DNA from: Pseudogymnoascus verrucosus
Taxonomy: Eukaryota
Reading direction: 5' to 3' (one strand)
Length of the DNA stretch: 64,000 bases
Assembly (NCBI GenBank): GCA_001662655.1
Contig: KV460206.1
The notes under the pieces were generated by a model. It was not told the origin of the DNA and made no database searches. It worked only from the letters and a program-made list of their open reading frames with translations. How positions within the stretch are numbered: the stretch's first letter is position 1; every line of letters starts with the position of its first letter. The translations under genes and the position numbers were made by a program. Positions 1 through 64,000 of this stretch are shown here, in pieces.

Positions 1-799
1 TGGCTCCGCTCACTCAGTCGCCCTTGGCTCCATCCCCATCCCTGGCTTTTCTAGTCACAATGGAGTAGTTGTAGTAGTTTGTGCAGTAGTTGCAGTACTA
101 AAGTAAGTAAGTAAGAGTACTTTAGCAATGAAAGAGGTGAGTTGAGGCCTGTATATATGCAGGACTCTTTCTATGACTTTTGTTGTACTATAATATATGC
201 CTTTTGTATGGTTAATGCCTGCTTAATGCCTACTCGGATGTACCTCGCTTCTACCAGACACCGTTAGACAGGTGGGCTTCGGTTGGCGTCTCTATTTTGA
301 GTATCGTGCGAAGATCATCAGCTCAACCACATCACCCTGTTGACTTCGGCCCTACGAGAGCGTAGACTTTAATACTTTAAACTGGCCTTCATGCCGCCTT
401 CCTTCCAGCCCTCCATCCACCGAGAATCATCACCACCGTAAAGGAATCGTGCTGGTTACGTTCTCTACCGGCCGTTTCCCGTTCCACGACACTCTCGAAA
501 CCCTCGAAACCGCTGTGCGCCCTTCCGTGGTCGCTCATACATCACCCTCGCTACCTATAATCTCCGACTCCGTTGGGGTTGAAGGAATTCCCCAACCAAC
601 GAACCATAAATCCTCACCGGCGAGCATATTACAGACACTGGCCGCCCCCATTCATACACTCGAGTTCGCAGATGCACTGTCTTGGGGTCGCCGGCGCAGT
701 ACAGACCGAATCCCGCTCATAGACAGTCCCAGGGACAGACCCCCACCACAGCAATCGAACACCGACCTCCTCAACACATAGCCATCACCATCACTGACA

Positions 800-3760
800 A
801 TGTCCTCGTCGAACACCTCCCCCGACACCTACTCCAACCCTACCTTCGACTCTATTAATACGACCACGGCCGGACAGTCGACGCACAAGCGGCGCAGAAG
901 CACCGACGACCCAACCTCTCCCAAGGGGGACAACACAGGCAGCGGCACTCCCTCCATAAAGCGGATAGCATGTGTAATATGCAGGAAGAGAAAGCTTAAG
1001 TGCGATGGCAGCAAGCCCAGCTGCTCGACCTGCAAGCGCCTCCACCACGACTGCGCCTACGACGAGGTCCGGCGCAAGAGCGGTCCAAAACGCGGATATG
1101 TGAAGGCCCTCGAGGAGCGACTGAGTATGCCCCCTGGCCATATAGACCCTACCTATCTAACTTCCTACTTTAGAGCAAGTCGAGGAATTGCTTAAGACAC
1201 GGGACCCCTCAGCAGCGAAGAGCCCGGACCTAGCACGCCCAACTTTCCCCCCCGCGAACACCCATACGAGCACGCGGGCCATGCTTGCGACAGCAAACGC
1301 AGATTTCGGTGTCAACAACCCAGATATCGCTGTTGTCAACGACCGAGACCACGAGCGCTGGCACTTTCCCGGCGACTCGCCGCAGCCGGGCATGGAGGAA
1401 CTCGCTTTTGACCCGAACTTGAATATGGGGGGGATGACAATGGACCCAACGTTTACATGGGAGATGATTGGATTGGGCCTTGATGAGCCGCTTCCACCGC
1501 AGGAGACGATTGATGAGTTGCACCAGATTTATTTCGAAAAGATACACCCTTCTGTGCCAATGATACATAAGTATCGTTATTTGGCGGCGATGAACCTGTA
1601 AGTCTACCCATTGTATTCCTGTCTACGCCAAGTTTCGTGGTTGGCGTGATTCCGATTGTCCAGTATGGAAGCTTATGCCACACAGTGCTCCGAATCAACG
1701 GCCACCAGTTTGTCTACGATACGCGATGTGGACATTGGCGTGTTCTGTCACAGACAAATTCTTGGACCTGAAAGACCACTTCTACCAGAGATCTCGCAAA
1801 TACGTTGAGCAGGACTACCTGAAGGGACACGGTGAGCATTTGATATCCGTCGGCCACGCGCAGACTCATATCCTTCTGAGCACGTACGAGTTCAAGATGA
1901 TGTATTTCCCAAGGGCCTGGATGAGTACTGGCTCTGGTATCAGATTATGTCAGATGTAAGTAACTATACCGAGAATAGGGGGTAGCAAATCTAACACTGG
2001 CAGGATGGGTCTACACAGGTTAGACGGGGCAGGACTGGACGTCAAGCAATGCCTCCCGCCGGCACGGGACTGGACGGAGCGGGAAGAACGGCGCAGGACA
2101 TTCTGGATGGCATTTGCGGAGGACCGATACGCCAGTATAGGCACTGGGTGGCCGATGACCATCGACGAGAGGGACGTTCTCACCAATCTCCCCGCGTCAG
2201 AAGAAGCTTTTGAGAAGAGCAAGCCGGAGCAGACCACCTCACTGTCCGACGCATTCGGCCCCAATGGCGCAGAAAAACTCTCCGCGTTCGGCAGCATCGC
2301 CTTGATGGCGGCCCTCTTCGGGCGCAATCTCGTGCATCTTCACCGCCCCGACGCTAATGAGCTCGATTCTGACCTCAACGGCGAGTTCTGGAAGCGTCAT
2401 AGACAGCTGGACAATATATTGCTGAACACGTCGTTGAAGCTACCTGAGCACCTCAAAGTAACGAACGCAAACAACCCAAATATTCACAGCCCGAATATCG
2501 TGTATGCGAATATGAACATCCACACTTCGACTATATGTCTGCATCAGGCAGCTGTATATAAAGCAGATAAGAATCATCTTCCGGCGTCGGTAAGCAAGGA
2601 GAGTAAGATGCGCTGCATTAATGCTGCGAATGAGATCGCGGGTATCATGCGCATGATCTCTCATCTAGACCTGTCAGCTGTATGTTCCCCTCCTCCCACG
2701 AAAAAAATAGTATGAGTACTAACCTGCACAGATGAACCCCTTTATCTCCTTCTGTCTCTACGTCGCCGCGCGTGTCTTCGTGCAGTACCTCAAGAGCCGA
2801 CCGGAGGACAACACGACGGGTGACGCACTGCGATTCCTGTTGGCTGCTATGAACGCAATGAAAGCCAAGAACCCACTCACCGAATCCTTCCTCGTTCAAC
2901 TCGACGTTGACCTGGAGAGTCTCGGACTGCGAGACCCGAAGTACAAGGCCCTTATCAACGGACACTTAAATGTAACCCTCCCCACTGCCCACACCACATT
3001 GAACCTCAATACTAACACACCTCAGAATCCCCAAGCACAGATCTTCAAGGATCGTAATGGCACCGACCCATGCAACTTCCTCAAGATCGTCGACGACGTC
3101 GCGCAACCCGACTCCCCACCTACCTCCACCGCACCCACTACCTCCGGCCCCCCTGTAACCTCTGATCGAGCACCCCCACCCTTCAGTGGCTACACCGACA
3201 ACGCAATGCCCTGGGTCCCCGCCGACCGCGGCTTCCCCAGCCGCCCCGGCGCCGGCACAAACCTAGGCAGCATGCCCGGCCTCGTCGTCCTCCCCAACAC
3301 CAACGACACAACCTACGGCATGCAACGCCACTTCACATCCGAGATGGAAATGGACCTCTCTTCCGGCGACGCCGCCCTCTCCGACCGCCCCACACCCTCC
3401 TCCACCGCCCCCTCCGACGGCCACCGACCTACCAACCTCGCACCAGCGAAGGGATCAGGCCACAGCTCCTTCGAAACCTCACCCGTTGCAAGCCATAACA
3501 CCGGGATTCCAGGGCAGCACCAGAACGGCGCCGCGCAGGGTTTCTACCAGCAGCAGGGCGGCGAGGGATACATACCTGCGCTGCAGAATCAGGGCGGGAT
3601 AGGCTACACGATGGCGGGGTCGCCGGGGCGCGGCGCGGAGTTCGCGGGCGCGCAGTGGGAGATGGCGTCAGCGCTGACGCCGATTGGGGAAGGTATGTTG
3701 AGGGAGCTGATGAGTATTGGGCCGATGGATATGGGGCCGTGGGAAGGGCAGGCTCCTTGA
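800..3760 (+). CDS. Zn(II)2Cys6 binuclear cluster transcription factor with fungal-specific TF domain (multi-exon)
   Basis: CVICRKRKLKCDGSKPSCSTCKRLHHDC zinc cluster and ERRRTFWMAFAEDRYAS motif. GT-AG introns near 1125-1173, 1598-1685, 1956-2003 and 2680-2731, possibly also 2972-3025. Confidence 0.93.
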
Positions 3761-4344
3761 GTGCTAATCGAGCTGCGAGCGAGACTACTGGAGAGCGGTG
3801 GGGGGTGAGGGGTATATATAATACATTAACGGCTTTTATGACGGAGGGACGGAATAGGGGTGGGCGTTTTTACCGGCGAAGGGCTGCCTCACGACTGAGG
3901 TGGTTGAAATATTTTGTTATGCGATATTCAAAGCCTTGGCTCATAGTAGCACCACAAAAAAGGCGAGGTGGCTGGGGTTGGTTGCAAGCGATGGTGCGGA
4001 TAAGGATTTGCTTTTGTTTTTTAATCTGGATGGACTATTGGCTGGGATAACATGAACGAGGGGGGGATTTTCTATGTAAACTTCTTTTGTGGGTTTTGCT
4101 TTGCTATTTTGCTTTTTTAGCACTGAAGGTGTCGCCCGATGAATCGGGAGGGGAATACTTGTATGTATGGAAACTGGGCAAACACACACGCCGCTTATTA
4201 AGAAATACTAAATGTGAGATTTATCACTACATGTCGCCCGTGTACTCGTGAAGCTGCAGAGATAAGTTGACAGTGAAAGTTATATATTAGCTTAATTGTG
4301 CGACCTCAACACATCCCTAAGGAAAGGGTCGATCCACTAATTGC

Positions 4345-5267
4345 TTAGTTTGGCCCTTTTATCTTCCTGTTAACATCTTCAACATACTTTTCATCTCTGT
4401 TAATATCGAAGAATTCAGCGTAATGCATTTCCGTCCTTGAGAGATGTCTATGGAAGTCCTTCGAAAGCGCCATAATCCCATCGTAGACTCCTAGTTGGGT
4501 GATGGCAGGATCAATATTCTCCGGTAACCAAAATGCGAATGTTCCGCTCCCATGCCAGCCGTTGGTGCGGTTGATGTTGATATCTGCCTTCCAAGTCGGA
4601 TACGGCGGGTACTTTCCCTCCAGTTCCTTTAACCGGCTAGCATTAACGGGTCCCAGTCGGCCTTTGGCGCGGATGATGTTGAAGACAGCATCGAGAGAGG
4701 TGAAGCTCCTCTCGATCATGGTCACTAGCCATGTGGAATGTGCATCGTATTGGATCCAGCGATTCTCCACTTCCATATACCATCCCCCTTGCACCAATTG
4801 CATATCTGCGTTAAAACAGTTAAAAACACCTAGCATGCGCATAATCCATCTATGGCAGTCGCTGTCGCGGTTTCCATTATTGTAGTGCACGGGGTGCTCG
4901 AGAGCATTCAAGGAGCATACGCCTTGAAGGCATAGATCCATGAAAGTACCAAAGACGGCAGATTGTAATCTTCCACGGATCACCATTCCACAAAGGATTT
5001 CTCCTGTGTGAAGATATCGAGAAATATCAGTCCGTGGAAGTTCTCCAAAGCAAGCTTCGGACATGATTACGTCCCAACCACGACGGTCCGTGTCATCCTG
5101 CTCATCCTTGATCAGGCCCACCGCAAAATCTTGTTTGGCTTTCAAGGATGCGCCGGCTAGATAGTAGCGTATTAGCATGGACTATATAACTTACGTTGAA
5201 AAATAATATTGAGATATGGGTTTTGAGGATTCTCACCTGGTGGTGGACGTGGATCAGTGGATGGCAT
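4345..5267 (-). CDS. Hypothetical orphan protein (~280 aa, 2 exons)
   Basis: Long open frame 4345-5156. Exon 1 5237-5267 (MPSTDPRPPP) joins in frame through intron 5157-5236 (GTGAGA...GCTAAT...CTAG). No family recognised. Confidence 0.6.
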
Positions 5268-6002
5268 GATTCTAGATCGAGAAGCTGCAAGGATTAAAGT
5301 GGATTTAGGTGTGGCGCATGGACATGGGTGCTCCAGTCGGTGATGCTAGCGTAGTTCGCTTCGAAACTTTAAATCTGACGGGTATGGCTTCTTTCTTTCT
5401 AGAAGTCGAGGATGGGGACTCTTGGGAATAAATACTTGGTCTCGTCGTGTGAGTCATGTCATCATACGATGTAGACAAACTTGAAAAATGTCCCACGAAT
5501 TTCAGGGGATCGGACATCGCTTTTGAGAATGGCTGGAAACTAGCTCACCTCGACTCAGAGCTTAGATACTGGCGCCATAATCGCCGAGTTCTGGACCTGA
5601 GGCACTGGGGACATAAAATAGATCACTAATGGAACGTACCGCCTTTATTGGACCTTTAAATGATTAGCTTCTTGAGAGGGTCCACTGTAAGGATTACTGC
5701 TCACAGTGATTATGAGCCTCTGTTTAATGTGTGGTTACTGTAAACGCATAAGCAAGGAATAGAGTCTATAAGCTGTTCATTGCCTCTTGATCACTGTTAT
5801 GCACAGTCCCTTTCTTAGACTCTGGGCGATACAAGTAGGATATACTTTTGCTATCAATAGGTGCCTTCAACAGGCTTCGTTTCATGATGACCTCCTTGGG
5901 ACTATAATTTTCCCAACTACTCCTTTCTCCAAGCCGTGGCTCCCAACCAACTCCAGACAATACAGTTATTGTGCGTGATACTCATACATCCATATCCATA
6001 CC

Positions 6003-7229
6003 TTAAGCACCCCCACCTTCCTCTCCCTCCTGCGCCTTCGCCTTACTCTTCTTAAACCCCTCCTTCCCCTCACTCAAATACGCCTCCACGGTCTGACCCG
6101 CAAAGCTCCGCCCATTCATAACACGTACGCACTCCGCGGCAGCCGCCTCATCTCTAAACCTCACGCTCGCGATGCCTGCCTCCTCAAGGTCGAATAGCAC
6201 AACATTCGTCACCTCACCAAGCTTCGCGCACTCCTCGCGGATATCCTCTTTGATATCCAGCATCGCAGCCGGGTCCTCCTCCAGCTCCTCTAGTGTGAAC
6301 ATGTGCTTCAGCACCACAAGTTTCTGCGGTTTCGGCCCAGCCTCATACAGTACCTGTGGGTCATCATCATCCCAGTCCGCAAGCCTCGCATCTAGCTTCT
6401 GCGTCTTCTTAATAATCTTCGCCTTATCGCGCGCACTCGTCTTCGCCCTCTCCCTCGCTGCCTCCTTATCAACTGTGCTGGTACTACCACTCCCCTCATC
6501 CACCTTCGTCTTCTTATAACTGCTATCCGCCGCCATCACGCGCATCTTTCCGCTGCCGCCCAAATCCGAGTACCGGAAATCCGTGTCGTCTAACAGCGTG
6601 ATGGCCATGTTCACGCTGGGCGCTTTGAAGAACACAATCAGCGCGTCGCCCTTGAATGCTCCGCTGTCATCTGTGTACAATTTGATTCGTGGGCGCCCGC
6701 TGTCGATCTCCTCAGCGATCACGCCGCATTTGCGCGAGAAGACTTCGGCGACCTCGTCGATGGTTACGTCGCGCGGGAGGCCAGTTACGTAGACTGCGGT
6801 ATTGGGTCGTGGTGGGAGGGGTGCCTTCGCTTTCTTGGGCGCTTTTACGGCGCGTCCACCGTTATCCTGTGCTAGTTAGCAACAGCACCTTATGAGCTGG
6901 AGATAAAGGGCAAGAGGATAGAGAGCGCTACTCACTTCTTCTCCATTGACATGCTCCTTCTTCCTCTTCCTCCTCATATCCTCCACGGTCTCCTCCTCAT
7001 CCACCCCCTGCACTTTATAAGCCGCCTGCTGCTGTGCCGCTAGTTCATCATCGAGGACTGGGATCCACCGCCGCAGCGCGTCGTCGAATTCGTACTCGGA
7101 GCCATCGTCGGCGACGAGGAGGAACTTTTGGTCGAGCTTGGAATACGAGATGCGGTCGTCCGCATCGAAGGCTTGGGGGTCAATGGGAAAGGACGAGAGT
7201 CCGTGATTTATCGGCGATTGGTTGTCCAT
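6003..7229 (-). CDS. U2 snRNP-associated RRM/UHM protein (Cus2/Uap2/HTATSF1 family)
   Basis: RIKLYTD..FKGDALIVF RRM and VVLKHMFTLEELEEDPAAMLDIKEDIREECAKLGEVTNV UHM. Intron 6867-6935. Confidence 0.92.
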
Positions 7230-7607
7230 GGCGGGGACTTGATTGAGGGGATAGCGAGCGTGGTTTTGTGTACGGATGGGGATGGGATATCTTGGAAATC
7301 GAAGGGTAAGGCTGCCTCCCGGTTACACCGCCTTGGCAGAACACATCTATCAGCGTAGCCTCGTCTCCATGATAAACTGGGAGATATTTAGCTAGAACAT
7401 AGCCTGGATAACACGATGTGTAGTAAAATCTTCAATTATGCTATATACTAATAGGAAACTATTCGAGTATAACCATTTAATAATAAGTTGCCCAAACTCC
7501 TTTTCATTATGGGTTGGATGGTAACATCCTTTGAACCTGTGAACCCCATGCTGTGTCCCCAAACGCCGACGCTAAGTCCCAATGAGACTACTTAAGACCA
7601 AATTTGA

Positions 7608-10600
7608 CTATGTACGAGACCCCCTGAAAAGAACATCTACTATTTCGTCCAAGAAAGTAAACATGAGATGAGAACTGTAATCATATTAGAAAGTGTGCCA
7701 TGCAAGGGGCTGTGTATCACTTACTTCAACCGGGGATTATTAAGCGTAGCAAATATCCTCCTGCTTGCAGCTTGTGCATTAACACGCCCAACGACATTCC
7801 CAACTAGATCCGGAATGAGTGTTGCTAGCATAAGGCTTGCCTCTGTCCTTGTCTTGGCTTTCTGTGCCGCCGTCCGCTGCACCATCTCACGTTTCTTCCC
7901 TCCAGGCCACATGGTGTCTTTTATCAACGTGATATACCTCATGATTGAATCCTCCAGGACCAAAGTCTTGACATTTTCTCTGACTTTCCGCTCGATAGTC
8001 CCGCCGAGCAGCTGGTGCAAGACCACAACGACGGCTCGGCCTCGGAGCCAGTTATTTCCGCGGTTGAGCTCGAAGACCTCCAAGAAGATGTCGCAGATAG
8101 GCTTGACGAATGGCTCGAGTTCGCGGTTCTCAAAAGCATTTAGCTCCGCTTCAGCCTCGGCTGCTGTCATTGGGTCCTCGCTGACAAGGGGTGGCATGGT
8201 GGTCAGTTGGTTGGTAGCTGCAGATATGAGATTCTGGCCTGCCGTTGACAACTGATCGAGGACTGGGATATTTCCAAGAATATCTTCCATCCCGTCTGTG
8301 ACCGAGTTGTAGAAGCGAGTCATCATATCCTGTTTATCTTCCAAGTTACTAGGCGCTTCCGTACCAGGAGCAATGGCGCTCTGTGACAGGAAAGAGCGTA
8401 GATCCCGGCTGCGACAGACGTCTGGCAATAGCAGTAGCTCTCGCAGATATTTCTCTAGAGCAAGGCGGCGTTTGTGCAGAAAATCGCTCTGCAGTTTCAT
8501 AACCATCCGCCTCCGGGGAAAGTCGAGATGGCGAACAGAAGGATACTTCTCACGAAGTTTCTGGTGCAGTTCGAGAAACTCGCTGTATCGGCGAGTGACT
8601 GCCCAAGATGCAGCAATCATCTGCTCGCCGGCTTTCCGTTGGACTTCGACGACATATATCGCGAATTCTCGGCCATCATCATCCTTACCGACCATGATAG
8701 ACTTAATCCTAATCGTGGAGCGGCCATATAAGCTGTTATCGCTCTCTTGCACAACATATTGCTGTCTTTGAAGCTCCTTACGCCTGATCTCGCGTTGCAA
8801 GCTGGCCTTCGACTTCCGTAAAATCCGTAGCTCTGCTGTATTGTTGGTAAGCTCGGCCTTTCGGGTGAGAGATTCCACAACTGCATTTTGTGCAATCAAA
8901 CGCTCGATGTCGGTAGTAAGGACTGTTATAGCTTCCGCAAGACCCAAGTCGCCGGGAGCTGCCTCGTGGATTTGGTCACTGACGTCCTCTTTATCCTCAT
9001 CCGGATCATCATGTTCGTCAGATAGAAATTTCTCCTCGTCGCCAAATAAGTCGTCATCTGTAAAGACTCCAATACGTGACGATGTGTTCACAAGTCCAAG
9101 AGATGCAATGTTTGGCCTGCCACCTTCTTTCTGTGACGAGTCATGAGCTTGAACATCAATTGAGCTCCGCGGGGACACCTCTGCCTTGCCAAACAAAAGG
9201 CTTGTGGCAGGAGAATCCCCATTATCGAATAAGGAGCCACGCAAGTCGTCAACATTAGGGGCATCTTCCATGATATCGTTCAGCGCTGCTTCCATTGCCT
9301 TGACAATCTGATTATCTGGCGCAGCTGACCCGTCATGATGGTCTATATCCTGGTCCAGACTCTGTACGGAACCAGCAAGAGCCTCGCTATCCGCATCATC
9401 ATCATCAAAAAGCGGCGAATCACCATCACCATCAAGAGAGCGGCGGGAATTTGCGAGATCCATAACATTACGCCGCTGCATACTTGGTAGGTCGGCAGAT
9501 GACTGCGATGCGCGATGTAATGCAATCTTCCTTTGTGGTTGCCGTAACGAGACTCTGGATACCGCCTTGGGCTTTGGATGAAGTGATTGGGGGGTATCAA
9601 TTCTAGGCGGCAGAGATGGCCTGTCTTGGTCGTCGAATGGATTATGTGACATTGATGCCTTTGTGTTTTTCGAAGCCTCCTGTGAAGTTAGGTACTTGTA
9701 AAAGAGGTCTGATTTCTTGAATCCATCAAAGTATTTGCCCTTCATCTTTTCTAGGGCGCTTGTCTGCGCAAGCAATATAGTCCTGCGCGCAGCATAGTAC
9801 TGTTCTTGGGAAGCACCCTTTCCAGCCTTCAAAAAGGTTCTTACGGATTGCTTTGATGACTCCGATATGTTCAGCTCAGGCCTGGATAAGTATGCTTCAT
9901 GGATCTGTGCAAGATCTAATCGGTCTGCATCAGTCCATGGCGGCAAGTTTGGAGGAACTTCATCGTCGTCAGTTGGGTCCTCCTCGAGTGGATTCCGAAA
10001 GCCATCAACAACAATCCAGAACTGCACAAGAGGCATGACCCTCTGTCTGTCCATATACTCCATAAAATATGACAGTGCTGATGAATCATGCAAAATATCC
10101 ACAAGCGACGCATTGTTAAGATCTGAGCTCGGTCCATTATTTGAGGAAAAATCCGGAATATTATTTCCGTTCGCGCTCCAGTTTCCTGACGCCAGATGGT
10201 TCACTCTTTGATCTAATATCTTCTTGGCTATTTCCAGGCGGCGGAGATAGACCGAATCCGCGGCCTCAAGTTGAGAATCTCGTTTCAGCTGACTTGACAC
10301 TTCACTTCGAAACCGGCGAGCATCTGATAAGTTATTGACCTTGCGAGCGGCACGTATGAACTTCTCGAATTTCCGCTCGTTATCATTCGGCGAGAGTCGT
10401 GGGAAGGGCAGGGACCGCTTCTCCTTCGGCGCCGGAGACGCGTGCTGATCAAGAGCCGCACGCAACTTCCGCACCGTCGATCGGTCTTGGAGCATCGACC
10501 GGCCGTAATTCTCCATAACTTGGTTCCAGGTATCAGGATCAGATGTTACCTGCATCACTGGGAACAGGACGGCGCAGCTCACCAGCTCCTCGATGAGTAC

Positions 10601-11362
10601 TGACACCACTTTGCTCGATATCAGGCTATCTGGCACCACTTTGGGGATTATTTCCTTCGCTAAAGTCCGCAGATGCTCCTGCTGCACAAGCCGTGTATCT
10701 GAATATGCCAGCGATGCTGCTGGGTGTAGCTTCCCATCTCTGTATTTTGCGGCGATCGCAAGGTCCAACTCTTCTGATTCCGTGACATTCCGATTAAGGT
10801 GCTTCCCCCGTACGACCCGCTCCGCATCGTAGAAATCCTTAAAGTGAGCCGTGAGTATCGGCACGAATCGCTCGACCACCACCTCGACCAGGTCGATTGA
10901 TAACAGCCTGTCCCTGATATCGATGAGCGCATCCCTTATCCCGTTGTCGACCTCGTTCGTGAAGCTTGGGTTGCGACTTATGCTCGAGTACCAGGACTTG
11001 ACGAAATCCCGCACTATATATTCGAGCAGCTCGTCGAGAGAGGCGGATATGAGGAAGGACTCTGGGTATAATGGTCGCGGGTCGTATGGTTGTCGACTTG
11101 GGAGCTTCGCAAGTTCCTCCCGCCATGTTTCTGCGCCCAGGAAATCGGGTCCTCGGGGGCGAACGACTCTGCTTCTTGAGCCATAACTAGAACCCCTCGT
11201 AGTCGTCAGGACAATCGCTGCGAGTCCAAGGACGGTGACCAGGATGCCCGCCACGAACGCCCAAGCTGTCCAGCGCAGGGACGGTATTAGGCTGGTGACC
11301 CCTCCCCAGGCGAAGAAAATGGCGATCCCTGCTAGGATCACATCTCTTCTGCTCAGGGCCAT
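7608..11362 (-). CDS. MDM1: PXA-RGS-PX-nexin C-terminal sorting nexin (Mdm1/SNX13-14-25 family)
   Basis: Two N-terminal TM helices, PXA (IVRDFVKSWYSSIS), RGS (LSYFMEYMDRQ..VQFWIVV), PX (VTRRYSEFLELHQKL) and nexin-C (NNWLRGRAVVVVL). Last intron 7675-7724 gives the C-terminus NSHLMFTFLDEIVDVLF. Confidence 0.92.
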
Positions 11363-11616
11363 AGTCTATGTGGACTATTCGTCGTTTTGTTCGTCATCAT
11401 ATGGGGTAGCAACGAGAGCTCTCGTTATCTGATAGGCATGTGCTACTACAGGTGCGGTCCGGTGGTCGCGTAATTATATTGCCGCGCGGAATCAAAGGTG
11501 AGACATCAAGTCCAAACATATTTCACGACTTTACTCATTCATACAAATATACGAACACTAGAGGATAATATTAACTTGACAGTCATGAAAATTGAACTAT
11601 GCTTTGAATTTATGAC

Positions 11617-12593
<977 letters not shown>

Positions 12594-13030
12594 GATGCCT
12601 AGTATAGAATATAGGTCGCCTGGTGCAAATGAGTTATGTTGTTGGTGGACAGAGTAATGACGCAAATATAGTGAGACCTGGCGGCTTGCAAGTCCAAAGA
12701 TTATTCACGTTATCGGCCATCTTTATCTTAGCGCCTTTCGCTGACACGCATGACGACGGGTAAGGACCCCTGTACCCGTCAAGGTCGTGCTGTTACTCTT
12801 ACTTAACTTTCACTCCCCGCCAGGCAAGAGCTGATCAGCGCAAAGTGATAGATCTTCTTTCTGTGCCATTCCCATCCGCTGATCAGGTCTTCGCCAAACT
12901 CCCATATCCTGCGGAGGAGTCTCAGCTGAGAAGACGACAATAATCGTGCACAGACTTCGGATCTAATCAACCGTGAACACTGAGGGGGAACTACTATCGC
13001 TCGTGTGCACACATCGCAAGCTCGGCGAAG

Positions 13031-13482
13031 ATGTCGTGGTCATCTATCCTCCCCAGCAACCTTGAGTACATAGAGGTCTGGATCACTCGGTTATTTGTAA
13101 GTTAGGATTTATTCATGTTCCTACTTTGGAATATCTACTTGAGCGATAGCTGACGTTATCACAGCTTATTCTCGCCGGCTTAGTGCTGGGACCATGGCTC
13201 CTACTCGTAGTCTACGACTTCTTCGTTTACATCTTCCGAATAGTCGCATATGAGATCCCTTTCATCGGTGGAAGAGCTCAGAACCGCCCAAGGCCACGAG
13301 CACCGAGCTTGAGTGAGCGACCAAGCGGAGAGCCTCGGGAGTTCAGGATGTCGGTACCGGTCATATCTATACCACCAGAAGCAGGGCAACAAGACGAGCA
13401 AGGTGGAGCAGAGAGCATGCAAAGACTTCAGGAAGGCCGGAACCGTCGGAGGAGGCCTCAGAATCCTCCGCCAAATGAATAA
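13031..13482 (+). CDS. Small membrane protein of unknown function (2 exons)
   Basis: MSWSSILPSNLEYIEVWITRLF, intron ~13097-13164 (GTAAGT..CTGAC..CAG), then hydrophobic LGPWLLLVVYDFFVYIFR and GGRAQNRPRPRAPSL. Confidence 0.75.
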
Positions 13483-13506
13483 CTGTCTACTTTTCGTCTA
13501 TCATAA

Positions 13507-14678
13507 TTATAGCTGGGCAACGACCTTCAGTAGATCTCCCACGACACCCATAGCGGTTACCTCGCCTCCCGCGCCACTGCCCTGGACAATAAGAGGGCTG
13601 GCACTATATCTCTTCGTGTAGAAGCTTATGATGTTATCACTTCCCTTCAGCGCCGCAATCGGGTGCGACTTGTCGAACATCTCTAGCCCGACCTTGACCT
13701 CGCCCTTAGCCACATCGATACTCCCCACGAACCTGACGACCTTTCCTTGCGCCTGGGCAGCAAGCTTCACCTCTTCCATCTGCGAGTCGAACTCGGGCAG
13801 TCTCTGCATAAACTCGTCTCCGCTGGAGCAGCTCTCAAGCTCCTTGGGGATCAAGCTCTGCACCGGGAAAGAGGTAGGCGACTCGATCTTCAACCCAACA
13901 AGTCTCGCCAAGATAGTCAGCTTCCTCGCAACATCCAGGCCGTTCAAATCATCTCTTGGATCCGGCTCAGTATACCCAAGCTCCTTAGCCTTCTTAACCT
14001 CCGCAGCCCACTTCCCGCCCTCCCCCTCCGTCGGCGCAAACGAGTTAAACAAGAACGACATGGTCCCGCTAAACACGCCCTCGATCTTGGTAACCTCATC
14101 CCCCGTCTCCACCAAATCCTTCACCGTAGAGATAACCGGCAACCCGGCCCCAACCGAACTCTCATGATAAACCTTCGCTCCCGACTTCGCCGCCGCCCCA
14201 AAGATAGCCTCCCACAGCGCATACGATCCCGAGAACGCCTTCTTATTCGGCGTCACGACACTAACCCCCTTGGCCAGGAACTCCGGGTACTGATCCGCCA
14301 CATCCTGCGCACTGGTATTATCAACCACCACCGCCTTCCCGGGTGCCGCAGCGAGGTACTCAATCAGCTTCGCCGTCGAGAGGACGTCTTGCTTCGATGC
14401 TGCCACTGTCTCGGCGCTGGTGTCGAGCGAGAGGGGGGCATAGTCCGCGCTGTAGATGTTGGTCTTGCTGCGCGACATGAAGACGACTGCCAGAGCTGGG
14501 TTACGCGGGTTCTTGGCCAGACGCTCGGTGACGCCCTTGAGTTGTGAGAGGAAGCATTTTCCTACCCCGCCCACGCCTGGGATTCGTCAGTGGGTTGCTC
14601 AATGCTAGAGATGGAGGGGGGGGAGGAGTAGAGTTACATACCGATGATACCAATGAAAACAGTCTTTTGAGCAGCCAT
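13507..14678 (-). CDS. HOM6: Homoserine dehydrogenase
   Basis: IGIIGVGGVGK Rossmann motif across intron 14577-14641. VVTPNKK, ESSVGAGLP and GYTEPDPRDDLNGLDVARK motifs. Confidence 0.97.
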
Positions 14679-15151
14679 TTTGACGTGATTGTATGGGATT
14701 GATTTGTCTTTAATTGTTGTTTTTACTTTAAATTCCCAAGCTTGGAGGGAGAGCGATTGCGTGAATCGGAGGTTGGCGGGCCATTACATACTGCCAATAG
14801 TGGGGGTTTGGTAGGGTGGTGGGGGGGGGATGCCGCTAAGCTGGTTTGGGTGCGTGTTCTGCCACCGCCGTGGACATCGAAACCGCGTGGTTCGATGTCG
14901 CGAACATCTATCTACCTATCTAGCAGCTTGCGAACTGCACGACAATACCTCCAATTCACCCCCGAAATTCACCCACCCTATCCCACAGATGCCTCTTCAA
15001 ACGTCGACATAACCAACCCCTTGATCCCGCGCCCCTACCCACTAAAAATACAACCTCCACTGCGCCACCCGTTTCTCGATCTCACACCCGAACATCCCCC
15101 CACGACACGCCTCACCTCACCTCACCACACCGCAACAGAGAAAAACAAACC

Positions 15152-16225
15152 ATGTCCTCCCACCTCTCTAAAACAGACACACACCTCTACCGCCCCCCCT
15201 CCTCCACCACCTCCGTCCCACCAACAAAACGCACCAAACACACCCCCAGCGCCCCCACCCCCTCCTCCCTCACCTTCACCTCAACCCTCTCCAGCCTCCT
15301 CTCTCGCCCCCCCTCCCCCCCCGGTCCGCGCGCCTCCCGCGCCCACGCAAAAAAGAAAGACGATATCTTCACCGCTCACCGACGGCGACGGAAAGATAAA
15401 GATACACGGGGCAGAGAAGGGGGGGAACAAGATATCGGCGGGGTGGATGAAGAGACGCTCGAGCGGTCGAGGAGGAAGATGGAGGAGAAAGCTAAGAGGT
15501 ACCGTGCTATGAAACGGGGGGATATAGATGTAGCCGAGGGCGGAGAGGGGGCGGGGGGGCTGGTGGAGTGGGATCGCAAATGGACTGAGGCGGGGGAGAA
15601 GGGGGAGGGGAGCGAGGATGAGAGTGAACTTGAGGAAGGGGGGGGAACGTTCGCGGATCTGGAGAAGGTGGAGTTTGAGGATGAGTATGGACGTCTGAGA
15701 GAGGGTACGAAGGCCGAAAAAGACCGTATGGAGCGGCGCCTACGGAATCAGCTTAGAGGAGCCGAGGAACTCGACCGCATGTCCGCCCGCCCCCGCGCGC
15801 CAGAGGGACTCATACACGGCCCCACCATCCAAAGCTCCGCCTTCAACCCCGACGCCGAGATCGAGGTGAAAATGGACGAACTAGCGCGGAAGAGGGATAG
15901 AAGCCCGACGCCACCGGAAGCGGTACATTATGATAGTAGGAAGGAGGTTAGGAGTCGCGGGGTGGGGTTTTATCAGTTTTCGAGAGAGGGGAGAGGGGGG
16001 GAGATGGAGGGGTTGGAGGGGTTGAGGAGGGAGACTGTTGGGATGAGGGGGGAGGATGGGGGGGGTGGGGAGGAGGAGGGGGAGGGAGGGGGGAATGGTG
16101 GGGGAGGGGGTGGAGGGGGTGGAGGGGGGTTGGTGGCGAGGTTGAGGGCGAGGAGGGAGGCGGAGGTGTTTTTGGAGGGGTTGGAGGGGGTTGGTGGGGG
16201 GGAGGAAGATGGGGGAGGGGGGTAG
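15152..16225 (+). CDS. CCDC174/DUF4078-like coiled-coil protein
   Basis: SRRKMEEKAKRYRAMKRG and HYDSRKEVRSRGVGFYQFS motifs. The C-terminus is G-rich and low complexity, so the end is less certain. Confidence 0.8.
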   Translation: MSSHLSKTDTHLYRPPSSTTSVPPTKRTKHTPSAPTPSSLTFTSTLSSLLSRPPSPPGPRASRAHAKKKDDIFTAHRRRRKDKDTRGREGGEQDIGGVDEETLERSRRKMEEKAKRYRAMKRGDIDVAEGGEGAGGLVEWDRKWTEAGEKGEGSEDESELEEGGGTFADLEKVEFEDEYGRLREGTKAEKDRMERRLRNQLRGAEELDRMSARPRAPEGLIHGPTIQSSAFNPDAEIEVKMDELARKRDRSPTPPEAVHYDSRKEVRSRGVGFYQFSREGRGGEMEGLEGLRRETVGMRGEDGGGGEEEGEGGGNGGGGGGGGGGGLVARLRARREAEVFLEGLEGVGGGEEDGGGG

Positions 16226-16950
16226 TAGTTATGGTATCTTCAGGGATACAAGTACAATAATTGGGATAAGGGGACATGGAGATACAGTGGTAACGCGTAT
16301 GTATGTACGTACATAACTTATATACTTGACGAGTAAACCTCCCCCTTTTCACTCAGCACACCACACCACGCCATCCATCCACCACAGTAACACTCATTCA
16401 CACACAGACCCCATAAACATACACCCCCTCCTCCCCCCTCTCCCCTTCCCAAAAAATAAACAATAGACAAGCATGCGAACCATAAAATAAAATAAAACAC
16501 CATACCCTCCCTATCCCTCCTTCCATTCCAATACCCCCCCAATTCAATAACCCGCTTCCCGCCCACCCACGCTTTCCCAAAAAAAGGTTAAAACATAAAA
16601 ACATGAAAAGTTAAGTGCAATCCCCATTTTTGCGCCATGGAGTCTCTCCCCATAGTGATCCATATCCCCAACAAAAACCCCAAAAAATCAACCCAAAAAA
16701 AGACGCCGGTGCTATTCCAAAACCCACCCCCCTAGCGCTGTCGACACAGAGAGAATGTGTCGTTCGTTCGTTTAACTCGCTGTGCGCCTCTCCCAGTCTG
16801 GGAGGGACACATAGCCAGTTAAACGACCAAAAAGCTCGCTGTATCCTCCATCTCTCGATCTGCAGGACATTACCTGCTCCGCTCGCTATGTGCCGATTCC
16901 AAGCACATCAAAATAACAACAAACCGCCAAGTAGTAGTCCCCAGCGATGT

Positions 16951-19330
16951 TCACTTAGCAACCCACCCACAATGACACTCCTGTATCGTCGTCCTCTTCC
17001 CCCACCCCATCCCCTCCTCCATCCCCTCCCCATCCCTCTCCGCCTTCCCACTCCCACCCGTCCCCACGCGCTCATCAAGCACCACGACAACCGCATTCCC
17101 ATCCCCGCCCTTCACCGGCACCGCACTCGTCCCATCCGCCGAGATGAGCATCTGCACGCAGTACGGCTGATCGTACGCACCCCTCGGCATCCTCCTCTCC
17201 TCAATCTTGACAACCTTCGGGTACGGCGGCAGTAAACCCCCCACCCCCGTCGTCCCCGCCGTACTCGCACTCCCCGTCGGAGTACCACCACCAGCCGTCA
17301 CGGCGCCAGCATCTGTAGGTACGCTCCGGCGCCCGTACCCGGAGGCCGTGGTGGGATTGGCACCGTAGCTCGAGGCCCATTTCTCGCTCGCTTGCGAGGT
17401 GGCGTTGGGGTACACGAAGGTCTCGAGGAGGGTCCCGTTCCAGTAACAGAACCACGGTGTTGAGCCTGCGGCGACGACGACGTTGTGGCGCGGGTATGAG
17501 TTTGGTGGTGGGCCCCACCCGCCGCTACTGCTGTCGCCGCCGTTGTAGTTGTTTGTGGCTGGGGCGGTGGGGGAGGATGTTGCGGTTTCGGTGGAGGAGG
17601 AGGTTTGGAGTGCTGCCGCGTCCGTGGGAGTAGCGGTCGTACCGTCGGCCGCCTCCACATTCCCCCGCCGCTTCCTCGCCTTGGCTGATGGCGCCGTCAG
17701 GAGTTCTGCTGGGAGGATGACGACTTTGTCGTAATTGACCTGGAAGAACCAGGCTGGTCCTAGATGCGGATCGTCGTAGTCGCTCACCAGGGTCATTACA
17801 TTCTTCGGTCTGAATACAGGTGGCTGCGTGCCGTACGAGAACCCTTGCTGTGCCCCATCCGGAAGCTTGACGGAGAAGGCGTGGTTACTCGTCTTGGGCG
17901 CGTCGAGGCCCAGGTTGGCGATGGTGACTTGGAGGCTCGCGGGCGGCATGTCACAGGACCAGGCGGGGAGCTGGGACGTGTTTTCGAGGCAGAGGCCTGT
18001 GGCTTCCACGGCGGAGCCCATGAAGAGGGAGAAAGTCCCCGTGGGAAGGGTGGGGAGGCCGGTGGGGAGGGAGGGGAGGGGGGTGGCGTCTACGGTGGTG
18101 GTTACGGTTGTGTAGTAATCACCTGAGACACTAAGGGACTGGTTAGTACGCGAGAAAGGGGTGTTTTTAGAGGGTAAAGGGGGAGACGTACGGTATGGTA
18201 GGTGGCTTATTGTGCTTATTCTCTTTCCGTTTCGTGACCATCACGCCGAGGATGTTACCGACGAGCAGGGCAATAACGACGATGAGCAGCACGATCAAAG
18301 CCAGCGCCCAAACCGGGAGGAAGCCGCACACCTTCTGCTTCGCCATCGTCTTCCACTTCTTCTCAGCCGGCTTCTCGGATTCCGCTTCTGCGGCCGCGGC
18401 AGCTTCGCGACTTCGCACGGGATCGCCGCTCTGCACGGAGAGTGTAGACCGGGGTGACGTCGGTTCAATGGGCGAGATGGCGAGGTTTTCTGACGAGAAT
18501 TCAGGGTTACGCGTTGCAAGGCCGATACCTCCTGCGCCCGAGGCGGCCGCTGCATATGGCCCTGGGGCAGATGTCGGCATCAGTTTCCTGGCGAATACTT
18601 CATCGGGGTATTTCGTGTAGGGCGGTAATTGTTCTGTATGGCCGTCTGGGCCAATGATATCGGCAGCATCTTCACCGTCTGGGCCTAATCGCCTTTGGTA
18701 TTGGTTCCCTGAGAGACCTGGGAAGCCGACTGGGATATTCGCTGGTGGCTCGATGTCGCCGGCTTCTGACTCCGGAACAGTATTCTGAGGATACATGCCG
18801 TAGGGGTGCGTAGGGCCATTGGGTCCACTGTAACTCTGTTCTGACGCGGGGAAACTTGAAGTCGTAGCAACGCTCGCAGCCCTCGCAGGACGACCCATTT
18901 GCGGGTACATTCGATATGGATGTGACGGCCTCGTCGGGCCCTGGTATGGCCCATCGGGCACTATTGTGGGAGCATCAGTCGAGGTGCTTGTAGACCGGCT
19001 CAGAGGCGTCGATTCGTTGCGTTCAGCAGGCGGACCAAAAGACGATGACTCCGGGGTCCCATCGTGTCGAAGGGCAAAGTTGTCGACCATCCTCGGCTTC
19101 GATATACTCGGTGGCCGCGGAGGTGCTGACCTGTTCAATTGTGACGAGTCGGAGGATATGCGGTTGTGGTTCTGGACGTGAGGCGGGCGGAACCCGTCAG
19201 ACACGCCCATACTCTCGAGTCCATAGAGGTCGTCGCCTTCGTCAATCGTGTTGTCGACAGAATGGCGGACCGAGAGCCTCTGCGACTCCCGTCGGCCGAA
19301 ATCACTCGATTGGTGGTCGGGAGGCGCCAT
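16951..19330 (-). CDS. Single-pass type II membrane protein with Pro-rich cytosolic N-terminus and Cys-containing C-terminal domain (unknown function)
   Basis: Exon 18192-19330 has GHTEQLPPYTKYP and a TM helix. Intron 18131-18191 joins in frame to a domain with AWSC, LGPAWFFQVNYDKVVIL, PWFCYWNGTLLETFVYPN and CHCGW. Confidence 0.8.
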
Positions 19331-20240
19331 ATCGAAGGCCTCGATTGAAGTTGGCCACGGAAAGAGTTGTGTCGAGGCAGAGATATGTTACGCCCTTTGG
19401 CGCTCGCGCTGGGATGGCGTGGTTCCCTTCAAGCCCAGGTTTCGCTCATGGGCTGTGTCGTGGAAGAGAGGCAATGCACAGAGGCAGGGCAGGAGAATAA
19501 GCGCTCGAAATAGCGATGGCGCGTTCGTGATCGAATACTGATTGAGGTGAGGATATCAATATGGTTGTGGTGTAATAATGAGTCGGTAGATATTGTTCGA
19601 TATTGTCCGTTGATAGAGTTATGGTGTACAATCAGGACTTCGTATTATTTGGACGGGAGGTTGTTGCGAGGTGGAGGTGGAGGTGGATGTTTTGGGATTG
19701 GGGCCCGAGGGCAATGTGAGTGGTGGAGGGTGGTGGGCAGTTGTGAAGAGCGGATAGTGTGTGGTGGTTGTGCCTGTTGGGCGGTGCTGGGTGTGGTGGT
19801 GGTGGGTGTGGGTGGTGGTGGTGGTGGTGGCTGGGCTGGGGGGATTCCTTGTTAATGGCAGGAGCAAGGTACGGCGGTAGGTGTTGGTGGATGGTGTTGT
19901 ATGGGATATGGGAGTTGCATGGAGTTGTATGGCAAGGTACAGCGACAGGGGGCACAGTTGTAGTGTAAATGAAAGTACCGACAGGAGGGAAAGGATGGGG
20001 AAAGAAGTGAAGGGGAGGGTTGTTGTGGTGTGAGTTTGGGTGGTGGGTGTGGTTGTGGTGGTTGTGGTGGTTGTGGTGGTTGTGGCGGTTGTGGTGGACT
20101 TTGTCTGGACACTAACAGCCATATAGAAGTACCAGCTAGTGATTCATAGAGTACCCCACCACCAAGGATTCTACTGCAGGGTACACAACTAGTGTCTGCC
20201 CAGTACAAACAAAGTTGACAGGCAAGTTCTTCTTTTTCAG

Positions 20241-20277
20241 GTGTTAGGTGGTGTTAGGTGGTGTTAGGTGGTGTTAG
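20241..20277. repeat. 10-bp tandem repeat (GTGTTAGGTG) x~3.7
   Basis: Directly visible. Confidence 0.9.
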
Positions 20278-21400
20278 TAGTACTCTAACAGCAGACATAC
20301 AATACGCTCGTGGTTGAAACAGGGGCAACTTCAACCACGGGCGACACACCACGACCAGACCAGTATTGTATGCATTACGGGCACGGCTAAGGGCAAGGGC
20401 AGGGCGACGTTTGTAGGGTAGATGGTAGATGTTAGTAAAGAGAAGTAAAGGTAGATAGTAGTAAATGCCTGCTTTAACAAATACTGGCACTGTACGGCTG
20501 GAATACTACGCGTTATATTGGCACAATTGGCACAATTGGCACATCAGTCACGGTCTGTCTGGCAGGTGGAAGGTAGCAGGTGTCTGGGGTTTACTTTGCC
20601 GTACTATACTTTACCATACTACACTCTGTATGGTGGTGTATGCTGCATCTCTTGAAACTCTTTGTCTTGCTCTCCTGCAAAATCTTGTACTGGATACGGG
20701 ATTAGCCGTTTGAAACAACTTTACTATTGACTATACTATAGCTATAGCATAGTAAGTCACGTGTGTCTCAGTTCCCTCTCCCCTCTCCCCTCCCCTTATC
20801 CCTCCTCTAGGCCTCTTCTATATTAATTAAATCACGTGTGTCTCAGTCAGTCCACCCCACTGCCCGTCTTCTTCCGTCCTTCCTCCGTCCCTAGTCCCTT
20901 GTCTCTCTTCTCTCCCTCCCTTCCGTCCTTATTTCCCCCCTTGGCATCTTCTAGAGAAACTACATGCACCCCCCATCTCGGCGAACTTCCCCCTTTATCC
21001 GCTACATGCACTCCCCTGCCCATCACCTCCCATCACACACCCATCACCCCCTTCCCATCACCCCATCCCATCACTCACCCCTCCTCACCTCTTCTGTTTC
21101 TCCGTCTGCATGCACCTCCCACCCCCCCCTTCTACCCCTCCCCTCTTCCGTTTCCCCGTGTATCTTCTTCACGTGCCTTCCCTACTATCTTTCTACCTCT
21201 TTTCCTCTTTAGTCACTAGTAACATATCAACACAACAGTATAACCTCACTCTTCACTCCTCCCTCCCTCCCTCCCTCACACCTCACTTACTATCACACTA
21301 CCCTCTACATCCACCCCTCACTCCTTTCCACCTCCCACCCCCCCAACACCTCCCCACCAGCGAATCGTGATCTTGGTCGTGCTCCCATTCCCCACTTTTT

Positions 21401-21411
21401 GTCACCCCACC
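21401..21411 (+). promoter_or_regulatory. Candidate sterol regulatory element (SREBP/SrbA-type) upstream of ERG13
   Basis: GTCACCCCACC resembles the SRE core (A/G)TCACCCCAC and lies upstream of a mevalonate pathway gene. Confidence 0.45.
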
Positions 21412-22096
21412 GCCCTTCCACCGCCCTGAACTACACCTAAACTATACCCTAATCCAGTCTAGCTCTTTAGCAAAGCCACACAGCCGCGACTCTATCGCTA
21501 CACTAAAATGATCCGATTCCACAATTCTGGTTCCCACAACGCCGACCTAGGTGCGTTAAGCGAATAACTTACAGTACGTACCCCCCTCCAAACTCACGCA
21601 CTGAACCTCTGTTGAACTGTGAAAAAAAGGGAAGCACTGACACTCCCAATACAGGTCAAAACTCCCTCTTAGGCTGCCAAATTTATATAAACAATTCATA
21701 TTTCCCTCTTTTAAAAAATCTAATAAATCATCTCATCTCATCCAATTAATCATTTCATCCTACTAAAAAAATCCCCAGTTAATATACTTGTCTCTTAGTG
21801 TTGCTGCAGGTGAGTCCCCTTATCACCACTTAAAAAAAAAAATTATGGTCCGACACAGGACCGTCCTGCACCGCTACCCTACGCGCTTTGTTACCCCCCG
21901 CCCTTAGCTCCATCCTCCCTCCACCCCCTTTACCGCCATCTCCAACAGTCCAATTTCTCCAGACAAAAGGGAAGCATCGTTGGACTGACCACTACAGAGC
22001 TCAGACATCATCTTCTGCCACTCACTCCTCTTCAAACCTCTCTCAAATAGCTCTCAAGTCCATCCCACTTCCCGCATACCATACCCTCACCGCATC

Positions 22097-23605
22097 ATGT
22101 CGGAACGCCCTCAGAACATCGGCATCAAGGCCATTGAGATCTATTTCCCCAGCCAGGTATGTCTCAAGCTGCACAAGAGCACCTCTTCCACTGCTAACAC
22201 TCCCTCCTCAGTGCGTCGACCAAGCCGAGCTCGAGAAGTTCGATGGCGTTAGCCAAGGCAAATACACCATCGGCCTTGGCCAGACAAAGATGAGCTTCTG
22301 CGACGACAGAGAAGGTGAGACACCGCACCCCGCACCTCACAAGACCACCCCTCACTGACACTCCCCCCTCCAGACATCTACTCCTTCGCCCTGACCGTGA
22401 CCGCCAACCTGCTCTCGAAATACAAGATCGACCCCAACTCCATCGGCCGCCTCGAGGTGGGCACCGAGACCATGCTCGACAAGTCCAAGTCCGTCAAGTC
22501 GGTCCTGATGCAGCTCTTCGGCAGCAACTCCAACATCGAGGGCGTCGACACCATCAACGCCTGCTACGGCGGCACCAACGCCTTCCTCAACTCCGTCAAC
22601 TGGATCGAGTCCTCCGGCTGGGACGGCCGCGACGCCATCGTCGTCGCCGGTGACATCGCCCTGTACGCCAAGGGCAACGCCCGCCCCACCGGCGGCGCCG
22701 GCGCAGTCGCCATGCTCATCGGTCCTAACGCTCCTGTTGTCGTCGAGCCCGGACTCCGCGGCTCCTACATGCAGCACGCGTACGACTTCTACAAGCCGGA
22801 TCTCACCTCCGAGTACCCCATCGTCGACGGCCACTTCTCCATCTCCTGCTACACCGAGGCTGTGGACGCCTGCTACAAGGCCTATAACGCCCGCGAAGCC
22901 ACTCTCAAGAAGCTTGCTAACGGCCACGCTAACGGCCACGCCAACGGCGTCGCTGCTGAGGAGGACGCTTCCAAGACTCCCCTGGACCGTTTCGATTACA
23001 TGACCTTCCACGCACCAACCTGCAAGCTCGTGGCAAAGTCCTACGCTCGCCTCCTCTACAACGATTACCTCACCAACCCCACCGCCGCGGCCTTCGCCGA
23101 CGTCCCATCCACCATCGCTGATCTCGACTACAAGACCTCCATCACCGACAAGAGCGTCGAGAAGACCTTCATGGCCCTCACCAAGGCGCGCTTCGGCGCC
23201 CGCGTCCAGCCTTCCATCGAGGTGCCCACTATGTGCGGAAACATGTACTGCGGATCCGTGTGGGGTGGTCTCGTGTCCCTTCTGTCCAACGTCAGCTCTG
23301 AGGAGCTGCAGGGGAAGCGCATTGGAGTTTTCTCCTACGGGTCTGGACTCGCTAGCAGCTTGCTCAGTCTGAGAGTTGCGGGACCGACTGGGGAGTTGGC
23401 GAAGGCGGTTGATCTTAAGGCGCGCTTGGCGGCCAGGAGGACGGTCAAGCCGGAGGTTTATGATGAGCTCTGCGACTTGAGGAAGAAGGCGCATTTGCAG
23501 AAGGGGTATAAACCTGCTGGTAGCGCCGAGACTGTTGTGGCGGGTACTTATTACCTTGAGGAGGTTGATGAGCTGTTCCGTCGCAAGTACTCCATCAAGG
23601 CTTGA
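22097..23605 (+). CDS. ERG13: Hydroxymethylglutaryl-CoA synthase
   Basis: [41 protein letters not shown] and FSYGSG motifs. Introns 22157-22211 and 22315-22373. Confidence 0.98.
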
Positions 23606-25039
23606 AAAGCTCTCCGACTTGTCACACTACTCATCACCACTCCCTCCCTCCTTATTAGTGAGTGAGTGAGTGGGTGGGTGGGTGGGTGACTTGAAAAGTT
23701 GCTGCATACACACAAACAAGGCATTTACAGGCTTTTTTGGGAGCATGGATGGGCAAGAATTTTGCATTATGGATAGACACACAGAAGATGAGGGGGGGGG
23801 GGGGTTGACGCTGATGGATGTAATGAGGATTATGCTTTGATGGGATGGGGAAGGGTGGATAACTTACTGTAGATAAACTCGACGTTTGCCCCCCGCGCCC
23901 ATTTTACCGGCACGGGGATGTGGTAGAGAGGGTCTGTGATGCTACAAAAAAACAACTAGAATCTTATAATAATAACAACTACGGGATTTAAAGAGTATTA
24001 CAATTGGGGGGTTTTTTTGTGTGTGTGTGTTGTCTTTTCGTCTTTATTGTGAAATTTTCTCCATCATCATCATCACCATATATCCGTGGACTGGACGAAG
24101 GAAAAAGTCTCTCTAAAATCCTCACCAGAACCAACCACGAGAAATTCCTCACCAGCGCAGAGAGATAAAAAGGACACATTACACAAACCATACTTGTATA
24201 GCAAACTACGGAGCTAGCTATTAATTGTTTTTCGTCATCACCCGCCCCCCCCCCCCTTTCCCTCCTCAAATGGCCATCCCATCCCGCTGCATAAATAGGA
24301 AAGTTACAAAAAAACAAAAACAAAAACAAAAGGGAGTCGTTTCGATTCCAAGGCTGCTGTGTGTTATCCACCACCCCTGCTACAAGGGCTTGCATTCTGT
24401 AGTCTGCGTGTGTGTGTAGGCTGTTTCTGGTTCTGGTTTTTTCCAGTTTGTGTGTGTTGTGTCGTTTTGTTGCATGGACCAGTTGTGGTTTCCCCGGTTA
24501 TAGTTCCGTTACAAAAATAAATAAAAAACACGTCTCGGTCATCTCATAAACACCCAGGACGGACCCATCATCAATGAAGGTAGCAAGTAGTAGACCAGAA
24601 GAAGAAAAAAACAACAAACATAGTCAAAATAGTAAGAGTAGAAAATAATCCCATAAACCCCCCCTCCCGAAATCAATATCCCCCTAAATGTAGTATGAGA
24701 GAATTTCCATGCATGCTAGCTAAGCGCAAGAAAAAAACTGCTGCTCAATCTGGTTTTTTTTATAAAAAAGGGGGAGAAAACATATCCATCCAACAAGATG
24801 TTTGCTTTGTAGGTGGAAGTAAAGTTTTCATCCCCGTCGTCCCGCCCAGCTCGATCGACCCGACCGACCAACCGACCGAAACCATTCACCGAACCCATCC
24901 GTTCAGACATACGTATCATATCATGGCAGTAAAGAAAAGCGACGCCCTCGTCCATCCCATCACCCATCATCACCCCACTCCCCCCATCCCATCATCAATC
25001 ACCCACTACGGCGCACACACACCTCCCACCTCACCCCCC

Positions 25040-26887
25040 TCAATACCTCCTATCATACTCCCTCGGATACCCCCCCTCCCTCATCCCAAACTCCCTAACC
25101 GGCGGCCTCCCATACTCTCCCCCTCTCATATACGGATCCACCTGCGGCGGATACCCGCCCCTATACGGGTCATCATACGGTCCCCTCCTCGGCGGCGGCG
25201 GGTAGTCATCCATAGGTCCTCTAGGCCGCGGAGGCGAGCGTCCGTAGCGGCCACGGTCGTCGTAGTAGTCACGGCGTGGGGAACGGTCGCGGTATCCACC
25301 GCCGTCGCGACGGGGGGAGTAGCCGCGCGGGCGGCGGTCGTAGTCGTCGCTGGGGTAGGGGCGGCGGGGGGGAGAGCGGGAACGCATGCGGTCGCGGGGC
25401 ATGTCGGGTTGGGTCTGGGGGGTGTTAGTGTGGGTGCGGTGAAAGGGGGTGGTGGGGATGGGGAAGGGGGAGGCTTACATCAGCGGTGCAGGTCACGCGA
25501 GCACCCTTGAATTCGCGGCCGTCGAGTTTTTCGACAGCGGTGCGGAGGTCGGCTGCGGTTTCGAACTCGACAAAGCTGCTGGTGGTGTTAGTTTAGAGGG
25601 TTGCGGTTTGAAACGAGCGGGGGTGGCTTACCCCTTGCCGTCACGGTCGCGGCCGGTTTCGGAGTAGACGACGTCGAGGCTGGACTGACGCGCGAAGTCC
25701 TTCAGGTCCTATATCCCGATTCCAAGTAAGTTGATGTTCCAGGACTAAAAGTTGGCGCGCACTGTGATGGTATGGTATGGTATGGTAGTGGCAAGGTTTT
25801 CAATAAGGAGGTGGTTGCCAGGCGCCGCCGATTTGGTTCGGCGATGCGTTGACAGCCTCCAGCTCGGTCGGCGAGGTTGCGATATCCAGGTCCTGTCCCT
25901 GGTACATCTTGTCACGCGGCAGCAGGGGAAGTGCTGGCCATGAAAGAGTAGGAAACTCAGGGAAGGGTTGGGTTGGAGGGCCGGGGGGGAGGTGTGGAGG
26001 TGGGTGGTGCCAAAAGTCCAGAGCCAGCTAAGGCTATGGCCCAGTCACACCGGTCTGGTGCAGATCGGCAAGATGAAATGCCGCCTTATATATAATCTCC
26101 ACGAAAGAGGCTAGATGGCCATATCGAAGGAGAAAGATAGGATGTTTTATGCCGCCCAGGTGTGACTGCGCGCATAGGGGCTTGCTTTCACACCACAAGC
26201 TGGTGTTCCCATCTCACGGGTTGTTTTGTCCAGAGAGAGCGAGAGCAAGAGCTGAGATCCACGAATCCGGGAGCAAAGAACGAGGGGGGACAGACCTGCC
26301 AACTGGTTTCGCCGGGGAGTCCCGAAATCTGCATCCTGTGTGGGGTACGTCTGGGGCGCGGGGCCGTACGGTCGGTGGCGGCGAAGTTGTCGCGCTGGCG
26401 CGATCCGCGGGCGAACTGGACGGTCAGGCGGTCGCCCTTGAGCTCGGAGCCATCTGTGTGGGGGGTTAGAATTGGTATTCGGGTGTGTGTTGTTGGGAGG
26501 GAGGTTGTCGAGTAGACTGTTTCGATTGTTATAACGTACGGAAAGCTTGAGGGGGTGTTAGCTTAGTTTTCTGGAGAGGAGGGGTGGAATAATTACCAGG
26601 AACTACGTCTCGGGCATCCATGGCATCCTCGTACTCGATGAATCCAAAGCCGTTCATGAGCTTGATCTCCTTGATTGTACCGGTGCCATGAGTGGCGAAA
26701 TGGGCCTCAACGTCAGCCTTGGTGGCTATAGCAACATCAGCATCGTTAGAATCGGGGATAGCGCAAGCACGCGGGGTTCGTTGCTGTCCAAGATGTGGAA
26801 TTCTTGTCGCAGAGAATGGGGATGTTTGCTCGTACCATCGCGCGGGAGGTTGCCCAAGTAGAGCCTCGTGGAGGATACCTCCGTCAT
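25040..26887 (-). CDS. SR-type pre-mRNA splicing factor (RRM + pseudo-RRM with SWQDLKD + RS/RD-rich tail; SRSF4/5/6/Npl3-like)
   Basis: Exons 26836-26887, 26597-26725, 26540-26545, 26296-26453, 25632-25708, 25479-25575 (or 25578) and 25040-25414. Motifs RLYLGNLPRD, NGFGFIEYED, TSWQ|DLKDFAR and RSRSPPRR. Confidence 0.93.
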
Positions 26888-27469
26888 ATTGTCGAGGCTG
26901 GGGGGGTGAATTCTCTCAACAGAAGAGGAGGTCGAGTAGGTCGCGTTGGCGCGAAACAAGCTTGTATGATGGAAAAGAAGATCAATACAGAAGAGAGTAT
27001 AAGATCGAAAGGAATTAGATTGAAATGGGGGTCCGCGGGGTTCTTCTTGTACTCTTGGTGGTAGAAGAAGGGTTGGGGGTTGGAAGAAATGGGGGGACGA
27101 GGATGAATTGAAAGGTCGAAGGGTCGGGGACGGGGTGCGGAGTGTGGAGATGAAGTCTTACTGGAGAAGTACGTACCACGAGAGGAGGTGCGTGCTTCAA
27201 TAGCGGTACTACTAGCATTATTCCGTACCAAACAAAGGCCTCTCAATAGTATCAGTTTAGTAGATTAATGGTCGAGTATTTATTTGTTATTTATTATTTG
27301 TTATTTATTGTATTTGTATGTATAATACAGTAGAACACAGTGGAATACAGTACTGTTGAGCAGCTACAAAATTAACAGACAAACCAATGGGAAATAGGAA
27401 ATAAAGTCATTTCTCAGGGTACAGGTACAGACAGCTCTGGCTCTACACGCCGCTGGAACGGTCAGGGTA

Positions 27470-27543
27470 AAAGTCCCTGTTCAAGTCCCCCATTTTAGCC
27501 CATTAAAGTCCCTGTTCAAGTCCCCCATTTTAGCCCATTAAAG
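27470..27543. repeat. 35-bp perfect tandem duplication (AAAGTCCCTGTTCAAGTCCCCCATTTTAGCCCATT x2)
   Basis: Directly visible, upstream of the SR gene. Confidence 0.92.
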
Positions 27544-28407
27544 CCCCCAATAATCTTCAATTCGGGGCTTTGTCTCGCACTGTTTTCTGTCCCAATGCGG
27601 TCCAAACGGGCCGTAGGCAGGCATAAGGCACATCCAACCTGTCAAAAGGTACCTTCAAGTCTCATGCATTCTGCGCGTGTATTCATGTACTCTACTATAT
27701 ATCATCCATGCCTCGACCTACTCTGTGCATACAGTTAGTAGTAACTCCGCATATAAAATCGGGGAATTTAGTTCTTTTTTTGGAGAGAAATATCGATATT
27801 GGACATACACAGTACAACAACAAACCCTAGCAACCAACGACCGCGCGGCCGAGACATCGCCCCCCATCACACACTGCGGAATATTTATTTCGTTTCTTTT
27901 TTCAATAGTTCCTGCATGCATCAAGAGGATTTATCCTGCGACTGAGCCGAGCATAGGAGAGGGAGAGGGAGAGGGAGATTGGCTGTTGGAATGAATAATA
28001 AGCGCCCTCGGTCTGGCTGGCTCCGGATAAAGGGAGCCTTGTTGACAGGTTGACAGTTGGAATGGACAGTCATGAAACAACGTCAAAGATTATTCCGCAC
28101 GCATCTCGCCCGATCACCGATTTCACTAGCTAGGGAACACCTGTCAAGTTTCTAGTTCTTTCAATAATCATGCATTTACAATTCATTATCCCCCCCCAAC
28201 TCCCCCTACCCCGCATACATCATCATTTACAAACTAACAAAGAACGCCGACCAGCTACTTAGAATGTGCTGCCCTCCGCAAACAAGACCCCTTCCATCCC
28301 GTTTCCGGGCTATCCTTTAGAAAGAAAAAAAACTCTCCTCAACTCCTGACGAACCCCCCGGATATCATACTCCCCGTCTGTCTCCTTCCTCTTCCTCTGC
28401 CTATCTC

Positions 28408-30771
28408 TCAGCTAATATCGACCGTACGGGTATCATCACCTTCCTCATCCGCGCCCCCAAGCTCGTGCTCTACCTCCTCCACCACGAACCCCTCGTAGTC
28501 CTCGAGGTTCTTCTGCACGTGCACCTTGAATTTGATGATATCATTGAGCATGCGCTCAACCTCCGTGTGCAGTTCCTCCCTCAAGGCATTCGCGCGGAGA
28601 GTAAGCTGTTCATACCTATGACCACCGTTAGCATTCCCTCTAGAAACTCAAAGGGGCAGTAAAACCACATACTCAATATTAGTATTCATCTCCCTCTGCT
28701 CCATCAACTGCACCGACTCCGTCAAACCCCCCCTCATCTTCGCCAACTCCTTCTCCATCTTCTCAATCTGCGTATCCGACGCAATCTTCTGCGTCGTCGT
28801 CACCTCCTTCGTCTTCTCAAACTCCTCCTGCGCCGCCCGCACCCTATGCTCCAGCGCGTCCACCTCGCTGCGCTTATCCTCAATCGCCTCCTTGATCCCG
28901 TCCAGCAGATCGTGATTCTTCATCATCGCCTCCACCACCGCGCTGCGCCGGTCCGAGACCTCCTTCTTGAGCGCCAGGAACGCGCCGCGCGCCTGGCCGC
29001 GCAGGTCGAGGCTGAGGATCTGGTGGGGTTGGTAGCCGCTCACGGGGTCGGCGAGGAGGCGGTCGCTTTCGGAGTTGGCGCTGTTGCCCATCTGGGAGCT
29101 GGAGAATTGCGGGCCCTCGTTGACGAGGATCTGGAGTTCGTAGTTCTTGCCCTTCGCGTTGGGGGCTGTGGAGGGGATGAGGCCGATTTGGTAGCCTAGG
29201 CTGTTATAGTTTTCCACCAGGCGCTCGAGCTCGTCGAGTTTTCGGCTGGCTTCGAACTCTTTCTCGTTGACTTTCTTCTTTGCATCTTCCAGTCGTGATG
29301 CCGTGCCTTCGATGCCCTTCTGGAGGCGCTCGCGCTCGGAAGTCATGCGGTCGATGTCTTGCATGCTGATGCCTTGGTCGTCGACGGACTTTTGGAGGTT
29401 CATGCGCTCCTCCTCCGCGTCGTTGAGCTCCGTCATCGCCTTCTTGATCTCGTCCTGTAGGAACTGGATGCGCGTCTCGTACCTCTCGCACTTCTGCGCC
29501 ATCTTCTCGTCGTAGCCCTCGAACTTGACTCGGTCCTCCTGCAGGATCTTGAAGTGGTTGTCGAGACTGTTGATGTCGGGCGTCGACTTCTCCACCTCCT
29601 CGATCTCGAGGCGGAGACGCTCGTTCTCGGCTTCGAGGATCTTCATCTCTTCGAGGTACTTGGAGTTGGCGTTCTCGAACTGGTGGGCCATGTTCTCGAC
29701 GTGAGGCGCTAGGACGCGCTCCTGGTCGTCGTCATCGGCGTCCTCGTCCATCTGGAGCCACTCCGAGTACGCGCCGCGCAGGAAGTCGAAGATGATACGG
29801 TCACCGCTAACATCGACACCTGCCTCAAGACATGCATCGTCGTAGTGGTTCGCCGCATACCCATCGAGCATCTGCGCAAGCTGCATCATCCAGTGCAGCA
29901 ATCCGAGGAAGGTACTCCAATTCTGCCCCCCCACCGCCGCAATCTGACTCTTCGTAATGCTCTTCTCAAACGGATACCTCAACTGCTTCAAGATCGGCGG
30001 GACCTCCTGATCAATATTCTTCAGAAACCTATAACTCGGATCAATCCGATGATACAGCCACTGAAACATGAAATTGAAATCCTTCTGCGTCGGCGACCGA
30101 ATCGTGTTCTGCGAGAGCATATGCTTCATCTCCATCTCAAAATTATAATTCGCCATATAATCCAACAACTCCTGCCCAATCTTCGTCTGATACGCCCTAT
30201 CCTTCAACGGCCTCGGATCCCTCGGCACCCCCGCCGGCGCCGGCGCCTGCTGGAAGAAACTCTGATGCGCGCCCCCCGGCCCGCTGCTCGACGCGCGCGA
30301 CCTGTAAATGCTGCTGCGCCTCTCATTCGCCTCCTGCGACGGCCTCGACCCCGTCGCCGCGATTCCTCCCGGCGCGAAACTCTTGCGCCCTCCTCCGCTG
30401 GCGTTCTGGAATGACGTCCGCTTTACGGACGATAGGCCCATGTCGGCGAGGTTGGTACCGGAGGAGGAGCGCTGGAATTGAGGCTGGTTTGGGCGCGAGG
30501 GCGCGAGGGAGGCGCGCGAGCCGGAGATGGACCGGGACTGGTTGGCGGTGAAGGCGCCGGGGCCGGATATGGAGTTGGAGCGCTTCATGGCGGAGGCGGG
30601 CTGGGGGATGTTGGAGTTGTAGTTGATGCCGCCGAGGGTCTGGTTGTGCGCGCAGAGTCAGTGGGCTATTTTTTTTTGGCGGGAGGAGGGGGGGACATGG
30701 CCCTGGGGGGGTGTTTGTTTACTTACTTCTCGGGGCCGGCGCACGCTGAATATGCCGGTGTCTTGCGACAT
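28408..30771 (-). CDS. NDC80: Kinetochore protein Ndc80/HEC1
   Basis: [31 protein letters not shown] and [12 protein letters not shown] motifs plus a long coiled coil. Introns 30640-30726 and 28616-28672. Confidence 0.96.
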
Positions 30772-31286
30772 TTGAGGGGATTCGTGGTCGCGGATGCGGT
30801 TGGTATATATTTTTGTAATCGATAAGGCGTATAATGCCTGGTGCGCGGTGTTCTCGCTGTTGTGGTGAAAACGATGTGGTTCTTGGGTTGTGATGCGATA
30901 TCGAAGTCTTGTTGTCCGCGAGACGAGATGTCATGTAAACAAACCCCAAAATGGAGGCCTATGATTGGCTGGTTTCAAACACCACGCAATGAGAACGGAC
31001 TGCCACGGAAAACTGCCCGAGAATATAATTATGTTAAACTGTAATGTATTATATTAATAAATATCGTTTAAATTGACCATTTGTTGTGTTTGGAGCCCCG
31101 TCAGTATTCGGCACTAGGTCACGTGGTTAGTCATCCCAGAGCGCGAGCCTCGGCCCGTCAGTGACGCCAACTTCCCCAGATAACTTCGGCGATGTCCACT
31201 CCTTCCACACACTTCGATCCCCTCAAACACTCAACCCACGACGTGTCGCAAAGGAGCAGCGAAGTTGTGGTGAACAAGTTGTCACT

Positions 31287-32557
31287 ATGGCTATCAGAGA
31301 GGATATCGTCGCATCAGCTGTAAGTTACTCTCGCCCCCTCCCATCATCCCTCGATGGCTCGCTGTGTTTGCCCCTGCTAACGCCGATCTAGGTGACATGT
31401 GAGATAATCAACGTTCATCCCCCGAACGCAGACACTGACAGTTCTCCCAGTCCTTCAGGATCCAAGCGTTGCCGCATCCCCGGTGGAGAGCCGGATTGCG
31501 TTCCTTCAATCGAAGAACCTCACCCAAGAAGAGGTGGACGCTGCGCTCGCGCGAGCAGACGGCCAAGCAGCGGCACCGTCATATGCAAACTATGCACCAC
31601 AGCAGCAGGTAGCTAGGCAGCCACCTCCCGGATATGGAGGAGGCTATCAACAGCCATGGCAGCCACAAGCTCCGCCGGAGCTTCCAAAGAGAGATTGGAG
31701 GGACTGGTTCATCATGGCCACAGTCGCTGGTGGTGTCTCATACGGGCTATACACCGTGGCCAAGGTAAGTCTTCCCAGTATCCGTAAACAACACAGGTCA
31801 TTAACAACCACAGCGCTACGTCCTCCCGCTGATTGCCCCTCCTACTCCCCCCCAACTCGAGCAAGACAAGGCCTCAATCGACGCCTCGTTCGAGAAAGCC
31901 TTTACCCTCCTAGAACAACTTTCCAAAGACACCGACGCTCTCAAATCCGCCGAGGAGGAGCGCACCACGCGCCTTGACGCTACCCTCGCGGACGTCGAAT
32001 CCGCCATCAGCGAGCTCAAGGCCTCCGCTCGCCGCCGCGACGACGAGTCCCGCCGCACCACCGACGAAGTCCGCGCCCTCAAGGACCTCATCCCCAAGGC
32101 CATGGACGGCCAGAAGGAGAGCACCGACGCCCGCCTCGTCGAGCTCAATGCCGAGCTCAAGAGCCTGAAGAAGCTAATGGGTCAGCGCATGGCCCCCGCC
32201 TCGCCTACACCTTCGACCTTCGGTGTCGGCCCATCCGCCCGCACTACTATTACCCCTTCCAACACCACCCCCGCCCCTTCCGCACCACAGTCCAATGGCA
32301 CGTCCTCCCCGGTTGTGCCTGCGTCTGAGGGCCCAAAGCCCGCCTCCGTCAGCAACGGCAAGGGCACTGAGTCTACCGCGTCGCTGTCTGGTCGCGGGTC
32401 TAGCACCCCGTACAGCGCGGGCGTGCCCACTGGACGCGCACCGATCCCGGCGTGGCAGATGGCAGCGGCCAATAAGGCTGCTGCTGCTGCACCGGCGGCT
32501 TCTTCGAGCTCGCCAGCTGCGGGCGCGTCGGATGCACAGGACGAGGCACAGGCTTAG
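31287..32557 (+). CDS. PEX14: Peroxisomal membrane docking protein Pex14
   Basis: MAIREDIVASAVTFLQDPSV..RIAFLQSKNLTQEEVDAAL, RDWRDWFIMAT and IPAWQ motifs. Exons 31287-31319, 31392-31398, 31451-31764 and 31814-32557. Confidence 0.96.
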
Positions 32558-33064
32558 GGGTTTGGCTGTAATATCACGGAGGGAAGCGGGGAGGAAGAGA
32601 GTGGTTTGCATGGGACGGCGCTGGGGATAACGTGAGAGCTATTTGATTATTGTATTTATATGATCTATAGGATGGCAAATGTTTGTTCGAAATTTACTTG
32701 ATGGTGGGGTTGTATGTTGCGGCTATGTGAACCTTGCTATTTGGAATTGGGTGAAATCACATGTAATATAAGTATGTGTTATAGGGTGTTCAAACAATAT
32801 CTTATGCAGCTTTGACTCGAAACACAAGAGTAAGGTCCCTTTCAATATACACGTGCTTGCTGTAGTACCAATTACCCCAAAGTTTCTCCAAATACGACGG
32901 TTTCGAGTGATCGGCTGTGAACCCCTACAGCACTTATTCGGCACTAAAACGGGGCGATCGCGTGTGTGGCGCATCGCGACTTACCTCGGCGCCACGGGCT
33001 GTGGGTCTCCTGATAGCCTTTGGACCTTGTAGCTGCCCAGAAATTTGGCGGGGATAACCTTACC

Positions 33065-34687
33065 ATGGCGGATCCGGCCCACACTCGCCCTAAGGCAGGG
33101 GACAAAAGGGCCTCGAGCCCCAGATTCCCTCGCAGAAACAGCATCATCGACGATATCACCTCCGGAACTCAAATTGGCGGTTCCCCATCCGCTCTCTCCC
33201 CCCAACCACCTAACAACGCGCCGCGCAATCGCCCCGCCGCCGCAATGGATTGGTCGCAACCTCTCCCCATTATCAAGGCCCTCGCGCCCAAGGTCCCAAT
33301 GATAGGCAAGACGGCCCTGATGCACTCCCTCGGCCTGTCTGAGACCTCGAAATACTGGGACCTCCGCACCGCAGTTACCATCAACGTGATCCGCTCCTTC
33401 GTCTTCCCTCCCGAACCCACCTCAGTCGGGAAATCCCAGCACATCTCCCTCCGCGACCCAGGCGTAAAAGGAAAAGTCTGGATCGCCAATGTCTCCCTCC
33501 CTTTCACCCCCGACGACGACGATGTCCGCCAGGCCATCTTCGGCGCCATTGATCACCTCGCCGGCGCGCCGCAGGGCGACCTCTACACTGCCCCCGAGTT
33601 GGCTGAGATAACCGCAGAATGGACAGGCTACCGCGCCGGCGCAACATCCTCCACTCCTCCCCTCGACGCCTCAGACGCAGACAAGTACGCCGCAATGATG
33701 AAAGAAGTCGTCTCCCCAACCACAGTCCTCTACCTCCACGGCGGCGCATACTACCTCATGGACCCCGCGACGCACCGCCCCACCACCGCGCGCCTCGCAA
33801 AACACACAACCGGCCGCGTCCTCTCCATCCGCTACCGTCTCGCGCCCCAACACCCTTTTCCCGCGCCCCTAATCGATGCCCTAGTCGCCTACCTCACCCT
33901 CCTCTATCCACCCCCCGGCGCCCTCCACACGGCCGTCGCACCAGAACACATAGTCCTCTCCGGCGACTCCGCGGGCGGAAACCTGGCAACCTCGCTCCTC
34001 CTCCTTCTCCTCACCCTACAGCGCCAGTCGCGCACCGTGCTCTGGGGTGGGTTTCCCCGCTCTGTCCCGCTGCCGGCGGGGACGGCGCTGGTGAGCCCGT
34101 GGATGGATATCACGGGGTCGTCGCCCAGTTGTGCCGATTACGCGCATTTTGACTATCTCCCCGGGCGCACCGCGTATCCGAATGGGATGGAATACGCGCC
34201 GGATGCGATATGGCCTGTTACACCGGCACGGACGGCGCTGCATGTTGATGATGCGCTGCTACTGCATCCGCTTGTGTCGCCGTTGGCGGCGAAGGAGGAG
34301 CTGTGGACGGGGGCGCCGCCGGTGTGGATGGTGACGGGGTGGGAGTTGTTGAGTGATGAGGATAGGGCTGTTGCGGGGCGGATGGCGGGGGCAGGGGTGA
34401 AGGTTAGGTATTTGGAGTTTGAGGCTATGCCGCATTGTTTTGCGATGGTGGTAGAGGGGAGTGCGGTGGCGAGGAAGTGTATTAGGGAGTGGGCGGGGTG
34501 GATGAAGAAGGTTGTGGAGGCGCCGGGGAGTGTGGGGGTTGGGGGGACGGTGGTGGGGTTTAAGAAGTTGGAGGAGAAGAGGGTGGATGTTAAGGGGTTG
34601 GATGAGGGGTGGGAGGTTACGATGGGGAGGATGAAGGAGAGGTTTAAGAAGAATGAGGAGAGGAAGGCGGCGGCGGCGAAGTTGTAA
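33065..34687 (+). CDS. Alpha/beta hydrolase, HSL/GDXG esterase family, C-terminal PTS1 (-AKL)
   Basis: LYLHGGAY, YRLAPQHPFPA, GDSAGG nucleophile elbow and MPHCF. Alternative start at 33245. Confidence 0.92.
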   Translation: MADPAHTRPKAGDKRASSPRFPRRNSIIDDITSGTQIGGSPSALSPQPPNNAPRNRPAAAMDWSQPLPIIKALAPKVPMIGKTALMHSLGLSETSKYWDLRTAVTINVIRSFVFPPEPTSVGKSQHISLRDPGVKGKVWIANVSLPFTPDDDDVRQAIFGAIDHLAGAPQGDLYTAPELAEITAEWTGYRAGATSSTPPLDASDADKYAAMMKEVVSPTTVLYLHGGAYYLMDPATHRPTTARLAKHTTGRVLSIRYRLAPQHPFPAPLIDALVAYLTLLYPPPGALHTAVAPEHIVLSGDSAGGNLATSLLLLLLTLQRQSRTVLWGGFPRSVPLPAGTALVSPWMDITGSSPSCADYAHFDYLPGRTAYPNGMEYAPDAIWPVTPARTALHVDDALLLHPLVSPLAAKEELWTGAPPVWMVTGWELLSDEDRAVAGRMAGAGVKVRYLEFEAMPHCFAMVVEGSAVARKCIREWAGWMKKVVEAPGSVGVGGTVVGFKKLEEKRVDVKGLDEGWEVTMGRMKERFKKNEERKAAAAKL

Positions 34688-34933
34688 GATAGTTTCGTTT
34701 TCATGACATATGTAGTGACGGATATACCATTTGCAGGGCAAGGGGATGACAGATAAAAATGGAGAGGAAATGTAACATTATATCTAAAACCGGTACATAC
34801 TGGATATCCGCAGTGAGGACCCCTCTCACAAAATAAACCATCTACATCTCCCCAACCCAAATCCAAACGAAATATTACAACCCTTTCCAATCTCCCGTCA
34901 CTTCCTATATCATACACTCCCATCCTCCAACCC

Positions 34934-36277
34934 TTAATACTCCTTACTCTCCCCAACATCCGAAACATCAAACACCCCCACCTCCGGCATCCCCTGCCCC
35001 CTCAACACCTCCTTCAACCTCTTCGGCGGCGCCCCCCCATCCTCCTCCGTCAAAACCCACGTCCCCCAATGCACCCCCAACGCCCTCTTACACCCCGTAT
35101 CCTTCAGAATCTCCACCGCATCCGCCGGATCCGCATGCATACTACTAAACAGATACCTCGGGTCATACGCCCCAATAGGAATCAACCCAAGATCAAACGG
35201 CCCCCTCAGCTTCCCAATATCCTTAAACGCAGGGCAACGCGGCAGGTCGGCATACGGCGCGCTATAGTCGTCCACAGTAGGGGGCAGCTTGGGAACAGTA
35301 CGGTATCCAGTGTCCCCGCCGAACCACACAGACTTCCCACCCGACTTAATCGCCCACGACGCCCACAGCGTTTTCGCCTGATCAAACGGCGTGCGCGCGC
35401 TGGTATGCTGGCAGGGTAAACACGAGATGCGCGCAGTGATCGGACCCCCCGCCGTTTGCGCCGCAGGGGCGCCCGCAGCAGCAGCAGTGACTTCCCACTC
35501 CACGCCCTCCGCCGCGGTAGGCGAGAGCGTAACATCGATTTCCTGCCACCAATCCATCTCAACGACACTCTGGATCCCCGCATCCCTAAACCACGATTCC
35601 AAGCCCAGCGGCACGGCGAACAGCGCCTTTGGATGCAGTTTCGCTAGCTCCATCACGGAGGGGTAGGAAAGGTGGTCGTAGTGCGAGTGGCTGATCACGA
35701 CCACGTCGACGGCTGGGAGGTCGCCCAGGCCGCAGGGGGTAGGCGTGTACCGCTTTGGACCTGGGAAGCCGGCGGGGGAGCAGCGGTCCTCGAAGACGGG
35801 GTCGAGGAGGACGCGCAGCCCGGAGGGGAACTCGAGGTACATGCATGCGTGGCCGAGCCAGGTTGCACGGAGAGAGGTAGAAGCGGTGCGGGAGGGGAGG
35901 AAGGTGGGGGTTTGCACGGTGAGTGGCGGGGTGAGGACAGGGGTGTTTGCTATGCCGGAGATGCGGCGCCTGGGGGGTGTTAGTGAGACTGTTTGTTAAG
36001 CTGTGAGGGGGGGTGCGTACCAGATGATGTTGGAGAGTATTTGGATGGGGGCGAGAGGCTTCCAGCTCTCCCAGGGGTTGATGAAGCCATTGCCGCTCTT
36101 GTTGTGGTGGGTTTTGTTCTTCGCGTCCGTGGGCGCGTCGGCGGCTTGGATGGGGACGGAGGCGGAGACCGTGTAGGCGGCCAAGGCGACGCCGGCGAGG
36201 GTGCCGGAGGATGCTGCTGTCATTGTTGCGGGGGTTGGGCGGCGGAGGTGGAAGAGAGTGCGGAAGAGACGACGCAT
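34934..36277 (-). CDS. NAPE-specific phospholipase D / Fmp30-like metallo-beta-lactamase fold protein
   Basis: GFINPW, ATWLGHA, SHSHYDHL, FGGDTGY, IPIGAYDPR and GVHWGTW motifs. Intron 35970-36020. Arg-rich N-terminus resembles a mitochondrial presequence. Confidence 0.92.
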
Positions 36278-37604
36278 GGGGGGAGGTGGAAGGCGAATGT
36301 GGGAATCGGGGGGGAAATTGGGAGGTGGAAGGTATATATAAAATGCAGACGACGAGGCTATAAAAGGTACTTGTAGGCAGATGCAGGCGACGAGGCTGGG
36401 TACGTACGTATGTAGGTCGTAAGTCCGTAGGGTCGGGATCGGATCTTACCTGAGATCTTTCCTGTCCGAGAGCTGAAGGATGACTGCAGGGTAAATATGA
36501 GAGAAAAGAGGAGATAAGGAATTAACGTTAAATCCGTTTCTCCGGCCGCCACCATGTCTCGGCATCCGATGTCCCATGCATGCTTGTTTTGTTTACAGTT
36601 CAGATTCGGTTCTCAAGTTAAGACCATACATGAAACTTTATTCTCATACTGTCTCTTAATGTTTTTTTATAAGCATTGAGCTATTCTTCTAGCTCAAACT
36701 AAGTTAAGCTTATAATAAATAGCCTCTCCCCTGATACGAGGATTAGTGACTAAACAACACAAAGGTTCCGATGAGAGCCTTGCGCAAGGCTGAGCGAGCC
36801 TGTATCGCCTTGTCACACCAAGTATCGCGAGCCTGAGTGGTCGTTGATAACGACACTGCCAAAATAGAGGATGTGGTATAAGATAGAGACCAAGTCGTCC
36901 ACCTATGCAAGCCAGACGAATGATCAAGACGCTCATAGAGATCACTATTGCTTCACGGCACGCCAACTATTCGTATGTTGTCCTTCCTATCTATATGTAC
37001 AGTACGGTACAGTACCTTTATAGTACAGTGTGGGGAAGGTGGCGATTTCAGCGACGGTAACATCAAGCTACGACAGGAAGAGTAGTAACAGTGACAGCAA
37101 ACGGCAACAGTGAGGGTGATAGCAAGTAGCAACGGTGACAGCAACGATGACAGCCAGCACCACCGATACCGGCAACGTTGAGCTCGACTAATGCCAGAGT
37201 GGTCGTGCCAGATGTTCGACAGCGTCACCGATATTTTGTTTTCCGGCCCCAGTTAGTCGGAGGACTCGAACTTCATTTTAAGCTGTGTGCTTCCTGCATG
37301 AAAGCTCGGTATATATATATTTCATATCCCAATTTTTTATATTTATTTTATTTCATAGCTTCTATGATATTTCAAGCAATGACGGGTCGGGAGGTCTATC
37401 TATCTTTCGGAGTGGGCCCCCCGCCGACGACAACTCGATTAACGCTAGGAAACTTCCGATAAGCCGGCGCATTTAAATGTGCGGGGAGAGCACTTTGCAT
37501 TCTTAATTCTCCAATTGTTACTATATTGCTCTCTTAGGATCATTCCCTTAGACTACTTCATTATACGACTCACATACCACATCTGCAACGAATCCCCCTC
37601 TACA

Positions 37605-38447
37605 ATGGGTAACAACAAGAAGCTCAGCGCCTATTATGCGCCTACGGGCGGCTTGCCGCCACAGACACAGATCCTCACCGACCGTGCTATGTTCACCGAA
37701 GCCTATGCGGTAATTCCAAAGGGCACATTCAGCGACATCGTGACGAGTTTCCTGCCGTTCTGGGATAAGACGAGGTTGTGGGTGATTGCCCGTCCGTTAT
37801 CGGGCTTCGCCGAAACATTCTCGCAATACATCATGGAGGTGCAACCCGGGGGCGGCAGCGATCGCGGTGAAACGGATGACAGTGCGCAGGGGGTGGTGTT
37901 TGTCGTCAAGGGCGAAGTGACAATCACCTTAGGATCAGAGAAACACACACTTTCCGAGGGCGGCTATGCCTACCTACCACCGAAGAGCGGGTGGTCCCTC
38001 CGTAACACTGGTGCAACCACCGCCTCTTTCCATTGGATTCGCAAGGCCTACGAATCTGTGGAGGGAATCGATCAACCTACGCCGCTTTTCCTTAACGAAA
38101 AGGATGTTCCACCTACATATATGCCAAACACCAACAATGCTTGGGCTACCACACGATTTGTCGACCCGAACGATCTGCGCCACGACATGCATGTTACCAT
38201 TGTTACCTTTGAGCCCGGGGGAGTCATCCCATTTGCGGAAACCCATGTCATGGAGCACGGCCTTTACGTTTTAGAGGGTAAAGCTGTGTACAGGCTCAAT
38301 CAGGACTGGGTGGAGGTGGAAGCTGGCGACTTCATGTGGTTGCGTGCCTTCTGCCCTCAGGCCTGTTACGCCGGCGGCCCTGGGAAATTCCGTTACCTGC
38401 TCTACAAGGACGTAAACCGCCAGATGAAGCTATCAGCGAAATTGTAA
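37605..38447 (+). CDS. (S)-ureidoglycine aminohydrolase, bicupin, bacterial type (AllE/YlbA-like), intronless, ends -AKL
   Basis: YYAPTGGLPPQT..RAMFTEAYAVIPKG, WVIARPLSGFAETFSQY, ETHVMEHGLYVLEGK, FCPQAC and FRYLLYKDVNR match the ureidoglycine aminohydrolase family as I know it. Confidence 0.9.
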   Translation: MGNNKKLSAYYAPTGGLPPQTQILTDRAMFTEAYAVIPKGTFSDIVTSFLPFWDKTRLWVIARPLSGFAETFSQYIMEVQPGGGSDRGETDDSAQGVVFVVKGEVTITLGSEKHTLSEGGYAYLPPKSGWSLRNTGATTASFHWIRKAYESVEGIDQPTPLFLNEKDVPPTYMPNTNNAWATTRFVDPNDLRHDMHVTIVTFEPGGVIPFAETHVMEHGLYVLEGKAVYRLNQDWVEVEAGDFMWLRAFCPQACYAGGPGKFRYLLYKDVNRQMKLSAKL

Positions 38448-39126
38448 TGGACAAACGCTTTGTCTTCGGTCAATTGTCGACTTTTTAAACACGCCACCCG
38501 CCTAAAAAGGATAATGGATGCAGGCTGGACAGATGATCCATGCTTCTCCATCATTCAATCTCCCCGATCATTAGAATTCGCCATCTCTAAGGCCTTGCTA
38601 GGCCAATGGTAGACTCTACTGTTAATGTGTTAGCCTCGGACGGTGCGTTTTACCAGATGCACTTGTGGAGGTAATGAACCCTAGATTCTTTTATATATTT
38701 ATCTTATATATTGTATAACATATTTAACACAAACTATTTCACGCAAGCTATTTCTCACTACAAATTAAGTATTTCGAAACGCAATGTCAGCCGTATCATT
38801 CTGATAATCTTTAAAACTATCCTTTACTGTAGTATAATAATCCCTAGCCCTTCATTCACCACCTACGAATCCAAACCGAACATTCTGATCTACAGCATCG
38901 CCGCCATGTGCTGGTGTTGGGTTTGCGGCGAGACCTGCGATTATCATGACCAGCATCTTACGTATGCACCTCGATTCACGCTAAGCGATTAAGGCAATAG
39001 TATTAACCGCCAACGGCACGGCTTGAGCTCCGAGCCACTTTAAATAGGTATATATATCATCCATCGTCTCAACAAATCTTCTCACGTAACAAAGCCCTTG
39101 ATACCTATTTATTATCCATAGCCATC

Positions 39127-39342
39127 ATGGTTTCAGCCTCGTGGACCAGCTTGCTCGCTTCCAACGAATTGCAGCGCTCCTCACACATAGTGTCTGTAGT
39201 GAACGGAAGTGCGTATATATTCGGAGGAGATCCGCGAGGATGGTTTGATGCAGACGTAGTTGGCCAGTCTGCAATTTTGGTGTCTGGTGGTTTGGGAGAG
39301 GAGAACAATCGGATTGATGATGCTTGGCTGCCCCAATTCTAA
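39127..39342 (+). pseudogene. Internally deleted kelch-repeat protein gene (71-aa remnant)
   Basis: N-terminal RSSHIVSVVNGSAYIFGG is fused in frame to C-terminal-type PRGWFDADVV..ILVSGGLGEENNRIDDAWL. The middle blades are missing. Confidence 0.7.
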
Positions 39343-39497
39343 GTGTATGAAATGCATTCTTAGATGAGAACTTTACAAGTCCTTTTCGTTCTTGAAAGAA
39401 TAGATCTTCTCAACTCCGATTTAATATTACTGCTCGCTGACATAATGTGGAATGTATGATTCATGAACTTGACAGTCTAAATGTTTTACATACCGAT

Positions 39498-41261
39498 CTA
39501 GATATCACTACTAGATGCGATCCTTCGGAGTCCCTGCTCCCTTGAGCGCTGCTTCCCCTTCTGGGAACGCACCATCTCCATCCACTTCGACAAATGCACC
39601 AGATGACCACGGCGTGAATAAACAAAGACAGTATACAATACGCTCGCAGCCACTATGGCGATGACACTAAGAAGCGTTGGCCATTTAAATTGTTCTGGCC
39701 GTGAGAAGATGATGGTAGAGGCGTAAGAGCAGAGCTCAAACACATTTTGCCACGAAGCTTCAACGGAAGAGAAGGATCCCCGATGAGCAGCTTCGACGTC
39801 CTACATGCAATGGATTGATCAGCTTGGGCGACTTGACACGACGGGGCGAATGACTGACCTCTTGGATAATTATCTGTGCACAGAGGTCGAAGCCTCTAAG
39901 ACCCATGCGGCTGAGGATTGTGCCAACCACAAGGCCGGAAGCAGACATGTTAGGCTGGTCGGAGAACGCCCAGAAGACCGATGTGCCAGCCACCAAGCAC
40001 ACTATCTGCCAATTAACCAGCCAGAGGCCGGCGCGTACAGGCCCGATTCTCCCCATCAGCCAAGGTGCAATCCACGTAGCTAGAACCTCAATGACTACAG
40101 AGAGGGTCCTGGCTATGCCTACCTGGGTAGAATTGTAACCGGCTGAGAGCAAATATGTGACCATCTGCCCTGCGAACGAGAGCACGGTTAAGTACAATAA
40201 AGCGCTGGCGAATGACGGTAGGAAAGCTGGATGATAAAAGTAGAGACTGAAATCATATACACTCTTCTGTATGACTTTGCGGACGTTGCGCCAGCTGTGT
40301 ACAAAGCGACCCCTATGTTCTGTTCTGCCAAGCGATTCGTCTCGTGGTTTTGTCTTAGGTTGTTGTAATTCTGGAACCTCGTAATAGACCTTCGAATGGC
40401 AGCTTTAGTATAACGTCTAATAAGGAGAATATGCCGGTTGAAGGACTTACTTGGGCTATTGCAAAGTATTCTACAGCGACTGACGCCACATTCATTCCTA
40501 AACTAACTAATATTGCTGCCTCTGTTGACATGCCATCTATAAGAGCTATAAATAGGGGCCCTATGAGTTTACAAGTCAAGTCGATCCGTCTCATTTGTGC
40601 ATTAATCACTAGGCTAGCAGTCAGTCAAAATATAATAAGACAGTACTCACCGACTAACCTCGTAATGCCGCTTGATCCTCTCCAGCGACAACGACAACCC
40701 AGTCTCTCTCAACGGACACCATGTTCATAATGGCGCAGAGTTTCTCAGCACAGGCTAGGACCGCCAGGAGCACCAACAGACCTGCTTCCGCGCCATGGGC
40801 ACGCGGCAAACCGATGGCGAGGATATAGAACGCAACGCACGATCCTGCTACAGTGAGACGCTGCATCACTATCTCAGGCAAAATCATGCAGCAATTAGCG
40901 CAATCCACTATGGAAATTAGGGACACATATTACCAATTGATAGCCTCACGACTTGAAGACGATTGCCTGTATCAATATACTGTCCAATGGCCGGGGAAAA
41001 GAGAATGGCCGTCGCTCCCCGAGCCAGAGCATAGACCGACATGGGCAGTAGGGTTCCAGGAAAGATGGAGGCTAGATAGAGCGCGGCCCCAAACTCGAAG
41101 ACTCGAGAATTCCATGTTGATAGGAAATGAGATATGTACAGCCGGTTAGTGACTCTTGCGGGCACCTGGCTGTCCCTTCTTTCGTCCCCCGTGCTGCCGT
41201 CTGGCACAACGCTTTCGGCATGGTCGGTAGGGGTAAGTAGAGGACTGCGTTCTTCGTCCAT
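39498..41261 (-). CDS. Ferroportin-like (SLC40/FPN1/IREG) metal exporter, 5 exons
   Basis: RLYISHFLSTWNSRVFEFG, SVERDWVV, INAQMRRIDLTCKLIGP and LSRMGLRGFDLCAQ motifs. Exons 40934-41261, 40659-40868, 40451-40608, 39859-40389 and 39498-39800 join in frame. Confidence 0.93.
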
Positions 41262-41949
41262 CGGCAGATAGGATCCCTCTGGTGAGGATCCTACAAACGG
41301 TACCGTTTTCGACTAGCCTGACGTTTGTGCAGATCTGCTTGCTCACTCATGGTTGAAGGAAGCGGGTCGAGGTCATTTGCGTGCACGTGACTTACACTTA
41401 TTTTTAAAGTCGCTATAAATATTATAAGTGGTCTAAAACTATATTACAGTAGTACGTAGATTACATTTATACTGGCATTATAATATTACAGGCGCTAAAA
41501 CATGGGAGATCGTAGCTTGGGCGACGGCGGCGTGGGATTGCGCGCCAGCCATAGATCTGTAAATCTCTATGATGCCATTCTCACCGATGGATCCGCGACG
41601 ATTTAGCTATGGCGGAGCTCTGGTTCCGCCCTGCATGTAGTATCACGGAAAAGAACAAAAGCACAAGTCCTAAGCCTTCCCCATTTAGTCGTCCCCGCAC
41701 AACATCTCCCCCGCAGCTAGGACGGGATTTGAGAATCGCCGAGCCACTCCGTGTTCACGACAACAGTGATATGCGGATCACTGTGCTGTAAGTTGAAATA
41801 TGTAGAGATATAAGGTTGCGTGTATGCTGGCATCGCGCAACCAGTATTGTTAACTTGTTTTTGTAAACTAAAGTGTCCCTGGCACCCGTCATACGTAAAG
41901 GAAATTAGCTGGGCAATTTTCAAATACTCGACGAAGCAGTTGCGCCAAC

Positions 41950-44690
41950 ATGGCTCTTTTCTCCTCAGAGGTGCTTTCGTCAGGATGGGAATTCAAGCTC
42001 ACTGAAGAGAGCCAGCTGGACTCGTGGCTCCCCGTCGCCAAGGTACCAACGGTGGTCCATCTCGATCTCCTAGACAATAAGAAGTATGATTTGACGCTTA
42101 CAACGTGACATAAACTAATGTAATGTAGAATACTCGATCCTTCCCTAGATATGAACGAGCTGCAGACGCACTGGGTTGGCGAAAAGTCATGGACATACCG
42201 ATGCCAGTTCACCGTCGGCTCGAAGGTAGAAGGAACAAAAACCGTTTTGGTATTTGAGGGCCTAGACACATTTGCGACAGTGCGACTAAATGACACGGAA
42301 ATCCTAAAATCTGAGAACATGTTCATAGCATACCATGTTGATGTCACGGCGACGATAGCTTTTAATAGCCTTAACACCATCGAAATCGACTTCGAGTCTG
42401 CACTTCTCCGTGCCCGCGAAATCGGGAAAGAACATCCCGAGCATCGCTTCATTGGACATCAAACCGAGCCGGAACGGATTGCCGTTCGAAAAACTCAGTG
42501 CCATTGGGGGTGGGATTGGGGCCCGAAGTTGATGACCGCGGGACCATGGAGACCAGTCCGACTGGAAACATACGCTAGCAAGATTGAGAACCTTTGGCTT
42601 GATAGTACCTTGGATTCCGACCTCAATGCGTGTAGAGGGAACATTTTCGCGCATGTAGATGGAGAGGCTGGCGCGAAAGTACTGTTCACGCTGTCGTTGG
42701 AAGGCACAACGGTATTCGAAGTGGAGTGTACGCCCAGTTCTAAAGGGGCCATACAAACGCCCTTTGTTCTCCAAAAGCCATCCTTGTGGTATCCGCACGG
42801 CTATGGAGCTCAAACTCGGTATGTTTTGGAAGCATCACTTGTCATTAATGGTGTTGTTCTACATCGTGTCGAGCAAAAGATTGGTTTTCGCCGTGCCGAA
42901 TTGATACAAGAAAAAGACACGAATGGGAAGTCGTTCTACTTCCGGATCAATGGAATTGACGTTTTTGCAGGAGGATCATGTTGGATTCCTGCTGACAATT
43001 TCACGCCGCGAATTTCTTCCGACAGGTATAGAGAGTGGCTGACGTTGATGGTAGAGGGGAATCAAATCATGACTCGGTGAGCAATACCAAGCACAATGCA
43101 GAAGTAGCCGCTGACAGACCGCAGGATATGGGGAGGAGGTATCTTTGAAGAAGAGGTATTCTACGACGTCTGTGACGAGCTTGGGATTTTAGTATGGCAG
43201 GACTTTCTCTTTGCCTGCGGCTCCTACCCGACCTACCCCTCACTACTCGAGTCCATCGAAGCAGAAGCACGATCAAATGTACGCCGGTTGCGCCACCACC
43301 CCTCAGTAATAATTTATGCCGGAGGAAATGAAGATTATCAAATTCAACAGACCTACAACCTCGACTATGACTATGACGGCGACAAAGATCCCGAGTCGTG
43401 GCTGAAAAGCTCGTTCCCGTCGCGGTATATCTTTGAGTATCTCTTACCAAACACACTGGCGGAAGAGGACTCGCAGGCAATTTACCATCCGAGCAGCCCA
43501 TGGGGTGATGGAAAGCACACCACAGATCCAACTGTTGGCGATATCCATCAATGGGACGGTAAGCAACGTGGCTGCACCGCGTAAACCCCCAGATACTAAC
43601 GTCTCTCCAGTTTGGAACGGCCTCATGAAACCATACCAGGACTTTCCCATCATGGGGGGACGTTTCAACAGTGAATTCGGCATGGAGGGATATCCTCATA
43701 TGAGCACTATCAAGGCCTTCATCAGCGACGAGAGTGAAATGCATGCGCAATCCCTAACAATGGACTTTCATAACAAGGCGAATTTCCACGAAAGGCGCCT
43801 CGCAACATATGTGCACGAGAATTTCCGGGTATCTTCAGCTGACTTCAAGGTAAGTCGATATGCAACTCCTGTGAATCGGAATGTAACCGGCTCTATAGTA
43901 CTGGGTCTACTTGACGCAACTTCTACAATCTGAGGCTATGCACTATGCCTACACCAGGTGGCGACGCGAATGGGGGACGCCTGGCGAGCGTCGGTGTGGG
44001 GGTGCCCTCGTTTGGCAACTCAACGACTGCTGGCCAACCATCTCCTGGGCAGTTGTTGATTACTTCTTAGTCAAAAAGCCGGCATTCTACGCGATTCAGC
44101 GGGCCCTTAGACCAGTATCAATAGCTGTCGCTCGCACCCACAATGAGTGGACAAAAGGGCATGTTGCGCCTGATCCCACGTCGAAGTACGATGTATGGAT
44201 TGCAAGCAGCAACGTCTCGGGCGTAAGGACCGCGAAAGTCGAACTGAGGTTTATATCCATCAAGACAGGTCTTGATGTCGTGGATCCGCAAACAGAAGAC
44301 GTGGAAATCAAACCTAATGGCACAACCACAGTACGAGAGAATGTCACCATCGACAACCCACCTACACTCGAAGCATTCGTCTTGTCTGCGACACTGTCTA
44401 TTGAGGGAGAAGTTATAGCTCGCGACGCCGACTGGCCGCAGCCATTCAAATACTTGTCTTTCAGAGAAGACCGAGGGTTGACGATTACGCTGTCTGAGTC
44501 GCGAGACACTATTTCAATCACCGCTAAGAAGCCGGTGAAGGGGCTGGTATTCGCAGAGCGGGTGGGACTGAGCTTCAGTGAAAATGGCCTCGACATCCTC
44601 CCTGGACACGAGTACAACATTCATGTGGGCGGCTTAAAGGAAGACGAGGAGCTGGAATGGGTGTTCCTCGGCGCCAGTGAAAGTCATTAA
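41950..44690 (+). CDS. Glycoside hydrolase family 2 beta-mannosidase (intracellular, no signal peptide)
   Basis: LVFEGLDTFA, HWGWDWGP, GSCWIPAD, GGNED, SEFGMEGYP and WQLNDCWP motifs. Four introns. Confidence 0.95.
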
Positions 44691-44789
44691 TATAGTAATC
44701 GATGCACAATTCGTAAAGACCATTCTATACCAAGCACATATACAATTTCATCCATTATTTCACATCCCCTCGTGACTTCTCATCCCCTC

Positions 44790-45790
<1,001 letters not shown>

Positions 45791-46272
45791 TGTGTCTTTC
45801 CCTATGCTCTTGTGACGAATATATTCCGAGTTCAGTTCTGTCATAACGTGGTGGTTATCAACCAATGCTCGGACTAACATAAACCCGGGTACGAGCTCCA
45901 GTTTATCGCTGTGACCGCTCAAAGTGTGGAGTCGACAGGGTAAACTAACCAGCGACTATCCGTCCCGTCAACCATCGACCAAATGCGAAACCATACATTC
46001 GAGCTTCCGTGGCCTTTGGACGTAGAAAAGCGTCCTGACACCGAGTAGCTCAATCGAAAGCCTTCAGCCCTCCGACCCTACTACGAACCCCCACTAGCAG
46101 TCGAGAAACCACCGCCTCGAAAGCTCGGTCAGCACGTCGCATCCCCACGACCCCCCTTTCCTGACCCGCCCAGCTCCGCGCAGCCTCGTCAGCACCCCGC
46201 GCCCCCGAGGACTCGAACTCGACGCCCTCACCCGCCACCCGCGGATAGGCCTACTAGGCACGGGCAGGCCGG

Positions 46273-49200
46273 ATGGCGAGCTCGGCGGCGGCCGGCTTCC
46301 TGAGCCGGGGCACGAATGGCGGTGGCTCGAACATGCGCGGGCTCGTGCAGTTCATTGCGGACCTGCGGAACGCGCGCGCGCGCGATCTCGAGGAGAAGCG
46401 CATCAATAAGGAGTTGGCGAATATCCGACAGAAGTTCAAGGATGGGAGTCTCAGCGGATACCACAAGAAGAAGTATGTCTGCAAGCTGCTGTATATCTAT
46501 ATCTTGGGGTGGAATGTGGATTTTGGACATCTCGAGGCCATGAATCTTATCTCGGCGAATAAGTACTCGGAGAAGCAGATTGGGTATCTTGCGATGACGC
46601 TGTTTCTGCATGAGGAGCATGAGCTGTTGCATTTGGTGGTTAACAGTATACGGAAGGATTTGTTGGACCACAACGAGCTCTTCAACTGCTTGGCTCTGCA
46701 CGCCATTGCCAACGTGGGAGGAAGAGAGATGGGAGAAGCGCTCAGTGGAGAAGTCCACCGACTGCTGATTTCTCCAGCTTCAAAGTCGTTTGTGAAGAAG
46801 AAGGCTGCCCTCACACTGCTCCGGTTGTACCGGAAGCACCCAGATATCGTTCAGCCGCAGTGGGCGGAGCGCATCATCTCTCTCATGGATGATGCGGATA
46901 TGGGAGTTGCTCTGTCTGTTACCTCACTGGTTATGGCGCTTGCACAAGACAATCCAGAGCAGTACAGAGGGTCATATGTCAAGGCTGCTTCGCGCCTGAA
47001 GCGGATACTTGTTGACAACGAGTATCAGCCTGATTATCTGTATTACAAAGTTCCCTGCCCGTGGATTCAAGTTAAGATGTTGCGTTTGCTACAATATTTC
47101 CCTCCTTCAGGTATGTTCATCCCCTCTCTCTGCCGTACAGAAATTGACCAATAATCCAGATGATACCCATGTCCGGGAACTCCTTCGAGAGTCACTGCAA
47201 AAGATTCTCAACCTAGCACTGGAGATGCCCAAGAACGTTCAGCAAAACAACGCACAAAATGCCGTTCTTTTTGAAGCTATTAATTTGATCATCCACCTTG
47301 ATACCGAGCACGCACTCATGAAGCAGATATCCTCTCGGTTGGGGAGGTTCATTCAATCACGAGAAACGAATGTCCGCTACCTAGGCCTGGAAGCCATGAC
47401 CCATCTTGCTGCACGAGCGGAGACCTTGGATCCGATTAAGCAGCACCAGGATATTATCATCGGTTCCCTGAAGGACCGTGATATTAGCGTCAGGAGAAAG
47501 GGTCTCGACTTACTCTACAGCATGTGCGACGCCAGCAACGCCCAACCAATCGTAGGTGAGCTGCTCAAGTTCCTACAAAACGCCGACTTCGCCATACGCG
47601 AGGAGATGGTCCTGAAGATTGCGATTCTGACCGAGAAATACGCCACCGACGTGCAGTGGTACGTGGACATCTCCCTCCGCCTGATCGCCATGGCCGGTGA
47701 CCACGTCAGCGACGAGGTCTGGCACCGAGTCATCCAGATCGTCACCAACAACGAAGAGCTCCAGATCTACGCCGCGCAAAACACGCTCCAGTACGTCAAC
47801 GCCGAGCACTGCCACGAGACGCTCGTCAAGATCGGAGCCTACATACTCGGCGAATTCGGCCACCTCATCGCCGAAGACAAGAACTGCAGTCCGATCGAGC
47901 AATTCCTCGCCCTGCAAGGCAAGCTCCAAGGCTCCTCCTCCAGCACCCGCGCCATCATCCTCTCCTCCTTCATCAAATTCGTCAACCTCTTCCCCGAGAT
48001 CAAGCCGCAGCTGCTCCAAGTCTTCCGCGTCTACAGCCACACCTTGGACTCGGAACTCCAACAGCGTGCCTGCGAGTACCTCACCATCGCCTGCCTCCCC
48101 ACCGACGACCTACTCCGCACAATCTGCGACGAGATGCCTCCCTTCCCCGAGCGCGAATCCGCCTTACTGTCGCGGCTGCACCAGAAGCACGCTGGTACGA
48201 GCGATAAACGCACCTGGGTCATCGGCGGGAAAGACGCCAACGCCGACGCGCGCGAGCTCAATCTGGCGAAGAACCCAGGCCTCAAGCGCGCGTTCAGCAA
48301 CCAGACCGCTCCGCTCGCCGATAAGACTAGCCCCTCGATCCCCGGCCCAGACGGCTCCCTCGCCAGCCCAACCGGCGTACACGACCTCGCCGGGCTCGAC
48401 ATGCGTAACCTCGGCCCCGCGGAACCCAAGACCCTCAAGGCACCCAACCTCGCCAGCGCTGCTCACTTATCTCCAGACTGGGAAGTCGGGTACCAGCGCC
48501 TGCTCCTCAAGAACGAAGGCGTGCTCTACGAAGATCGCCAGATCCAAGTTGGCTTCCGCGCCGAGTTCCGCGGCCAGGCAGCATGCGTGATCCTCTACTT
48601 CTCCAACAAAGCTTCGAGTGCCATCAGTTCCTTCACCACCACCCTAGATGTCCCCGCGGAGGACAAGGCGAAACTGACATACGACGTCAAGGGCCTACCG
48701 GACGCGACCCTCAACGAAGGCGCGCAGGCCCAACAAATGATAATGTTCGAAGCGCGCGCGCCCTTCTCCAAGCCCCCCACAATGCGCATCTCCTACCTGG
48801 CCGGCGCGCTGCAAGCACTCACCCTCGCGCTCCCCCTCACCGTGCACAAGTTCATGGAATCAGCAGCGCTGTCGTCTGAGGATTTCTTCAGGCGGTGGAA
48901 GCAGATTGGCGGTGCGCCGCGGGAGGCGCAGCTGGTGTTTGGGGTTAAGGGGGTGGGTAGGTTTGATGCGGCAGGGGTGAGGAGGTGTGTGGAGGGATTT
49001 AGGTGGGGGGTGTTGGATGGGGTTGATCCGAATGCGAGGAATATTGTTGGGGCGAGCGTGTTGCATACTAGTGAGGTGGGGAAGGTTGGATGTTTGCTGA
49101 GGTTGGAGCCGAATTATGAGACGCAGGTATGTTTGTTTTCCGAGTTTTGCATGTCATTGCACTCTCTTACCTTTTTTCCGTTTCCTTCCTACCTACTCTT

Positions 49201-49532
49201 ACTCCTACTCCTGCACCTACTCCTGCCTCTTACCTCATCCCTCATTTCTCCCTCTGCTTCCTTTTTATTTTGTTGTCATCGCACTTGCACTCCGACAATG
49301 GCGTGCTCCCTCCCTACCCAACTCCCGAGACAATCCAGAACCCGACGACTAACACCCCCAGATGCTCCGCCTAACCATCCGCGCCACCGATGCCTCCGTC
49401 CCCTCCCTCCTCCTCGCCCTAATGACCGAGCGCCTCTCCTCCGGGACCGCCCAGCCCGCCACCATACACCGCGCCGAGACATCGCGGAGCGAGATGAATG
49501 ACGCGTTTGCGAATGTGATGGTTGAGGGGTAA
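46273..49532 (+). CDS. APL3: AP-2 adaptor complex alpha subunit
   Basis: MRGLVQFIADLRN, EEKRINKELANIRQKF and ELQQRACEY motifs; appendage ends GCLLRLEPN|MLRLTIRAT. Introns ~47111-47159 and 49127-49361. Confidence 0.97.
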
Positions 49533-52500
49533 TCCCTTCTTGCAGCCTACATCATGCGGCCCACACCTAAGTCCCTGGTCGCTGGTCCCTAATCCAGGTG
49601 GATGAACTGGTGGGGGTATGCCATCCGGGAAGGCTAGAGACGCAGTCCCGGCTCCGGGTGAGTGGACAGGGTGCGGCATGGTGGGGTATTGGTATGGGAC
49701 GGTGTGGGAGGGGCTAGAAGAAACTCACGATACGATACGATACGATATAGTGCCTGCACCGCATCGGGATCTATGATCAAAGTTGCAAGCAAGATGGGGG
49801 GTGGTGGGTGAGGGGCGTGGGGGATCTGCGCGCGGGTAGGAGTGGGGGTAGTTTGTTGATAAGGCGTGATGAAAGGTGTGGATGGATGGGGGTGGGGGGT
49901 TATATACGTACATAGGGATGTATGTACACGCTACGATTTTGATTCTGAATCTGGTATGTCTTTGTTTGGGTGTGTTGAAGTGAAGTGTCACCGGCGCGAT
50001 GTGAGCGGCTGCGGTGAATGTCGTCGTGAAGTTGGAATGAGGGAGTTGTGTACTTACCTTTTGCAATGTCGTTGTTGCCCCCCCACCCCACGCTGGAATC
50101 GTAGAGTCCAATGCTTACAAGCAGTACGAACACATGCCACACGCAGCACCCTCCCTTCTACCTCCCAACTTACCTTTCTGAACCCACCCCCCGCCACCAC
50201 CACCCACACTCACTCACATCATGACCCTCCTCCACCACACCACCACCACATCCACCACATCCACCTATCTCCCACCCCCAAAATACCCGCCTATTCACCC
50301 ACCCACCCCAAGCGTCCGCTCGGTCCGACCCCCTCCCTGGGACTTGCTACGACAAAACACCACGTTGCGCACACGTGGCAGCGGTAGATTGCAGTGCGCT
50401 GCATTGCATTGCATTGCCTCTCTCCCCCCCTGGATCGTAGCAGTAGCAGTAGCAGAAGGAGGTGGTAGGAGGTGGTTGTGGTGGTGGTGGTGGTTTGATC
50501 ATCGCTGGGGTTGGGTGTTGGGGATTTGCCTCGGTGGTGAGGTGAGGTGGTGAGGGCGGAATGTCGCGGGAGATGTTGGAGGGTTATGCGAGCCTCGGCA
50601 GGAGGATGTCGCTGCTGCTGCTGCTGTGTTCCGGGAACTTACCTGTAGCAAGCATGCAAGCTGACCGTTTCCATCCCATTCCGATCCCGTTTCCCATCGG
50701 GAAGGAATGTCGTGGAACAAACCGGCCGGGAAAGATCGCACAACAAAAACCCGTTGAGATGCTGCAGCCAGCCATAGCTGCAGCCAGCCCGCCAGCGAGC
50801 GATGCCCATAGCTCACTCAGCCAGGTAGGGGCATCGCGGCAGGGCCAGGGTTAGGGATATTTGAATTTGCGGCACCACAACGGTCGGTTCGGCGGTCTCG
50901 CAGGTTGCATTTCGGAGAAATTTGAAACGGGCGAGCATCCTGGAAGACCAGCCGCTTCCCTACTCTACTCCCTGTTTGCGGTATCCATGCGTGCATACAA
51001 TAGGCTTCCAAATAACCCTCACGCGCGGCTGCACTATTGCACACACACACACACGGACACGGTACAGTAAAGTAGATTCGTACAGTACCCTCCCTAACGG
51101 CACCTACCGCCGCTCCCCCCCTCCTCCCGTTCTCCCCGGCCCCAACAACACCGCCCTCCCTTCCATTCATCGAAAGACCGAAAACCAAGAAAACCAGATG
51201 ATCTAGCTCCATCCCAAAGAACAAAGAACGACCGACGCGCCGGCGGCGATCGACCGACCGACCGCGCATGCATGCGCCCCGCAAAAGGGGATACACACAT
51301 ACGGTACAGGTATACAGGTACCAACCCATCAACGGCCGTCGGCTCTAGCCCGAACGGGCACGCTCATCTCCGCGCGGTCGGATCCCGTGCGCGGGATGGG
51401 GGGGAGCGGCTCCGTGGTGGTGGGTGGGTGGGTGGGTGACGGGCGGTGTTTCAGGATGGGGGGCAGAGATTTCTCCGGGGTTGTATGGGGGAGATGTGCG
51501 GTGGGTGGTGGTTCGGAGAGTTGGCGAGATGATGGTGGTTTTTGGTGGTTGGTGATGATGGATGGGATTGGAATGGAGGAGGGATCGACTTTGGGTGGGG
51601 GACGAGCGAAAGGGCGCGAGGGAGGGAAGGGAACGGAAGGAAGGAAGGGTGGTTAGGGGGGTGGGGTTTCGGGTGCGTGCCGAGTGGTTTGGTTTCGTTG
51701 GTCTGATATTGGGTTTCGATGAAGGGGAAAGTGGGAAAGTAGGAAAGTGAGTTGGGAAGTAGAAGTGGAATGCAGGCGACAAACGCGATCCGTGAATCGC
51801 AAGGCCCATCCCGAACGCCTTCGCTGCACGTAGCCGTGAATATCAGATGAACTGCGTTCCATTCCACAGAACTCACTCCTGCGGGTGGGTGGACACACAC
51901 ACACAGAAGCCTGGCCCAGCCTCCCGAGCGGAGCCTTAAAGTTAAGTGCCGCCAGTCAGTCGGGCAGTCACATCTTAACAAACGCCACATATCGCCGTAA
52001 AAAAAGATAATGAGACACGTAAATATCGCGATGGTGGATGGGAAATGGGATATGTGACTCGTAGCCCGGGTGCCGTGTCAATCGCCCGTCAACGACTCGC
52101 ACCCATCCCTCCCACCGCGTCGGTAATGAATCCGAAACCACGAATCGGGGAGATAGGCAGACGCGGACTCACTCAGACAAAAAGCGGGCTTTGCATTTGC
52201 ATGGATTGGCCTTTCCACTTCCCGTGCTGCGCGCGCGGCGGCGGCGCATCCAAGATGAAGGCTTGCCGAAAGATTGCGGAAGTGCGGACGATGCTGCAGG
52301 TACGGCGCAGGAGAAGAAGCAGCTACGGTACAGCTCCCGCGGGCGGCGCTCCGCACATGTGCAGCCCGGTTGCCTCGTGGCGCCGGGGAAGCTGCAGGAG
52401 AGCTTCCGTAGCGCCATCCCGGCGGAAGGCTGGGTGGGGTGGGTGAGATCGCAGCGTTTGCTGAAAGGGGTTTAGGGTCATTTTAGGGAAAAAAGGTACG

Positions 52501-55500
52501 AGAGGGGCGGGTTGCATTATTTGGTATACTGTACTTTTGTAACTTCCTCGCTGTGGTCGCTGCGGAGGTCGCCTGCGCTTGGATGTTTGGACGAGTTGCG
52601 TGGTGTGTATAGTATAGTGTTACCAGACCGAACTCGTGGATGCGCTTTGTCTTAGTGTCAGATCATGGTGGCTGCTTGGCTTAGGCGCACGGCGGCCCGT
52701 TTGAAGAGAGGGCGGGCTGGACGAGGCCATGAATCCGGTTTGGCATTCTGAGTTCCCTTCCCGTGATACGAGTAATGTGCTACGGAGATGCCTCCTGTTT
52801 CTGCTTCCGCGCCCGCTCCCAACACGTGGAATGTGAACCGATACTGCTGCTCAACCAGCTCACTGGCCATGGAAATGAACTGCCGTTGGGCCTACAGTTT
52901 ATCCAGTTTGTCCACGTGCCCCGCCCTGTCTCGGGTCTCCTTTCTCTCGTTCTGCAAACCCGGCTCCGCGAGAGACATCCGTGGTGTTAGTGTCTGCTCC
53001 AGCGATCAGGGCACGACCCACCAGCCCGACAGCCTCACAATCGCGGCTCCACTGCCTCATCCACAGTGCCTGCTGTTACAGACAAGAGCGTACGAGTACC
53101 CTTCGTACCTTGTATAGCGCCTCAGGCCAACGCTTCTGGGCGACTTGGGGGAGAAACAGGCATGCGGAAAAGCTTGCGCAAATCCTCATATTATAAAGTG
53201 GAGAGTCCGACTGGCTAGCTTGGCAATGGATGGGGAGAGCTTGCCTGTTCCTGCTCAACCCCCTGTTGAATCCGGGAATGGCCAGTTCTTGCATACTGTG
53301 TCCTGGCAGACCACGTTGCCTTTTGCCGTTCGAAGTGGTAGTCCACCACGGCTGGATAAAGAAGGTCAGAGGGTTGTGTGTGTCTGTGTGTGCGTATGTG
53401 TGGTGGACGAAGCGCATCCATGGCTTGCTTGTCTCGTGAAGATTACGGTTCCACCTGTGTTTGCGGCACATCTGCATCATCGGCTGCGGATGCTTGCGTG
53501 GTGGGTAAGTTCTGTACTGTGCTGGCTGTTCCGTACTGTACTGTACTCCGTAATGGATGGCAGCGAAAGTTCTGCGGCAGGGGTTTGAGTGTTCTACCGG
53601 GCCCCCTCCCCCCCGTCTCCCCCCCCCTTCCCCTGTCCGTCGTGAGATTAGCAGGCTTCCATGCGTCTTCATCACCCATGTCGCGTTGCTTCCATGCATG
53701 AGAGACCCTTCGAAAGAGACCCTCCTACCTCCGAACCCTCCCAACGGAGAAAAGTGTACTATCTGTACTTTTGTAGTGTATGTAGGGTACATCCCATCCT
53801 AACTCTAGTAGGTTGTAGTCGTAGTCGTAGTCGTAGTCGCTGTCGTCGTAGGGTGCAGAGTACCACTTTACAACCGTGGGTAGGCACAGTACTCTGGTAA
53901 GGTAAGGTACCTTCCTCACACTAACCTTGCGTCGGCAAGGTACATAGTGGACGAACTGTAGCTAATTTCAGCGACCGAGATGAAATTTTGTCGGTTTTGT
54001 CGTGTGTTGAGATTGCGTTGAGGGTGTCTGTTCGCGTGTCAGAGGGTGCGCGTGTCCAGTACAGCCAGCTCTTCCAATATAGCCAACAATCGCCGAAGAG
54101 TACCCGCAAAGTGCTCAGTCAGTGCAGTGCAGTGCAGTGCCTTGTTTGGTCCCTTGATGTTTGTGCCGGCTGCCTATGCCTGTGTTTGCAAGTTTGACCC
54201 TTCGACCCATGAGGAAGGCAATCATGCGACTCATACCATCATCATACCATCATCGGTCGATCATATTCGGTCAGGATGAGCGATAGAGAGCGACAAGAAG
54301 GCAGGTGCTTGGAAGTTGGTGAAACGTGCTCGCTCTCCACTCAACGCGCTGGAGTGACTCTCAGGGCGCGCGGTTGCCTGGGGGACATTGGAAGGAAGGC
54401 AGGATGGATAGAGCAGGGATTTGATTTGACTGGATTTGATTTGAATTGAGGGTTTGAATTGGATGGCTGGGTTAGGAAGCTAATAATAATTCATGATATA
54501 GGGAATAAGGAGTTTCTGTTTGCTTCTTTCGCCACTTTAATAATAATAGGCCAATGAATATGTGATTATGTGTGATTATGTGTGATTTAGTTGTGATTTA
54601 TTTGAGTTAGGGAATAAAGTGAGCAGTCAGTCAGTGTGTTGAGAAGTGAGAGAGAGAGAGAGAGAGATGAGGGTGCAAGAGGATCGATGGGTACTTTACC
54701 CTGTACAGTAAAGTACAGTACAGCAGTAAAGTACAGTAAAGGTGATGAGATTTAGTGGTTTAGTGGTTTAGTGACAAACACGGTTAGCCCCGACGAACAG
54801 AACCCTTGGACGCCGCTTATGATACCCGATTCGTCGGAGTTCAGACTAGTCACTCTAGTGACTGCCCCTTTTGGGATTTCGGAGGGAGAAAAAGGTGATG
54901 AGAGGGAAGGGACGGGGTCTGTTTGTAGCGGAAGTACTAGGGGAGGATGCAGCTGTTCTGTCTGTGCTGTGATGAAGAGGTAGGGGATGGGACGGGGATA
55001 GAGAAGAAGAACAGGCGACGAGCAGGGCGAAAGAAAAAAGCAGGGCGTGGGATTAACTCGCAATCAGATTGCATTGCAAACAGACTGACTGACTGACTGA
55101 CTGACTGCCAGACTGCCAGCTCACAGAGGCAACTTTTCTCGTATTGTACTGCACAAACAGCCCGTAACGCCCATAGAAGCCCAAGGCAGACAGATCTAGA
55201 CCAGACCAGACAAGCCAGACACACAGACACCGAGAGAACAAATCATATAGAAGAAAGAAGAAACGCTCACGGTCACTCCTGCCAACTATAGCCAGAGTTC
55301 TAGGCACACCCCCCTTTTACCAAGAAGCTGTAACCAACCCACACCCACACCTAACACCCACACCCACACCAGCCTACCACTCCTCACACTCCCACACCTA
55401 TCCACACCCACCATGCCCACATCCACCACATCCACCACATCCACACCCACCCACTCCACCCACTCCCACTCCCACACCCACTTACCACACACCCACACCT

Positions 55501-57703
55501 ACACCCACTCCCACCAACCCTCCTGCACCCCTTCTTTACCATACCGCATCCCCGGAACCGACCGATCCCATTTCATTTGGCATTTAACATTGCTGCACGA
55601 TACAAAGAGTGTGTAGGCTGGTACATCCGCAAACATAGTAAAGTACACACCGTATCTCGTATATCTGTAGAGACACGATGTATTCTTTTCATTTCATAGC
55701 ATACTGCTGGTTATACAGTATAGTATAGTACACACAGATAGATTGAGTGCACATATTCATTTACTCTACTCTGCTCCGTTCTGTTCTGTTCTACTCTACC
55801 TGGCTAAACGGGCTGTACAGCGCTGCAAAGTAACTGACTCACACGACTCACTCACTCTACCTGCACCGCGCTCTGTCATATACCTCATCCATTTATGCTT
55901 CATCATCATATACCTCAACCATCTCACACTGAACCAACCAAACCAACCTAACTATAGAAACAAGAACCACACTACTCACCAAGGGGCTTCCCGGGGAGAT
56001 CGGGAACGCGGGAAAATGGAAAACAGCAAAAATATGACACAAAAATAAACAAAAAACCGACAGAAAACAAAATCCAGAAACTGTGATGCAATCAAGCTAA
56101 CTGTGAAACATTACCACGGCAGCCACAAACCAGGCACCACACAGGAACAGCACCACCAAAACACGAACGCCGCGGTGGTGCTCGGAACAAACCAAAAAAA
56201 GTGAGAGGCTATCGATGGGGGACAGGGGGGGAGGCGCCATCTTTGTGCAATGGGTGCACACAGGGGAGGAGAGGGCGATGGTGCCGCTGCTGTGCGATGT
56301 GTAACGCCCGCATAGTATGAGTGTGTGTCTGTGTACATTGCATACGAAGTTGCATACTGATGTTCTGTGTGCGGTATGCGTGCATAGTATGAGGATGCAT
56401 ACTGAGCGTACATACTGAGCATACACACACACATGCACATACTATGATGAGTATAATATGTAGAGTATAATATGTAGAGTATAAATATGTATGTATAGTG
56501 GTTGCATGTACCTCTAACGCGCACATACATATCTCACCTACCTTTTTCTTCGTCCTGTCGTATGTACATTACTACCGTAAATATGTACACTCCTACTACT
56601 ACTACTTCTACTACTACTACCACCACTAAACTACATACATGCTTGGACCCATCCCCCATCTAATCCCGTACCCGTACCCATACCCATACCTCTCTAACTC
56701 TCCTTGTCCCTTCTTCCCTACTGTATTATTCCCCTTCCCCTTCTCCTTCTCCTTCTTCTCCTTCTTCTTCCCTTACCCATCTTACCCATCCCCTAACCCC
56801 CTGTCCCCCTGTCCATCCTCCCCTACCCCCTGCCCCCCTGCCCCTTCCCTTCCCACCCCCCCCTCCCCCCCCCTAACCCCCGTCACCCATACCCGTACTC
56901 ATATCCACTCTCCCATACTCCATCACATCCCATACTACTAAATTATAAAGTACCACACTCTACAAACTAAACCAAAACTGTACCTTGTCCCATACCAACC
57001 CCATCCCCCATTCCCAACCCCTGGCAACAAAATCAAACTCTCACACTCATCCCAACTCATCTCTCCTCTACCTACTACCTACTCTCCCCTTTCATATATA
57101 ACACACTGCCACCCCTACGCACACTAATCTCGTTTTTTTATTTTATTTTATTTTGCATTCCTCCCCGTGTGCTCTTTCCTCTACATCCATCCATCTATCT
57201 ATCTATCTTTCGCTCTCTCTCTATCTCTCATCCTCAAAACTACAAGAAAGACAAAAACTGCAAGCCACGGTGCATATACACACACGTCAACATCCCAGCA
57301 ACAATTATTTCCACCTCTAAACCCAACACACCGCACCCAAACACCTCCTCCAACGCACCACCCTCTCCCGCTGGGCAAACTAGGCATTCTCGATACACAA
57401 ACAGCCCTTGTCACCACATACATCCGCCTCGCACATCAGAAAGAGCCAACAATCCACATATAACCCGCGCCGTCCGGCACCAAGCTTCCCACGAACACCA
57501 ACCCGCCAGCGTCACCGCTCCCAAGTTAGCCACCATTACCACCCCTACCTCACCACCACCCCGGACGCTCCACAGAGGCCCGCTTGAAACAACATCAGAG
57601 CCCAACGAACCGCGCTGCTGCTGCTGAAGTGCCAGCACTCCCCGCGTCCTGATCCCCCCTCCCCCGGGAGCTCTCCTTTCGTCCAAGCCGCCCTCTCTTC
57701 CTT

Positions 57704-57893
57704 GTGAGTAGTTCCTGGATTTTTATTAATAATCTCATGCCCTACCCCTCTCGTTCCTTCCTGCACGGAAAAAGCACACAAAAGAAATACAGCTTCACAC
57801 GAGAAATGCGAAGGAAAAAGAGACGCAGAAAGATACACACGCGATCACAAGCTTCAAAAGACCAAATAACTTACTTTTTTGTCTCTTACACAG
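57704..57893 (+). other. Putative 5'-UTR intron of an unannotated transcript
   Basis: GTGAGT donor, TAAC branch-like site, pyrimidine tract and ACACAG acceptor 21 nt before a CAACATG start. Confidence 0.55.
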
Positions 57894-57914
57894 ACTACAC
57901 GCACAAAACTCAAC

Positions 57915-58007
57915 ATGATCACCTCAGAGTTCCCCGACTTCAACATGGGCCGCGGCGCCTACGACACAACCGGCGTTGAGAAGCCCCCGAAGCCAAAGCC
58001 AAAATAA
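57915..58007 (+). CDS. Candidate micropeptide MITSEFPDFNMGRGAYDTTGVEKPPKPKPK (30 aa; 20 aa from the second ATG at 57945)
   Basis: Two in-frame ATGs both in TCAACATG context, strongly C/G-ending codons, and an upstream intron. No long ORF with coding character nearby. Confidence 0.55.
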   Translation: MITSEFPDFNMGRGAYDTTGVEKPPKPKPK

Positions 58008-61000
58008 ATACTTCACCCTCTCGACACCCACCACAACCCCCTCTCGAGGACGCCCGCGCGGGTCACAAGGAGGACGAGGAGGGGCATGGAACCCTTCTCT
58101 TCTGTTCCTGACGATCCCGCCGGGTGGCTGAACCACACCGATGAGCCGTGCCGGTGGCATGGGCTCGAAGATCGAATATACCGTCCGCTTTTATACTCTT
58201 AATAATTACAACCCCAGCGGAGGAGACTTAATAATACTGTCACATTATATCTGTACCACCAACACCACGACTGCAACGACACTACACCTACACCTACACA
58301 GGCGCGCACGCAGCCAGCCAAAAAGTCATACATCTATACTACACATCATCATCACCATCGTTTCTACCACACCGACACACCACATGGCGGCGCACCAATC
58401 GTTTTACACATCTTTATTTCATTTTCTTGTCAGTTTTCAAAGAAGCGCGAATTACACGAGAGAGAGGGGGAGAGGCACTCAAAATGCACAATCAACATCA
58501 AAAGTCGGGGAAATTTCACAGGCGTTTTTAAATTATAGACTGGGGTTACAATACTGGGAACAGGGCAGGGAATTTTTTGCGGGGGTTCAATATAGCGGTT
58601 GCGTTTTTCTCTATTTTAGCATGCATCCTTTTTTACATCGTTTTGGTTTACTTCTCTCGCGGGATTTTAGCAGCTTTGGTTTTTTTTTTCGCTTCTTGGT
58701 CTTCGGGGTTCGTTTTTTATATTTCTTGTTCGGTCACCAACGTCACCTTGGGGTCACTCGGGTGGGGGGGGGGGGGGGATGGGGAAGGGAGGGGGTTATC
58801 TGCTTTACCAAAATGTTATCATCGGGGCGGTCGGGTCGGTCGGTGGGGGCTTGGATAGGCAAAATAAACTGGGAGGATAGGATATGGGGTGTTGGCAGGA
58901 GGCAAATCGTTTTTTAAAGACTCCGTTTTTATCATTTTACTACTACTTTTAACTCATTTTTGGATAGATACCCGTCCGCGCTTTCTAGACAGAGCCCTTT
59001 TTTGTACGAGTTTTTATCTTTGGTCTTTTTTTGGTTTTGGTTTTTGAAAGAGACGTTTATTAGAACTGGGCATCGACAGCACCGAGACCGCAAGCCGCAA
59101 GGGAATGGGCAGAGGAGAAGGAGAGGGGGGATATATGGATAATTTTTAGAGAAAGGATATGGATAATTATTTTGATATACTTGATATACACCCCGTCATG
59201 CTCCCATCGTGACTCGACGCAACTCCCCCTGCTTCCGCAAATGTCTTGATGCGGATTCCTGCTTTGGCAGTGCATGAACTTCTTCTTCTCACCGTTCACA
59301 TAATTTTCGACAATTCTCATGAGTTTTACAAGATTTTGTGAATCGTTTGTGCGCTGGGCGCCATGACCGGATTGGTTACTCGACCCCGTTGGGCATCTGT
59401 ATTGGCTGTATGCGTTGGCTGCGGATGGGATTGGAGACATTTTGGGGGGGGGGGGATTTTATGACAGCAGTAGTGCAGTGCAGCGCATCGCAGTGCATCG
59501 TAGTGCATTACGGTGCATACTGTAGGAGCGCAGGTGTATGACGTGGTATGTTGTCGTATTTGCGCGCGGTATGTAGACACGGCAATGTTCATACCCGTCC
59601 GTTGGCTTCGTCATATTTGCTGTGGCCAGCGGTGGTGATGTGTGTGTGTTAAATGGCAGAACTACATGCAGGATGGAGATGTCTGGATTGCAGATTTGGG
59701 ATTGCGAAGGGAAAGGTGCATGTTAACTATTTGCGGAAATGCAGATTGCAGATGTAGATTCTGGATTGCGCAGTTCATGTACAAGCCGTCGTTTTTTCTA
59801 CAGTTGGGGAGATGATGGCAACCGACTGTAGAGTCTAGACTCTAGATGCTGGATGGATAGATGGATAGGTGGCGGTGTAAGTTATTTCCAAAACCGTAGA
59901 TTGCTTATCATGCCTGGGCGGCCATCATTTACGTGTCGTGTCGTCAGATGGATAGCGACGTTCTGTGGATATTGTCTCGCAATAGTGCAGGTCTGCAGAT
60001 TTTGGGACTCTGACTCTGACTCTGGATCACGAACATCTCATCTCATCTCATCGCGCATTTTGTGGATACAAAGAATCCATCCCCCATCCATCTCACCCAC
60101 ACCCACCTCTATTCTGTTACTACTGTAACTGCACCATACCTGTTCCTGAGCGGGTGGAAATCGCGATAACTCGCTTCACGCGGGAGACACCCAGCGGCGG
60201 ACCCACCGCGCCTGTACGAAAGCGGAGTCGGCGAGCTGGACCGGGGGGGTGGGATGATGCACGGCGTGAGTCAGGCCGGTTTTTTACGCTGTGCCGGGGG
60301 TTGGGGGATTATGAGAAGATGGAGATGGGAAGGGGGAAAATCGGGATTTGGATTTGGAGGCTGAGACACGGAATCGCGATGCGACGGGACGGGTGGGAGG
60401 ATGAATGGGATAGTTTCATGGGCAACAGGGCGGTAATCGATCACATTCATTTGCATTACATTTCTGTCATATTTTTGTTATGATGTGATGTGGCGCTGAG
60501 ACGGCAAGAGAGGTGTCTCGGTCGATAGGCTCAGCGCGGATGGGGCCGCAGATGTGGTTGGGAGGCGATGTCTCATTCTCATCTGATCTTTATCATATTT
60601 TTTCCTATGTGTGTGTGTGTTTCGGTTCGGGATGTGGGCTGGATGGGAGGTGTACGCCGTGTGTCGGGGGAGAGGTGAGATGGAACGCGGAGTGGCGAAG
60701 TGGAGTGAAGGGTTGGATAGGGTCTGAGGTGGGAATGTTGTTGTTGTTAGCTGAGGTTGTTGATGGGGTGTATAAATAAGGTTGGAAGTGATGGATGTGA
60801 TAGATGTGATGGAAGGTAAATTGTGAAAATGGGAGAAGGTGTTTTTGGCCACTCAGACATTCTTCATTCATGCTATCGTCGGGGAATCTTAAGCATGTCC
60901 CCCGACAGCTTACGGCGAGTGAATGGTGTCTCATCACTGTGGAATCTCCTCCTCTCCTCCTCTCCTGCTCTTCTTCAGGGTGATAATGAAAGGCGAGTAC

Positions 61001-61528
61001 TTACACTAATCAATATTTATCCGTTTGAACCCTTTTCTGTGTTGAAATTTCGCCTCGAGCTCAAGCCTCAAGAGATACACACACAGCCAGTATTCAAAAG
61101 AAAAGAAGGAGAAGAATCAGCAAATCTCGAGATGCACAGCGTTATTTATTTGCCAGAGCAGCGGTGCCAAGATCTTAAGCGGGTCTCGCCGCCCTGTCAG
61201 ATCGGGGAAATTGGGATCCGGGGTGGAGCTATTCGGCGTCCTAGTATGGACTAGTAAGATACCACGTGATAATATAAGAGACATTGCACGTGATGTGATT
61301 AGGTAATGCTGCTATTGTGAGTGGTGATGGTGGGGTACGACGACGTAGGCAGGCGGGACTGTGACAGGACGGAATAGCAGGAGCAGCTACAGCAACGTCA
61401 ACACAACTCGCCATCCATTCACCTCACCTCACCTCACCAACACAACTCTCAGGACCTTACCTGAACCACCACCAACCACACTTACACACAAATCCACCCA
61501 ACCTCGAATCCACCGCCACGACACCACC

Positions 61529-62240
61529 ATGTCGATAATCCAATCCCACACCTCCGCCTCCCTCACCGACCACTGGCGCACAATCGACATCGACGCCCTC
61601 GACCCCGAATCCTCGCGCAACTTCCCCATCGCCACCCTCGCCGCGCCGCCGAGTGGACCGAGAGCGCTTGATGCACAGAGCGTGAGGGGACTTTTGAGGG
61701 GAGGGGATGCGGAGGGGGCGCTGAGGGGGGCGGTGGGGAGTGGGGTTGATAAGGTGCGTTTGCTTTGCTTTTTGGGGGATGGGGGAGTGGGAATTGGAGG
61801 GGGTTAGACGGGGGAAAGGAAGGACATCGGCTAATGGTGAATAGGATGCGCAACTCCAGATCGTCATTGAGGTCCTCCAGTCTATCAAGGCTGCGGATAT
61901 GACGCCGCTTCTGCGCAGCGTGTATGCCTCTGAGGGTGGATCGGATGTGCTTGATTCGCTGATGAAGTACTTGTAAGTTCCTCCCCACTTCCTCCCAATT
62001 ACCTCTGTTGTTGTGCTGTCTGCAGGTCCGTTTTGTGGAAATGGCAGAGGGACACTGGTAGGGACACAAGCTGATGCAATGCGAAATAGGTACGCAGGAA
62101 TGGCAGCACCAACGCAGCAGCGACAGGGCGAGAGCAGCGGCGCGGCGATGAGCGTGCTTCTTAGCTGGCATGAGAAGGTCGTTGAGGTTGCGGGATTGGG
62201 GTGTGTGGGGAGGGTGATGACGGATCGGAGGACTACCTAG
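61529..62240 (+). CDS. ARC15: Arp2/3 complex subunit ARPC5 (p16-Arc)
   Basis: WRTIDIDALDP, LLRGGDAEGALR, DSLMKYLYAGM and VLLSWHEKVVEVAGLGCVGRVMTDRR motifs. Introns ~61754-61843 and ~61973-62089. Confidence 0.93.
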
Positions 62241-62499
62241 ATGGGACGCGCTGCTTGGGCTGGGCGAGATATGTGCTCTAAGATTGGGACGAGACGGGAC
62301 TTGGTGGGTGGGTTCTAAGGGCACTGTACATGCTGGGTGCTGAAGACGGGGGGGGTGCCTGAAGAGAAGGTACTAGGGAGAGATTCAAGCTGGGCGTCTA
62401 TGGAGCAGGCATCGGAGAAGCGTAGACAAAACAGACAGACAGGATGCCCAAAATCCAACTACAAAAACATTGTTCATACAAAATATCCTACAGCCCCCC

Positions 62500-63654
62500 T
62501 CAATTTATACTCCCCCCTCCCAAAATATCCTTCATATTCACCTCTCCTGTCCCCCTCTCCAACGGCTTCATCTGATCCGGACTCTCCTTCCACCCAATAA
62601 AAAAGATCACCCTAAAAGTTGCCGGTATCCCCTCCTTCCCGGGCTCCCCATACAACTCCTTATAAATCCCACTCGCCGCCGCCAACACCTCCCGTCCGAT
62701 CCCACCCATTTCCCTACCTAGCACCGCGTTACTCTCCCCCATCGCCTGCAGGTCTCTCATCAGCGCGAAGATATCGGGGAACTCGACGACGATATCTTCC
62801 ACATCCACTGTCAGGAGTTTGAACCCCGCTTTCGTCAACAGCCCGCCGATGTCCCGCACATCCGCCAATGGCGAAGTATGGGGCGCTACACCCCCGCGCC
62901 GTTCTTGCGATGCGAGCTGTAACGCAGTGCGCATCTCGAACAACGTGTCCCCCCCAAACATAGCAGCTATAATCGGCGCATCTGGTTTCAACGCGCGATT
63001 CACATGTGCCAGTAGCGCGGGGAGGTCATTAACCCAGTGCAGCGCCAGAGAAGAGAGGACGGCATCGAAAGTATCCGCTTCGTATGGTAGGGACTCGAGG
63101 GTGGGGAGGACGGTGCGGGTTATGGCTAATGGCGAGGGGAGGGGGAGTGCGTCGTCGCGGTGGAGAAGCGTGGGCGAGGTCTCGGCGCAGGTTAAGTGCC
63201 CGATGCGCTCGCTGGCGGGGGCTTCGGTGGGGGAGAGGGGCGTGGTGAGGGCGCGGGAGAGGTTGCATGCGTTGGCGCCGAGGTCGAGGATGTGGGGGAA
63301 GTCGCGGTTGATGTCCTGTTGCGGGGAGTGTTAGCTTGGGCGTGTTCTTCTAGTTTATTCTTGGCTGGGGAGAGGGGGAAGGGGACGAACGAGCAGGCGG
63401 TCAGCGAGACGGGTAGCGATCTCGTCGCGGAGGTAGTCGACTTCGCGGCTCTGTTCTGGCTTGGAAGCTGCGCGCTCTTTCTGGAGGTGCTTGACGTGCG
63501 AGTTGAAGACTTGGAGGGTTGGTGCGCCGGGGGCTTGAATGGCGTAGGTGCGTGTGCGTGGTGTGAATGGGGAGGAGATTCGGGTACAGGGGAGGGAGGA
63601 GGAGATGGCCGGCCGGCGGCACCGGAGGAGGGGGCGGAGGGCGAGGGGTCTCAT
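62500..63654 (-). CDS. Mitochondrial complex I assembly methyltransferase-fold protein (NDUFAF5 family)
   Basis: Presequence, DYLRDEIATRLADRLL|DINRDF, LHWVNDLP, FGGDTLFE, ERRGGVAPHTSP and LMRDLQAMGESNA. Intron ~63316-63389. Confidence 0.93.
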
Positions 63655-64000
63655 GCTCGGCGTTGTGGAGTGGTTTGCGTTGGTGGTGCTGACCGGAGAT
63701 AGCTATGCGATCGATTGACTTTCTGACAGGGATGGGATGTTGGAGCGGAGGATAGTATGGCCGAGTTCCGGGAGGTTAGGGACGGGAAGGCCGCTTTTAA
63801 GGCGTTTTTTTAAGGCTGCTGCTTTTAAGCTCGGCTTGGCTTGGCATAGGGGATTAAAATAGAAGCGATCTTTGGAAGGGGAAGGAGTCTAGAAGGGGGA
63901 AATGGGGAGGGGGAGAGACAATGATGGTATTTGAAGATTTTAAGCCATTTTTGAATTTATACTGTGCTTATACTGTCGATATTCACTGTATTTATATGTG

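Follow-up and report, generated by a model that had tools for sequence, protein, structure and literature searches.

A Brucellaceae-like UGlyAH2 gene with a predicted peroxisomal targeting tail in the chromosome of Pseudogymnoascus verrucosus

The bicupin enzyme UGlyAH2 of Hyphomicrobiales was described by Puggioni et al. 2014, as quoted in passages of PMC13751858 and PMC5611559. According to the relevant part of PMC13751858, UGlyAH2 frees urea from allantoate, retains ureidoglycine aminohydrolase activity and is mutually exclusive with allantoate amidohydrolase (AAH); canonical (S)-ureidoglycine aminohydrolase (UGlyAH) acts after AAH and does not degrade allantoate. An 'alternative allantoicase of bacterial origin' in some Eurotiales is credited to Galanopoulou et al. 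2014 in a section of the 2014 review PMC5611559, where the UGlyAH2-type enzyme is described as a substitute for classical allantoicase in some members of this order. For 829 fungal genomes, transfers from prokaryotes were catalogued in PMC11708051, and Event3771 of its supplementary file 3 resembles the present case: at least three fungal genes are listed, with Mesorhizobium and Halomonas UGlyAH/bifunctional allantoicase as best matches (76.6-78.4% identity). Event3771 is a list entry only, and the terms purine, allantoin, peroxisom and nitrogen are absent from the main text of PMC11708051. The enzyme was reported as absent in a paper on planthopper symbionts and is not mentioned in PMC10120013, and literature on the Fusarium locus tag or on 'allantoin catabolism protein' yielded nothing relevant. 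The bacterial origin of the alternative allantoicase in moulds (Eurotiales) is already in print, so that what the present analysis adds is confined to the family of the donor, a holder among the Leotiomycetes, the history of the peroxisomal signal and a hint of fungus-to-fungus transfer.

The gene studied lies in a window of 64,000 nucleotides (the whole stretch of DNA analysed) from contig KV460206.1 of P. verrucosus. Its product shares length and bicupin architecture with the Hyphomicrobiales UGlyAH2 enzymes (NF040771) and has 84-86% identity to the members compared from Brucellaceae (Brucella/Ochrobactrum); its C-terminal cupin, which includes the E/H/H/Q site, is nearly letter-identical to theirs. 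Unlike the bacterial copies, the window gene stands alone in a fungal chromosome and belongs to no purine operon, and its protein carries a C-terminal extension of the peroxisomal targeting signal 1 (PTS1) type, which was found at 0/80 bacterial loci. Enzyme family and horizontal origin are shared with the alternative allantoicase of bacterial origin that Galanopoulou et al. reportedly found in some Eurotiales in 2014, and orthologues from Penicillium and Aspergillus are 80-92% identical; the holder in the window, however, is a Pseudogymnoascus (Leotiomycetes) and thus outside the Eurotiales. Fold family and conserved metal-site positions are common to the canonical UGlyAH of Arabidopsis (4e2q/4e2s) and Escherichia coli (YlbA/AllE, 1rc6), but the window protein is only distantly similar to these, with E-values of 2e-28 (4e2q) and 2.9e-31, respectively. 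Plant UGlyAH resides in the endoplasmic reticulum, not in the peroxisome. With classical allantoicase (PF03561; DAL2 of yeast, AaX of A. nidulans) the enzyme would have in common the presumed net reaction from allantoate to ureidoglycolate and urea; the fold family is unrelated, and no PF03561 match was obtained for the window protein in the Pfam scan. The relation to classical allantoicase would be one of convergent replacement, not of membership.

Coordinates of the gene and associated features are compiled in Table 1. The reading frame starts with ATG and stops with TAA (38445-38447), and the translation ends in KDVNRQMKLSAKL (-SAKL). An intronless gene for a 280-aa bicupin ending in -AKL had been proposed in the preliminary description, and this was borne out: no stop codon interrupts the frame, four public runs yielded contigs that were colinear with the gene and had no joint inside the ORF, and two Cupin_2 stretches (E 3.7e-21) plus a Cupin_3 match were detected by Pfam scan, corresponding to two cupin barrels in one chain. 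All three UGlyAH equivalog models of NCBIfam (TIGR03214, NF008373 and NF008376) were passed, with 536.6 against a cut-off of 445, 522.9 against 338 and 308 against 200 bits, the first pair of values belonging to the (S)-ureidoglycine aminohydrolase equivalog NF008373. PDB entry 1sq4 matched residues 8-277 (E 2.3e-135), and an AF2 model predicted an all-beta protein (pTM 0.81). Residues E212, H214 and H218 were conserved in at least 90% of 50 aligned sequences and align, together with Q252, with the E, H, H and Q of Arabidopsis UGlyAH 4e2q. We take these four residues to be Mn ligands, a role known from the Arabidopsis UGlyAH structures.

Table 1. Positions of features at the locus, numbered from the first letter of the window.
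Feature	Position	Strand	Evidence
Intronless CDS, UGlyAH2-type bicupin, 280 aa plus stop	37605..38447	+	ORF translation, Pfam, NCBIfam
Codons of E212, H214 and H218, motif FAETHVMEH, C-terminal cupin; presumed metal site together with Q252	38238..38258	+	
Codon of Q252 (CPQACY)	38358..38360	+	column invariant in family alignment, 50 sequences
Codons GCG AAA TTG (Ala-Lys-Leu), PTS1-type C-terminal tripeptide	38436..38444	+	sequence
GATAAG site (CGATAA from 37457)	37458..37463	+	sequence
Extent of transcript-sized contig from a close relative; gene covered with flanks of about 125 nt (upstream) and 220 nt (downstream)	37480..38667	+	X1

Among the best 120 of 8000 scored homologues, 12 fungal-named rows had 78-98% identity and bacteria of the Hyphomicrobiales 77-83%. 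A search of genome contigs gave 586 candidate stretches, 581 of which encode a relative, and the top matches (84-87%) came from Brucella cytisi, B. gallinifaecis, B. grignonensis and Ochrobactrum sp. Identity to the B. cytisi gene at the DNA level was 79.1% over 837 nt, beginning at the ATG, and the likeness ended at the ORF borders. The B. intermedia protein was 91.7% identical to that of Penicillium brevicompactum and 85.6% identical to that of the window. In a careful tree of 49 rows, Brucellaceae and fungi formed one group against Phyllobacteriaceae with a support of 100/99. The fungal sequences were nested among bacteria, as had been anticipated, and stood far from other eukaryotic homologues, the plant enzyme matching at E 2e-28. 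A careful tree of 75 rows kept 39/39 bacteria together on one side (91/89); nearest to the fungi was Ochrobactrum CM-21-5, followed by B. intermedia/B. cytisi. An N-terminal MGN(D/N)K extension was common to the fungi, B. cytisi, B. intermedia, B. pecoris and CM-21-5.

Rooting with the distant row P0122 as outgroup produced a long branch inside Fusarium (89/30) and was unreliable; for this reason, the root was placed with the help of operon context and of the breadth of the family in bacteria. As to the direction of transfer, synteny with xdhA/B, HIUase and puuE was observed at 5/5 Brucellaceae loci, and a puuE homologue was located within 8 kb in 45/80 bacterial loci. In the Brucellaceae, the gene is the last one of a conserved operon of xdhAB, HIU hydrolase and puuE::OHCU decarboxylase. 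GC content and GC3 of the window gene were 0.544 and 0.644; since the gene lies within the range of both its neighbours (GC3 0.51-0.83) and the donors (0.60-0.76), these values mark no foreign origin. As judged from trees, identities and operon context, the gene is of bacterial ancestry and reached filamentous ascomycetes by horizontal transfer, and the donor is to be placed among alphaproteobacteria of a Brucellaceae-like family (Ochrobactrum/Brucella). Such transfers to fungi may have been one or several, since fungal monophyly was weak in the 49-row tree (83/29) and the fungi fell into two groups in a quick tree of 58 rows. Of the proteobacterial or actinobacterial source named in the preliminary description, the proteobacterial option was retained, and the actinobacterial one was abandoned, with trees and identities pointing to Brucellaceae.

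The named fungal holders among the homologues listed were restricted to Pseudogymnoascus, Penicillium, some Aspergillus and several Hypocreales. A row was counted as a holder only if it had been aligned, and cluster listings at 90% identity included unrelated short proteins, such as a 'cytochrome P450' fragment; P0472 of A. oryzae was likewise discarded as a cluster member without similarity to the query. A search of representatives at 50% identity gave mostly fragments without names and served for distant rows only. The refuting outcome named in the preliminary description, a broad vertical distribution in fungi with grouping among eukaryotic homologues, did not materialise: the distribution was patchy, conflicted with the species tree and was accompanied by grouping with bacteria; the neighbouring NDC80, used as control, tracked taxonomy. 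Best matches of NDC80 were Pseudogymnoascus (92-98%) and then other Leotiomycetes (72-79%), with no Eurotiales among the 120 listed.

In the 49-row tree, the Pseudogymnoascus sequences (100/99) and the P. chrysogenum group (99/97) were joined to each other within Penicillium (95/95), and nesting within Penicillium had starred support in three trees. An NRQ motif in place of NRH is common to the Pseudogymnoascus/Penicillium grouping and fits this nesting. A Penicillium-only clade was rejected by the AU test with p-AU 0.0138, for a group that was chosen post hoc and included two rows without name. A first AU test, in which four named Penicillium rows were held together (p 0.00015), was disregarded, since it had forced out two probable Penicillium rows and was not a fair comparison. 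The nesting of the Pseudogymnoascus copy inside Penicillium (AU p=0.014) suggests a second transfer, from fungus to fungus, and derivation of this copy from a Penicillium-like fungus appears fairly probable to us. The main alternative, a single ancient transfer from bacteria to fungi with vertical inheritance and numerous losses thereafter, would attribute the odd topology to noise in a slowly evolving protein of 280 aa. It draws on very short branches, on the post hoc nature of the AU result and on a poorly resolved fungal backbone: fungal monophyly was weak (83/29) in the 49-row tree, and many forks were open in the 75-row and 58-row trees. This explanation is nevertheless rather unlikely in view of the starred nesting in three trees, of the identity of the window protein to those of P. 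nalgiovense, P. griseofulvum and P. freii (92%) versus those of Hypocreales (79-85%), and of the finding that no leotiomycete besides Pseudogymnoascus was among the named homologues listed, whereas the neighbouring NDC80 retrieved many.

For the C-terminal tail, canonical PTS1 was scored as the pattern [SAC][KRH][LM]$. It was present in 6/7 Pseudogymnoascus, 10/16 Penicillium and 2/5 Aspergillus rows, and in 0/80 bacterial loci, 0/15 named bacterial rows and 0/12 Hypocreales rows. SRL, ARL and AKL together thus accounted for 18/28 rows of Eurotiales and Pseudogymnoascus versus 0/95 bacterial rows and loci. AKL (in an SCP2-Pex5 structure) and SRL-GFP are handled as PTS-1 in a part of PMC12316961. 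To judge by this comparison of C-termini between fungi and bacteria, the -AKL tail is an innovation of the fungi, and the earlier suggestion that a PTS1 was gained after transfer holds at the level of the tail. After the transfer, a bacterial -KLSR end was probably extended by one residue to -SRL in a lineage of the Eurotiales type, and -SRL was then probably changed to -SARL/-SAKL in Pseudogymnoascus.

In the AF2 monomer model, no secondary structure was predicted past residue 269, and the last block of 10 residues had a mean pLDDT of 62. With a canonical PTS1 at the end of a tail that is probably flexible, Pex5-mediated import into peroxisomes is the most likely fate of the enzyme, and we consider a peroxisomal location reasonably probable as a prediction from sequence. 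Peroxisomes of Aspergillus house urate oxidase and ureidoglycolate lyase. The competing view is that the enzyme is cytosolic and that -AKL, -ARL and -SRL are neutral by-products of a drifting tail which do not lead to import. The last residue indeed varies among close fungal relatives (-SRP in three rows; -SRV, -SRI and -SKI in one row each), two Penicillium and two Aspergillus rows lack the extra residue and end in -LSR/-LLR, Hypocreales keep the gene although none of their rows has a PTS1, and classical allantoicase of Aspergillus nidulans is cytosolic. Such variation of tail ends may also indicate that peroxisomal targeting is under weak selection. Retention of three canonical tripeptides in fungi, against none in bacteria, an inserted Ala and an R/K exchange in Pseudogymnoascus that each leave the PTS1 consensus intact, and the unstructured tail of the predicted model make a cytosolic enzyme the less plausible case, and import into peroxisomes is preferred.

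Assignment to the subgroup was based on NF040771, the UGlyAH2 exception model ('bifunctional allantoicase/(S)-ureidoglycine aminohydrolase'), for which the window protein scored 503.7 bits against a cut-off of 350. Scores of 500-511 bits were obtained for the window protein, three other fungal proteins and the protein of B. intermedia (511), and 4/5 distant representatives remained below the cut-off. The nearest relatives carry the name bifunctional allantoicase/UGlyAH, and the nearest bacterial ones likewise exceed the NF040771 cut-off. Two plain UGlyAH equivalog models outscored the exception model on this protein, and the UGlyAH2 assignment therefore depends on relatedness and on passing the curated cut-off. 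By its profile score, the gene product is a member of the UGlyAH2 subgroup. In the genomes of five Brucellaceae, neither AAH over the cut-off (0/5) nor classical allantoicase PF03561 (0/5) was detected; the positive control found the latter in 2/5 other genomes.

The fungal gene is read as encoding a UGlyAH2-type Mn-cupin enzyme of purine/ureide catabolism, which by homology would convert allantoate to (S)-ureidoglycolate and urea and also deaminate (S)-ureidoglycine. Such an enzyme splits allantoate itself and would therefore do the job of classical allantoicase, AAH not being needed; allantoicase activity in the fungus is regarded as probable on the basis of homology. Since UGlyAH2 degrades allantoate itself and excludes AAH, no amidohydrolase route is implied, and the allantoate amidohydrolase route put forward in the preliminary description was not supported: the NF040771 cut-off was passed, no AAH over the cut-off was detected in the five Brucellaceae genomes, and the claim is also at odds with the mutual exclusion stated in part of PMC13751858 and with the replacement in Eurotiales noted in a section of PMC5611559. 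A monofunctional UGlyAH downstream of AAH, giving a urease-independent ureide route of the bacterial or plant type, would agree with the top profile scores (the plain equivalogs NF008373 and NF008376) and with the aminohydrolase activity that UGlyAH2 enzymes retain according to the same part of PMC13751858. It is improbable, as the exception model was passed by 150 bits, the nearest relatives bear the bifunctional name, the five genomes of the donor family show no AAH over the cut-off, and the cited passages of PMC13751858 and PMC5611559 describe, respectively, exclusion of AAH and substitution for allantoicase in some Eurotiales.

The neighbours of the gene are NDC80, Abhydrolase_3, an MBL-fold protein, FPN1 (ferroportin), GH2 and adaptin (AP-2), and the gene is integrated in the chromosome among these ordinary fungal genes. 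Of the neighbours, the MBL-fold gene occupies 34934-35995 and the ferroportin gene 39760-41312. Contamination of the assembly or a transfer from fungus to bacterium, either of which could be read into the very high cross-kingdom identity (79% for DNA and up to 92% for protein), has a negligible probability, as the gene stands on one contig between intron-bearing or typical fungal genes, seven Pseudogymnoascus rows have it with a fungus-specific tail, the likeness to bacterial DNA ends at the ORF borders, the bacterial copies lie within a conserved purine operon, and the family is widespread in Proteobacteria (581 loci). Between 36000 and 40000, a search for signs of mobile elements gave only short, chance-like repeats, and no flanking repeats or transposon signature were found.

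Taken as a whole, the reading of the gene as a Brucellaceae-derived, PTS1-bearing UGlyAH2 that arrived secondarily via a Penicillium-like fungus and serves, by homology, as an allantoicase is considered likely. A more specific sequence of events is put forward tentatively: a single added codon (-SR to -SRL) would have re-addressed the enzyme to the peroxisome, after which the gene would have passed from a Penicillium-like fungus to Pseudogymnoascus, where the tail was remodelled to -ARL/-AKL and kept. If true, this would represent a transfer in two steps, first between kingdoms and then between classes, with organelle re-targeting by a single added residue; one extra C-terminal residue is predicted to suffice as an organelle address. 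The locus would also be a clean, datable case of the conversion of a bacterial operon gene to a working eukaryotic gene that stands alone, lacks introns, evolves under purifying selection and is probably transcribed. With respect to the pathway, the plant/bacterial amidohydrolase route would not be required, and a non-homologous allantoicase, perhaps an additional one, is predicted in its place. For Pseudogymnoascus of cold soil and caves, the gene may be relevant to how purine/ureide nitrogen from guano or litter is used.

The promoter region and the window were searched for regulatory motifs. The AreA-type GATAAG site previously noted at about 37458 is present, but enrichment was at chance level: HGATAR occurred 143 times in the window versus 149.3 expected, and seven times in the promoter region 36522-37604 versus 4.4 in local shuffles, 140/1000 of which reached seven. 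The binding motif of the UaY type is TCGG-N6-CCGA; it was absent from the promoter and occurred twice in the window (1.3 expected), one of these sites being inside the ORF.

Contigs of public runs were aligned to the locus. The whole 1189-nt contig of run X1 lay on 37480-38667 with 11 differing letters, 978 nt of a contig of run X2 on 37659-38636, a contig of the soil metatranscriptome X6 on 38217-38738, and contigs of run X7 on 37635-37905 and 37908-38723. Stretches such as 36400-37425 and 38794-38907 had no contig cover in these runs, which carries no evidential weight. Two soil studies are labelled as RNA, the assignment of X1 and X2 to RNA is a guess, and contigs of this kind can neither prove transcription nor show strand or ends of an RNA; from its presence in contigs of RNA libraries, the gene is probably expressed. 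Within the ORF, 24/25 of the listed differences between X7 and the window were at third codon positions, and the ORF is under purifying selection.

The gene under study, an intronless bicupin in the preliminary description, was confirmed: its open reading frame is intact, and Pfam analysis gave two Cupin_2 stretches. Its product exceeded three NCBIfam equivalog cut-offs for (S)-ureidoglycine aminohydrolase (UGlyAH). Against the exception model NF040771, which defines the bifunctional allantoicase/(S)-ureidoglycine aminohydrolase subgroup (UGlyAH2; cut-off 350), it scored 503.7 bits; together with three other fungal proteins and that of B. intermedia the range was 500-511 bits, and four of five representatives at 42-48% identity scored below the cut-off. 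The nearest solved structure was 1sq4 (E 2.3e-135), while E. coli YlbA (1rc6) and Arabidopsis UGlyAH (4e2q) were matched only at E 2.9e-31 and 2e-28. Residues E212, H214 and H218 (motif FAETHVMEH) and Q252, which we take to be Mn ligands, align with E/H/H/Q of 4e2q; across 50 aligned sequences each was either invariant or conserved to 90% or more.

Features of the UGlyAH2 locus and its surroundings (window positions)
Feature	Position	Strand	Remark
NDC80	28648-30657	-	
Abhydrolase_3 protein	33017-34687	+	
MBL-fold protein	34934-35995	-	
TATA-like run	37307-37324		CGGTATATATATATTTCA
GATAAG	37458-37463		named in preliminary description
Overlapping palindrome	37464-37485		CCGGCGCATTTAAAT / ATTTAAATGTGCGGG
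UGlyAH2-type CDS	37605-38447	+	ATG to TAA, 280 aa, C-terminal end KDVNRQMKLSAKL
Kelch-type-repeat-like frame	39007-39342	+	..GSAYIFGG..
Ferroportin-like exons	39760-41312	-	
GH2 beta-mannosidase-like gene	42124-44690	+	
YggS-like gene			neighbour
Adaptin			neighbour

According to PMC13751858, UGlyAH2 proteins release urea from allantoate and ammonium from ureidoglycine, exclude allantoate amidohydrolase (AAH) and are excluded by it, and are thought to act chiefly as allantoicases (after Puggioni et al. 2014). In agreement with this, neither AAH (TIGR03176, over cut-off) nor classical allantoicase (PF03561) was found in any of five Brucellaceae genomes; as a positive control, the same search was positive in two of five other genomes (Halopseudomonas and Paraburkholderia). 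The AAH route proposed earlier was therefore not supported, given the subgroup assignment, the reported mutual exclusion and the lack of AAH in the donor-family genomes.

Among the best 120 of 8000 scored homologues, 12 rows carried fungal names (Pseudogymnoascus, Penicillium, Metarhizium, Ustilaginoidea, Epichloe and Claviceps; 78-98% identity), and the named bacterial rows were alphaproteobacteria (77-83%), most of them labelled as the bifunctional enzyme. Cluster look-ups added further Pseudogymnoascus strains, many Penicillium species, five Aspergillus holders (Aspergillus sp. HF37, A. chevalieri, A. alliaceus, A. sydowii and A. sclerotialis) and, besides these, Cordyceps javanica, Sarocladium strictum and several Fusarium, F. 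graminearum among them. Holder counts were limited to aligned rows; cluster membership alone was not taken as homology because 90% clusters also contain unrelated short proteins. The 90%-identity clusters of protein rows P0002 and P0005 include unrelated A. oryzae/flavus rows, 119-148 aa long, as well as a 'cytochrome P450' fragment; the A. oryzae row P0472 has no similarity to the query.

On bacterial contigs (one genome per species), 581 of 586 candidate stretches encoded a relative, the top matches being Brucella/Ochrobactrum cytisi, gallinifaecis, grignonensis and sp. MYb379 (84-87%). In pairwise comparison, the window protein was 84-86% identical to Brucellaceae proteins and that of P. 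brevicompactum 91.7% identical to the B. intermedia protein. DNA identity to the B. cytisi gene was 79.1% over 837 nt, from the ATG to near the stop, without similarity in the flanks beyond the ORF. An N-terminal MGN(D/N)K extension was common to the fungi and the B. cytisi/intermedia/pecoris/CM-21-5 subgroup.

Every named fungus nested within Brucellaceae in a 206-row FastTree. In a 75-row IQ-TREE, a branch supported at 91/89 had all 39 bacteria on the same side, with Ochrobactrum strain CM-21-5 and then B. intermedia/B. cytisi nearest to the fungi; the distant outgroup, a long branch placed inside Fusarium with poor support, was disregarded. A 49-row tree rooted on Phyllobacteriaceae united Brucellaceae and fungi at 100/99. 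Since fungal monophyly was weak in this tree (83/29) and a 58-row quick tree gave two fungal groups, the gene may have entered fungi once or several times. In Brucellaceae loci the gene lies downstream of xdhA/B and a puuE::OHCU-decarboxylase fusion (5/5) and of HIU hydrolase (4/5), and a puuE homologue was present within 8 kb in 45 of 80 loci. This operon context settles the direction as bacteria to fungi. Together with the trees and the protein identity it supports the horizontal bacterial origin claimed earlier, with Brucellaceae as donor family. The fusion protein, which joins the allantoinase PuuE to OHCU decarboxylase, has 487 aa (L001, 6428-7888; also in L002, L003, L004 and L007) and adjoins UGlyAH2 upstream.

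Contamination was excluded because the gene is flanked on both sides by typical fungal genes and because NDC80, used as a control, matched Pseudogymnoascus at 92-98%, followed by other Leotiomycetes (72-79%) and then Sordariomycetes, with no Eurotiales in the 120 rows listed. The same result assigns the window to a Pseudogymnoascus species. For Pseudogymnoascus sp. 24MN13, the records of the UGlyAH2 and NDC80 proteins (rows P0280 and P0354) each name a contig 14781 bases long, probably the same one, in which case the linkage is conserved.

In the 49-row tree, Pseudogymnoascus (100/99) and the P. chrysogenum group (99/97) were sisters within Penicillium (95/95), and the placement recurred in the 75-row and 58-row trees. 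Forcing six Penicillium-type rows into one group that excludes Pseudogymnoascus cost 16.9 log-likelihood units (p-AU 0.0138, for a group named post hoc after tree viewing and containing two unnamed rows). Both groups have an NRQ instead of an NRH motif, and no other Leotiomycetes were among the named holders. These data suggest a second hop from a Penicillium-like fungus to Pseudogymnoascus.

Canonical PTS1 endings, counted as C-terminal [SAC][KRH][LM], were limited to fungal rows: 6/7 in Pseudogymnoascus (-ARL or -AKL; one -SKI), 10/16 in Penicillium (-SRL; otherwise -SRP in three, -SRV in one and -LSR in two), 2/5 in Aspergillus (one -SRI) and 0/12 in Hypocreales, against 0/80 bacterial loci and 0/15 named bacterial rows (-KLSR, -KLA, -KLTR, -KLPR). 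The comparison bears out the proposed gain of a PTS1. Bacterial genes stop directly after an Arg codon (CGA TAA/TAG), and we infer that, in the simplest history, addition of one residue would have given -SRL, followed in Pseudogymnoascus by an Ala insertion and R/K exchange leading to -ARL/-AKL. PMC12316961 regards both AKL (human SCP2 with Pex5) and SRL-GFP as PTS-1. An AF2 model (mean pLDDT 81.6, pTM 0.81) showed the residues after 269 as unstructured and gave the last block a pLDDT of 62. Targeting may be without strong selection, since the last residue varies in several relatives. The neighbouring Abhydrolase_3 protein likewise ends in a PTS1-type -AAKL.

Contigs of public runs covered the gene: X1 (entire 1189-nt contig on 37480-38667) and X2 (978 nt on 37659-38636), both guessed to be RNA, and X6 (38217-38738) and X7 (37635-38723), from two soil metatranscriptome studies. 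No contig of these runs had a joint inside the ORF. In the related soil contig of X7, 24 of the 25 differences listed inside the ORF fell on third codon positions, a count made on the listed differences, beyond which lie 47 more from all runs. Taken as a whole, this would fit a discrete, unspliced transcript about 1.2 kb long, though it is no proof of one.

A bacterial-origin fungal UGlyAH is already in print: a 2014 review (PMC5611559, after Galanopoulou et al. 2014) has the enzyme take the place of the classical allantoicase in some Eurotiales. In addition, supplementary file 3 of PMC11708051, a 2024 catalogue, gives Event3771 with at least three fungal genes and best hits to Mesorhizobium and Halomonas UGlyAH (76.6-78.4%); the main text mentions neither purine, allantoin, peroxisomes nor nitrogen. 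Literature searches brought up no further account of UGlyAH moving into fungi or of the enzyme carrying a PTS1. The window gene adds to this known kind a Leotiomycete holder, with a resolved donor family and a traced PTS1 history.

The GATAAG pointed out earlier as AreA-type is present, but HGATAR motifs were at chance level both in the whole window (143 vs 149.3 expected) and in the promoter (7 vs 4.4; 140 of 1000 shuffles reached 7). No TCGG-N6-CCGA site was found upstream of the gene. The palindrome directly after GATAAG, at the 5' end (37480) of the transcript-sized contig, could be a candidate binding site or start region; the TATA-like run lies about 170 nt upstream of that end.

The X1 contig, from a related strain, has about 790 extra letters at joint 39230/39232 (within 39111-39419), and loose ends occur in X2 and X7 too; either the window lacks a stretch present in relatives or these carry an insertion. 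The Kelch-type-repeat-like frame around this joint may be a gene remnant.

Follow-up and report, generated by a model that had tools for sequence, protein, structure and literature searches.

A conserved leaderless micropeptide gene in a gene-poor region of Pseudogymnoascus verrucosus and its relatives in filamentous ascomycetes

Introduction

The locus treated here raises two questions: whether a gene-poor stretch of fungal DNA hides a gene whose entire product is a peptide of thirty residues and, if so, what such a peptide does. The window, i.e., the whole 64,000-nucleotide stretch of Pseudogymnoascus verrucosus DNA that was analysed, had been read from its sequence alone as carrying a spliced micropeptide gene inside a gene desert, and we followed up this proposal with assembled RNA contigs, homology searches and estimates of selection. 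The region from 57.1 or 57.24 to 59.18 kb on the plus strand is an independent two-exon gene (Table 1), and we regard it as almost certain that the locus is a real gene under selection at the level of the peptide. The product, as modelled, is a leaderless, basic, unstructured micropeptide composed of an N-terminal M-I-x-R/S-E, the core N-M-G-R-G-A-Y-D-T-T-G and a Pro/Lys tail. A 30-residue peptide with an invariant core of 11 residues is kept across four classes of filamentous ascomycetes, and major plant pathogens are among the named matches, as are pathogens of animals and laboratory models.

Table 1. Features of the micropeptide locus and its surroundings, in window positions
Feature	Position	Strand	Basis
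Alpha-adaptin	46258-49498		Pfam recognition
ORF-poor upstream region, putative regulatory	49500-57092		No Pfam match in stop-to-stop ORFs of at least 100 aa
TATA-like CATATATAAC, putative element	57093-57102	+	Read in sequence
Exon 1, RNA-supported part of 5' leader	57238-57703	+	X1 contig piece 57238-57703; X5 contig 57420-57570
5'UTR intron, 190 nt, GTGAGT..ACAG	57704-57893	+	Spliced contigs of runs X1 and X5
Exon 2 leader, 21 nt before start codon, A at -3	57894-57914	+	Sequence and RNA contigs
Micropeptide ORF, 30 codons and TAA (58005-58007)	57915-58007	+	ATG 57915-57917; encodes MITSEFPDFNMGRGAYDTTGVEKPPKPKPK
Leader part MITSEFPDF	57915-57941	+	Family consensus M-I-x-R-E-x4
Invariant core NMGRGAYDTTG	57942-57974	+	Columns N10 and G12-G20 invariant in 44 unique peptides
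Pro/Lys tail VEKPPKPKPK	57975-58004	+	Family: [VT]PKP, then P/K-rich stretch ending in K or R
3'UTR, long, about 1.17 kb	58008-59179	+	X1 contigs 57894-58373, 58357-58524, 58830-59016 and 58997-59179
ARPC5	61349-61804 and on		Pfam recognition; split by intron
Methyltransferase	62503-63330	-	Pfam recognition

Transcript and intron

The sequence-only reading had placed a canonical-looking intron ahead of a 30-codon ORF, and the assembled reads agree with both. The joint 57703->57894, which skips 190 nt with GT..AG borders, is present in contigs of two runs, X1 (946 nt) and X5 (151 nt, with a side of 19 nt at the junction); X5 is an RNA library on record, X1 is RNA by our guess, and the intron is retained in the DNA-like run X15, whose contigs reach 248 kb. 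A candidate intron in the same place was found in 34 of 45 testable related loci and at 53 of 507 control anchors, and no pairs of spliced and unspliced contigs were found among the related loci. The sequence GTGAGTCA may be the donor, a bZIP site or both. The intron also contains a conserved TATA-like element, which may be an alternative promoter. Short contigs of other lineages were considered as transcript ends and discarded, as they are genomic, lack poly(A) and contain the acceptor region.

The RNA contigs begin at 57238, the stretch 57124-57237 having been passed over as repeats in read mapping, and the actual 5' end is probably in the interval from about 57100 to 57238. The TATA-like element at about 57093, the C/A-rich leader, the shared ATG context and the mostly C- or G-ending codons that had been described earlier are all present in the sequence. 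No ATG occurs in the RNA-supported leader, which is 487 nt long (C 207, A 138, T 73, G 69); a first-order Markov model gives 2.4 as the expected number and P(0) = 0.086, so the AUG-free leader is suggestive only. Two ATGs, at 57737 and 57806, lie inside the intron. Its removal would take these AUGs out of the 5'UTR and leave a leader that is C/A-rich and AUG-free, so that the peptide could be translated from the first AUG. Both ATGs of the earlier description share a TCAACATG context, 34 of 54 distinct ORFs of the family have A at -3, and 24 of the 30 codons of the window ORF end in C or G.

The transcript extends from 57238 or earlier to about 59179 and comes to roughly 1.8 kb. Its 3'UTR is unconserved, with no blastn similarity to 70 related loci, and holds a G-run near 58760-58790. 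A 258-codon ORF within it (58141-58917) is compositional: it has no Pfam match and contains strain indels of -6, -4, -3, +3, +2, -1 and -2. The core motif is absent from the other small ORFs of the transcript, and the window has one core-bearing ORF.

Family and public gene models

Profile searches returned 176 clusters of 16-121 aa and 74 clusters of 122-2000 aa; among the representative clusters, 32 reached E<=1e-3, one of them spurious (P0019, 2543 aa, rejected as a homologue for lack of the core motif). The scan of metagenome contigs gave 211 pattern matches and 170 confirmed loci, and the exact MITSEFPDFNMGRGAYDTTGVEKPPKPKPK peptide is recorded in JGI/IMG (P0003). The named matches are filamentous ascomycetes, including Neurospora crassa with NCU03451, and the nearest named relative is a Pseudogymnoascus protein model. 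We take the classes of the family to be Leotiomycetes, Sordariomycetes, Dothideomycetes and Eurotiomycetes, the genus-to-class assignment being presumed for all genera but Pseudogymnoascus.

The family was found to be undescribed, having neither a name nor a Pfam entry nor an assigned function. The 30-aa peptide hit no Pfam family at E<=1, precomputed Pfam annotation is empty for all short matches, the PDB holds no relative (best match E = 1.2), and the ESM Atlas gave no usable match for the peptide. A literature search by motif, by fungal smORF terms and by the locus tags NCU03451, SMACR_12796, TRIVIDRAFT_227797 and TRIATDRAFT_317300 found no paper on the peptide.

It had been predicted that gene finders would miss the gene, and its annotation in public models is indeed poor: these are either about 30 aa long or carry unrelated N- or C-terminal extensions. 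Nearly all homologues bear the label hypothetical, and for many the model is wrong, with an unrelated extension at the N-terminus. The core lies at most 26 aa from the C-terminus in 115 of 133 fetched proteins. In many models (e.g., KFX90937.1 with 128 aa, and others with 96-338 aa) the peptide comes last, after a long N-terminal extension, as it would if the ORF were the terminal exon of a larger coding sequence. This reading is scarcely credible, since the extensions have no mutual similarity, the codons before the Met are unconserved at all three positions, and 73 of the 74 long clusters are without a Pfam domain, the remaining one being a merged model. In the window, exon 1 has no ATG, and the frame upstream of the splice joint is closed by a TGA at 57650-57652; the distance from there to the end of exon 1 is 54 nt (57703-57650+1) and the first base of exon 2, 57894, is also the first base of a codon, so the TGA is in frame after splicing. 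The earlier statement that no larger gene ends in this ORF is therefore upheld.

Conservation and selection

The conservation of peptide and frame in related genomes, which would decide for or against the proposed gene, was established by the homologue clusters, the metagenome loci and a dN/dS of about 0.03. The ORF is 29-34 codons long in 75 of 76 loci, its start, length and stop are retained in the same proportion (75/76), and a Met stands 8-12 residues ahead of the core in 76 of 81. The metagenome loci were collected with the search pattern N-[MF]-GRGAYD, and the invariance of this segment among 80 loci is therefore partly by construction; unconstrained phmmer matches vary, with A, S, G, T or E at position 15, TT, TS or AT, and G, D or V. 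For TTGVPKP, whose codons lie outside the pattern, pS was 0.73 and pN 0.088, with a pooled dN/dS of 0.034, and the codons of T, T and G gave about 0 bits at codon positions 1 and 2 and 1.5-1.9 bits at position 3. The pooled dN/dS was 0.18 for MIxRE, 0.54 for the four variable residues and 0.92 for upstream pseudo-codons.

No nucleotide similarity was found between the window flanks and other loci, where short matches had E>=0.001 and the flanks are unalignable. Similarity of the downstream frames is limited to close relatives and extends over several frames simultaneously, and hence these frames are not coding. Judged from these comparisons, conservation along the transcript appears confined to the 30-codon ORF. 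A long non-coding RNA, with the ORF as a chance or untranslated feature, would fit an ORF that makes up only about 5% of its transcript. This explanation is already strongly disfavoured and we give it next to no credence, as it does not account for conservation restricted to the ORF, for the codon-position signature, for a dN/dS of 0.03 against 0.92 in the flank, or for the preservation of start, length and stop between flanks that cannot be aligned.

Genomic neighbourhood

The description of the region as a gene desert holds: none of 46 stop-to-stop ORFs of at least 100 aa between 49422 and 61251 has a Pfam match. C-over-G skew is strong at 55000-58000. Rfam returned only mir-297 on 49000-62000 (E = 0.94, far under the gathering score), which we take as chance. 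A Pfam-free upstream stretch of at least 3 kb was present in all 13 long related loci, an observation that bears, as does the expression of the N. crassa ortholog, on the earlier suggestion of a developmental locus under heavy regulation. In these loci the Pfam neighbours are ARPC5, a Ras-family GTPase, a sugar transporter, FIT, glyoxal oxidase and APH, with a class-I methyltransferase beyond ARPC5 in some. It had been suggested that relatives be sought in the interval between APL3 and ARC15; the ARC15 side is often conserved, but APL3 was not seen within the 5-kb flanks. The identity and orientation of the neighbours differ between lineages. The ORF was also considered as a uORF of ARPC5 and rejected because the orientation changes between lineages.

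These data bear on a cis-acting role, in which the nascent Y-D core and polyproline tail would stall the ribosome in response to a metabolite or to eIF5A status, with the stability of its own mRNA (e.g., NMD via the long 3'UTR) or a neighbouring gene as the output. The peptides of 30-34 aa are about as long as the exit tunnel and are conserved along their whole length, PPP is present in 35 of the 44 unique peptides, a 1.17-kb 3'UTR follows an ORF of 93 nt, and the size is similar to that of known arrest peptides of fungi, the arginine attenuator peptide among them. A same-strand gene also often lies downstream, namely ARPC5 at 1.3-3.6 kb or a Rab5-like GTPase in 9/13 loci. Yet the transcript has no conserved downstream ORF, given that the 258-codon frame is broken by strain indels, its RNA contigs stop about 2.3 kb short of ARPC5, and the neighbour changes with the lineage. 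The window peptide itself is without PPP, the last residues vary across the family (PR, PK, RR, SK, KR, NR), and tandem multi-core ORFs are hard to square with a single arrest site. We consider such ribosome arrest improbable. The arginine attenuator peptide and other conserved-peptide uORFs of filamentous fungi likewise have about 24-34 residues, encoded by a very small ORF close to the 5' terminus of a long RNA, but the present transcript lacks a downstream main ORF, its neighbours change and multi-core forms exist.

Peptide architecture

The peptide had been described as tiny, basic, Pro/Lys-tailed and without a signal sequence, and the family agrees with this in that the tail is conserved and the highest 8-residue Kyte-Doolittle mean is 1.23 (median 0.16), with no stretch resembling a signal peptide on this hydropathy measure. 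In the leader part, M1 is nearly invariant, and I, R and E/D are frequent. K23 and P24 of the tail are invariant or nearly so, and the C-terminal residue of the 44 unique peptides is R in 31 and K in 13. AlphaFold2, run with 44 sequences, predicted an extended chain with no secondary structure (pTM 0.15, mean pLDDT 70), the Pro/Lys tail being the block with the highest pLDDT (81). An SH3-type PxxP motif is found in 38 of 44 peptides. A role as SH3 ligand was rejected as a universal trait, the canonical motif being missing in the window peptide and five others. N-myristoylation at the second Met was likewise set aside, because some species have Phe in its place.

Two or three tandem cores are present in 11 of the 133 fetched members, the other 122 being single-copy. 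On inspection, the spacers of the multi-core forms are acidic or hydrophobic and are not regularly bounded by KR or RR; the units of P0009 consist only of the core, VPK and a 4-residue linker ending in N, and N or D recurs two residues ahead of the core Gly. Such forms would suit a multivalent ligand and a processed polyprecursor equally well.

If the ORF encoded the precursor of a pheromone- or hormone-like signal that is exported or processed, these members would be polyprecursors. The mature product would be the core, perhaps the 13-mer [MFL]GRGAYDTTGVPK, freed from leader and tail, and its export would be non-classical, like that of a-factor by an ABC transporter. The tandem cores with their spacers resemble multi-copy precursors, the compact P0009 units and the recurring N or D also speak for this reading, the very large upstream regions suggest complex regulation, and the gene, with its short ORF and long 3'UTR, is reminiscent of N. 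crassa mfa-1. We nevertheless judge this origin of the product unlikely. Besides the lack of a signal-peptide-like hydrophobic stretch, neither CaaX nor a dibasic site in the leader part occurs in any of the 44 peptides (the window peptide has no Cys at all), inspection of the unit borders showed no consistent dibasic sites, no processing or tailoring enzymes were found near the gene in the 13 long loci, and the leader M-I-x-R-E and the tail are conserved, which would be unexpected for discarded parts.

The boldest form of this idea is an ancient leaderless signal of filamentous ascomycetes, in which single- and multi-core genes alike would yield GRGAYDTTG for non-classical export; we rate it as very improbable. 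The near identity of the core across classes would make it a candidate diffusible cue between hyphae and, if true, one example would be the signal of germling or hyphal fusion. That signal is still unidentified and is reported to work even between species.

Proposed function and known systems

The family fits none of the fungal classes against which it was tested, namely lipopeptide pheromones, secreted repeat or RiPP precursors and arrest uORFs. The a-factor-like precursors of the mfa-1 or ppg2 type likewise have an ORF of 20-40 codons without a signal peptide, a long 3'UTR and are easily missed, but they carry CaaX, whereas the family peptides all end in K or R (44/44) and their core is far more strongly conserved across classes than these pheromones are. 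Apidaecin-type, Kex2-processed repeat and fungal RiPP precursors share with the family short basic Pro-rich units with Tyr and, in some members, repeats with acidic spacers. Unlike Kex2-processed, UstY-type or apidaecin-type precursors, the family lacks a signal peptide and tailoring enzymes as neighbours, appears to lack regular dibasic sites, and is mostly single-copy.

On balance, we favour a micropeptide gene whose product would be a free linear-motif ligand. A trans-acting, intracellular mode of action is a tentative part of this reading, and we put it at slightly under an even chance. In this model the invariant core would bind a conserved partner in the cell, while the extended, basic tail of polyproline type would make a second, less specific contact, e.g., with surfaces that are SH3-like or acidic. 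Multivalent versions of the same ligand would then be provided by the paralogs in which two or three cores stand in tandem.

A further likeness is to the arthropod smORF peptides of tal/pri/mlpt (tarsal-less, polished rice, mille-pattes), which are 11-32 aa long, share the motif LDPTGxY and are free intracellular ligands without a signal sequence. Both they and the fungal family come from non-coding-looking transcripts and have a short invariant motif, repeated in some versions, and no signal sequence. The resemblance of LDPTGxY to YDTTG is superficial, without sequence homology. Tal/pri is an animal system and polycistronic, with several smORFs, in contrast to the family of filamentous ascomycetes with its one ORF carrying one core or two to three in a single frame.

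Gene-poor fungal deserts can thus hide strongly selected smORF genes. The simple signature of the family would allow annotators to correct hundreds of gene models, and the orthologs in N. crassa (NCU03451) and other tractable fungi make the function directly testable. NCU03451 was absent from the searched supplement files of PMC7403615, PMC5217103, PMC9831608 and PMC6437048. In vegetative mycelium, it is expressed at 10-53 FPKM without significant light regulation (PMC4169166, supplement file 5).

Transcription and splicing

The micro-ORF lies on a spliced RNA (coordinates of the features are collected in the first table). The sequencing-run search returned 17 runs from 12 studies with part of 57000-59000, and four were compared over 56500-59499. 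A 946-nt contig of run X1, taken to be RNA by guess, joins 57238-57703 to 57894-58373, leaving out exactly 190 nt bounded by GT..AG, and a 151-nt contig of X5, a recorded metatranscriptome, carries the identical 57703->57894 joint with a short side of 19 nt. A second X5 contig covers 57420-57570, and other X1 contigs cover 58357-58524, 58830-59016 and 58997-59179. Therefore, the + strand is transcribed and the intron, which the sequence-only reading had predicted and which begins with GTGAGT and ends in ..ACAG, is removed. The contigs of run X15 span the intron without the joint; they reach up to 248 kb, so that X15 looks like a DNA assembly.

The X1 contigs carry the RNA to about 1.17 kb 3' of the stop codon, and the short tandem repeats were skipped in contig matching, so 57238 need not be the 5' end. 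The window peptide is encoded exactly on three JGI/IMG contigs, the longest of 1765 nt, and with one residue changed on a contig of 1778 nt, lengths that would be expected for a mature RNA from ~57.2 to 59.18 kb. The anticipated TATA-like element, CATATATAAC, is present and a C/A-rich stretch, the proposed leader, indeed lies 3' of it. Over the 487 nt of RNA-supported leader there is no ATG (2.4 expected, P(0) = 0.086 under a first-order Markov model), and two ATGs fall inside the intron; the AUG-free C/A-rich leader and the loss of the AUG-bearing intron would favour initiation at 57915. It is highly improbable that the ORF forms the last exon of some larger gene: once the intron is removed, the upstream frame is closed by a TGA, as had been claimed. 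C strongly exceeds G from 55000 to 58000 (GC skew -0.33 to -0.49), reaching ~2 kb 5' of the RNA-supported exon 1, and simple sequences rich in CA, CT and CCA occur in this region. At the G-run, numerous 31-nt contigs of very high depth in X5 and X15 are low-complexity cross-matching, and the RNA contigs break there.

Features of the window around the micro-ORF and its neighbours
Feature	Coordinates	Strand
Region searched with Pfam upstream and downstream of the ORF	49422-61251	
TATA-like element	57093-57102	
Short tandem repeats	57124-57237	
TGA of the spliced upstream frame	57650-57652	
Intron	57704-57893	
Donor 8-mer GTGAGTAG	57704-57711	
Intronic TATA-like counterpart TTTTTATTAATAAT	57720-57735	
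Micro-ORF (peptide MITSEFPDFNMGRGAYDTTGVEKPPKPKPK)	57915-58007	+
Micro-ORF start codon, ATG	57915-57917	
Micro-ORF stop codon, TAA	58005-58007	
38-codon ORF (MEPFSS...)	58086-58202	+
258-codon open frame	58141-58917	+
G-run	58760-58795	
ARPC5 (P16-Arc)	61349-62237	+
Class-I methyltransferase	62503-63330	-

The splicing signals recur in related loci on metagenome contigs. A candidate intron, defined as a GT[AG]NGT donor, a CTRAY-type branch point and a YAG acceptor at most 80 nt before the ATG, was present in 34 of the 45 distinct loci that could be tested vs 53 of 507 random anchors, with nine loci left out for too little upstream sequence; the window intron is proven, yet fails the branch-point pattern. 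The donor 8-mer GTGAGTCA stands at -109 to -222 from the ATG in 30 of 44 distinct loci vs 6 of 564 background windows. Positions +7 and +8 do not belong to the usual donor consensus. The TGAGTCA within the donor, presumably an AP-1/Gcn4-type heptamer, may double as a candidate bZIP-type site. In the nucleotide alignment upstream of the ORFs, branch and acceptor are conserved, and ~60 nt 5' of the donor are conserved within groups. Between donor and branch (columns ~380-455), many lineages carry a TATA-like TATATAAG or variants of it, e.g. L046, L056, L064, L025, L077, L080, L020, L050 and L075, and the window has a counterpart; this may be a putative alternative promoter inside the predicted 5'UTR intron.

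Coding-type conservation of the ORF

The claimed 30-codon ORF is intact, 24 of its 30 codons end in C or G, and both ATGs share a context, each within TCAACATG, all as first described. When metagenome contigs were scanned for the pattern N[MF]GRGAYD, there were 211 matches; tblastn confirmed 170, and 80 loci were kept. Once the window is included, a Met precedes the Asn by 8-12 residues in 76 of 81 loci; the remaining five (L014, L021, L034, L036 and L069) were excluded from later counts. The 76 loci represent 54 distinct nucleotide ORFs, and ORF length is 29-34 codons in all except L071, which extends to 59. L069 carries two degenerate core copies, at 2273 (+) and 1951 (-), ~300 nt apart; in both the frame continues with no normal tail, so that this may be a copy in decay or one that was rearranged.

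Since the search itself fixes the eight pattern residues, conservation was assessed outside them. The seven codons that follow (T, T, G, V, P, K, P) show 0-1.1 bits at positions 1-2 and 1.0-2.0 bits at position 3, with T, T, G, K and the second P near 0 bits at positions 1-2, while codons 5' of the start vary at all three positions. The dN/dS check proposed for the ORF separates these codons sharply from the upstream pseudo-codons (second table). Neither window flank (1000 nt upstream, 1500 nt downstream) gave a meaningful blastn match to any of the other 65-70 loci. Taken together, the codon-position pattern, dN/dS and unalike flanks therefore indicate at the sequence level that conservation is restricted to the ORF and protein-coding in kind. 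The 30-codon ORF is the only selected feature of the spliced mRNA and selection acts on its amino-acid sequence; a non-coding RNA is scarcely credible.

Pooled pairwise Nei-Gojobori estimates, descriptive and no formal test because the pairs are not phylogenetically independent
Region	pS	pN	dN/dS
Seven post-pattern codons (TTGVPKP)	0.73	0.088	0.034
Leader M-I-x-R-E	0.70	0.28	0.18
Four variable leader residues	0.72	0.61	0.54
Upstream pseudo-codons	0.68	0.66	0.92

Protein relatives and their gene models

The 45-aa stop-to-stop frame retrieved two relatives in a word-indexed protein search. An exact look-up led to KFX90937.1 of Pseudogymnoascus sp. VKM F-3808 (a genus within Leotiomycetes), a 128-aa model whose C-terminal end is the window peptide with one change. 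With phmmer, the 30-mer matched 32 of 1.84 billion representatives at E<=1e-3, among them the spurious P0019, and a ten-member short-protein profile matched 176 clusters in the range 16-121 aa and 74 in the range 122-2000 aa. Named relatives come from Neurospora crassa (NCU03451, an 84-aa model), Sordaria macrospora (33 aa), Podospora, Pyricularia, Fusarium, Trichoderma, Verticillium, Colletotrichum, Diplocarpon, Hymenoscyphus, Oculimacula, Aspergillus, Penicillium, Trichophyton, Thermomyces, Alternaria, Bipolaris, Parastagonospora, Zymoseptoria, Cercospora, Venturia and Aureobasidium, which we take to span Sordariomycetes, Leotiomycetes, Eurotiomycetes and Dothideomycetes; none of the named matches lies beyond Pezizomycotina. 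In the source records the matches are called 'hypothetical', 'uncharacterized' or 'unnamed', and only three differ: an automatic 'Secreted protein', the label 'dihydrofolate reductase' for a JGI protein of 47 aa, and an identifier string.

In most of the fetched proteins (115 of 133) the core sits near the end, at most 26 residues from the C-terminus. Many deposited models begin with unrelated extensions that reach 240 aa, and the extensions of the longer models have no mutual similarity. No Pfam domain occurs in 73 of the 74 longer models, and the remaining one is a merged model that includes the neighbouring GTPase. Many deposited models (P0004, P0010, P0011, P0013, P0018, P0067 and others) are probably wrong; another probable error is a falsely modelled intron that removes the stop codon, as in the 84-aa NCU03451 (33 aa in Sordaria) and P0015.

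The window peptide belongs to no Pfam family, has no PDB relative that we found and gave no lead in the ESM Atlas; no paper on it was found in the full-text literature, with subscription journals and most supplements outside the scope. Lipopeptide pheromone precursors are defined by a CaaX that the family lacks, secreted repeat or RiPP precursors by a signal peptide and tailoring cluster missing here, and arrest uORFs by a downstream main ORF, also missing. The gene is therefore filed as a smORF-encoded micropeptide gene without relative among described families. The original observation is real and extends further than first seen: the gene belongs to a micropeptide family of filamentous ascomycetes that is widespread, strongly constrained and unnamed.

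Peptide anatomy and candidate mode of action

Among 44 unique peptides of at most 40 aa (consensus MIxRExxxxNMGRGAYDTTGVPKPPPPKPR), N10, G12, R13, G14, A15, Y16, D17, T18, T19, G20 and P24 are invariant, and M1, M11, K23, P26 and P27 are at least 90% conserved. The second Met is replaced by Phe in some species, e.g. N. crassa and Sordaria, so internal initiation or N-myristoylation is rejected as a general feature. The peptides carry a median net charge of +3 with a Pro fraction of 0.20; every peptide ends in a basic residue (R 31, K 13), PPP occurs in 35, and an SH3-type motif ([RK]xxPxxP or PxxPx[RK]) in 38, the window peptide being without one. AlphaFold2, run on the 44-sequence alignment, gave no secondary structure (pTM 0.15, mean pLDDT 70, highest 81 in the tail), a model in which the chain is extended and without a fold. 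Two to three cores share one frame in 11 of 133 members (e.g. P0005, P0006, P0012, P0017, P0031 and, from Xylariales, the models P0007 and P0008); spacers are acidic or hydrophobic, and in some members the first core starts at Met1. This arrangement singles out the core, together with a short basic stretch, as the functional module.

An exported or processed signal is an unlikely reading. It could draw on the multi-core frames; none of the 44 peptides has a CaaX, a dibasic site in the leader or a hydrophobic stretch (highest 8-residue hydropathy mean 1.23), in agreement with the peptide first described as lacking a signal sequence, and no tailoring enzyme lies near any of 13 long loci. The product carries neither an export nor a lipidation signal, and its core is modular. 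We tentatively favour, at somewhat less than even confidence, a peptide that would work as a short linear motif in free form, with the invariant core as the specific docking element, the basic polyproline-type tail as an auxiliary contact and the multi-core paralogs as multivalent versions. The arthropod tal/pri peptides are similar in kind, not in sequence. Tractable orthologs make translation and function directly testable; in mycelium of N. crassa, NCU03451 has an FPKM of 31.6 in darkness and of 27.3, 53.3, 41.8 and 10.3 after 15-240 min of light, none significant (PMC4169166, supplement file 5).

Other frames and neighbouring genes

A cis-acting arrest or NMD-coupled ORF is less likely still than an exported signal. 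The remaining ORFs of the spliced RNA are all short or compositional. The 258-codon frame in the 3'UTR is of low complexity, has no Pfam match, sits in T/G-rich and C/A-rich, stop-poor DNA, and is broken in related strains by indels of -6, -4, -3, +3, +2, -1 and -2; gene finders could be misled by this compositional artefact. Comparable long frames, without protein-level conservation, occur 3' of the micro-ORF in several loci (e.g. L013, L050 and L075). The 38-codon ORF, in a GC-rich part of the 3'UTR, matches Laterosporulin (Pfam) weakly and below threshold (E = 0.0011, 19.8 bits, cut-off 25), and its conservation was not seen in other loci.

A gene desert had been claimed around the micro-ORF, and none of 46 ORFs of at least 100 aa in the searched region matches Pfam; likewise, no Pfam-recognisable gene lies within ~3 kb upstream of the ORF in the 13 long loci. 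ARPC5 is downstream on the same strand in about ten loci, as in the window, elsewhere it is upstream, divergent or on the same strand, and the remaining loci have none within 5 kb. This changing orientation rules out the micro-ORF as a uORF of ARPC5. A Rab5-like Ras-family GTPase is downstream in 9 of the 13 long loci. Linkage to ARPC5 and the class-I methyltransferase recurs in many lineages with order and orientation changed (loci with ARPC5, methyltransferase or GTPase linkage: L013, L020, L049, L051, L061, L064, L075, L077 and L080), and the whole arrangement looks like an old microsynteny block.
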